A stretch of 55,249 nucleotides of DNA, filler included, from Sphacelaria rigidula (lineage: Eukaryota), in assembly GCA_964200075.2 (NCBI GenBank). It is 6 parts of 6 records of this genome, joined end to end, with 100 filler letters (N's around TTAATTAATTAA, not from the genome) between each part and the next. Parts side by side here need not be neighbours in the genome. Positions count along the whole stretch, not along the records: positions 36,901 to 46,025 come from CAXNAA020009243.1; 5 more parts are not named here. One strand, 5' to 3'. The notes below the pieces were generated by a model that saw nothing but the letters and a program-made list of their open reading frames with translations, searched no databases and was not told the origin of the DNA. Positions 1 to 55,249 of the stretch are shown here, piece after piece. Every line of letters begins with the position of its first letter. Positions within the stretch are counted from its first letter, which is position 1. The translations under genes and the position numbers were made by a program.

Positions 1-557
1 GGTGCGGGAGTGCTGACCCAATCCGCGAGACTAAAATGAAAGGCGCGTACCGGGGGAGAGGCGGGTTGATCCCTTGAAACCACGGGCTCATCCCGAGGAA
101 GTGGAGGAGTTCAAAGCGCGAGGAAAAAAAAACTGTGCGAGAGAAGCTCCCAAGGAGCGTACCTACATACTTCACGCTGACACCACACGCGAATCACGAG
201 GACTTGTCAAATTATGTTGCTGTTGTGGCTGCAATATAGCGGTCGACCATGCCACCGACGGAATACAATGAACAGAACGACAAACAAGAGGAACCCCACG
301 TTGGTATAGGCACTAAGGAATGTGCATCTACGCCGATCGACTATTTAGGAGACAAAAACGGAGTGCATTCGGATTCAGCACACATACACAAAGGTCAGAA
401 TTCATCTTGGGTGAATGCCCTGCACCCGCAACGTAAAGATGACATATATATGCTCGATGGCATCCGATGTGATGATACCTGTATTGGTGTACTACGATCA
501 CAAGAGATGGCGACTTGGGTGCGGGAAAGTACTAGCAATTACCGCAGGTGAGTCGGA

Positions 558-930
558 AACTCCAGGATGCAAAAAAGGGCCATAGGGTCTCGGATGTTTT
601 TATGGGCACTTTCGGATGACATTCAAATCCCATTCGAAGTGATGATAAGCGATTCGTAACACGCGTTTTGAGTTTTTCTATACACTTTTTAGTTCATTTC
701 TTTATTTCTTTATTTCTTCATATTTTCTTTATTTTTCGTGTATGGGGTTTAGTCAACCCCCCCCCCTCCCCCATGGTCAATGGTCGAACGACTAAGGCGA
801 GCAACAAATGAGTACGCCCCCCCCCGAAAAACTCCACGATTCAAAAAGGGGCATAGGGTCTCGGATTGTTTTTTTGGGCACTCTCGGATGACCTTAAAAT
901 CCCATTCGAAGCGGTGAGCGATTCGAAAAC
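558..930 (+). repeat. Diverged ~100-bp direct repeat pair (558-660 and 830-930) flanking a short retroelement 3' end
   Basis: Both copies contain aactcca.gat.caaaaa.ggg.catagggtctcggat...gggcact.tcggatgac.tt.aaatcccattcgaag...gcgattcg.aac. Confidence 0.85.
773..826 (+). mobile_element. Non-LTR retroelement family A, extreme 3'-end fragment between two C-tracts
   Basis: ggtcaatggtcgaacgactaaggcgagcaacaaatgagtacg followed by a C-run and preceded by a C-run. The same terminus occurs in seven other copies in the window. Confidence 0.8.
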
Positions 931-2515
931 TATTCATATGTAATATGCAGCAGCAGACTCTCCGTGAGGAGAGTAGGATGTGATCAAGCCAAGGCTAGCA
1001 GCACGCGGGGATAAGAGCGCAAAATGATTCACGTCGGGACCCACAAGCACGCATGCACTTGAATTGCAAGCCATGGTGTTTTTTTGTATTTTGTGGTCGC
1101 GGACCACCATTGGCTTGCTGTTTTTGATTCCAGATGTCGTGCTATGAAACGACAAACCTGGCATATACCCGCAATATCACTTCGAGGTGTAGTGACCACG
1201 AGTACTGTACTGTACTGTCTGTACCTGTACTGTTGTCAGGTGCAGACCCCGATTCTACTGTCATTTTGTTCGTAGTCATATAAGCATCTTTCTAAGAAAC
1301 TCACCATACTAAAAATGGTATGAACATAGCCGGTAACGGCAAACTACGAATAAACTGGATAAACTGGAGTCCTCATCACCAGTTCCAGTTCAACTGACAG
1401 TACAAACTGGTCCAGCTCACAGCCCTGCCAGAAAAGAAATACCTGCCGCTTACCTGCGAAGTTTTGTTTCGGTAGTCTCAGGCGGTAAGTGCATGCTGCT
1501 GTTGTATTTATCAAATATTTTTTCTTGTTAGTTCCCATTTTCACAAACTTGTGTTCATTCTTGAGCCGCATTGCGCTGTCGAATCAAGATTTCATTTCAC
1601 CAAAAAACATGACAAAGCAACACGGATTGTTCCATTCGTTTACTATTTGGGACCACAAAAACACCATAATTGACCGGTGAGCAGCACATACCGTATGTCC
1701 AACAACGAAGAATGCGCCTCCGGAACGCAGACAACGAAGACAAAGACCAAAGATGACTCACTGATCTGACATCATACTGTGGCATCCCCCCCGGTAGTGG
1801 TGATAATGCCCCCCGCACCGTCTACACACACCATTCAAGACCAAGACTTGGATGGGGTAGGCATGGGCAATGACTCGGTCTACGCGGGTCAGATTTTCAT
1901 TATAACCGGATCGACAACACTTGCAGGAATCATGACAACTCCATTCACCGTTCATGGTTGTGTTTTCCGACGGTAACTGAATGCTACCGTTCATATTGCT
2001 GCACACAGAAGAAAAACACAGCATAGAGTATTTATCTGCTCATACCCAAAATATCTGTTTACTCTTCTAGAACAAACATATAATTTTTGGTCACACTCGA
2101 GGGTGGAATACTTCCTCCAAGCATGTTCGGGTGTTCGGCCAGCCAAGAGATAGCATCACAAACATTTGCGAATATCCTGCCAGCAAGCTGACTAACCCCC
2201 ATCCATTTCAAAATGGTCGTGACTCTTAGAGCCGCTCCTAAATCGGTATCCTTTGATCGGAGTGCACCTGATACAGATAACTAGCACCTCTCCGGGTAAC
2301 AAATACGCAGTATGGTAACATATTCATTTCAAAAAGGCTGCAGCACATACATACCCTGGAACCAAGATCCTGTCGAGAACATGCAGTGAAACAGTTGATT
2401 CGAACCTACTATATAACCCTACACGATTGCCTCGACCTATACAGGTCTAAATTACAACCCTCACAAGGCGGGGAATGCTCTCCTGCAACGGACCCTCCGT
2501 CACCACTCGAGTGTA

Positions 2516-2722
2516 TTAGGCGGTGCATTCCACTTCTCCCCCATCCCTGTCGACGCGCACAATCTCATACTCCGTGGTGGTAGAATTCCCGGCAAAAAAC
2601 TTGGCATTAACAGCGTAGATGCCGTTGTACTGACGGGCGATGGTGGTTGGTACGTCGAAAAACTCGCTCGTCAAGATGCGCTCGGCCACCGCACCACACG
2701 TCCAGTCCGCCGACAGAGATAC
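2516..2722 (-). CDS. Terminal exon of an SMP-30/gluconolactonase/NHL-type beta-propeller protein (upstream exons not found)
   Basis: Pyrimidine-rich AAG acceptor, then 68 codons to TAA: VSLSADWTCGAVAERILTSEFFDVPTTIARQYNGIYAVNAKFF...EYEIVRV. The FDVPTT.A...YAVNA.F motif resembles the last blade of bacterial propeller proteins that are often annotated as superoxide dismutase. Confidence 0.6.
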   Translation of the reverse strand, partial: VSLSADWTCGAVAERILTSEFFDVPTTIARQYNGIYAVNAKFFAGNSTTTEYEIVRVDRDGGEVECTA

Positions 2723-5700
2723 CTTGGGATAGATAGTCCGGTACAGAAGCGTGCAAAGAGGATACACATGAATTTTACAACATTGAGTTCACTCAATGTA
2801 GCTTGCAGGAATAGTATTCAGCCTGTAAGGGTTATCAGTCCGTTTATTCGAGCACGCGTGGATCAGTGCGAGTAGGTGATATTGATTACTCCTGCCACCC
2901 GGCTCCCAGCATTGTACTTTTTTACCCACACCAGCTCGCAGCCTTCCTGTCGCAAATGTCTTCAACACCTGGTCCCAGAACGTTTGAGGTGGTGGCATCA
3001 GTGCGGCGGTGTGGGAGCCAGTTCCCGCCGTGGTCGGCGTAAGTTTTCACCGGTGTCCGCCACAGTTGAGCTACTGCCAGCGATACTTTCGGATCGTCGC
3101 AGACACCGTCGAGCGAAGTTGGCGGCGCGTTCGGTGATGGCTGCGACACACGTGAAGTGATGCCCATGTGGGCGACGTGTCGGCAGACGTGGCACTGGCA
3201 GCACAAATAAAATCGCCGCGGGTACGTCGACGAAGATATTAGGGCCAATCTTGCTGGGTTCCCGCTACTACAGTCAGTGTTGCCAAGACCACCTGAGGAT
3301 GTCGGCGACACCCTCAGAAATATCATCCGCGGAAGCTCAACTGTGGCCAACACCGGTGGAAACCTGCGCCGACGCTGACGAGCTAGAAGCTCAAGGGTGG
3401 GGGAAGTTTGCGAGAACTGACGAGCGCGGTGGTGGGACCTGGCTGCCATATCACGTAGTGCTGCGGGCGCTTCGGACGCGCCGGTAGCAGGTGTCGCCGA
3501 CAGCTGCGGTAGCGAACTTGCTGGCGGATATTTCCATAGTCATCGTCGCAAGTGCCATTGAAAATCGCGCTTCAGCAGAGGGGCGACCCTTCGGAGACTT
3601 GCGCAATACAGCGCTGTCGCTTTGAATGCGAGTGCCGCCGGAACGTACGCATAGGGGAATTAAGTATGCAGACACCGGCGGCCATGATGGCTTCCGTATG
3701 GCCGGCACTATTGCGATGTCGAGCGACAGTGTTGCCACCGTCGCCGGTAGTCAGGGAGGTCTCCGCGGTCATCTACGCGTGTTGGCAAGAGTTGTCACAG
3801 TGTGGGCGACAATGTTGCCGAGACAAGTGGATGGTCGCCGGCACCTACGACACGTGGGACCACGATAGCCACGTGTGGATGGTACTATTTGGACGTCGAG
3901 CGATGGTATAGCCACCATCACCGGGAGTTGCGGAGTTGTCGGCGATACTTGCACAAGTAGGTGAGACACCTCTACTTTGCCACGCACATTTTACAAAACC
4001 ATGGCCGAAAGCTGCAGAGTTTGCACTGACGATCGACGGCGCGGCTGCGGACGACACCGTGGCCCACACCTGGTGAGTATCGGCGACACTTTTGGGAGTG
4101 TTGCTCACACCCCGTGCACTCCGAACGAGACGCGGACGTGTGGCCGCAAGCGTCGGAGGTGCTGTCAGCAGTCCAAAACTGCCGCCGAATTTGTGGCAGA
4201 CACCTCCAACACCGACATGAGCGTGTCAAATTTGTTACCCGCAGCTGCGGCGAGTGCCATGATGGGTTTGTGGTGCCGTCGGCAGTAAGGGCGACGCCGA
4301 CGACACCATCTCCCCATGATCGGCACTTGCTGCAACTTCGGGCACGACTGCTAGAAAGATAACATCCCGTGCGCACAGCAATAGCACAATTCTGTCATTG
4401 GACCGCGGGTCAGGTATGTCGAATGGATTTAGGGAGAACCACCAACGACTAGAATATATATAGAAATGTGAACTAAGCTTCGCTAGGGGTGAGGCAGTAG
4501 ACTTACGGGTCCCGAAGAAGAACGTTGTCGTACCCTGCTGCCGAAGGATCTCCAGAGCGAGGCGTAACTCTCCTTCTTGCCATTTGGGCAAGGATGTGAT
4601 CGTGGTCAAGGGTAGGCTAGAAGGACGAGTGAACGAGGTGGTACGGGAGTACCAGCTACGTTCCACCAGTATTCATGCGGTGACCCCGTTGTTTTTGGGC
4701 TCTTGCACCGTAGACCCGGTTTGCCTAGGTGTGCTAAAGATCCAGTTTTACAGGTTTGAACGTTTCGAGTCCACTCATGTGTGTCACTGGCGGGCTCCGT
4801 TCCTGGGACTGTTTCTCCAGCTTACATGTGTATATAGATGTCATTACGTTCATACATACGTGGCCTCAACAGAAAGGGTTATTAGAGAGTTTTGGAAGTA
4901 CCAAACCGGCCGGAAAAACTCAGGGTCAGGGTTCAGAAGTTGGGATTCAAGGCCAGACTATGACGAATTCCCATAGGTAAACTCCGAAAACTGAACCCTG
5001 AGAAGAGACATGCGCAGCATCTCAGGATTAATTTTCAAATTTTCAAATAAACCCTGAGTTGCCAAACACCCCAAAGGGTTGGTCCCACACTCAGGGTTAT
5101 GAAACGGAACTGGACACCCTGCCCCATAACGACCATGGTTACAGAACACAGCCGCAGGACAGATATCGTAAGTGAGGCGATGGCGGATGCCGTGAACGCC
5201 CGCGACAGTGCTGGTGATGGAAGCTCGTTCACGAGAGTGACCCAAGACTACGAGGAGCACATGGAGGCGAACGGGGGAGCCGAGACACGAGTCGACCTGG
5301 TTTATGATGATGCGAAATGGCGGGAGTCGGCCGCTCAAGAAGCCGCTACGAGGACTTGACAAACTGGCCACCCAACGTGAAGCTCGCGTTAGCTCGCGCA
5401 GGTACACCATCGTTGTGCGGCCATTTTGTCGAGATCCTCATAGCGGCTGCATGAGTGGCCCACTTCAGCCCTTCCCCGTCATCTTTAGCCAGGTCGACAG
5501 GTGTCTCTGTTCCCCCGTTCGCCCCCACGCAGCTAGGATTACTGCGTATAGTGAACCTTTATCGAGAACTACTGTACTTTCTCAAAGTATGCAAACGCAC
5601 ACACACGCGCATGTGCACACTTTTTCTACAGACAGTTGTACAGTACAGAACACGTATACTACAGAAAGTATACTAAACTGTCTACAGACAGTACAGTGCA

Positions 5701-5871
5701 AGAACAGTGTACAGTCAGTACCACTCTGAACTGTCTCAACTCATTAGTGCTGTACGACACACCGGCATGTGCAGGACTTGGGAATGACAAGCGGGCGCCG
5801 ACGTGCACTGCCTGTGTGCCCAATGCTGTGTACTGTGCCGGGTTCGTATTCGGAGGCTGTGTTGACGATAC

Positions 5872-6090
5872 TGTGTGTGTGAGTTGTCGTCCCGTCATTC
5901 CGGACGCCGGTCTACACCTCGCGGTATATGTGGGCGCACCAGCCGGGGTCACACAAGAGGAGGGCCAATACAGGAGGTTTCTCATTTGTTTTTTGTTTTC
6001 AGCACTACATCTTCCTTCTGTGGTGCCTGCGTTCATAGTTTATCGCGAGAGGGGTTTAGCAGTCCTTCTCCCTCGTCCACCGTCAGATCG
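5872..6090 (-). mobile_element. tRNA-derived SINE, 5'-truncated copy
   Basis: Body matches the copies at 13302, 17623 and 19901 (ggacgccggtctacacc...gggcgcaccagccggggtcaca). CA-type tail. ATACTGT on both flanks is a possible TSD. Confidence 0.8.
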
Positions 6091-6894
6091 AATATACTGT
6101 TGTCGCGTATTCAACGGTACAGGGACAGCATCAACAGCTAAAGTCATGCTAGGATAAGACGGGGGGTATTTTGGGCCGTTGCTTCCACTAAATTCAACTT
6201 TGAACCGATTTTAGGAGCAACGATCTACAGAACGGGCGTGTTGCCGATGAATAACTCTCATTCATTCTGCTTGACGCCGTTTTACCTAAATACACGCACA
6301 GGGCGAGTATGTCAGGTTGTCCGAAACATTTATGAGTCTTTTTCCCCTGGAATCAAACACCCAACCTATGGCAGCACGGCTCTGTACATGCTCTCCTGCG
6401 CTGTACGAGTAACACCGTATGGGTGGGCGCAGAGTGCAAGCGCAGAAAAGCGCGGCGCGACTTGTACACTTTCAACTCATGACACCGACCACGTGGTGTT
6501 CGGAACAGAAAAGACTCAACCCTGAAAAGTTGGCCACGGTCAACACCTGCGTGGTAAAAATAAATAAAAACAAACCTGGGGTTTGAGCGTAAACATTCCA
6601 GTCGTTTCTCGCTTCATCCCTGAGTTCTATTTTTTTCTCCGAAACTCTCTATTATAGATGTATTTACAGGTTACTGTAGCTGCACTGCATGCCGCGCGCA
6701 GCAGGATCAGCGTACACATAGACATGTACCGTCTGCACAACCGCAGAAACGATCGCTCATGGATGTTGGAGCAGCTACGGGTTGTTCCCGATACACAATA
6801 GCACAGACAGTTCACCGCAACAGCACAGACAGTGCTGTGACGAGCTACTTACGGCTTTGGGATGGTGGTGGGGACGGGGAGGGGGGAGGGGCGG

Positions 6895-7300
6895 CGTACT
6901 CATTTGTTGCTTGCCTTAGTCGTTTGACCAGTGATCACGCATCCATTTCGAGACGGAGCACCGTTCCTACTCCTAGTAGAGACACCTCCACCATTTAGGT
7001 GCTCATTATGTTCCTTTCATACATTCCACAAAAACCCTTTACTAATCTCATCCCCGTCGTATTTCGCCGTCTGTGGCCACCATTTACCTCCTAGTATAGC
7101 CATCGCTTTCTCGCTACTGCCTAATGCATCAAACGATTTCATGCCACCTTCGTTCACGTCTCGCATTTTCCCCTCTAGCACGTCTGGTTCCTCCTTGTAT
7201 ACTATACTTTACATTCTGGGACTACATGTCTTACGCTCTCCATTGCTTTGCCACGTGGCAATTCTGTGCACCTACTTCTTCCCCCTCTCAACTACTGGTA
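6895..7300 (-). mobile_element. Non-LTR retroelement family A, 3' fragment (ORF C-terminus plus terminus)
   Basis: Minus strand encodes VLEGKMRDVNEGGMKSFDALGSSEKAMAILGGKWWPQTAK...GGVSTRSRNGAPSRNGCVITGQTTKASNK* with an internal stop. G-tracts on both sides. Homologous to 17010-17276 and 37710-37992. Confidence 0.75.
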
Positions 7301-9125
7301 CATCTCTGGTGGGGACGGGGATAGGGAGGATTGATCGTGCGTGGTCGTTGCTACAGGACTGCGGTGTTGTGCACGAGTACATCTATTCGAGTGGGCTCCC
7401 AGTGTAATAACTAGGTGTACTAAACACTTCTTCTCCTGCGGCGTTTCAGTTCGCGCACTGCACGGCACGCAGAACTATCGGAGAGGTCTGTGGTGGTTCC
7501 CAACGATATATCGAAACACGCCTATACTTCATCTACAGTGTTGGGCGCCTGAAACATTTTTTCATTGAGAAGGGTTTTTTCTCGCGACTACTCTTCGATA
7601 GAACTCGAAAGTGGGCGTAGCGTCGGTAGATAATGATAAAACGAACAGATCTTCTTCCCAGTGCCCAAGTTAATGTTGGTTTCATCGGGCGATACGAGTA
7701 GATACCCCGTTTAACATGATCGTGTTTTTGATCGTGGAACATAGTTTTTCATGTCTAGTGCAATGAGTAGGTGGAATGAAAAAAAAAAACTGTACATTTC
7801 TTCACAAACACGATCGGGACAGGTTCGATCGACCGAAAATACCGAAGAGTCAGAATCTGGGCTCAAACGTTTCAGGACCCCCGATGACCGGTCAGCTCGC
7901 CACTCACTTAGTATTGAGTACGGATTATTTGATTTTCTTGAAATGTGGAGCGGATACAACTGTCTTCAGACTCCCAATGTGATGAGCGGTGACAAGCGAA
8001 AGAGCCCAAGGAAATCGCCAACTACGAAAAAATTACAAAATGAAAGACTGAGGCACCCAGTACTGTACAAGACGTCGAAATCGGCGAACTGGCCAGCATA
8101 CTTCATGAACAGCTCTAGCTAGTACTGACTGGACCTACCAGAGGCATGCCCGTACTTGAGACTCATCTGAGTAAAGTACGATGATCTGAGTGGAGTACCC
8201 GTCGATCATTGACAATTCTATACTTGGCATGAGTCCAACTTGTGCTAAATATTAGCATGCAAATGGCAGGTACGTGACTAGAGTGTACCCACAAGCTGTT
8301 GCTTTTTCAGTCAGAAATTTTACTGTGCCTTAGGCACGGCTACGCTTGTGCAGCTATTTGCTTCACTGCGGCGTCGGCGTCCGAAAAACAAGCTGCGTCG
8401 TCGCTGCCGGTGGAGCACTGAGCAACGAACTGTCGCTGGTGCTGCTCGGTTGAAAAAACGGCATGCTGCGTTCTGTGGCTCCTGTCTCTATCGCCAGTGA
8501 TGGATCCGAACATCATGGTGGGATTTGATTTTGGCGGTCATCACGAATGCGGTATATTGCCAACATCGAACAAGGAAAAGAGAAAAAATATTTGGAAGCT
8601 GTACCTGCAAACGTTCGTGCGGGATAATGACATAACGAACAAACGCGAGTCACGTAGACTTTGACAAAGCCATTGCAGTACAAACGACGATCACATCATA
8701 CTGGATTATAGCACGCATACCTCGATGATCGCCTGCGGTGCTAAACCACTGGCGCCGTTGGAGGCCGCCCACAGCGTATTGCGACGCCTCAGCTGAAGCG
8801 CGATGGTGTTTTTTTTCATGAGGAGAAAGAGATAGTAAGGGGCCAGGGAGGAATGGGTTGAGGCTGAGCTCAAGCATCAGGAAAACGCGACAAGAGAACA
8901 CGTTTGATATCCTCACACTTAGTAGTGTAAATAATAGAAGTGCTAAGACAAGGAGGAGCCTAGATTTGAAATTCTAAGGGCGATAGACGATCAAGTAGCG
9001 ATACGCTGATGCAATTTCCGAGCTCCGGGCGATGACGAGCAAGTACACCTACTTCGGACCGCAGGGGGGGGGGGGGGGGGGGGGTGCTCTTTTTTTCCTT
9101 TCGTTTGTTTTTTCTACCCTCTCCC

Positions 9126-9225
9126 NNNNNNNNNNNNNNNNNNNNNNNNNNNNNNNNNNNNNNNNNNNNTTAATTAATTAANNNNNNNNNNNNNNNNNNN
9201 NNNNNNNNNNNNNNNNNNNNNNNNN
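9126..9225. other. Artificial contig spacer (Ns with central TTAATTAATTAA six-frame stop linker)
   Basis: 100-bp block. Identical blocks occur at 18351-18450, 27576-27675, 36801-36900 and 46026-46125, exactly 9225 bp apart. Confidence 0.98.
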
Positions 9226-9365
9226 TGCCAAGATTGTTCGGCCCGAAGCCTAGTGATTCAGCTTGCACTTGGATGACAGCCAACAATGAGTTGCTTTATT
9301 CTGTGGTATCGCCACTCCCAGAGACAGCCCACTGCTTATACACTGCCTCACGGGTGTCCAACCAG
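9226..9365 (-). mobile_element. Non-LTR retroelement family B fragment (cut by contig end)
   Basis: Aligns with 38185-38312 (agattgttcggcccgaagc...ggtatcgcca...cttatacact...gggtgtc). Followed by a G-run. Confidence 0.7.
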
Positions 9366-9588
9366 CTCAAGGGGGGGGGGGGCGCCAAGCCCACGCTCAG
9401 TGTGTGCACCATGTACACTTCAAATGTCGACACACCCAAAATATTCTCACGAAACTGGAGGTGATAAAACTGCTAAAAATACCAAGTCCGAAGCGATCGG
9501 CGGTAGTTCACATCAATACAACAACCCGACCCCCCGCCTCCTCCTCCCCTAAAGACGCAATGGATACGTTTCTCTGTGCTGCCCTCAC

Positions 9589-9794
9589 CCATCTTTCATG
9601 GATTCTGCCAAGTCATCCACGCGCTTCCGCTCTATGAAGCGAGGGTACACGAATTCGCGCTCGAATGCCACTTCCCCGGCCTGCACTGCCTGCCCCGCGT
9701 CGGGCTGCACTATCCACGCGTAGTCGCCGTATTTCAAGCTGCGGACTTCGTACGGCACTCTTCTGCCGTTTAGAAAATTTGTTAGCTGTGAAAG
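9589..9794 (-). CDS. MUS81: Crossover junction endonuclease MUS81, ERCC4 nuclease-domain exon
   Basis: CAG acceptor and GTGAG donor. LSQLTNFLNGRRVPYEVRSLKYGDYAWIV...IERKRVDDLAESMKDG contains the GD-x(n)-ERK-x3-D ERCC4 catalytic motif. Splices in phase 0 from exon 15754-16029. Confidence 0.9.
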
Positions 9795-10762
9795 CTGTTT
9801 GCGGGGAATGGGGGGGGGGGGGGGGGGTTGGGGGAGGCACACGCGCATGATGTTGATGAGAGTATAGACATGTGTTCATCGGTTGCCACTGTTATGCTGG
9901 CTCTTCGGCCAGTATCTCTATTTCTTGAATCAACAATGTACCGTTGGAGGATTGTCAATAGACGTGAGTGGACATTTGCAAGTGCTCCGAGGAGAGCGCA
10001 CCGAGAAACATTCTGAACTCACCGTACAAAATTGACTGTAGGAGAAGACACGCGAGTATATATATATATATATATATGATCAGTGTCCAACTTATTCTTG
10101 ACGAAATTTGCCGAAGTCGATCATCCTTTGTTCATCTTCATGCGCTTTGCTGTTTAGTAAATGAGACCTTCATCTGGGTGTGTGAACCTTCTTCGAACTT
10201 CTTCAAAGTAGGTCATGCTCCAAGTACTTGCTCACGTGGCTTTCGTTCCGGTATAAAAAATCATTCATCCTCTCGAAAACTTCTCTTCAGGAAGGTTTCA
10301 ACTATCCTCTCGCAAGTATTTTTACATCGAGACCCGACAAGGTAAGGTCCTTAAAAACGCAACGAAGCAAAAACCCACTCGGGTCAATGAGTCCAGAAGT
10401 TTTTCATGCGGTATACGCCAGCAACAACCCCGCTGCTTGTATTTCTCACGAACAAAGAGGTGAAATAGTCGGATGAAAAAAACGCATCATACCAATCATA
10501 CGATTCTTCTTCGAAGCAAAGCAAAGCAAAGCGAAATAAGAGAAAATATAACAACGGGAACCACAACAGACACAACAGCAGTAGCAGCAGCAGCAAAAGC
10601 GTCCCCTGGTGTACAAAAAATGGATCATAACACATCGTTGCTACCCCTTGTTCGCAAAGAGACTAGATGCAAGAACCATTGTGTATAATCCACACTGTGT
10701 ACAACCCCAAGTGTGACGAATATGTATGTATATATCCCACACAATATTTCAGGTTGCATTCT

Positions 10763-11200
10763 GTAGGGTACGGTTTTTTGTGTACTCGGGGTAATTTGCC
10801 GGGTATTCACCGTACCCGACAGTTCTGTGACTTCTGTAAGACTATCATACCGGTACCCGACAGTTATGTAATCTCTGTAAGACTCCCGTACCGTTACCGG
10901 GGGGCACGGGTACGCTTTGTCAAGATACCTGATTGCGTGTACGGTTTTCTGTGCAACCTCCATACCCTATCCGACAGTTTCTGTGAGTTCTGTAAGCCTC
11001 CCACACCTTTACCCGGAGCGCGGGTAAGCTCTTGAAGAAATACCCGATTGTCGGTACCGGTTTTCTGTACGCTTCTCATACCGTACCCGACAAGTTCTGT
11101 AATTTCTGCAAGACTTTCATCCCGTAGCGGTACCCGACAGTTCTGTGAGCTCTGCAAGCCTCCCATACCTCAACCCGGGGTTAAAGTATACCGTTATAGA
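10763..11200 (+). repeat. Internally repetitive interspersed element, copy 1
   Basis: Starts gtagggtacggtttt and contains several acagttctgtga(c/g)ttctgtaag subunits. Collinear with 11897-12379. Confidence 0.8.
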
Positions 11201-11896
11201 TATACCCGATTGCAGGTATGAGCACAGGTATATTATATACCTTGGGGAGGTACGGACATAGGTCCAATCCAAACACAACCTCATGACCTGAACATGTACC
11301 TCCCATGGATCAACTCACTCAACTCCTTGATTCAAAACTGCACAACAACAATGATTCAATGATGAAGAGTTCTTCAGTTTGGGATCTGACGGGATACGAA
11401 GTATCGCTGAGTGGAAACACGAAACAGGCGCAGCCCTGCAGGCCGTCAGGATGGATCGCCCCCGGACTCGAGTGGTGGCTCGAGCGGGGGCGACTCATCG
11501 GGGCCACCAGGGGATCAAGTAGCAAGACGCACGTCATCGACGTTGATGTCTGTGGCGTGGTCATCAAACCCCAGGCCGTTATCGACATGTATGTACGGCA
11601 CAGAGTATGAGCTGCCACCGAAAGCCGTCAAGACCGTCGGCGATTTTGTCGCGTGCCGAAGGGCTTCCAGAGAACGGGCAGCCGTGAATGCTCCTTCATG
11701 TACTCTCTGGGAGTGTACGTGAAGCCGGTAGATGTTGACGATCCCGTGCACATGCGCTACTGAGATTGTTCGTGTAGTCTTTCTCTATCAACCCCGTGAA
11801 GCTGTTCAGAGTTTCGTGCTGTCATCTATGTTTCGCCACTGTTGTAGTGACATGGGTCCCACGACAGGGGTGATGATGATACCAAGGTCGTGCTTC

Positions 11897-12379
11897 GTAG
11901 GGTACGGTTTTCTGTATACCCGGAGTATTTTGCCGGATATTTACCGTACTCTACAGTTCTGTGACTTCTGTAAGACTTTCACACCGATACCCGATAGGTC
12001 TGTCTGTTCTGTAAGACTCTCGTAGCGTTACCGGGGGGCACAGGTATGCTCTTGATAAGATACCCGGTTGCGGTTACGGTTTTCTGTGCAACCTCCATAC
12101 CCCACCCGCCACTTTCTGTGAGTTCTGCAAGCCTCTCATACCCTAACACGACAGTTCTGTGAGTTCTTTACAAAAACTTTGCTTTGACTCGAGGGGCGGG
12201 TATTCCTTAAAAGACTTACGCGATTACCGGTACCGGTTTTCTGTCAGCCTTCCATACCGTACCCTACAAGTTCTTTTACTTCTGTGAGACTTTCATACCG
12301 GTACCCGACAGTTCTGCAAGATCTGTAAGGAATCTCAGACTCTACAGAACGTACCCGTTCCCCGGCAAATTCCCACTAG
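11897..12379 (+). repeat. Internally repetitive interspersed element, copy 2
   Basis: Same start and subunit order as 10763-11200. Ends ...ccccggcaaattcccactag, which is partly inverted relative to aatttgccggg near the 5' end of copy 1. Confidence 0.8.
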
Positions 12380-12604
12380 GTCGTCCCGCATTCGTCCCAG
12401 CCACTACCATGCCGGTTTTCAAAAACACGTACAGTACTTGCTTTCCGGTATGCCATTTACTAAAAGTTGCAAACTGCCGTTTCTCGGGCAGCCAGGAGAC
12501 AGAGTCAAGCGTCAAGCAGCTGCACGCTGGGCCGAGGGGCCCCATATCGGGAAATGACGGCACCAAGTCGCCCAAACCTCGTCCTGGGGCCAAAGGAGGG
12601 GGGG

Positions 12605-12672
12605 GTACTCATTTGTTGCTTGCCTTAGTCGTTCGACCATTGACCACGCATCCCTTTCGAGACGGAGCACTA
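12605..12672 (-). mobile_element. Non-LTR retroelement family A, short 3' end with G-rich TSD-like flanks
   Basis: gtactcatttgttgcttgccttagtcgttcgaccattgaccacgcatccctttcgagacggagcac with AGGAGGGGG on both sides. Confidence 0.8.
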
Positions 12673-13301
12673 GGAGGGGAGGGGGAGATCCCTCCATACC
12701 GTATTTGAGGAGGGGGGGGGGGTACCCCCTTGATCGATGGATGATAGCGATAGTAGTTGCTGTGTGTGTGCGTATTGGTCTTGAAACAAACATCCATGTA
12801 CATAAAATATGCTGCTTGCTGCTGTGTTCGACACTGCGTACACTGCGTGCAAACCGCAGCGTGACGCCTTCGGCTGAATTACCTGCTCACTGCACAGCGG
12901 CAGGGTGCAGAGAAACAAAGCACACCACAGGACGTCACATCCTTAGCCTATCCCTGCCCTGTATTGAATTCGCGCTGTTCTATGCAGACCGCCACATCAT
13001 GAACGCAGCCGCTTGTACCTGCGGCCACGTGTACGCGGGATACCACCCCTCGCTACGCGCTATATCACTACGCCACATTTTTGCTAAGCTGTCCGTGTTG
13101 CAGCTACAGCGTGCGTTTGCCCCAGGTGACGCACGCAGGAGTGAAAGGCCACCTCCGCCGCTGTAATGGCTGCCTTATCTTGGGCAAAGCTATATGGTGA
13201 CACAGCCACTATGGCGCGAAAGCCGCCTGTAACATTCCAAACCGTGGAGATTTTTACACAAATTACAGTCGGCAATATATTACATACTGTGCAAAACAAT
13301 T

Positions 13302-13512
13302 CGACCTAACGGTCGACGAGGGAACGGGACTGCTGAACCTCTCTCGCGATAAAAAAGAAAGGCAAGCACCGCAGAAGGATTGTGGAGAACTAAACCAAAG
13401 AAGAATCCTGTGTTGGCCTTCCTCTTGTGTGACCCCGGCTGGTGTGCCCACATGTACCGAAAGGTGGAGACCGGCGTCCAGAATAGATGGGACGACAACA
13501 CACACAACACAC
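13302..13512 (+). mobile_element. tRNA-derived SINE, 5'-truncated copy
   Basis: Reverse complement of the 5872 and 17623 copies. Ends gggacgacaacacacacaacacac. ACTGTGC occurs on both flanks. Confidence 0.8.
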
Positions 13513-13568
13513 TGTGCGCAGTGCACTCTCAACATCGTGTTCATACTGACTGTAGAAATCTTTGTCGA

Positions 13569-13652
13569 GGGTCTGGTACATTTCCACATACGGGGCATTC
13601 AGGGTCTGGTATATTTCCACTTATAATGCAGGGTCTGATACATTTCCACTTG
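13569..13652 (+). repeat. Minisatellite, three ~28-33-bp units
   Basis: gggtctg(g/a)ta(c/t)atttccac repeated three times. Confidence 0.8.
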
Positions 13653-15416
13653 TAAATGTAGGTAATATTACTCTGTGAGATCGTGAAAAAAAATCCGCCA
13701 CATCTGGGCGAACTGCAGGTGAGGCAATCGCCGAAATATTCACCTGCAAACTCTGCTCCAGTGCACTGCAAGTTGATATCGCTAGAAGGACACTACCATA
13801 ACCACCTTCCCGGCTGCCAGACTGTCACGACGTAGGATCTGCTAGCATTGCTACTGTCTGTACGGGAATGTTGCCCCCTTGTCGGGTACGTGGGGATGGG
13901 TCCGTGGCAGAACGCAGCGGTTGCGTCAAGCAGCTGCACGCTGGGCGAGAGTTCGATTTGGAGGATAATACTAGGTAGGCAGCAGCAACTGCTGTGTGTC
14001 CAGGTGCCCCTTAGGGCAAGATGCGTTTGGTTCCTGTTTGACCAGGTTTCCCCCCCAAAAAACGAACTCAATAGGGGTTTTAGAGTGGAAATATGTAGCA
14101 AAACACGAGTCGCAAATATCGAGTCGCAAAAAACGGTTGGTCGAATGTTGACCCGGAGCAGACCACCAAATTCACTTTGTGAAATTGGAATGTATATATT
14201 GGCTGCAAAATAGGGAAGCGATAAGCTTGCCCATTGTACTTGCTGGGAAAACGATACGATTTGTCTGGCCTGTGTCCAATATATTTTGTCCCAAACCATG
14301 TCATGCCTCGCTTTCTCAACAAGCATATTTTGACATGTCACCCAAGTCGGGCATGAGTAGTGCATATTGAATGGACGTATTGCTTCCAGGGCAAACTGTA
14401 GATCCACAACATATTGGCATGCAGCACTCTACGCTGACGCCGAAGGCATGAGCAATGTATACTTCGTATTGCCGCTTAAATATCTTCGACAAAATCGCAA
14501 CCAATGTATATTGTCTACACCCTGGACAATTCGTGGTCGATACTTGCCACCAGACAGTTTTTGTCGGTTTACAGTTGATGCGCCGACAATGGACACAGCG
14601 TTTCTCATTACCAACACGCACAACATATCTGGGGGTGCCAAGGAGAAAAAACAAAGGTAAGACGATTCAAAATTTCAGCAAAACTGGACAATGTCATAAA
14701 TCCATTAGAAAAAAAAAACGGCGGCATCCCCGGTCACAAATTTTCACTCGGCTCAAAACTCTTGGAATCGGGCCAGGCGTGGAACTTTTTGTGTGATACC
14801 GCTGCGCCCAAGTGACTCGAGTGCTGCAGGAGACTCTAGCTATGGAGGTCACGAGTTCGAACCCCAACAGATCCTCTTTTTTTCCGCAAAATATGGTTCC
14901 GTCGTAGAGGTTACAGGTTATGTAGTACTTTTTTTTTTTGCGGCAGCGTGTGCATGGCCAGGTTGGTCTGCAGTTCACAGTGGTACACTTACACCCGACT
15001 GATTCGGGGAACTGAATAAGGTATAGTGTGTGCTCGGGATATGCACGTTTCACGGCTGGTCGAGCTCGCTGGAAAAAATGTATTGCGTCAAATATAGGCA
15101 TATCGCAACTATTCAACACATAATCTCCAGGGTGCGATACATTACATGCGCTATTTTCAGGACAAAGTATTGATTGTAGAATATTGTATAGACTAAGGTA
15201 TGAGCAAAACTCCGCCCCCCTATTTGACGCATGAACTGGTATCCAAAAGGATAACATGAAGAGCATATTGCAACGTTCCATGAGCTGGTGGGGTTGTGGG
15301 GTGTAGAAAAGGCTTTCCCACGTCGCCTCTTCTTCGGCGCCTGTCTTGTCTGGATCCTAATCGAAACACACGCCGCACCCGTACAGCATGAGTTTTATAT
15401 TGTGGGGGACCTTTTT

Positions 15417-15505
15417 GTCGCCCACGCGGCCCCAACCCATATTGGACAGCCAATATGTCGTCGCTCACGCGGCCCCAACATACATTAGTCGGCCAATATG
15501 TTGTC
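15417..15505 (+). repeat. Tandem duplication of a ~43-bp unit
   Basis: gtcgc(c/t)cacgcggccccaac...gccaatatgt occurs twice, followed by a C-run. Confidence 0.7.
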
Positions 15506-15753
15506 CCCCCCCCCCCCCTCCTCCCGATCCCACGATAGATATTGGACGGCCAGTACATTGTCGCCTACGCTGCCACAACATTCAGTATGTATAATACATT
15601 GTTCGGTCACTAGACTTGCAGTCCCGCGGTACCAATACATAGTGCGGCGGCACTATATCGTGTGATGATTCCAGTATGATCGACCAACATATATTGGACA
15701 CGTACTTGTTTTGCCCAGGGTGTAAAACAACCACACCTAGAGCACACACGCAC

Positions 15754-16029
15754 CGTGCTATTCCTCGCGGTCCCATTTCTCTCCCGGTTATCAATCAGCA
15801 GCCGAACGCCGGCCCTGGCCGCACCGTAGGCACGCGTGGGCGCTAGCGGAGAGTGTCCGCTGTGAGACGACGCAGCCGTTCCACCCCCACCGCCGCCGTC
15901 ATGCTCAGGTAAGCTGGCATACGCCGCCCGATTTAGGATCGGACTTTCCGAGTGTGGACCATTGGCGGTGGTCACAGCCTTTTCCAGTCGTTCTGCGATC
16001 CACGCTCCCTTGAAGGTGAGGGAGTATGC
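15754..16029 (-). CDS. MUS81: MUS81 exon (end of winged-helix domain to start of ERCC4 domain)
   Basis: CAG acceptor, GT donor, 92 codons, phase 0/0. AYSLTFKGAWIAERL matches the YSLT..G..LA..L winged-helix motif and VRLLIDNRE matches the V.D.RE ERCC4 start. Confidence 0.85.
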
Positions 16030-16071
16030 CTGTTGCAAGGTGCGCGAAAGGAGCGGGGGCGGCGGAGGGAG

Positions 16072-16150
16072 GTACTCATACCCATGATCTTGCATGCCGT
16101 AGCCATATGATCATTGACCTTGCATCCCTGCAAAGCGGGGACGGAGTACG
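16072..16150 (-). mobile_element. Non-LTR retroelement family B, 3' end
   Basis: gtactcata...tgatcttgcatgccgtagccatatgatcattgacc is shared with 38023, 19755 and 37663. G-rich flanks. Confidence 0.7.
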
Positions 16151-16721
16151 CCGGCTTTTTGCCGGACGGGACGGGGAGGGGCTTCAAAATTTCATCGAAC
16201 AACACCCGTATGTACTATCCAAAAAGTGTTTCATACAAGCTTTACCAGATGCAGTCGTGGGACAGATGGGAAACGTCGAGATCCGTTCGGTTGATCTACA
16301 CGCGCTTTGATTCAATCAGATTGATTCATCAGGCTTCATGGGGAATGGCTCAGGGAGCACTCGTACTTCGCATGCCCTAGCTGTGAGATGACGCTTTCAC
16401 GCGCCCGCAGTGGGACGGGGTATCGGCTGGAATGGGGGGTGGGTGGACCATGGCTCAAGATACCGAGGGAAAAACAGCCAAGCTAGGAGTGTTTCCGATG
16501 GTTTTAATGCTTCGCTACGTCTGACTCATTGCCTCTCCAGTAGGAGGCCGCGAAACAGAAGCTACCGTGGGCATTTTCATGTGCGGAAACGCGCACACAC
16601 CGCCCACGCCACATCATTGATCTTCATACTTTCGTGTGAAACGCGTGCAACCGTGAGCTGTAGTGACGTATCGTAAAGCATGGGCGTGGCTTTGTTTTTT
16701 ACTCTGTTCATGACAGCTACC

Positions 16722-16886
16722 GGGTGGACTGCTCTCTGCCCCGCCCACCAGGCCGTCAGTTGCTATTTTATTCAAGCTTGAACTTATATCCAGAGATGCC
16801 AACCGACTGCAGCCGCGCACGTCTGACGATGATTTCTGCTGCATGTCTAGCAGCAGAATACTACACGCTTCGTCCACTCCGTGGCC
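16722..16886 (-). CDS. Possible MUS81 winged-helix exon (boundaries uncertain)
   Basis: GHGVDEACSILLLDMQQK...ISSSLNKIATDGLVGGAESSP resembles the SS...L...GLV....P segment that precedes YSLT. No clean phase-0 donor was found. Confidence 0.35.
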
Positions 16887-17009
16887 CTTTCAAGTACTTT
16901 TTGGCATACACACTGGCTGCTTCCGACCAGCCAGTGGACCCCACGTCGCCCCTTCCCCCCCTCCCCCGCCCCGTGCCCCTCTGACAACATAACAAGGTTT
17001 GAGGGGATC

Positions 17010-17276
17010 TGTGGGAGGGAAACGAAGGTGGCATGAAATTGTTTGGTACTTTGGACAGTAGTGGGAAAACGCTCGCTCTACTGGGGGATAGGTGGTGGCC
17101 CCAGATGGCAAACAAGAAGGGATCAGATATGCGGAAGGTTTTGAGTCATGTATGGAATAAATGGTATGAACGCCGAAGTGTTGGAGGTGTCTCTACCAGG
17201 AATAGGGACGATGCTCCGTCTCGAAAGGGATGGGTGGTCAATTATCAAACGACTGAGGCAAGCAAATAATGAGTAC
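17010..17276 (+). mobile_element. Non-LTR retroelement family A, 3' fragment
   Basis: Encodes MKLFGTLDSSGKTLALLGDRWWPQMANKKG...APSRKGWVVNYQTTEASK*. Ends ...aataatgagtacacac followed by a long C-run. Confidence 0.75.
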
Positions 17277-17622
17277 ACACCCCCCCCCCCCCCCCCCCCC
17301 CCCCCAACATAATACAAATACAATACGAACCGCAGCAAACACAAAAAGAACACAGCANNNNNNNNNNAAGGGGGGGGTGGTCATTTATAAAAAGAAACGG
17401 GAAAAAAAATAAAAAACTCCCCCCCCCCCCCCCCCCCTTCCCTCACATAATAGGATATGAAGCGGTATACGTAGCCAAGTGAACGAAACTGTAGTTCACA
17501 ACGATTTATGTGAGGATGAGTAGATTCAATATGGGGACATGATCAACACCGTTCGGCTTCAAGACATTGTTCAGCTTTAGTCTATATGTGTGTGGCAGGT
17601 CGAACGTAAGGGAAAGTACAGC

Positions 17623-17997
17623 GTGTGTGTTGTATGTGTGTGTGTTGTCATCCCATCTATTCTGGACGCCGGTCTACAATACACCTTTCGGTATATGTGG
17701 GTGCACCAGCCGGGGTCACACTGGAGATAGGCCAACACAGGAGTTTTTTTTACTCGGTTTTATTTCTCCACCCTCCTTCTGCGGCGCTTGCCTTTGTATT
17801 TCTTTTCATCACGAGAGGGGTTCAGTAGTCCCTTTCCCTCGTCGACCATTAAGTCAGACTTTGTGTACCCACGACATAGTCGCTCGTCGCTGTTGGACAT
17901 TGTGTGAGAAAAAATCCGAGATCGCTCCGAGATTTGAACCCACGACCAAACCGTCAGAAGGTTTCTAGGTTACCAACTGAGCCACCGGGGCGACCGG
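17623..17997 (-). mobile_element. tRNA-derived SINE, near full length
   Basis: Minus-strand head ccggtcgccccggTGGCTCAGTTGGtaacc...gGGTTCAAATCtcgg contains Pol III A and B boxes. Conserved body and (CA)n tail. Confidence 0.85.
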
Positions 17998-18085
17998 GTT
18001 TACAACGATGAAAAATGAGAAAATAAAATGTGTTTTACTTCCCTTCGTCATGCTTTCTTGCTCTATCCCTCAGCCCGTGACTCAC

Positions 18086-18259
18086 ATACTTCGCCCCTTT
18101 CTCGAACTCCCTTTGCCAGTCCCGGCTCAACCCCCCTGAGGCGCCCACACCCTTTGTACCTTCCAACCGATCCATCTCTGCTCGAAGCATTGCGTCTCCT
18201 AAAAGTCGCCGGTACCACTCCGCTTTGATTTTTCCAGAGAACGGAGCACAGGGCACCTC
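18086..18259 (-). CDS. Internal exon, probably an upstream part of the MUS81 gene
   Basis: Pyrimidine-rich CAG acceptor, GTGAGT donor, 58 codons, phase 0/0: EVPCAPFSGKIKAEWYRRLLGDAMLRAEMDRL... Same strand and contig as MUS81. Confidence 0.5.
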
Positions 18260-18310
18260 CTGTTGCGTGAGGTTGAGGAAAGTAGAGGGTAGAGGGGGGC
18301 GGGGGGGGGC

Positions 18311-18350
18311 GTACTCATTTGTTGCTTGCCTTAGTCGTTTGAGCATTGAG
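18311..18350 (-). mobile_element. Non-LTR retroelement family A, 3' end (cut by contig end)
   Basis: gtactcatttgttgcttgccttagtcgtttga abutting a G-run. Confidence 0.75.
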
Positions 18351-18450
18351 NNNNNNNNNNNNNNNNNNNNNNNNNNNNNNNNNNNNNNNNNNNNTTAATT
18401 AATTAANNNNNNNNNNNNNNNNNNNNNNNNNNNNNNNNNNNNNNNNNNNN
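18351..18450. other. Artificial contig spacer
   Basis: Same N-TTAATTAATTAA-N block. Confidence 0.98.
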
Positions 18451-18930
18451 GTCATGGTGGCGGGAGGCATCGTGTCGGGGGTCATGGTGGCGGGAGGCAT
18501 CGTGTCGGGGGTCATGGTGGCGGGGGGCATCGTGTCGGGGGTCATTGTGGCGGGAGGCAAGGTGTCGGGAGTCATCGTGGCGGGTGGCATTGTTTCCGGC
18601 GTCATGGTCACGGGAGACATTGTTTCCGGCGTCATGGTCACGGGAGACATTGTTTCCGGCGTCATGGTCACGGGAGACATTGTTTCCGGCGTCATAGTGA
18701 CGGGGGACATTGTTTCCGGCGTCATGGTGACGGGGGACATTGTTTCCGGCGTCATAGTGACGGGAGACATTGTTTCCGGGGCTATCGTATCGGGGGCAAT
18801 GGTAACGGGGGCCATCGTATCGGGGGCAATGGTAACGGGGGCCATCGTATCGGGGGCAATGGTAACGGGGGCCATCGTATCGGGTGCGATGGTTTCGGGC
18901 GCCATCGTATCGGGTGCAATGGTTTCCGGC
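18451..18930. repeat. Coding minisatellite, 15-bp units paired into a 30-bp period
   Basis: Visible 30-bp periodicity, for example gtcatggtcacgggagacattgtttccggc repeated exactly. Confidence 0.95.
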
Positions 18931-18961
18931 GCAAGTGTCGCGGTTGGAGATGGAGTCAAAG
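18451..18961 (-). CDS. Secreted Thr/Pro/Met-rich mucin-like protein, exon 2 (truncated by contig end)
   Basis: TAG acceptor at 18964-18962, phase-compatible with exon 24129-24282 (G+CT=Ala). Encodes LTPSPTATLAPE followed by T(I/M)(A/S/T/P)P(E/D/V/A) pentapeptide repeats. Confidence 0.8.
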
Positions 18962-19687
18962 CTACAAGTGACGAATGTCGAGTACGGTGGATGAATGGTT
19001 TCACGGGTATACCCGTCATGAGACGCAGGGAAACAGGCGGCGGGTGATGGGGGGGGGTCAGTGTCATGGACGCAAAAATGACTTCCGGTAAATTAGCTGG
19101 TCAAAGTAACTCCTACCCACACGTCATCCTCATCAATTTATCCGGATCCAAGCCGTATTGTACACTGAACAGTGGGGTTTTTGCGCGAAGAAAGGCCGGC
19201 ACGCAGCCAGTGACCTAGTTACTTTATGCCGACGCACCAAGTTGCATGCTTGAAGTATCATTCTCAACGCGAAAACATGGCATCACGAGTGTCGAAAGGA
19301 ACGATCTTCACCTGGACATCCACCGCAGTCATCGGAACCAACGCAGTTGAAAACACCCGTCTCGAAATCAGCTTCCACCGTCACCGAGCATGGCACTTCG
19401 GGGCCGGAGTACGAGCCGAAAAAGTTGCAGCTACCTCGCGCATTGCTGCCACAGCAAGTCGTCGTCCCGTCCGTTAGACTGCAGTCCTCTGTTGAGATTT
19501 CGTTTACATCCGGAATAGGAACACGTGGTTCATATCGATCAAGCTGTGCAACACCGGTATGCCCATATTCTTGGCATTTCCTTTGGGTTGGTCAACGGTA
19601 TGCCCAGATCGGGGAACTCCCGCATCTGTGCGGTTTTCGTCTACAAAATCCGATCCAGGCAGAAAGATGATGGACAATACGTCAACA

Positions 19688-19782
19688 TTCATTGACCATT
19701 GACCACGCATCCCTTTCGAGACGGAGCATAGGGGGAGGGGGGGAGGGGGGGGGGTACTCATGATCATGCATTCCATAGTCAT
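19688..19782 (-). mobile_element. Family A fragment plus G-tract plus family B 3' end
   Basis: ttgaccattgaccacgcatccctttcgagacggagca, then a G-run, then gtactcatgatcatgcattccatagtcat. Confidence 0.7.
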
Positions 19783-19900
19783 AAGGGTAGGCAAGAAAGT
19801 TGCCAACGGACTCAAGGATACCTATTTCATGAGGGAAAATCGGATCGAAACGGGCTCAGTATCGTGTACGATTCCGGATGCCGAATTCAAACCCACAAAT

Positions 19901-20200
19901 GCCGGTCGCCTAGGTGGCACAGTTAGTCCTCGTAACCCAGTGGTTGAGGTGGGGGGTTCGATTCCCCGAGCGATCTGGAATCTTTTCCCGCACCACCCTC
20001 GACAGTGGAGAGCGACCACGTCGTGGGTACACAAACTCGACCTCACAGTCGACGAGGAAAAGGGATTGCTGAACCCCTCTCACGATGAAATAAAAAGGCG
20101 GGCACCGCAAAAGGAAGGTGGGGTGTTATATACAAAAAAAAAAGTTTTGATCCGGCTAATACTCCACATACATACCAGAATAAGTGGGACAACACACACT
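19901..20200 (+). mobile_element. tRNA-derived SINE with internal deletion
   Basis: Head gccggtcgcctaggTGGCACAGTTAG...GGTTCGATTCCccgagcgatc (A and B boxes), body gtcgacgaggaaaagggattgctgaacccctctc, tail gggacaacacacac. Confidence 0.85.
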
Positions 20201-23200
20201 CATGTGCAGCAGGTTGTCTCATGACAGGGGAAGTCGACCCATAGGTGGTCCTTGATGCGCAGTCTCTGATATAGGGCGTTTCGTCTACTGTACTCGGGAG
20301 GGCAACGAAATTGCATGATGACAGTCCCGGATGGTGATGAAAAACACCGTGGGGGTGTAGAGTTGACATCGGTTCAAGATCGTCCTCCACCAGTCGCAAA
20401 GCGGGAGGTTTCCACGGCGGACCCGGCACCACCCGGACCTCTTTGAGCTCATGTACAAACCTGTTGCTTCATCCTCGAGGTTTATTCCAAACCCTTGCGA
20501 CCGCGCAGTGCCGTCAGAAAAACGTGGGAAAACCCATGCAACGAACCGAGATTCACGGAAAAATTGCGTCGACCACGGCCAACCTCACACACCGCTGCGG
20601 CGTGGGATTTTGATATGATACAGTCTCAAGTGCTAGACCCGAAACTCGAAAAAAAGAGGCTTTTGAGCCCCGTCGATACATTTGGTCCTGATACAGGCTA
20701 CCGTCGGTTCATGTCCAACTCCCGTCATGACCGGTCAGGGGTCATCAAGGGGTCATGAAGCTGCTGCATCATGCATACACGTATAAGCGTACATGGTTTA
20801 ATGGTACACAGTAGTGGTTCAGTGTAGACGCCGATGTGGGTGATGGGGGTCCCCATTGCGCTGATACGAAAGTTACTCACAGGTTCGAATAAAAGCCGTT
20901 CTCCTGCGTTCGTCTTGGATGGTGTTCAACTGTATCAGTGCCCAAGTGTCACGTTGATTCCTTAAACAGAATATGGTTCGTAACCAGGATAAGGACTCTC
21001 AGCCGAAACTCGAGACGGATTCGCAAAAGTGAGCAGTGTCGATCCATTTCTTGTCGAGTGACACTCCAACAAAATTTGGAATGATAAGAAGTAGCTTAAA
21101 CCTTGAACCACTGCGGGGGGAACCGCTCACACACAGTCGCTCGAGGGTTTTCGATTCAGGAGGTGTGATGTTCGCGGAAAACGTTCGAAACGCAAACGTG
21201 TTTCACGTTCCAGAGATCATCATCGTCATCAACCCGAGGATGACAGTAATGTCTCCCTCCACTCCCATTCACCACTCGGGGAAGTTTTGCTCGACGTCGT
21301 CATGGGATCAAGCCGGTAAAGTCCGCCACTGAAATGTATCGTCTTCACAAGACAAAATCAATGATACACCCCTGCCGCGACCTTTTTCCACTGCCAAGGG
21401 AACCGTTCTTATCCACTCGCTCGACGGCTTCAGGTCCAGAAAGTGTTTCACGTACGAGAATGTGACGGCAATCAGCTCCACCGAAAGATATGACGGTGAT
21501 GTCTACACTCACATCAACTGATATCTGGAAAGATTCAGCTCGATCGAGTAGTGGGACAATCCTGGAAAAATTCGTCACCTAGATGTTTTTCAGGAATTCG
21601 ACCACCAACCACTCGTTTCTTGCCCACAGTCAAGACCCCTGCGGGTCTAGAACAGCCAGATTCGAGGGGGCTAGTCTCACTATTTCATATGGGGGGGTGC
21701 CCGGAAGATCAACGTCAATTTTCGTGTGGGGTCTTCTGGAACGTGACGGGACTTCCGTGTTGAATGGTACAGCAACGATTGGCATGGAAGTTCAGTGCAG
21801 TACGGTGTACCATTGTTGCGCGCCTCGACATTTTTTCGCCATCCAGTCGAGTATAGAAAAGCCCGGCTAATCTCCAAGAGTTCAGGCTGACATTCCAGAT
21901 TCAGTCACGAGTAATCATATCTTCTCATTTTGCAGAACCTTATCCTCATCTGTGGATCTGATCGTGAGTACCACGTCAAGAGCGAAATCATGCGATGCCG
22001 AATCGTGAAATTCAGGTTCATTGCATGTCATGTCCCCATGGACCGTGGATTGGAGTTCGCAAGTGAGGGGACGGGGTTGAGAGGGCGATTTGTATACTTG
22101 ATCCACCTACAGTCAGGGATGAGTGGCTGAAGGGGTCGCTGGTGCGGATATGTAGGAAGATTTTGAGAAAACGGGAAGGAAGTGGCAAGTGTTCGCTTGG
22201 ACTTGACTCGAACTCTCGTCTGCTGTGCACGACCCATCGACGGCCGTTTGAACGACTAATGCGGAAGGTGCACGCGTCATACGAGGGGACACGGGACGCG
22301 ACAATTTGTAAGTCCAGTCCGTTACAGGACACAAAGCATCTGAATCGCGAACGCGTGCAGTGGGCGCACGCCGTAAAATGAAAATGCACCGAGAACCGGT
22401 TGGTTGCGAGGGTACTATACTGGCGCATCACTGGTCATGACTTTTTCGCATTACACTACAGTACATCATTAAAAAGTACCGTTCCTCGTCATTCTCACAT
22501 ATGATCGGTCGGGACGTCAACATGCACATGGGACGACGGGTGTCGGGGTGGACTGCTGCTACCCTGATACTTCCAGTGACAGATGGATGTGCTCATCCTC
22601 CACAGTGGCCAACGCAGACCCTCTCGACTCAACAAGTATACTCTATACCCGACGAACGACCACGAGTACTGTGAAAACATGTTTTGTGTGCTCGACTGGT
22701 CTAATGGATTTTTGCGATACGTGACAGGCACCGGTACGGTGGCGAACGAGTCAGCACGGCTGGTGCGGGTTGGGAATCTCCACGAACTTCCGATGTTCGT
22801 TGATTTTGTTTCGAGTCTGTAGAAGCTCGATAAACTGTAATTGGGTACCACGACGATGAGACAACGGATTCCGTGTTGAATCTTGGTTTGCTGTCGGACT
22901 CCTTTCACTTCACAGAATGATTTCGTTAAAAATTGTTGATTTCCTCGTATAAGCGTCGGATGCATGTTACATTTTTGGTCAACGATGTTTGCTGACGGGC
23001 ACCAGGAGGTATCAACTGTAAATAATGCGACACGGTTGAGGGTAGTGCAATGTTTTGCGCTGTTGTTCAGTCTCGGAATCAAGTGTTTTTACCACAGAAT
23101 ATGGCGACGCAACCTGGACAGATTCCGATCGAAGTTCGAAACAAGACACACATTACATCGCCGGACTGAAGGTTCACCTGTCGGCTACCTACCGGCAAGG

Positions 23201-24128
23201 AACGCATCTGATAATTTCACATCATACTTCGTAAGGGCCCACGCTGAATGTTTTGGGAATTTGTTCGTGTCACGGTCATCTCGTCAGTCAAGGTTCTGTC
23301 CGTATCCTTGGGTCGGGCTCATCGCGGCTGGTGGCCTCGATTGGCCAACCAAACTCACCAGCTTGACGTGCTCAACAGGGTAGTTTTGAGTTTTGTGGCT
23401 CAGCTTGTACTCCCTCGTACATGAATTGGTTGTGGGACGACGTGAAAAATTGAGGTAGAGAATCCCGTTGAGAATCACGGCAAGACCCCGTCGTTGCCGT
23501 CGAGTGGGGACCTCCCGACATTTTGACTGAAAGAAATCACTCGAGGGTTGCGCAAATACGCGCCCTACATCAATCAACGACATCACCCGGCTAGAGCGGT
23601 ACCGCTCGGGCGTCGACACCTTGTCTTCACTCGAGAAGTATATGAAGCCACGAGTCATGAGCTCGCACCCTCCCCATTCCCAGATCCCTATAAATATACA
23701 TTGACAATGTGAAGGTTGCAGAACTACTTGTTGGGCACGTGACCACCTTTGGTGAAGAACAATAAGTCGGAGATATGGGAAGGCGAACCCGTCGGGCTAT
23801 GACAGCATGAGATGGGCGCCATCACGTATTGCGCACGTGGGGCAAAGAGAGTCGCCCATTATCGGTTATGCATCATGTGTTTGTCCCCCCATGTCCAGGA
23901 CATCCATGTGTCATGATCGTTTTCCCGCTTCTTCTCCTGCATACTCAGTCGACAAAAATTCATGATATTCATGATGGGCATGCTACATTTTATCCAACCA
24001 AGAAGTTTGCTCCGATTTGTTCAGACTTGAGGGCAGACGGAGCACGCGACAAGGTCATCATGAAACCCAAACCAGGCTCACGGGGAGTTGCGCGGCTGTA
24101 TATCCAAGCGTAGAGACACATCACTGAC

Positions 24129-24282
24129 CTTGAAGGTGTCTCCGGGCACTCGCTGCATCGAAGTTCGCCACTTGTTGAGCAATCGAATCCCTCGTACCAG
24201 AGTTCCGTGCGCTTGCCGCGTCCGCCGCAGCAGTCACGGAGAGCACCGCCACAGACATCAGCCACAGAGAGGTCATCATCAT
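24129..24282 (-). CDS. Mucin-like gene, exon 1 (signal peptide plus RRHLQ propeptide)
   Basis: 51 codons plus 1 nt: MMMTSLWLMSVAVLSVTAAADAASARNSGTRDSIAQQVANFDAASARRHLQ, then a GTCAGT donor. Too short to appear in the ORF track. Confidence 0.7.
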
Positions 24283-27200
24283 CCCTTACAGACGGGAGTC
24301 TTGGCCAAAAGGTTTGGGTCCGTGGTCGTGGTGGTGCACACCCACCTGGTGCTTTTTAATGATGGTTTGAGGTGTCGATTGGGGGTTGGGAGGAGTAGTG
24401 ATCAAGGGGGGTGAAGGAAAAAACGAGTTACACCTGCAAGACGGGGACCCCATCAATGCGGTAGGGGGTTGGTTTTCACCATCCGAAACGAAAGATTCAT
24501 GTCGTACAGTGTTCGAGTCCCTCCGTGGTGAGTATACCTTCCCCACCTTGTCTCACAGCCCCAGGCGCAGTGCTCGTGATTGCATCGGTTTGATTGCACC
24601 AATCGCGGTAGTGATGAGATTAACGCGTTAGGGATGCGGTATTCAGGTGGAGGTGAAGGGTAAAGGGATGCACAACAAAAACGGAAAGATGTTGATCGCC
24701 ACGTGCTGTCTCTCGAAAAAATCCATCACAAAACTGTTCCACCCCATCGACTCACTCAATTTTCGGCAAATCTTCGAATAAAAGCGACAGAATATAGCCA
24801 GTACTGGTTGCATCATAATATCCTGACGATCAAGAACCCAGCATTTGTGGTTGGCAAATCGTAACGAGTCTCAGTCATGTTGCAATCACACGCACCTGCG
24901 AGGTGAGTGCAATGGCTGAAGGAGCTTGTCGGCGTGCCGGTCACGGCAATGTTGAAAAATAGTTAAATGGGGTTGTCATGTGCGGAAATGATAATAATTA
25001 CTGGCCGAACCGAAGCAAACCCAGCGCCGGCGCGCACCAGTCGAAAAACAACCCTGTCGCACCTGGAGGAACGAACAATTTTTGTTGGTGTTGCACTACA
25101 ACAAGCGAGGGGAAGAACAACAAGCAGCACTGTCCTCACATGGTGCCCTCGCCACATAATACCACGTGAATCTAGATCTCACCTTCTACGCTAAGATTAT
25201 GGGTGAGGACCGGAAGTTGAGCCCTTGTCTCCTGTTGCAGATGTAGGATTGGAGCGATTGAAGGGTGCTTTCTTGATCAAGTCTGTCGCAGGTGGGGATG
25301 GCAGTAGTACGGCAATCTTATTATTCCTAAAAAGTCGAAAAACGCCTCTCGTTGAAACCGAAAACAGTTTGTTCCGGTTCGGTGTTGATCGAAAGTACTG
25401 CTCCCTGCTACTGTCTGTATTATCATGTTTCCCCTGTCCCTCCACCCTCCACACTCTACTCCCAACCACTTGTATTTCATATTGCACATGTGCACTATCG
25501 TATGACGTTTGCAGACACGTGGTAGTCATAATGGTCAGCTTGCACACATCCTGTGAAGAGTGACATTCTTCCACGCCACACCCTTTCGACCGAAGATTGC
25601 TACACTGAAACCCACAGAGTGGTGAACGGAGCCATCGATTTTATTGGGAAAAGTTCGATTAGCCTGTCTGAATGTCGCCAGCAGACGATTATGGTTCAGG
25701 TGTCAGGTGCCGGAAACTTTTCACTCTAATACAGTCTGCACCGCACTTTTCTGCGCCGTTGTGGTGAAGCTTGTAAACCTCGTACAACCCCTGTCGAAAA
25801 TTATTACGAATGTTTCACATTTAAGATGGGAGACGCATTCATTTTGCTGGGAGTAGATGACTAGGGTAGCAGCGGTGCCGGTGGTACCCAGGGCGGCCGT
25901 CTCACTATTTACTGTCCAGATTATCTAGAGGATAACAGCCAACAGGGTTTTTTCCGCTCTCGATCTCCTCCCCAGATTTTGGACAGCGCCGCAGCTGTGT
26001 GAAATGAGCAGCGGGTACCCGGCGCTTACCAATTACTGACTGTCCGTTGCTCTGCCTGGGCTGAACGCACTGCATGCACTTTCTATATGTAGTCATCAGT
26101 ACATGTTCCTACACATTACATGATGATCGCTGGCATCGTCATGTCGGAAAAAGTTATTTCGATCGTGCCAACTTGACAAAAATGGATTACACTCACCACA
26201 AGTAACCACAACGCAATGCGCAGGCATGAAACGTTTTTTCTGTACAACGACGAGAAAATGGTTCTATACACACACCGCGGGAAAACAATGAGATTTCATT
26301 AAACACAGACACACATTCCTCAAGAAGGGTGTTCCTCGAAGACCACAAGTTATAGGAGTATGCACCCTACTAGGATAGCATCATGGCGGTCTACCTCTTA
26401 TAAGAGAGAGATTTGGCGAATGTTTTCTCGCATTTTAGGGTCAGACTGCGAAAGAAAAAGCCGATCACGGTACATGTTCTACTATTATTATTATTAATAA
26501 TGTGGTGTGACAAATATTTCGGAGTAAACTTTCACATTTTCGGAGAGAGAGGGTCGGTTTGGAGCCCTCCACTCTAAACACCGGTGTGTGCGTGTTCCAT
26601 CGCGGAACGAAAAAGACAACCTCTACCACAGCCACCCTGCGCGGTCACAGCCACTCGACAATCATCATACCCGAACAAACAAGTGAGACATCCATTACAA
26701 CTGTCATGCTCATCGCAATGGACCATTCACGAAGTAGCAATGCTTGGCATCGCGATGAGAGGACCTCCCTGACGCCGCCATTGGAGCAGCATTCGCTTGG
26801 TTGTGTTGCATGAAATTCACGTGTAATTCACGTGAAATTCACGTGCACAGCGAGTACAAGACGTTCCCTTTGGTGCAGTTTCTAATCGTACGCACTCATA
26901 TATTTACCGTTATAGTATACGACTACGTAAGGCATTTCGAAACTTTTGAGATATGGGATTTTTACAGGTGAAAATCGCCGGCTAGATCGGAGGTCCGAGG
27001 TTCTGCTGAGAAGTATCATATATATATACGCCGTTCTTGGACCCAGGAAAACAGCAGCGAAAAGGAAAAACGCGGGTGATCGACCGGAATTAATTCCCCA
27101 GAAATCCTTCACGCTGTTTTTTCGAGTTGGACCCTGAAATATTTGCACACTGATATATTCTTGAGATATCGAGATGGACTGTATGAATGTTCATTTTTGC

Positions 27201-27449
27201 CAGACACCCGGGGTCGCAGGAGGCGGTGTCTTCTGCACGTCGCCTCCTGGCTGGGACCCTGGATATCTGGCAAAGAAAATGAAAAACCCCATTTTTATGC
27301 AACCCTTGCAGATATCTCAGAGCATCCTCCGGAACAGCCGAACAGCAAATATTTGAGTATGGAGCTTTTCATCGAGGATGAGAAGCCGGAGATTTGAAAT
27401 CTTCGCATCCACACCAAATCTTCGAAATATGGTTAGATTCCTTCACCTA

Positions 27450-27575
27450 CGAGCTGGGCCAGTCCAGAAACGGATTTAACCTGGCAGAGCAATAATATCT
27501 CATCACCAAAAACGAATTGGGCCGTGGTCCGCATATCGTATTGATCGTCGAAGCAAGGGGAAGGTGCCCATCTAC
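27450..27575. mobile_element. End of a TA-flanked MITE (same family as 46333-47179), cut by contig end
   Basis: TA-CGAGCTGGGCCAG terminus. The following ~120 bp are the diverged reverse complement of 47060-47179. Confidence 0.85.
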
Positions 27576-27675
27576 NNNNNNNNNNNNNNNNNNNNNNNNN
27601 NNNNNNNNNNNNNNNNNNNTTAATTAATTAANNNNNNNNNNNNNNNNNNNNNNNNNNNNNNNNNNNNNNNNNNNN
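27576..27675. other. Artificial contig spacer
   Basis: Same N-TTAATTAATTAA-N block. Confidence 0.98.
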
Positions 27676-28381
27676 CGCAAGTGTGGAAGGATGTCTGACA
27701 CACTTATGAGCCTCTTTGTTCGTGCAACCAAATACCCCCCCCCTATCGTGGAATGACTCGTCAGTCGCAGGTTTGTTTTAGAATGTACTATAGCAATAGC
27801 ATATTTTGTGTGAGCGTTGTCGTCATTTCAAGTATCGCGTGTACTTGTCACTGATACGGGTTGCCTCATCTACGTTTCATTCCTCCTGCATTCAACTGAC
27901 AGTGTAGTTGGTCGGTCCATTTCCCCGGTATATCGTGCTCAAAATCGGGCCCCATTCATGGGCGTAACTGTGCTATATTTGAACACACTTGACGGTTAAT
28001 ACTCGTGCGTCAGCCACCCCGATCACCCCATCTGCGTGGATCCGGCCCGTCTGAGTGTATCTGAGTCCCTCGAACGCCCCCCCTGACCTGATCCCTCAGT
28101 GCTTGAAGCTTTCTCTAGAAAAGAATATATGAGGAGGGAGCTCCGCCTTCCGAGCATAAAACCCCTTCGCACAAACTGCAACACATGTGCTCAAAATCTA
28201 ACAGCTTCATTTTATAGACGCCCAGGCCAGGGTACATGCACGTTACATCGGGAAACGCCCTACGACCCCATACCCCACGAAGTAGCGTGGACAGCTTCAT
28301 CCGACATACGTACAAATACATTACGGAAACCATGACCTGAAACGTCTAGAGCTAACTAATAGACACACAAAAAAAAAAACA

Positions 28382-31300
28382 TGTGCCCCCTCGTTGTCCC
28401 CCATACTCGTCAAGGCGATATACCTCTTGAACAACGTGACTGGGAGCATTTTCGTCAGAATATCAAAGTGCTGCCGCTCTGAACCTACGTGCACGATCCT
28501 TACGGCTTTTGCCCTAACCCAGTCCCAAATGATTTCCATTTCACGCCTATGTGCTTGTTGCGATCTTCGCTGAGAGGGTTTCCGGCAAGAGCGTTTGCCT
28601 CTCTCGTTGTCCTAAAGAAATAACAACATCATAGTCCACCGCTCGTCACAGCACAACCCTTGGTCGTATGAAAGACAGGATCGACCTGACAAACATACAT
28701 ACATTCCTTCGCCCCTTTAGCCATTGCCATATACTCAGCCTCAGTGGTGGACAAGGTAACGCAGTGGTGCGTGCGACTGTCACTGGATGCTGCCACTCCT
28801 CCGTACATTATCGCCACCCCGGAAACCATTTGCCTGCCCGTCTCTTTCTTTGCGTAGTCGGCATCGCAGTACACTGAGAACACACTCCCTCCTGTACTGA
28901 ACGTAAAAGCGTGGTTTCTAGTCCCTTTCAGGTATGCTAGCACTTCCAACACTCCTTCCCAGCGCCTCTCACATGAATCATGTGACTGCCGGGCTAGAAC
29001 CCGGGCTGATATGGCTATGTTGGGCCTAGTCACACCAGCCAACCTCATCAATCCTTGTACTGCACTACCGTGGTCTATCTACCACCGTGCCTCCTGCTTA
29101 GCCGGTGCCAAGTCCGCAGAAGTTGAGGCGGGAAAATTATTCTTCTGTTTGCGCCTGCAGGAGTTCCTCCATCTCGTCTATCGCCATTTCTAACCCTTCC
29201 CGGTCAGCTGCCGCTCCTGTCGTACTGCGCGTGTGACCTGCCGTTTGGGGAGATGGAAACAACTCACCGTTGAATGCAGAGGGGCGTAGCTCCGTCCTTT
29301 AAAGTTCAGGAGCTCCACCGCCCCGCCCCGTCGTTGTGCTCGGGGGTGTCGACGGTAACGCCAGCAATGACGACGGGATTGATGTTGAGAGTCGGTGTGG
29401 ACGGTGTTGTTGTCGGCGCCACCGATGACTGCGGTGTAGGCGGCGCCGAGCCCCGATCATCGAGGGGATCTTGAACGGGGTTTTGTGATATCGCTCCGCC
29501 TTCCCCGCCTGCGCAAGGAGATGGTGAAGTCATTTCTGCCCCGCCCCCCGCCATTAGCGGGGGTTCGCGGTGTGGCGTCGTCTGCCCTCCCTTCGGACTT
29601 GGGTAGCGAGAAGGACACAGGTTGGGGACCGCGCTCACGGCTGGGGTTGGCTCTGTGGACTCGCTGCCGGCCGTTGGGATCGCTTGTGCTCTTGTGTGTG
29701 TTGATCTTGGGATGGGCCGTCGGAGTCCTTTCCCCTCCGAGCATCCTCGGCAAGGTCTCATCTCGCCGCGCAGCTCCACTCCGAGCTGCTTAGCTGTTTG
29801 GCGCAGTAAATCGTCGAGTGCGTGGGCGTGATAACAGTGAAAGTCGTAATATCAATGAGTCATTGATATCAACCACTCGGGGGTCGGATGGTGCCCTCAG
29901 GGCAATCACAGCGCAGGCTGACGCGTGCTTGTCGTGGCTTGCTAGATCTAGTCGGTGGGCATACATTTTGAGGAGTTTATGTTGAGTGGTATTCAGGGTG
30001 TTGTCTGACTTCAACTCAATCCTAAAGCCGTCACTTGTTCCGATCTAGGTGCGACCTGCAGTAGAGATCCTAGTCAGTGACCAACGATGGTGACGGATGC
30101 CTGATGTATGGTCTACATTTTCGACGTATAGAACTACACTGCGTCCGTCAGATCTAAAAGCGAGAATCAAATTTCCTCTGCCCACGATCGGGTAAGTACC
30201 GCCGCTCGCACACCACAGTGCCCTATCCCTGCATTCTCAGTACTCTGTCATCTTACTAAAATCTGGCGGAAAATGCTGGATTGCCCCCGTGTCAAACACC
30301 TACGGTCCGCCCCCATCTTGCTGCTCTACATCCTCCTTCTAAACAACGAAAGCACACTCGCCTATGGGTGTCTTCGGCGGCCTTCGTCATGTTAATGCTA
30401 GTGAAAGCCTCCGCATCAGCATTCAAACGATGTGGAGTCGTCGTCGACGACGTCGCTCACCACGTCCACCGCCATGACCACATCCTCTCAAGACTTTGGG
30501 TAGTCAAGTAGCTGGTTCCCTTCCATTCTGCACTTTCCACAGTACCTGCTGGACAGTCTCTCGACCATTGTGTCGTCATCTTCTGACAGATGTGGCATGG
30601 CCACGTCGTCGTAGCTCCCGACGGCTATTCGGCGGTGGAGTCGACGACTGGCTGCTTTTTCCCTGGTCCCCGCTGCCACCGCGACCTGGGTCCTGGCTCT
30701 TCCCCGGTGTTCCTTTCCGGCGCAAGCCGTTAGTTCTTCCGGGTTGACCCTTGGCAGCAAAGACCTGGTCGCCTGAGGAAGTCGTTTTTCCCTTGACGAG
30801 TTCCTGCTAGAAACTTGTCGATCCGAAACGATTTTTGACGCGACCCCACCACGATTTCTCTCGTGAGTGGGCCCTCCCGGTAATCCAGTACTTGCCTCTG
30901 GAAAATGTAATCCGGGGGGAGAACAGTCACAAATTTAGGGAGGGTTTGGGCCTCCGTCAGCTTGATGTAGTTGTCATATGATCTCAACTGCCTCGCCACT
31001 TCTTCCATCTCGATCAGGTTTTGGATCGGGTCATCACAAACGCCAATCTTCACATCACCATACTTCTCTAGCAGTGCCAATCTAGCCCCGTTCGTCTTGG
31101 GGCTGTAGAACTCGTTCAGTTAACGCCGCACACCTGCAGGAAAAGGAATTTGGAACATAATATGTCGGTCCCTTTTGTGGTCCAGACTCGCCACTAACAT
31201 CTGCCTTGCTCCAATCTTTGCTGCTATCATGTCTCTTCCGTGCCTTGCGTCTAGGAAATAAACGGACAGCTCCGTGTTCCCCACCTCCACATTGTGCAAA

Positions 31301-31700
31301 CAATCGCCTGACATGGTGAAAACCCAACCAACTCTCTCGCTTCTCGCGGAATGATGAGTCCGTGTTTGTAGTGGACACAATTCTGCATTTTTTCCAGAAA
31401 ACTTCGCAGCGGTAGCCTTAAAAATCAACAACGTTTTGGACACTTGGTCGATCATGGCCGTACACAGTGACAGACTCACGTGCGGGATCCATACCCCTTG
31501 CTCCGTCACTTCCAGCTCTGTGGTCGCTCCCGCTCGGGGCTCCCTGCTCGCCTTCGCGACTGCGTCAGCGGCCTCAAGATGCGCCGGGGTTGGCTGAGCT
31601 ATCAGCCGGGTGATTTTGCATCGCGATCTCCTCCAGGAGACCCTTCGCTCTCGATGACGCCGCTCCACCGCCCCCCACGGGACTTTTGGTCGCCTTCGAA
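28382..31700 (-). mobile_element. Degenerate, internally deleted Ty1/copia LTR retrotransposon
   Basis: Copia domain order on the minus strand: gag (DDPIQNLIEMEEVARQL...LPPDY), degenerate Zn-knuckle (CGKCRMEG), protease (VFDTGA at ~30290), GAG-pre-integrase (LRQTAKQLGVELRGEMRPCRGC..GK), RT C-terminus (TRPNIA...LAYLKGT) and RNase H (YCDADYA...VTLSTTEAEY...HFDILTK). Polypurine tract GAGGGGGCACA followed by TG at ~28382. Stops and frameshifts throughout. Confidence 0.9.
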
Positions 31701-32781
31701 ACCATCTACTCTACTCTGTAATATAGTTTACCTTGAGTGTACGTCCCTAACAAAACAAATTGGTATTTTTTCTTGGCCGACACAGTTACTGACTGTTACC
31801 ATGACGAATGTGTTGATGTTCACAGTGTTCGGGTCGCGCTCAAAAAAAGATGCGATAATATATTTTCCCGACCGACTGTATTCACCATCAGAGGTGGACA
31901 CGAGTGAAGCTGTAGAGGGATGTTTGTCATCAGAACATTTGTATGGGCGCATGATGCATATTGCTGAACAGCCGATATGCATTTCAGTCACATCCCCGAG
32001 ACCAGTGAGCACAGACTTGCGATAGCCAATGAGGAACGCCGCGTATCCTGACACACAACAAATCTACACGTTGCCCCTGTCTCGACTTTTTCGGTAAGCC
32101 TTGCAGGATCCGAACGTGCTACTGCTTGCTCGGTCAGGCAATCATTTCACAAGTCTCTAAAATCCTTCAATAGAACGTTGGTTCGATAAGGAGCTAAACC
32201 CGGAGTGGGTAAGACTTCGCCAGTCGTGGAAAGGCATGTTTGTGTGGAAGCAGAAGAACACATGCAGCTAGTGTAAGGAAAACACAGGTGCTGCGTACAA
32301 AGACCATTTTTCTGGGGTTCCGGTCCCCGGAGATTTGAGTTGCACAGTAATAAGCCCCATGTATTTGGGCTCCTACAAAAAAAAGAGACCCAGAAACGAA
32401 ACTTGCAACCCCTACCGTAGCATTGCTTCACCCTACAATTGTTTTGTGTGTTTACAAAAAATGCAGTGTAGTCGCCTGACTCGTCTTGCCGTGACGAAGC
32501 CGCGTTGACTCGAAAATGAATCAACCTCTCAACGGTTTGGCGCCGAAAACGGCGGCGCTGAAAACACGTAGTTACGCAGAGCACTTTTACCCGTGTACGG
32601 ATGGTGATCCCTGAAAGGTTTTGCCAACCGAAGGGATACGTGGATACTACCGTAAAGAAAGGATAAATTTACACAAGTGTCCGTCGAGGACTCATCACGT
32701 TGTCACACGCATATCCTGCTGTGTTCCAGGTGCATTCCGCCAAGTGGTCACCTGGTCAGCATTCAACAGCCGTTTGAGGGA

Positions 32782-35226
32782 ATGCCACCTGATCAGCGAC
32801 ACCTGGTGATGTATCGGAAAAGCTGGATCGTCGCACCCGTTCTGCTCGGGATATCCTGTACTTGCGTAACTTCCACTCCTTGCAGCAGCATCGATCCGTC
32901 GCGTGTGTGGGACGTTGAAGATACTGCATCAGCCGCAGCTCTGGCTGCCGCAGTCAACTGCTCTGGTGGAGTGTTTGATGTGAAATGGACAGGAAACGTC
33001 GTCGTGGAAAGCGAAATTCATGTAGGGGCTGGGACTTCCCTAAACATAGCTGGAAGTGATTCGGAGGCCGGAATGGAGGGGGGAGGTAGTAATCGACTTG
33101 TCAAAGTCGACAACGCGTTCTTGAATGTAAGCAACATGACCATCAGCAACGGCAATGCAGCCTTTGGCGGAGCAATCGCTTGTGATGGCTCGAGCATGTC
33201 GTTCTACCAGACTTCTTTCATCGACAACGTCGCCACACAGGGAAATGGTGGAGCTCTCTATGTTGCCAACAGCTCGGCCGTTTCGTGGAGCGGTCTTACA
33301 ACGTTCGTCGGCAATAGCGCTTATGATGGCGGCGGTGCTGCTTTCATTGGTGACAGCTCCAGCGTTTCATGGAGAGGAAATACATCGTTTTCTAATAACA
33401 CTGGTCATCAGGGAGGCGCAATGTATGTAGAAAACAACTCCACTGTATCCTGGGGAGCGGAAACATCGTTTGACGGGAACGTTGCAGAGTTTACGGGGGG
33501 CGCCGTGAATGTGAACAACGGATCAACTGTATCGTGGGAAGCGACAACGTCGTTCTCCAGCAACAGCGGACAGTGGGGTGGAGGCGTGCATGTACAAACA
33601 CATTCGATGATATCCTGGGAAGCAGAGACTCTGTTTGCCGGCAATCACGCACCGTCCGATGGTGGTGGAGCTGGGTTGGACGTGTGCGACAATTCAAGCG
33701 CATCGTGGAGGGCGACGACGAGGTTCATTGGCAATAATGCTAGCCTGCACGGCGGAGCGATACAAGTCAACGCCTCCTCGATATCGTGGGAAGCGAGGAC
33801 TGATTTTGCCGGCAATTTCGCAGGAAAGAGCAATGGAGGCGCTGTCTACCTTCTTGACGGCGCGAATGCATCCTGGACAGGGAAAACATCATTCTCAAAC
33901 AACAGCGCTGTTTATGGGGGCGCCCTTTCGTCTCACGGCTCCCGTGCATCGTGGGAGGCAGAGACGTCGTTCGTCGGCAATTATGCAACTCGTTCTGGAG
34001 GCGCTTTGGATATGTACAAGAATTCCGCTATATCATGGGAGGGGAAAACGTCCTTCTCCAACAATAGCGCTGAAAATGGGGGTGCTGTGATCGCCGGCGA
34101 GGGCTGCCATGTATCTTGGGAGGCAGAGACGTCGTTTATTGGCAATTTTGTAACTTATTCTGGAGGCGCTTTGAACATGTTCACGAATTCTGCTGTGTCG
34201 TGGAAAGGAAAAACGTCCTTCTCGGACAATAACGCTACTTATGGGGGTGCGGTGATCACTAGCGAGGGCTCCAGTGCATCTTGGGAAGCAGAGACGTCGT
34301 TTATCGGCAACTCTGCAGTTATTTCTGGAGGCGCTTTGAATATCTACAAGAATTCCGAGGTGTCGTGGGTAGGGAAAACATCCTTCTCCAACAATTCCGC
34401 TCTCTCTAGGGGAGGAGGGGCGGTCTACGCGTTGAACCGCTCTGTTGTGTCGTGGGAAGCGGAGACTAATTTTGCGGGCAACTCTGCTAATACAGCGGGT
34501 GGTGCCGTGCTTATTGAATACGGTTCCAGTATATCTTGGGGAGCGAGCACCTTCTTCTTCCACAACGCTGCAGGTGCATCAGGAGGTGCCGTTTCGTTGT
34601 CGTCGTCAAATGAGAACAGTGAAAGTATCATGTCATCCATCGTCATCAACGGCTCCACTACGTTCGTCGAGAACCGCTGCAGGGCTGGTGGAGGGGCGAT
34701 GGCCCTTGTCGGCGTGATATCTACACGCTTCAGTGCGACAACCATCACATTCACTCAGAATTCTGCGGATTTTGCCGGGGGGGCAGTATTCGTTGCAGGT
34801 GTAGAGACTGGGCCACAATTTATCGGTGTTACGTTCACTTCGAACTCTGCCGGTACAGGTGGAGCGGTGTCCGTTACAGGTAGCGGAACGGTGGTCACGG
34901 ACTATGAGTTCGTGGCTCCTACCACGTTCGACCAATGTAGTTTCTCCCGTAACGAGGCAAAGATAACGGGCGGTGCGGTGGAGAGCGGAGCAGGTCAAGA
35001 CAAGTTTACCAACACATTGTTTCGTGGCAACGCTGCACAAGCTGGGGGGGCTTTGAGTCTCGCTGGCACGGCATATATTTCCAACTGTACATTTATAGAG
35101 AACACTTCGGCCGAGGACGAGGGACCGGCGATCTCCAACACGGGTTCGATTACATCCGTTAGAAACACTTCCTTCGCCGACAACGTGTTTTTGTGCGAGC
35201 CCGAGACGTTTCTCGACTATAACATG
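32782..35226 (+). CDS. Pmp (polymorphic membrane protein)-repeat / beta-helix surface protein, exon 1
   Basis: Signal-like N-terminus (ATG at 32782 or 32809). Many F..N.A...GGA repeats. GTGAGA donor after YNM. Confidence 0.9.
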
Positions 35227-35356
35227 GTGAGACTACTCGTACTGTAATCACGACTTCTATTCCAACCTAATTATCATGATGAATGCAATACCAGTGCGTT
35301 TTCGGGCCGAATCACGATGAATGGCGCCACGTCGTACGTCTTTTGTGGCACTGCAG

Positions 35357-35636
35357 TCGGGAAATTTCTTCGAAACCGTCTGCGACGGATGTCGGACGCC
35401 ATGCACCGAATGCGAAGTTGATGCCGGCGAAATCAAGACTCCGGTGTGTCTACCGGAGCTCGAGAATTCAGCGAGTGCGGGTGGAACCGATACTCTGCAG
35501 ATGCTGTCGATCGACAAAGGTTACTGGCGAACCACGGCAAACAGTGCAGACGTGCGACCGTGCTATAACGGCGATGCGTGCGTCGGGGGAAGAACAGGAA
35601 GTGCCGGTTATTGTCGAGACGGATACAAAGGACCAT
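35357..35636 (+). CDS. Pmp-repeat protein, exon 2 (Cys-rich region)
   Basis: CAG acceptor. SGNFFETVCDGC...GYWRT...CYNGDACVGG...YCRDGYKGP. GT donor, phase 1. Confidence 0.85.
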
Positions 35637-36012
35637 GTGAGAATCGACTGGTTCCGTTGTGTTGTGTGTGTCGTGTCTTTTTCGTGTGTGACGGAGGTCC
35701 GAGTGAACGTGGTGTGTGTCGCACCCTGCATCACGTGTATTCCGACCATTGGGTCATTCGCGTTCGAGATTGCGTTTGCGTGCTGTTTGGCTTGTCCATC
35801 GACGCTTCCCAGCGTATGCCATCTGTCTTGAGGCAGCACGAACACCTTTGGTAGCAATCTTGGTCCACAATGACCTTTGCGATAGAGGAGAGGTCGCCAC
35901 TGCAAACGTTTCACATTAGGCTGATAATAATGCAACCGTCTCCTCAATTGTCTACACGATCCTAATAAAGCAGTATCCGTTGACGTCATCCTTGGGGGTC
36001 TCTGGTGCGCAG

Positions 36013-36266
36013 ATTGTTCTATTTGCGACGCAGGTTTCACTTCGGGACCAGGTTATACTTGCCACAGCTGCTCCGATGCTACCGGTGGCTTGGTACTAGC
36101 GTATATCCTTGCCGTGTTGGCCTTTGTTGCGCTCGCTACCTTCCTCCTCTACATGGTGTTTCCGGAGTCGGTGCGTGGGGACCGCAGAAATGCAGCTCGC
36201 ATAGTGAGACTGGTTCCGCTCCAGTCTCTGAAGATCATCATCGTCGCGTGGCAAATCTTGACGCAG
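36013..36266 (+). CDS. Pmp-repeat protein, exon 3 (Cys motif plus first transmembrane segments; gene truncated)
   Basis: T+AT=Tyr gives GPYCSICDAGF...CHSC, then hydrophobic LVLAYILAVLAFVALATFLLYMVF and LKIIIVAWQILTQ. GTGAGA donor. Confidence 0.85.
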
Positions 36267-36714
36267 GTGAGATGAGAGGAATTTGGTGTCGCTCACATTC
36301 GTAGGCCTCATCAGAGCCGGGTATCGACCCCAGATGACCGACACGAAACGGCGCAAAGCGGAACGTCACGGTGACAAGAGTGGACGCTGTGAGGCCTTGC
36401 ATATTTTGCACCGACAGTTGTCGCCCCCACGCTACCGTACAAAGGGTCCGTAACTACCACCTCTGAGGGCGGTTTCAAATCCGGTAGAATGATCGCCAAG
36501 TGAAGCGCATTCGAGTGCCACTCAGATACAGGTGGAGACAAGCCGACGCATGCCCCCCGTTGATTGACATGGAGTTCATACACGAATATAGAGTCTAGCG
36601 CATTCCTCCCAACCGCCGTGTGAAAGTTACCTGCCATCTCACCTCTTCTTCCGAGTCACACATGCTCTTTTCGTATTTCATCAGCTTCCCTGCGCCTCAC
36701 CCAGTTCCCCCAAC

Positions 36715-36750
<36 letters not shown>

Positions 36751-36800
36751 CCCCCCCCCCCCACCCCCACCCCCCCCCCACCCACACCCCCCCCCCCCCC

Positions 36801-36900
36801 NNNNNNNNNNNNNNNNNNNNNNNNNNNNNNNNNNNNNNNNNNNNTTAATTAATTAANNNNNNNNNNNNNNNNNNNNNNNNNNNNNNNNNNNNNNNNNNNN
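36801..36900. other. Artificial contig spacer
   Basis: Same N-TTAATTAATTAA-N block. Confidence 0.98.
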
Positions 36901-37413
36901 CTACTGATTATCTTGCATTTGGATAGCTGCCTACAATGAGTTGTACGGTAGGGGGGTGATGAAGTTAAGAGTATCGCGGAGCTTATGCAAAAAGCTGGGA
37001 ACCATGGTCCATACAGTCAGTCAATAGTCGTCTTACCTTGTGTGTTGTCGGTCGGTGTCTTTCAAAACGAAAAAAAAAGCTAAGGAGACACACAGTGGCT
37101 AATACAGAAAGTAGGCCGCTGAGGGTCATTTTTTTCACGCTCCCACACCTTTCGATGTTTGATGTGTGATGTGATGTGATGTGATCGATTGGCTCATGAA
37201 TCGTCGCACATCCATTGATCCCCTACAAACTCACCCGCGGTCAAATTACTGACGGTTGAGTGCAGCAAGACACACACATCGCGAACAAATCAAGTAAATC
37301 ACACCCTTAAACCCACCACATCCGTGCGTCTCAAAACTGGTACGAGCAGTGGTAAGCGCCGTACAATTACACAGCCTCAAGCTTCAAGACGAAATAAAAA
37401 ATAAAAACCCCAC

Positions 37414-37596
37414 CTCTTCATACACGGCCACGGTGAGGCCGGCGCCCGTGAGCCCGTCGAGCGTCTGTTGGACGTTCTTGCGTGGACATCCAGCGCGGAT
37501 CTCTTGCCCCATTTTGTTGAGCCCTGCGTGCTGCATCATCATGACAGCATCCACGCCGTACGTCTCGTAGAACTCCCCAACACGGGTTAGTAACAC
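37414..37596 (-). CDS. MSH1: Plant-type MSH1, MutS domain I exon (exon 4)
   Basis: 61 codons, CAG/GT: VLLTRVGEFYETYGVDAVMMMQHAGLN...RAGCPRKNVQQTLDGLT..GLTVAVYEE. Contains the FxE mismatch-recognition motif and the AGLN/AGCP/QTLD.LT signature of plant MSH1. Confidence 0.92.
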
Positions 37597-37662
37597 CTGT
37601 TGCGTGAATATGTGCGATTGTGCGCCACGCATGTTTTTCATGCTTGTCAGGAGGGGGAGGGG

Positions 37663-38315
37663 TGTACCAATGATCTTACATGCCGTAGTCAAAAGGGGAG
37701 GGGAGGTGGGTACTCTTTGCTACTTGCCTTAGCCGTTTGACCATTGACCACGCATCTCTTTCGAAACGGTGCACCGTTCCTACCACGAATAGGGACACCT
37801 CCAACATTTAGGTGCTTATTGCGTTTCTCTATGCACTACACAAAAACCTTTTACAAATCTTATCCCTATCTGTTTCGCCGTCTGTAGCCATCATCCATCT
37901 CTCGTATAGCCATCGTTTCTTCCCACTGTCTAATGCGTCAAACGATTCCATGCCACCGTCGTTCACGTTCCGCATTTCCCCCTCTAGCACGCCCGTTCCT
38001 CCTCCAAGGGGTGGGGGGGGGTGTACTCATGATCTTGCATGCCATAGTCATATGATCACTGACCCCCATCCCTGTCAAGTCGGGCACGCTGGGTTTTCGC
38101 CGGACCAGGCTCGCAATCACCGCGAAGCGCGAAGCGCCGTGGTGTGCTCGGCGAGTCGCATGAAGGATGAGCTGCATCCTCCTGAGATTGTTCGGCCCGA
38201 AGCGTACTGATTATCTTGCCTTTGGATGACAGCCTGCAATGAGTTGCTTAACTTCTGGTATCGCCAACTCCAGAGGCAGCCACGGCTTATACACTTGCCC
38301 CATGGGTGTCTCACC
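37663..38315 (-). mobile_element. Chain of non-LTR 3' ends (B fragment, A fragment 37710-37992, B fragment 38023-38315) separated by G-tracts
   Basis: Each unit begins at a G-run followed by gtac. Sequences match the other family A and B copies. Lies in an MSH1 intron. Confidence 0.75.
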
Positions 38316-39015
38316 ATCTAAATCCTACGCAGTACGATCATCTCCTCTGCGCGGAGTTGAGGTTCTCCCACCCCGCACAATTATGATTTTGCTTGATCAC
38401 CATAATGATTATCGCAAAAAACGCAGGGGCGCAAACAAAAATCGGTAACCTGGTTGCTTAGGGTACGTAGTGCGTGGCGTGTTTTATAGTGTCATCGCCA
38501 ACCGATGTCAACCTCATTGGGGGAAGAGAGGGGCAGGAGGGAGGGAGTGGGCGGTGCTGTGTGTCCAGTACAGGGAATAAGAAACAGGAGGCGCCCTGAA
38601 TGAACGCCCGGGAACGTGTAATATAAACGGATTGATCCACCGTGCTTGTGCGTTCTGTTATCTTCTTCAAACAGCACGTGTTCAACGAATAAAATAACAG
38701 TCAGCTATTGCAATGCTGTGAATGCAGCCAATTACGATGATGATGATGATGATATATATATATATATATATGGTAGTGCAGCAGTACGGGGTACATTTGA
38801 CTCAAATGTACACGATGGCGATGAAATACTGCAGCGTTAAGAACGGGCTACACACGCACAGAAATGCAATTACGACGATACTACTGCACACGGACAGAGT
38901 ATATACATGTACGTATGATACATGCACTCGTGTGTATACGAAGTAAACAACTTGAAATCCAATACTGTTATTTTCCAGCACTACGACACGCATTCTCGAC
39001 AAGTGCTATAGGTAC

Positions 39016-39184
39016 CTTCGTAGGATGCTTCTCTTTTTGATCCAGAACGAACTGTAGCAGTGAGCCCTTGCCGACTGGTCCTCCCCGAGTAGACACGTAA
39101 CCCAGCTTGTTTGAGCTGGAGAGCTGCATCGCTACCTTCCTTGCCTCTGTTTTGGTCAGGCTCATTAAGGGACCCATCCAGTAC
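39016..39184 (-). CDS. MSH1: Plant-type MSH1, N-terminal conserved exon (exon 3; acceptor may be a few codons further upstream)
   Basis: YWMGPLMSLTKTEARKVAMQLSSSNKLGY...GSLLQFVLDQKEKHPTK parallels the WW...L....N.LG.....G.L......K...P segment preceding VLL.RVGEFYE in plant MSH1. Phase-0 GT donor joins exon 4. Confidence 0.8.
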
Positions 39185-39734
39185 CTGTCTAGCCCATGGC
39201 TGCTCAGCCGTCACCGCGCCACCCCGCCCCCGCATACGATCGGGCGCAGCAACGTCAAGTTCCGGGCTACGGTGCCAACATATTTGCAGTAGAAGTAGCG
39301 ACAAATCTTGTAACGTGATGAAGTGGCGTTCTTCGTGTGTCAAGTCGGCAAGATTTGAGCGGCTGTTCCAGTAGAAACGTCGCAAGGCGCTTAAAACACA
39401 CACACGCACTGGAAACAACATAGAAAGAGCTACGCCCATGCCCATCTTGTGAACACGGCTGAATTTGTAGTGAAACAATGAATGTATGATGAACAATTAA
39501 ATCGGTCAACCAAAACGGATTAGCAAACAGCGCTGCGTGCATGCAGAGCAGAATCTGCAGCTCTTCTGCGTCATTACAACGCAAAAGATCACTACAAACA
39601 CTGAGAAGCGAGTGAACCCATGCATACCCGATTGGCCGACCGCACGTCCATGGCCACCCGACAGACGATAACAAAACGTAACGGTAGCATGGATATGCAC
39701 GCACCTCCCCCCGTATTCCGCACAAAAAACATAC

Positions 39735-42700
39735 CTGACATCAACGACCTCCCTCAGCCTGTCCTCATAAAACTCTTCCCCAGTGTTGTTTCTTTCCCAT
39801 CCCCCGGCCCCCGTCGTGGACCTTCCAACGCTCCACCCCTCCTCCACTTCACCCACGCCCGCGCTCATTTCACCCCCTTCCTCCAACCCTGCCCAACGCC
39901 ACTCCTGCTTCCTCGGCCCCATCGCTCCTTCTATCGGCACAAAAGACGACGAGGAAGGCAGGGGGCTTCCTGGCTCTAGTGTATGTGACTGCTTAGGAGG
40001 ATCAGGGAAAGTGTACTTAGGATGAAGGGGTCCGGGTACCGGGTTCTGTCGCGGCTGGGCGTTCTCGTCGCGACCTGCCTCTACCTCCTGCTGTGCTGCT
40101 GCCCATGGCGGTATTGGCGATGATGATGGTGGGGAAGCGACCGTAGTGCTGCTGCTACTGCCAGGGAGAACATACCGGTCCCGTGGAGAAGGCCTCGAGA
40201 CCGAGGACGGGGACGGCTCTCGGTCATGTTCCGGGAGTTCTCGGAAGCGTTCTGGGGTTGGTTTGAACGGTCCTGGTGGTGCTGCCGCTGATTCTGCGGC
40301 TGCGGGAAGGCGGTGTTGTCGTTGTTGCTGCTGTTCCGGTTTTTTCTCGCTCGCCAACATTCGCGATGATGGTGATGGTGACTTGCTGCTCTCAGGTGCT
40401 TTGTTGGGAAATACTGCCGCCGACTCCACTGCTGCTACCGCCGCCTGTTCAGATGCTTCCCATCCACCGACGAGCATTTGCTGAGCTCCTCCGATCATGG
40501 GGTCGACCGTGGATGGTAACAGCTGCTCCACGCTTCGGTCTTCCGCCGACGCCGTCGCCGAGGTTGCGGCAGCAGTCGAAGGCACCGACCGGTTAGACAG
40601 AGAGCGTGCTGCCGGATCAGCAGTCATCACTGTCGATGGCACCTCAAAAGCATCGCCGCCCACATTTTCCCACAAGGAAGGTCCTGACGTTTGAGGTATC
40701 TCCTCCAGGTCCCTAAAGGACAATTCTCTCATAGGCGCCGGCGCTACCGGTGCAACTACATTTATTCCACCCCCAGCCCCCTCTGCCACGCTGTCGCGCT
40801 TGTTATCCCCTCCCTTTCCACTATCAGCCTTTTCTCGGGTACTCATAGCCGGTGCTTCCGGTACTTGTGTTCCATTCTGTTGCTGCGCTGCGGCATCCTG
40901 CTGCCGTCTCACTACATCTGGCGTTTCTACTGCGGCCGCGGTCGCCACACGCGAGACGTGTACGGCGTTTGTGGTAGTGGTAGCATTGCCGGAAGTTTCG
41001 GCGGGGGCAATGATCGGTTCTCCTCCCTTTGAGGAACTGTCGCTGGGGTGTGATTTTGTCGTTCGAATTGTCGTTGTCGTTGCTACTGCTGTGATGTTTG
41101 ATACCCGTGATGGTGTCGCTTCGATATCCGCAGCAGGTGTAACCAAGGAGGTGTTTGTTGTAGACCCTTGTCTCTTCGGCTTATCGTTCGTTTTCTCCTT
41201 GCTATTAGCGCTTTTAATCGTTCCGGTCATCTTACCGGTGTCACCTTTGTTGTTGGTGCTGCTACTGTGGGCGGCACTGGAGGACGATTCCAGTTCGAGC
41301 TGTTGAGAAGAGTTTTCTCTCACTTGCAGCGACTCCTGCTTCTGCTTCTCATTCTGCTGCCCACTACTTTCTTTCACGTCTACAGACGAAAAAGCCGTCT
41401 TCTCCGCCGATGTGCCCTCTGCTGGCGGTATCGATACTTCAGCGGGAGACGGTGAAACAACCACAGTTTCACTTCCAACAATTCTGTCATTGACAGCAAC
41501 TTCTTCCGTCGTCTTAGGCAGTGCCTTTTCCTCGGGTTGTGCCACGGCTATTGCTGTAGTGTTGGTCACCCTCGCCTCTGCAGAACCTGGGGACACCTTC
41601 GGCTTGGTGGCTGTAGTATCCTTATCCTTTTTGGTGCTAGTCTTATCATACCTCCGTTCCTTGCCAGCCTTGCTGCTAGTGCTAATGCCTCTGCCGACCG
41701 TGACTACCTCCGTAGCGGTGTTGCCGTCATTGCCACCGCCACTAGCACGAGATCCGACGACAACCTCATCTACCAGCGCCAATCCTGCGGGATACTTTGA
41801 TGAAGAGTTTTTGCCGCTAGCTATAGCCTCGACTTCCATCATCGCTGCTACTTCTATGGTACTATTTGCTTGTTTCGCCGTAGAAACCGACTTGGTGACA
41901 GTAGTAGCACCACCTGTAGCCGTAGCCTCCTTGCCCTTGACATTGCTGCTTTTGCGATCCTTCCTACTACTATTGGCACTGCTGCGAACAGTATCGCTAC
42001 TGCTTACCGTGACGTTTTGCACAGCACCTTCACCATCACCCTTACTCGCACGACACTCGGCAGCAGTTTCGTTCACCACTGCCAATAGCTCGGGAGACGT
42101 CAAAGAACCATTACCGATGCTGACAACGCCCTCGACTTCCAGCGCCGCTGCTGCTGCCGCGGTACGGTTTGCTCCTTCCAATGACGATACTGCTGCAGCA
42201 GCAGCCGTTGTATTTATTGCCTCGGCCTCCACAGAACTGGTCAATGCACTCGGCGTATCGGCAACAATATTATCACCCTTTGTTATGCCAGCGTCCTCAC
42301 ATTTTCCCTTGCTATCCTTCAAGTCCTTGCTGGCGCCGCTGCTACTACGGTCTTTACTGCTGACCATGCCAACCTGCACAGCGTCATGGACCTCAATCTC
42401 GAGCACACGAGACACTACGCCCTCTTTCATCACTGCCCTTATCTCCGTAAACGCCGAAGAATTACCTCCGCTAGCGGCAACCTCATCTTGCGGCGGCGCT
42501 GCCGCACTGTTGATCGTGGATTCCTGCACAGCGCCGTTGACATCACCCTCGAGCGCACGGGGCTCCACACCCTCCTGCATCACTGCCAGCACTTCTGCAG
42601 ACGTTGAAGAATTACTACCATTCACAGAAACCTCTACTTCCAGGGGCACTGCCGCTGCTGTCTTATTGCCCCAATTATGGTCGCTCCTGATATCCTTCTC

Positions 42701-43094
42701 CTCACGAGGATGCACACCCTCTTCGTCATTTGCAACCACCTTTGGAACCACCGAAGAATTGCTACCGCGGCTGGAAATGACCTCGACCTTGCTTATCTCT
42801 GCTACTGCGGTATCACTTTCTTCATTCTCCTTCACTACAGATCCTGAGCTTTTTTCCTTCGCCACCTTTGGTTCCTTACGTTTGGCCGTTGCCGTCGCTG
42901 CTTGTTCTGGCTTCGTAGGGGCTACAGCTTCCGGTACTAAGACTGCTGCCTCTTGCAGTGGGGCCTCCGGTGCGGCTTCTTCAAGCGTCACGGCGGTCGC
43001 CTCTGCCTCTTCCGGTAAGGAATTCAATTTTGCCGCTGATCCGTGAAGTGAGCGGGCCGCCTGGTTGTAAGCCCTCGCGGCGTCTACCTCGCAC
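39735..43094 (-). CDS. Exon 2: second half of AP2 domain plus ~1100-aa low-complexity linker
   Basis: TAG acceptor, GG+G=Gly, then CEVDAARAYNQAARSLHGSAAKLN. 3360 nt open. Ends at a CAG/GTATGT donor in phase 2. Confidence 0.85.
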
Positions 43095-43953
43095 CTATGC
43101 CAACACACAATGTATAATACCAGTAGTTGGGGCCACAGTATGATCGCACACTAATTTTGGAACAGTACAACCCGTCAACCGCGGGTGGACAGTTTGACTG
43201 CAGGCGGCCATCGGGAGGGGAGATGTATGAAATAGGGGTGCGTGTTTGGGAAAGTCTTGATACCTACACTGCTACTGTACCTGCCACGTGATTCACACGA
43301 GCGAGTGACATGTTCGCTTTTCAACCGATATTGGCACTTGTAGTAAGCAGTTTCTTCAGCGCTGAGTACAACCTGCCATAATCGATATTTTTTTGGACAC
43401 TCCCGCGCCAGTGAGTACCGTACTATACTCTACTATGGGCAGTACCAGGTTCACATTGTCGCCCACTGTATATTTACATCCCTGGAAATAAAGGACCGAA
43501 ATTCGGCCTAGAGGCAGATTGAGAGGTCATGCGTGTTTCAGAACAACAACAGAACCATTTCGGCATTTCAGCCCCCATAATTGTTGACACCCGTACTGTC
43601 TTCATGGTGTAGAACAGTACCCAGCATACGCTGGTGGGACATGTACGGACTTATATGACCAACATCGTGGACAAATGAAAGCAAGTACGAGTAGCATACT
43701 GTTCTTTCTAACTTCGATTCTCTGGTAAATTACGCCGGCCACGCCACCAAAAGTAGTCTCACTGGAACTGTATCGTCGAGATGCGTCGGTGGACGTGATT
43801 TCTTGGAGAATACAATCATAATTTCCTGATGTGTCGAAGAACATCAAGGTTTGAAATTTCGTCTCGGGGGAATGGGGGGGGGGGGTGTTATACACCATCA
43901 AGTTCAACAGGGTACATGTACAACCTCCACCACCACACACTCCTCTCTCTCAC

Positions 43954-44483
43954 CCGAAGGTACCCAGCTGGCGAAGCCCCCCCTTCGAAGAAATTCGAGC
44001 CTTCCATTTACCCTTGGGCCCTCCAACTACTCCTCTATACCCAGATGGGATATAGGATCGGCGGGCGGACGGTTCCGGGGCGGCGGGGTCTCTTTCACTG
44101 GGTCCGCTGCTACGAGTGCTCTCGGCTGGGGCAATAGCTGGCGACGCCGCTGGTGACGCTCGAGCTTTTCCCCCGCCTCCTTTCGAAGATGTGCTGGCCA
44201 TGCGTGGTAGGACACGAGAAGTAGCATGCTGGGGTGCTAGTTGTTGAGAAGAGGAGGAAACGGGGGAGGTTGATGTTGGGAGCTGTCGACTGCTGCGCGA
44301 GAAGGCCTGCCTCATAGTGTGCTTCACGAAACCATTGGTGACAGCCAGCGGCATGGACAACACTGAAGCGAAAGCAAACAATGGAGGATTATTCAGGCCT
44401 GTGACAGCATGCGAGCAGTACAGTAGTGTTATTACTACAACAAAGAACCACCAGGGCAGTATTCTTCCCAGTGTCCTCCTCAT
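43954..44483 (-). CDS. Exon 1: signal peptide, Ser/Arg-rich transit-like peptide and first half of AP2 domain
   Basis: MRRTLGRILPWWFFVVVITLLYCSHAVTG-L..., then an S/R/T-rich stretch lacking acidic residues, then SGYRGVVGGPKGKWKARISSKGGLRQLGTF. GTGAGA donor, phase 2. Confidence 0.85.
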
Positions 44484-45324
44484 GTACGACTACTGCTCTG
44501 TTGTGCTAGAGCACATGTATCGCTGGTGCACTTTTCGTCTTTCGTCCGATCAAATCATCGGGTTTCCTGGAGAATGCAAATCATGACGGTGGCATCGGCG
44601 TGGCTGACACAGTTTGGGTATAGGGATGATTTGAAAAAAGGTACATATATCTTTGATGACGCCATTATCTTTACCCGTAGTACAAACGTCGCCTAATCAA
44701 CTTGACTGAGTACAACAACAGCGAGACTACTTAATGTTCGGAGTCTACTCGCTATAGTCCGCCTCCCTTACTTGTTAAACCGCACAGTGCCTCCTCGTCA
44801 CGACGAAACACCCCCACACCGAAACGCGAAAGATCGAGCTTTTAGAGCTTTTCAGCCGCATTATTTCGTCATGCGAGACGGCATATGCGCGGGCCATCAT
44901 GTATCACTGGACTGGGAAGTGAAGCCGCAAAACAGCATAGCAGTTGCTCTCAACCCCAGAGTAGCCTGAAGAAAATACTAGATCGTTCCGCACATCCCCT
45001 GGACTTTGCCCCTCTAGTCTATGTGCCACCGTACCCTGTGACCACCACGTCTTTTCATCGGCGTCGGATTCACGAGGCTCATAGCACATCACTACATACA
45101 GTTGAAATGATCACAGAGATACACTGACGGGGGAGAACAGTTGAATCAGTGGTTGCGGTCGCCAGCACTGGTTCCTGTGGGGGAAGGCGCGATCGTTACT
45201 GTGGGTGAAACAGACTCAATCCCGAACGATATCACGGAGGATACCACCATCAGCGCCAACACCAAGAACGACAACAGAAATGAACTCCAAAACACTTTAG
45301 TGTCGCTAGAAAACCAGCGTAGAC

Positions 45325-45544
45325 ATGGCAGGGAACGAATACAGTACTAGTACTGATACTTTATCGCTCGACGAAGACAATACCCGCGTCGACATGGCAG
45401 AAAACGGCGTGGACTCCGGGACAATGAAGGCAGACGCAAGCTACTTGTACGAGGACAACAGTATTATGCTGGGTTTCACTAAGCTCAGTATCGCGTCGGG
45501 CACACGGCACCTCCTCGAGAATATATCTGGTTTCGTCGTTAAAG
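45325..45544 (+). CDS. Probable first exon of an ABCG-type ABC transporter (truncated)
   Basis: ...LGFTKLSIASGTRHLLENISGFVVKG resembles the L.F..L......LL..ISG....G segment just before Walker A. AAG/GTATGT donor. Confidence 0.6.
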
Positions 45545-45898
45545 GTATGTGTCTGTGTCTGTGTCTGTGCGCGCGCGCGCGTCCTCCTGTGTTCATGCAA
45601 GAAAATAGGAGAGGGTGAAGTCAGGAGTATCCGTAAAATGAAATCAAGACATTTGGTGCTTTTTTCAGCGGGGTTTCGGGCGGTGTGGTGGGGGTGGCAT
45701 CCGGCGAATGTTTCCCTCTCCCTAACTAAGTGCTTAGAGTTCTTCTCCAATAAGTGGTATTGTCTGCACTTTTGGTCTCAGTCCGGACGCGAATGCCTAA
45801 ATGACTTGTGTATGGGGGTAAATCTGGTTGATACGATAAATGTGTGTATTGCCGTCCCATTTATTCTGGGCGCCAGTCTACACCTTTCGATATATATA

Positions 45899-46025
45899 TA
45901 TCGCTCGACGAAGACAATACCCGCGTCGACATGGCAGAAAACGGCGTGGACTCCGGGACAATGAAGGCAGACGCAAGCTACTTGTACGAGGACAACAGTA
46001 TTATGCTGGGTTTCACTAAGCTCAG
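45899..46025 (+). repeat. Exact 127-bp duplicate of 45362-45488, preceded by a SINE 3' fragment (45841-45890) and (TA)n
   Basis: Identical sequence running up to the contig end. Confidence 0.9.
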
Positions 46026-46125
46026 NNNNNNNNNNNNNNNNNNNNNNNNNNNNNNNNNNNNNNNNNNNNTTAATTAATTAANNNNNNNNNNNNNNNNNNN
46101 NNNNNNNNNNNNNNNNNNNNNNNNN
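46026..46125. other. Artificial contig spacer
   Basis: Same N-TTAATTAATTAA-N block. Confidence 0.98.
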
Positions 46126-46332
46126 ATCCTCCGGGTTCTCATCCTCAATGAAAAGCACCATCCTCAACATAGATGATCGGCTGTTTTCAGTATAAGTCGT
46201 ATTATACAGTATTTTTGTACACACACGAGGATTCTTGGTACTGTCCGGGGTACATCAGGGTTCTTGTATTTACGAAATGTGATCTGTACTCATCATGCAT
46301 CACCTCCTCCACCCTTTATGCGCCCCCCTCTA

Positions 46333-47179
46333 CGAGCTGGGCCAGCCGAGAAGCGATTCTGCAGTTTGCAGGCCGATTATACGGCCAATACTTGGAGATG
46401 GACCCTGAAATTTGGTATGGACAGAGTAGGGCATAACAAAAGATATTTCTGGCGTACACAAGTTTTTTTTTCATGAGTTAGGGGTATTTTACCGATATCT
46501 GAATACTGATTATTGCCCTTAACTCATGAAAAAAACAGAAAAAAATCCTTGTGTACGCCAGTAGTTTACTTTATTGTGCCCTACTCATTGTCCATACCAA
46601 ATTTCAGTGTCCAACTCCAAGTATTGGCCGTATAATTGGCCGTTTAGTAACAGGGTCAGAAGAAATTCGGAACGGGATTTTGCAGGCCATTTACCGGCCC
46701 ACGTTTGGTGTTTGTGTATTGAAACTTTGTGTGGGGCGTGGCTAGGGCATAATCAACAAAACAAAGTGGGTCAGGTTGTTTTTTTTTTTTCCCCACTGGT
46801 TTAGGACGTTCTACTATGGTAAAGACCATATTTCACGAGATCGCCCAAACCTCTATGAAAAAAAAAATGGAAGGCCCATCTTTTTATTTTATTCGGCACT
46901 CTTTTGTAGTTCTCCACCCCGAAATTCGTCGCCATCCGCGAAATGCATCGATCGGGAGTTTCATAGAGATTTTAGTATTGGCGTTATCTCCCTTAGGTAT
47001 AGGAATTACTAGACATGGGGTTTAATCAACGAGAGAATATGGACCCAAACTTTTGAGCAGATGTGCACCTTCCCCTTGATTAGACGATTAATATGATATG
47101 CGGATTACGGCCCAATTCGTCTGTGTCGATGAGATATTGCTTTTAGAGCCTAAATTCTTTTTGAGGCTGGCCCAGCTCG
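46333..47179. mobile_element. Non-autonomous DNA transposon (MITE), Tc1/mariner-like
   Basis: Perfect 15-bp TIRs CGAGCTGGGCCAGCC / GGCTGGCCCAGCTCG, with TA on both sides. No transposase ORF. A second copy end is at 27450. Confidence 0.9.
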
Positions 47180-47694
47180 TACATGTAGGCGAGTTTTGGC
47201 TAGCCTAAACATACTGCATTTATCTCGGACTGCGTAGCTGTACCTGTACAGTGGCAGAACTTGAGAAGTATGTCGGCAGGAAGGGCTGCACAGGTGAACG
47301 GTGAACGTCCATGGCGGGAGCGTGCGGTTGATAGGACTAGCTAGATGGGCCGATGCTCGGAAGTTGACCTCCTGTGATATTGTGGAAGCCAGCTTTTTTC
47401 ATGTTTTACTGTAAAATATCATTCTTCGCATTATTTGATCTGTGCTTAAGCTTATTGCGGCTTGATTTCGTTTCGATCCAATGTGTGACAGCGAGTCTTG
47501 CTCACGTGAGCCCCCACTCGCCTTCCTTGTGGTGTCAAAATGTAGCGACGCCACCTAGCCTTCGCCGCTGCGCACTTACGGCGGTTGCACATAATGATAG
47601 AAAATCGTGTCACGAACTCCATCTCATAGCTTCCCTTTCCTTCTTCATTTTAGAGGACTGAGTACGGAATCCACGAGAGTACGCAGCCACCATC

Positions 47695-48202
47695 ATGGTG
47701 GGCAGCGATGATAGCGACCATGATGCTGGGCGTCACCAACAAAACTACCGGAGAGGAGAAACCGGATTAGGATCCATTACACCAACAACCCGACGAATTT
47801 CAGCATCAGAAGCAAGCACAGCCTGCATGGTGGAGCCGAACCCTTCAGCCGTGTCGCTTCCATCTGCAATTGCAGGCAGCTACCACTCATCCGACGGTCG
47901 CTTTTCACCAAACACGCACGTGAATGACGAAAATGCATGCATCGCGGCTGCTGAGCGGCAGACTTACAGCGCGAAAACAACATTTTACGACAGTAGGATG
48001 GGCAAATCATACACTCACGGGCAAGATGGGGGCACTTCCGTTTGCCTGCATCAAACGCCAATGCCACCGCCGCAGAGACCTGCCACGGGCGGCGGTGACT
48101 ACTTTTTCCGAAGCCCCACAAAAAATCCCACTGCCATCACGAACATGACGAGTTTCAAACAGAGAGCTAGCTCCGCTAAGCTACTTTCTCGACGACGACT
48201 TA

Positions 48203-48233
<31 letters not shown>

Positions 48234-49878
48234 TACACAAATTCCCAGTCACTCCATTTTCGACAGTGTCAAAAGAAGAAAACCGGCGGAACGGGGGAAG
48301 GCGTCATCGGGTGGCAATCGAAAAACCCGCAACCGTTCCCCCCACAGTGCCCCGACAAGGCGAGTATTATGTAGCCAAGCCGTACAAAAACACGACGCGC
48401 GGCCGCCAGCATCTCCCGTTGTCAGCAGTATTAACCGAGGCAATGGTTTAGTAGTCCATCGTATCTCATCCCCACGGTATCCCTCGACAACAGCAGTATC
48501 CGAACGCCGCGTAAGGACAGCAGAGGGCACCCTGCGTCGTCAGAATGATGCCACCAGCAATACCCCTGCGGGCGGCAGCAGCCGACACGGCAACAGTAGT
48601 CTAATGCCATATGGCCAAGAGCAAGGACAGCAACGACGGCGAAGACGACAACGACGACGACCTCTTTACATAGCGCTGGCGACGACAAGACAACGAGAAA
48701 AATCGCCGCGACAAATTGCGCAGGAAAAATTGAACGTGAAAGGAGCAGATGACCGTCATCGCCACGCAGGCTATGGCGATGAAGGCGTCCGACAGGAGGT
48801 GCTGGAAGGAAATCTTGTGAGGGGGTGGATGGACATAGAGGAGCACTCCCGATGGCCAGTCAGCCAATGCACACCTTCTCTCGTGAAGCCCCGCGCGCGA
48901 AGCGCGCCTGCCCGGGGTCAGACCATAGCTCACGCCATCACAGGTTGCTGCAATGGGATACCGGCGACACCGGAAATTCTGAAGGACACTAGGCGACTGT
49001 TACGACGGTGGGACAGATCTTCGCGGGCTCAGAGAGTCATCCTCTTGGAGGTTTTGGCTGATCTGCTCGCTACCGATTCGAGCAGAAGTCCAGGCGACGA
49101 TAATCACTACGCATGTCATTCAAGGCAACGGCTGGAAACTCTAGGCGGGACACATGCCGTTGACGACGCTTGCCAACCAATAAAGCGATGGTCAGGAGTG
49201 CAAGCAATGGATGCAAGTGGATTTGACGGCGGATATGGGGGTGGCGGAAGCTTGAGCTACTACCGAAAGATGAGTAACAGGGTAGGTAAATCTGCGTCTA
49301 AGTATGAACAGGAGGGGGGGAGTATCGCGTGTTTATCTGGTGGTGGTGGACTCCGGGCGGCCACTCGCCCACCGCCCGCTACTGTGGGCTCAGGCCCCGT
49401 CGGAGTGGACCAGTCACGATGTCATCGCAAGTTCGTATCGATGATAGAAAAGCACTCACTTTGCGAGACCCAAAATAAATGTGGGGGGGTTGCTACCGTT
49501 CCCTCTGTATTACAACCCAATAGTGATCAATGCAAACAGTATAGCGTACATTGCGCCAACAGGAACAGCTGTAACAACAGCAGCACCCCAGGGTTTGTGG
49601 CGCTTCTCGGACCCTACACCAGCCTGCTCGCAATGCGGGTCGCCTCGTATCTGCGGACATCACATACCTCCGGGCACGAGGTGGGGGCGTGCCTGCGCGT
49701 CGCGACCCAATTGGTGAATGCGCTGTCAGCATTAAAGCCGATCGCCGGTCCTTGTTGCCGCAATTGTGGGGAATGTGACGGCGGTGGCAGCGGTCGCGCC
49801 ACCATCAGTAGTGATCACATGAGTTCGTCCAGTTTGCAACATTTCTCGGCGGTGGAGGTGGTTCAAACTTCCTTGGAG
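47695..49878 (+). CDS. ARMH1 (C1orf228)-like armadillo-helical protein, exon 1
   Basis: 728 codons to a GAG/GTGAGG donor. Blocks LLRRWDRSSRAQRVILLE, SLLAMRVASYLRTSH and HFSAVEVVQTSLE parallel recalled ARMH1 blocks (WD......R..IL, SLFL.R....LR.TY, FLEVGGV.TLLE). Confidence 0.65.
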
Positions 49879-50340
49879 GTGAGGCGTTCAAAGGATTGGG
49901 TATCATGTTTACTTTTTCCGGGTTTCAGAATAGTTCTTGTTTGTCCCCACATTTGTTTTCAGAGGATTTGACCAGTTCCACGGACAGGGCAGCAATATCT
50001 CGTCGCAGAGAAACTGAGGCAAAGGTCAGCGTTCGTGGTAGCAAAAGAAGAAGGCGGAGGTGCTACGGGAGAACCATGCGCCCAGCCGTGTGTGAAATCT
50101 ACAGTTACACAGCGTTGTCGCGGCCTGGGCTGTCGGCAAATTATTTCTGAGCCAACGTGGCGTGAGTTCTTACAGGTACCCACGCGGACACAAGAGTTCC
50201 ACTCACCGCCCACGCTGTTGTGCATAGCACCAAGTATCACCATGTAGCTCGAATGATTCACGACTGTAATATATACGACGGGGGCGGCAGCTGGAGCTAT
50301 TTCGATCACCCCCTCTTGCCCCAATCGCCGAACGACCCAG

Positions 50341-53025
50341 GTAATAAAAAATGCCGCTGGGAAGCTGCGCAGCCAGCACCACGAGAAGCAATCATACTGC
50401 CACCTCGAACAACAACAACAACAACACCAACAAACATCCACCGTCGTTGCGGCATCACAAGCTGATTGCGCGGACGCTCTACGGCTACTGGTGGCGATCG
50501 TCCGAGCCACAGCGCGAAACCCTCCCCAAACCGGCCGAGGCGGTGGCAGCGATGCGGCAGTCGCCGCCGGAGACGAAACCTTGAAAGAATGCCTGACCCT
50601 ATCGATCCCCCGATCACCGTCACTCTCATCGGGTAATCCCATTATCATAAACGCAGTCGACTGCGTGATGAGCGCAATCTGGGGACCGGCGGGAGATTGC
50701 TGCAGCTCGGAAACGCGTGTGGCGGGGGGGCAGCTTCTCATCGAGCTAGGACGGGACAACCCGCGGGGGGTCGCAAAGGTCTGGAATGCTGTGCTATGCT
50801 TGTTCGGGTCGCTGGAATCAGGGGGGGTGGAAGACGGTGACACTCCTGCATACGACGGTCAAATTCTCGGATGCCAAATCGCCACCGCACTTTTGAGAGC
50901 AAGTCAGAACGACGATAGCGGTAGCGACCGGAGCATCCATGGAACAGCTCGAAGCCGGAGGGGTTCCAGTGGTGAAAGCCGTGGTAAGGGGTGCACGCGG
51001 ATAGTTGAGGATCATGAGGGAAAAATGGCGGCAGGAGCACCGCCGTTCCCACCCGATAGACCTGAGCCGAGGATTGACAATCAGACTTCCACGACACCTG
51101 AAGTTCTCATCGTGCCCTCTGTGCTGAACCTGACCTTGTCCGACTACCCCGGCGTGCGATCGGCCGCTTGCGAGCTTGCGAGTGTACTGGCGAGAATACC
51201 TGGTCCGTGTTGCTACCTTCTCGCAGCTGGGATGTCTGGAATTTTAGGAATGATCTCTGGCATGAATCGCGGCGCGCCATTGTCATGGCTCGTCACGCGC
51301 GATCAACACGCAAAAGCTAGCCACAGTGGCGGAGATTCGTCGTGCCGGAAGAATCCAGACGGACAAGAACAAGGCAGCACGAGAGGCCACAAGAGATTCC
51401 GAGCACCGGCATTATTCGTGCGAGATATCCCAGGGACTCCGGAGCGTCCTTCTCGCAGAAGTGACAGCAGTCCCGTGGGTGGGTATGAGCAAGGAAGTTG
51501 CCGCGACAAGAGTCCCCGAGACAAGGCGACAAGTGAGATGGACGGATACTGTGGCAGTCGTAGCGGCATCACAAGCAGCAGCAAGCGCAGCACGGAGAGC
51601 ATACCACGACTTCCAGGTGATGAGTTGATCACGCAGGATCCAAACGGGTTTGTGGGGAAAAGCGACCACGGTCTCGACGACCAGAGTTGTGTCAATTCAT
51701 TTGCGGTTAGAGCCGGCGAGTCGGAAACATATGTCTTGGGCGGCTCAAGCGGTGTAGGGGAGAGAAACGTTGTGGGAACACAACAGGGCAGCCGAGACGC
51801 TGCTTCTCCAAGCCCCCCGCCGACCCGAACAACATCAGCATCAGTAAAAGAGGGTTGCCGTCTCCGCGCTGAGACAACACCAGCAGGCAATGCAGCCATG
51901 GCGGCGATAACCTTAATCCGCGACATCGTTGTTCCTTATTCGTCGCGAACGGTCGGGGCATTTCCCCGCAGAACAAGTGATGGGGATCAACCTGATGCCG
52001 ACGACAGCGATGACGACGACAGCGATGACGACGACGACGAGGACGATGACGATGATGATAAAGGTTGCGTGACCCCGGCTTCAACGAGTCCAAGAGTACA
52101 CCAAAGAAGTGAAGATCGAGTTAATGCTGGTGGTCGTAGTGGCGATGGTGACGGTGAGGTGTGCTCGAGGGTAAGGGCTCGAAGGAAGTCAACAAAGGAT
52201 ACACGGGATGGAAGTTATGGCAGCGATGACCATGTGGGCAGAGCTCTTTCGGCCGCCCTCGCTCCGCTGGCGATGCTCGACCTCGTGGTTGCCCTACGTG
52301 TTCCTCCGAAGACCATGACAAAATCAGCATGCAACGGGCCCACTCTAACTTCGCCTCGTTTGAAGCAGGGGGGCGACGGGGAGGGGGATCACGCAGAATG
52401 GGTACGACGAGAAGGAGGTGGTGGTGACCGTGAAGGCGACACAAGAACGTGTTTCGTAACCCAATCACCAACGACCTCTACAACCGATCTCGATTGTCCT
52501 CTTCCTCCTGCTGCAGCCGAGGTTATTAATAACACGGCGGAAACAAGAAAACACCGCAGCAGCAGCTGCTGCTGCAGTGGGAGTTGTAGATGTTTCGCAG
52601 AGCGATATGCGGAGGTAGAGGGCGATAGAGGGGGGATCATTGACGGGTGTTCCGGTGGACACAACGAAACACCAGCAAAAAGACAGGTAGACAACAATGC
52701 GTCACTTGATCATTCCGATTTTGACGGTGGCGCTGAGGATGATGCGGGTACGGGTACGATACGTGTGGAAGAGTGTCGCCATCACGATAATGCTACGGAC
52801 GGAGGTCGAGGTGGCCGCCGTCGTTACCGCGGCAGCAATGACTCTGGTGTTTCAAGGTTTCACCACGAAGGATGTGGTCCCACTGTTGCTGCAGAAGAGA
52901 AAGAGCGTGTTTGCGGTGCAACGGCCGAGGCGCTGGTAGTCATGTATCATCACTACGGCGGTTGGGGGCGGGGGAGAGGCGGTGCCGGCCCTTCTCTGGG
53001 CATGCTCGAGAGACCGGATCAAAAT
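50341..53025 (+). CDS. ARMH1-like protein, exon 2
   Basis: CAG acceptor (phase 0), 895 codons, GTGAGT donor. Blocks ALRLLVAIV, ETRVAGGQLLIELGRDNPRGVAKVWNAVLCL and IVPSVLNL...VRSAACEL occur in ARMH1 order. Confidence 0.65.
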
Positions 53026-53565
53026 GTGAGTACCTCGTGTAGTGGTGAGAGGTCTACCACGAAACAAATAACGGGATCTTCTATCCACTTTATATATGAC
53101 GAAACCAGAACTTGCCAGTTAACTTGAAATGAGTGCTGTAATCCTGTTTGGCTGGGTGCAATGTGTATGGCGAATCCATGTTCGTTGACAACTCCGTGCT
53201 GTCCCGCACTTCTTTTTCTGGTGCTGCATGAAGGTTGAGTAGGCAACCCAACGCACCCCAATTTGGGTCAGGAAATCGTATCAGATCTGGGTCTTATATG
53301 TGATAAAAATCGCTTACAAACATGGGGGACGAGTTGAACCGTGCGATACCGTCAATCGAGGCGACGAATTCCCCTGCAGGGACACATCGAGGTGTACTGT
53401 CCCATCCTTACAAAGTTAGCGCATGAGACAAACGCTGCGTTGCTCGCCTGAGCAAGATCTATCTGATATCTTGAAGACGTTGGAAATCCGACAGCTTGAT
53501 CTGACAGCCCTCTGAAGCATCATTGTACTGATCCTAGTGTGCGAATTCCGGTTGATATCCAACAG

Positions 53566-54298
53566 GGCGACGACGGCGGCGAGAAGGGTCTAAAAGGCAT
53601 GATCGATGCCACGCTGGATCGCTGTCCCGGATTCTTGCGGTGCATCCGCGCTGCCGATGCTGTGAGCTTATCGATGAAGCTATCCTCTTCTGCATCCTGC
53701 CGTCTTTGTCACAGCCCCAATGGCGACGAACGAGAGGAGGACGGTGGTGGAGATGGTGAGCGCACCGGGCGCGGGAACCGCGCGACATGCAGCTACAACA
53801 ACAACTCCGACCGCCGTCGCGATTGTTGTAGAAACAGAAAAGAGCTTGAAATACTGCGCGAGAACCTCACCCTGCAGGCAGATCGTGTTGGCCGGGTCAG
53901 ACCACCGTCGTTCTCCCTGCCACGGACACCGTTGAGAACCTCAAAGCCAGCCGAAGGTGTGTCGACGTTCGACGAGGACTCGCGAGACGGAGACGGCGAT
54001 GCTGACAACGACGAAGACGATGATGCCGGGATGACACTCCGGCATCCCGCCATTGCCTCCTCGAGACATGATGAACGGAGAGGTGCCCTCCGTGAACAGC
54101 AGCAACACCGACAACAAGAACCGCGGCAATCTTTTTACCGCCACCAGTATCACTATCGCCGCCGCCGTCGTCCCGGTCGTTGTCGCACACCGCGAAACAC
54201 AAAACCAGTACCCGCGCCGGTCACGGTGAGCATCTTGCGAGAGAAACAAAAAAGACGGCAAGAACGCCGTCACAGCCGACAGCAGCAGCAGCAGCTGC

Positions 54299-54347
<49 letters not shown>

Positions 54348-54795
54348 GACCTCGCTTCTCCCAGGACCCCGCAACAATCGTTGTACCTCGCCTGCCGAAG
54401 AAGTTGATCGTCTCAGAACAAAAACGCAACACGCGGAAACCGGTGGGGCCGAAAACCGGAAGAGGGTACAAGCGGCAGCAGCTACGGCGAGGGGCCCCGC
54501 GACCATTGCGGGGACATTCGTCGCAACCACCACTGAACGAGAAGGGGAAGATGACAGTTCGCTTTTCACCGCAGCCTGGGGTATTCCCGCAAGACCACGA
54601 CGTGGGATCAAAGATTGGGGGCCGGAAGATTGGGGGGAGGAGGCGCCGACTATGGCTATGCTTACCGCCCCTGGGGCTAGGAGGCCGCCTTCCGGAGAGG
54701 GTGGGGGTGAGGGTAGGGGTGAGGATGAACGTAAGGGTGGGGGCAAGACTTGGAGAGGGGGGCCCATCTGGCAAGCTGTTTTCGGAGGTAACTGA
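53566..54795 (+). CDS. ARMH1-like protein, last exon (low complexity, polyQ)
   Basis: Phase-0 CAG acceptor at 53563-53565 within the 418-aa ORF. Ends at TAA. Confidence 0.55.
54298..54345 (+). repeat. (CAA)16 coding microsatellite (polyQ)
   Basis: Perfect trinucleotide run. Confidence 0.95.
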
Positions 54796-55127
54796 AAGGA
54801 AACGTTTGGGTTATTTTCCAGCGTGTGTAGTTCTTCTTAGTGCCGACCGACCTGCTGCCACGAGAAATCTTCTCCCCATGTTCTCTAGTGAGTGATCAAT
54901 ACGCTCGTGTTTTGGTTCACCTGTGCCATATGGAGTAGTTGGGAATTTTCATCTCTGTATTGAAGTAGCTGTCTTCTGCGAACGTATCTCAAAGTTCAGC
55001 TTCGCGAGAGTACCATTTGTTGTTTTTGCTCTCGCTCCTGACTCCTCCGCTTCCTCGCGACGAGTCCGTGGCCCCATGGAATTAAGCCATCTGTATCTCT
55101 CCCCTCCCCCTCCCCCCCCCCGGTAGG

Positions 55128-55155
55128 TACGACTAAGGCAAGCAACAAGTAAGTA
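55128..55155 (+). mobile_element. Minimal family A 3' end with a clear C-run-containing target-site duplication
   Basis: tacgactaaggcaagcaacaagtaagta flanked on both sides by CCCCCCCCCCGGTAGG. Confidence 0.8.
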
Positions 55156-55249
55156 CCCCCGCCCCCCCCCCGGTAGGATATAGTATCAGGATTGATGTTC
55201 GCGGATGATTTTGTGGGGATTTCAGGAACACCACAAGGACTACAGACAC

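Follow-up and report, generated by a model that had tools for sequence, protein, structure and literature searches.

An apparent fusion of an AP2 domain to plant-type MSH1 in Sphacelaria rigidula and other brown algae

The window (the whole stretch of DNA that was analysed, 55,249 nucleotides from Sphacelaria rigidula) contained six 9125-bp pieces with N44-TTAATTAATTAA-N44 spacers between them, and the AP2-MSH1 locus was found in the piece 36901-46025. Four exons were present on the minus strand, and their joined frame was without a stop over 1419 codons. No MSH1 exons were found in the other five pieces by tblastn with P0006, P0010, P0027, and P0015 as queries, and no Pfam matches were found on seven ORFs of the other pieces and the upstream region. 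The features of the locus, from the 5' end of the transcript, were as follows.

44484-44779, minus strand: 5' leader of the transcript, with six uATGs and a stop codon in frame right before the start ATG at 44483
43954-44483, minus strand: coding part of exon 1 (530 nt, phase 2 at its end)
43954-44039, minus strand: first half of the AP2 domain, from YRGV to LGTFG (residues 149-177), with a mean pairwise identity of 84% in 10 sequences
43095-43953, minus strand: intron 1 (859 nt, GT..AG), which interrupts the AP2 domain
39735-43094, minus strand: exon 2 (3360 nt), open without interruption across the second AP2 half, the linker, and a conserved end motif
43022-43094, minus strand: second half of the AP2 domain, from CEVDAARAYN to AAKLN (residues 178-201), with a mean pairwise identity of 74% in 7 sequences
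39800-43021, minus strand: low-complexity linker, rich in S/A/V/E/T/G/P, with 22-23% identity
40673-40726, minus strand: conserved linker motif ELSFRDLEEIPQTSGPSL, with a block identity of 67%
39735-39799, minus strand: conserved end of exon 2, WERNNTGEEFYEDRLREVVDV and 2 nt of a split codon, directly before the donor
39200-39734, minus strand: intron 2 (535 nt, GTATGT..CAG, acceptor 39201-39200)
39016-39199, minus strand: exon 3 (184 nt), coding for the helices with which the MSH1 core begins (..YWMGPLMSLTKTEARKV..), with homology to other ochrophyte MSH1 proteins (tblastn with P0006, P0010, P0027, and P0015)
37597-39015, minus strand: intron 3 (1419 nt, GT..AG), with high-copy dispersed repeats at about 37695-38322
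37414-37596, minus strand: exon 4 (183 nt), which encodes MutS domain I and has the mismatch motif FYE, as GEFYE, along with AGLN, AGCP, and QQTLDG
36901-37413, minus strand: start of intron 4, which begins with GTGGGG and extends to the end of the 9125-bp piece

The exon joints 43091|43951, 39199|39735, and 37594|39014 were found in the spliced contigs of X1, X2, and X8, where 'cut +3' shifts the first to 43094/43954 and 'cut +2' shifts the last to 37596/39016. These contigs, of 7254 nt in X1 and 7325 nt in X2 and X8, began in the 5' leader at 44708 (X1) or 44779 (X2, X8), ran through the four exons, and extended 2769 nt past exon 4, in exons outside the window. In the DNA-like run X5, an unspliced contig covered 38780-45391 and the three joints were all absent. 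X1, X2, and X8 were taken as cDNA-derived because their contigs lacked three GT..AG introns that were kept in the DNA run X5, the RNA status of the spliced runs being a guess that is not on record ('RNA?' for X1-X4). The data of X2 and X8 look the same, with equal contig size and equal depth, and one organism label is common to all runs. RNA cover was zero in the bin 39341-39645 of intron 2, and this zero is meaningful because the contig joins across the bin.

A preliminary description of this DNA had placed here four minus-strand exons, joined at GT-AG sites in compatible phases, and the contigs of X1, X2, and X8 confirmed this arrangement. The coordinates 44483-43954, 43094-39735, and 37596-37414 and the exon 3 end at 39016 stood, whereas exon 3 was found to start at 39199, which makes it 15 nt longer at its 5' end than with the earlier position of about 39184, both being in frame. 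The junction proposed after 39735 was present as the 39735|39199 joint in X1, X2, and X8 and absent from X5, and the contig end that had been noted near the MSH1 part falls at 36901, inside intron 4. A TGA at 39508-39506 lies within intron 2 and would terminate an AP2-only protein if the intron were unspliced. No AP2 transcript ending at this stop, which the preliminary description had set against its own model, was seen among the RNA contigs, which bridge that stretch but, as contigs and not reads, do not show where transcripts end or in what ratio isoforms occur and may miss rarer AP2-less forms.

The AP2 domain was recognised across the exon junction. The joined AP2 showed 55% identity over 64 aa with residues 315-378 of P0072 (pairwise E 1.9e-20), of which 315-363 were called as AP2 by Pfam at profile positions 1-53 of 54, and it was alignable also with the other three repeats of P0072. 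This agrees with the earlier claim of a complete AP2 domain split by intron 1. With the two halves of the split domain searched separately, neither gave a match to Pfam AP2 (PF00847) at E<=1, as did 0 of 3 other pieces, and no HNH family matches were found by Pfam in the four exon ORFs. The tblastn search of each half against phage gave weak matches to HNH or homing endonucleases (E 0.01-0.5), which are compatible with AP2 and uninformative on its origin. Viral contigs scanned with the MSH1 alignment gave 39 pattern matches, 0 of which were confirmed. The two AP2 halves were the best-conserved parts.

The linker was about 1095 aa long, in line with the length of about 1100 aa first reported between AP2 and MutS domain I. 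The distance from AP2 to the donor was 1119 aa, compared with 422-551 aa in six other clusters. A tandem repeat search in the linker found nothing relevant, so the extra length of about 600 aa does not come from a recent tandem array at the DNA level. The ELSFRDLEEIPQTSGPSL motif was present in 7 of the 9 sequences by regular expression and was slightly altered in the other two (P0070 and P0073). The end-of-exon-2 motif was predicted to be helical in the model of Scytosiphon P0006, with a pLDDT of 75-83 (mean model pLDDT 81.8).

The exon-4 ORF matched Pfam MutS_I (E 8.7e-8, 32.8 bits, cut-off 20.6), and its translation contained the FYE and the AGLN, AGCP, and QTLD stretches that had been assigned to MutS domain I, an assignment that holds. 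The MutS part gave 68 relatives, and the Scytosiphon orthologue was aligned with residues 15-177 of E. coli MutS. Full-length relatives at 62-77% identity contained PF00488 (MutS_V), and PF01541 (GIY-YIG) was present in P0038, P0044, and P0053, a Pfam re-check being positive for P0033, P0038, and P0053. In Chrysoparadoxa P0027, 877 aa remain after the corresponding point, a length with which the continuation of 2769 nt agrees. The ATPase and GIY-YIG parts would be expected outside the window, judging from the RNA continuation and the architecture of the relatives.

The exon-1 product starts with basic residues and continues through a hydrophobic stretch and an A-F motif into an S/T/A/R-rich, acidic-poor region, after which comes the first half of AP2. 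The first D/E was residue 121 in the Sphacelaria rigidula protein. By inspection and simple counts, the basic start, the hydrophobic stretch, and A-F were kept in 13 of the 15 N-termini. An internal Met was present before AP2 in the Sphacelaria rigidula sequence and was not conserved among the relatives. The bipartite plastid presequence of ochrophytes consists of a signal peptide, an ASAFAP-type motif, and a transit peptide; in sequence, it shows a hydrophobic N-terminal stretch with small residues and an aromatic one after it, and then a part with few acidic residues. The hydrophobic stretch, the A-F, and the acidic-poor region resemble this signal-plus-transit-peptide pattern and not a mitochondrial presequence. 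The N-terminus is a bipartite-looking, putative organelle presequence, and its sequence fits plastid targeting.

Relatives of the locus were found as genomic ORFs, with 14 orthologous clusters for exon 1 and 8 for exon 2, which were assigned to brown algae from named MutS_I matches and sequence likeness. The first half of AP2 was present up to LGTF[GE] in all 14 exon-1 ORFs; 13 of them stop there and P0083 continues into the intron. The LGTF[GE] endpoint is common to the exon-1 orthologues, so the position of intron 1 is the same. In six of the 8 exon-2 clusters a single ORF spanned the second half of AP2 and everything up to the donor motif, the ORFs of the other two began within the linker, and the end-of-exon-2 motif with its donor was kept in all 8. 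Exon-1 and exon-2 ORFs were paired on equal-sized contigs in three cases (7132, 14070, and 3242). In the annotated models of Scytosiphon (P0006) and Discosporangium (P0010), an EE[LF]YEERL-type motif was joined to MutS domain I. The Scytosiphon model begins at the end-of-exon-2 motif, so that the fusion was not predicted by annotation. AP2 together with MutS was not found in one database protein, and PF00847 was present in 0 of the 68 MutS_I matches, this search covering proteins of up to 2000 aa, with the brown-algal ones being fragments; exon 1 gave 0 matches among 3527 candidates of 309-2000 aa. A full-length annotated fusion could not appear in either protein search because only proteins of up to 2000 aa were covered. 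The expectation that other brown algae carry AP2 upstream of MSH1 was supported by the exon-1 and exon-2 ORFs that were kept and by the two annotated models that join the exon-2 end motif to MutS domain I.

The proposal that had stood from the start, one gene with one frame for a presequence, AP2, a long linker, and domain I of MSH1, is supported by the spliced contigs, which remove the stop at 39506-39508, and by the ORFs in relatives. The AP2-MSH1 fusion looks real and conserved among brown algae because the joints were found in RNA-like contigs and the same exon ORFs and motif-to-MutS models occur in relatives. The locus probably covers, from the 5' end, two-thirds of a nuclear gene of a brown alga, and its one mRNA would encode a single protein no longer than about 2340 aa.

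The order of parts in this protein would be a bipartite-looking presequence, an intron-split AP2, a disordered and fast-evolving linker of 400-1100 aa with two short motifs, and plant-type MSH1. In the mechanism that we propose, the protein would be imported into the plastid, AP2 on its long flexible linker would serve there as an extra double-strand DNA anchor, and this anchor would keep MSH1, with its mismatch/recombination-surveillance ATPase and C-terminal GIY-YIG nuclease, attached to nucleoids or to the DNA of the organelle. We give this mechanism of import and anchoring, as worded, about an even chance; the anchor role suggested for AP2 parallels the delivery of HNH homing endonucleases to DNA by their AP2 modules.

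The same parallel could be carried to a sequence-addressed repair nuclease, in which AP2 would read specific plastid DNA sites, as in homing endonucleases, and the linker would station the MutS and GIY-YIG parts there; this reading we consider unlikely. If it were true, the candidate sites would be repeats, origins, and nucleoid anchor points, and break-induced gene conversion and recombination surveillance would be sequence-targeted and not purely lesion-driven. It is also unlikely that the fusion is real and the AP2-linker part is not a repair tether, being either cleaved after import (for example as a polyprotein-derived plastid DNA-binding or transcription factor) or an arm for regulation or interaction that would engage a putative partner through the conserved FRDLEEIP motif. 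The composition of the long linker points to disorder and its sequence changes fast, yet two short conserved motifs persist in it. Its variation from 422 to 1119 aa would be tolerable for a plain spacer or for a region open to cleavage; the conservation of AP2 and of the single ORF fits a tether equally well, and the data do not separate the tether from the non-tether reading. A mitochondrial, nuclear, or dual-organelle site of action for the fusion protein, as opposed to the plastid only, is improbable. Plant MSH1 is described as dual-targeted in 10.1101/2020.02.13.947598, and the internal Met before AP2 in Sphacelaria rigidula could serve this reading, but that Met is not conserved, and the hydrophobic signal-like stretch is followed by A-F in 13 of the 15 N-termini and then by the acidic-poor region. 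Two adjacent genes, one for an AP2 protein ending at the TGA 39506-39508 and a separate one for MSH1, with the joined contig arising by read-through, from a minor isoform, or as a chimera of the assembly, would agree with the stop of the unspliced frame, with isoform ratios and transcript ends that are not readable from contigs, with the Scytosiphon MSH1 annotation that begins at the end-of-exon-2 motif, and with the failure to find an annotated AP2 plus MutS protein of up to 2000 aa, but they are very improbable, as 39735|39199 is a canonical GT..AG joint that keeps the frame and occurs in X1, X2, and X8 but is missing from the DNA run, intron 2 is bridged and not covered by RNA contigs, the exon-2 end motif and donor are present in 8 of 8 orthologous ORFs with the motif within the MSH1 models of two other species, and the AP2 half and the end motif are in one ORF in 6 of 8 clusters despite a linker identity of about 22%.

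A conserved AP2-MSH1 fusion bears on organelle genome maintenance. According to the available parts of PMC12292046 and 10.1101/2020.02.13.947598, plant-type MSH1 suppresses organelle point mutations and ectopic recombination, which is also the role to be expected of the brown-algal form. The latter paper ascribes to MSH1 a large part in how plant organelle genomes recombine and in their very low mutation rates, and describes its role outside green plants as an open question. A conserved brown-algal MSH1 with an extra DNA-binding domain would be a natural experiment on bringing MSH1 to DNA, and AP2-MSH1 is testable in Ectocarpus with existing genetics. Current brown-algal annotations split the AP2-MSH1 gene.

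The AP2-fronted form looks like a new variation on plant-type MSH1. No description of the AP2-MSH1 combination was found in the literature searched, the supplementary homologue tables of the MSH1 papers being outside the search, and no mention of AP2 in plant-type MSH1 was found in the available parts of PMC12292046 ('AP2' 0 times) and 10.1101/2020.02.13.947598. The brown-algal form is like plant-type MSH1 in MutS domain I with FYE, in its nearest relatives by sequence identity, with MutS_V and GIY-YIG, and in a presequence of putative organelle type, whereas it adds an N-terminal AP2 and a linker of 400-1100 aa before domain I. Plant-type MSH1 (the Arabidopsis MSH1/CHM lineage) has been reported also in stramenopiles, alveolates, haptophytes, and cryptomonads. 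A nucleic-acid-related module is likewise present before MutS domain I in the SAP-MSH1 P0024 (SAP 27.0 bits, cut-off 23.9), and the diatom-type P0033, P0038, and P0053 contain a DNA_pol_A-like N-terminus, below cut-off, at this place; these proteins differ in the domains added and are without the long linker and without AP2. The P0038 cluster contains a Chaetoceros protein.

The brown-algal AP2 belongs to one fold family with the AP2/ERF and ApiAP2 transcription factors, whereas it stands behind a putative organelle-type presequence and is joined to a repair enzyme, which makes a role as a nuclear transcription factor unlikely. PMC4108028 counts the AP2 gene Esi0356_0029 of Ectocarpus among the transcription factors; this may or may not be the AP2-MSH1 gene. 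Catalogues of transcription factors are affected, since at least one brown-algal AP2 gene probably codes for something other than a nuclear transcription factor. The HNH-AP2 homing endonucleases of phages and bacteria (P0072, with HNH_3 and four AP2 repeats) are alike in carrying AP2 and a nuclease-bearing DNA enzyme in one polypeptide, whereas the brown-algal gene is without HNH in its four exon ORFs, contains one AP2 copy, and has its expected GIY-YIG nuclease far downstream; it is nuclear, intron-containing, and conserved, and is not a mobile element.

The four minus-strand exons of the AP2-MSH1 gene were joined by coordinates as follows:

44483-43954, minus strand, exon 1
43094-39735, minus strand, exon 2
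39199-39016, minus strand, exon 3
37596-37414, minus strand, exon 4

The joined exons comprised 4257 nt (1419 codons) with zero stops, and an in-frame stop preceded the ATG at 44483. The introns were 859, 535 and 1419 nt long, and GT..AG ends were found in all three. The preliminary description had proposed four minus-strand exons with GT-AG sites and an open frame, which held; its start of exon 3 near 39184 did not, and the spliced contigs placed it at 39199. The observation is thus confirmed with one coordinate correction. The exon 2/exon 3 junction (39735|39199) was in frame, with a split codon AG|C encoding Ser followed by HGLDRYWMGPLM...

The stretch was present in eight public sequencing runs, which shared one organism label. 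In the four guessed as RNA, 0.52-0.59 of the sampled words were found, and the exons amounted to about 0.58 of the sampled stretch by our own arithmetic. On the whole piece, the RNA-like runs X1, X2 and X8 gave spliced contigs of 7254 nt (X1) and 7325 nt (X2 and X8 each); the last two had the same contig sizes and depths and are probably one dataset. The contig blocks were 37411-37594, 39014-39199, 39735-43091 and 43951-44708/44779, and the joints skipped 1419, 535 and 859 nt with CT..AC ends on the plus strand, that is, GT..AG on the minus strand. The DNA-like run X5 contained a single unspliced contig over 38780-45391 and none of these joints. The RNA label is itself a guess, and the evidence consists of contigs, which are silent on transcript ends and minor isoforms. 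The earlier claim of an AP2-MSH1 fusion was supported, since the RNA-like contigs splice exons 1-4 and the arrangement is kept in brown algae.

Six upstream ATGs were present in the 296-nt 5' leader (44484-44779, minus strand), which was covered by the RNA contigs; they may exert translational control. Intron 2 contained an ATG-started frame, MGMGVALSML..., at 39300-39445 (minus strand), with a hydrophobic beginning and a frame different from that of exon 3. No support was found for it as an alternative first exon, because the RNA contigs join across that stretch.

Spacers of the form N44-TTAATTAATTAA-N44 were found at 9126-9225, 18351-18450, 27576-27675, 36801-36900 and 46026-46125, with a period of exactly 9225 bases. 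The window is therefore made of six pieces of 9125 bp that need not adjoin in the genome, and this explains what had been described as a contig end; the gene lies within 36901-46025. Each spliced contig began with 2769 nt from beyond exon 4, outside this piece. When six MSH1 relatives were used as tblastn queries, only exons 3 and 4 were matched, so the other pieces contained no further MSH1 exons.

Other features were also observed. Inside intron 3, the stretch 37695-38322 was a high-copy dispersed repeat with a summed contig depth of 10^4-10^6 in all runs; copies of 72-92% identity occurred at 6883-7195, 17003-17291, 9231-9370, 12594-12670, 16079-16167, 19692-19783, 774-825 and 36902-36943. 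The ORFs 45310-45618 and 45832-46025 (both plus strand) contained a near-identical stretch (..DEDNTRVDMAENGVDSGTMKADASYLYEDNSIMLGFTKL..), and some hundreds of bases have thus been duplicated upstream of the gene; Pfam gave no match for the first copy. ORFs within 28632-31119 (minus strand) resembled LTR-retrotransposon polyprotein pieces by eye, and four of them had no Pfam match.

The MutS domain I proposed for the gene was recovered by Pfam as MutS_I in the ORF of exon 4 (32.8 bits against a cut-off of 20.6, E 8.7e-8). No domain was called by Pfam on the ORFs of exons 1, 2 and 3, in which the AP2 halves were tested singly; a single half is thus insufficient for a call. By tblastn, each half alone weakly matched HNH or homing endonucleases of phages (E 0.01-0.5). 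The joined domain was aligned pairwise with P0072, a protein returned by the exon-2 search, in which Pfam calls AP2 in four stretches (E 8.5e-29) adjoining an HNH_3 domain. Over the 64 aligned residues, which span the exon junction, identity was 55% (pairwise E 1.9e-20); the three other repeats of P0072 were matched as well. The AP2 identity of the joined domain is therefore well supported, by a test that is transitive through P0072 and that likewise supports the complete AP2 domain said to be split by intron 1.

With exon 1 as query, 14 clusters (136-286 aa) were found, and each of them contained ...YRGV.GG.[KR]G.WKA.I.SKGG.R.LGTF[GE]. Thirteen stopped exactly at ...LGTF[GE] and one ORF (P0083) ran 20 residues into the intron, which places the AP2-splitting intron at one position in all 14. 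The 1119-aa exon-2 query, searched against 1.84 billion representatives, gave 10 matches: the window's own ORF, P0072 and eight genomic ORFs. In six of the eight, a single frame led from the second half of AP2, [CS]E[VL][DE]AARAYN...LHG.AAKLN.LP[DE]E, to the end motif W[ED]R[DN]..G.E[FL]Y.[ED][RK]L...VV[DN]V, which stops exactly at the donor and was present in all eight; the other two began within the linker. From AP2 to donor, the orthologues had 422-551 aa whereas the window gene had 1119 aa, the extra ~600 aa lying between AP2 and a conserved motif:

40727-43021, minus strand, linker stretch from AP2 to the FRDLEEIP motif, ~600 aa longer than in six other clusters
40673-40726, minus strand, motif ELxFRDLEEIP..GPSLW, kept in all exon-2 orthologues amid the fast-evolving linker

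The motif belonged to no Pfam family and may be a docking motif. In 40727-43021, Tandem Repeats Finder detected no DNA-level tandem array; degenerate ~50-aa repeats were seen by eye in the protein. Mean pairwise identity was 84% in the AP2 first half against 35% in the N-terminus (10 sequences); among 7 sequences it was 74% in the AP2 second half, 22-23% in the linker, 67% in the FRDLEEIP block and 66% in the exon-2 end block. That the frame has stayed open across several hundred codons with hardly any conservation, flanked on both sides by conserved ends, argues well on evolutionary grounds for translation of AP2, linker and end motif in a single chain. Cleavage of the AP2 arm from a real fusion protein, or another purpose for that arm, is considered unlikely.

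In Scytosiphon, the annotated protein P0006 begins with MGEELYEERLRALVSHK..EYWMGPLM.., followed by MutS domain I; in its AlphaFold model (mean pLDDT 81.8) the EELYEERL stretch was a predicted helix (pLDDT 75-83). The partial Discosporangium protein P0010 contained >120 low-complexity residues and ..DPFEERLAML..HPYWAEHL.. before MutS domain I. Exon-1/exon-2 ORF pairs on equally sized contigs were found in three cases (7132, 14070 and 3242), a hint, though not proof, that the pairs share contigs. AP2 halves were found in other genomes in the exon-1 and exon-2 orthologues, and P0006 and P0010 join the end motif to MutS domain I. On these comparisons, the fusion is common to several brown algae and its linker is already seen in Discosporangium.

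Of 107 candidates, 68 proteins matched the exon-4 peptide. Among matches with a named source, those of brown algae were nearest (Hapterophycus and Scytosiphon 95%, Discosporangium 82%), followed by Phaeothamnion, Chrysoparadoxa and other ochrophytes at 62-77%; this ranking assigns the window to a brown alga. PF00847 was found in none of the 68, in a search limited to ≤2000 aa whose brown-algal matches were all fragments; exon 1 had no match among proteins of 309-2000 aa, and the full fusion protein is expected to be longer, up to 1419 + 923 = 2342 aa. AP2 was absent from the full-length ochrophyte relatives outside brown algae, P0012 and P0015; the N-terminus of the Chrysoparadoxa protein P0027 was partial. 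An N-terminal SAP domain above the Pfam cut-off was present in P0024 of the MSH1 lineage, and DNA_pol_A-like N-terminal stretches below the cut-off in the diatom-type proteins P0033, P0038 and P0053 (Chaetoceros in one cluster). With such nucleic acid-related additions, N-terminal accretion seems to be recurrent in the lineage.

The window protein and its orthologues began with M[KR]R/W, after which came a hydrophobic stretch, A-F (13 of 15 sequences; the remaining two have D-F and I-Y) and an S/T/A/R-rich region poor in acidic residues. In the window protein, D/E is not met before residue 121. We take this pattern to be the ochrophyte signal-plus-transit peptide type ('ASAFAP' motif), and we infer plastid import from it. 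Action of a real fusion protein in another compartment is quite unlikely. Exon 2 read without splicing ends at TGA 39508-39506, within intron 2; given the spliced contigs, an arrangement as two distinct genes, or read-through as a minor product, is very improbable.

The fusion is supported as a variant of plant-type MSH1. In plants, MSH1 keeps down point mutations and ectopic recombination in the genomes of both organelles, and it is proposed to link the recognition of mismatches or branched DNA to cutting by GIY-YIG and to homologous repair (PMC12292046; 10.1101/2020.02.13.947598). Together with this role, the MutS_V and GIY-YIG domains of the relatives and the 2769-nt continuation, which fits the 877 residues after the same point in Chrysoparadoxa, suggest that the product would be a form of MSH1 that carries AP2, on a long disordered tether, as an extra anchor for double-stranded DNA. 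Such an anchor would lengthen the residence of the protein on plastid DNA or nucleoids.

No paper linking AP2 to MSH1 or MutS in algae was found in the open-access literature, and 'AP2' occurred 0 times in a MutS family review (PMC12292046). An Ectocarpus AP2/EREBP gene, Esi0356_0029, is listed as a transcription factor (PMC4108028) and AP2-domain proteins are reported in Ectocarpus (PMC12629598). The AP2-MSH1 architecture is conserved, unexpected and directly testable. Since Pfam found no HNH domain in the exon ORFs, the gene is not an HNH-AP2 homing endonuclease; in those enzymes AP2 serves a nuclease, and the parallel with the window gene is functional only.
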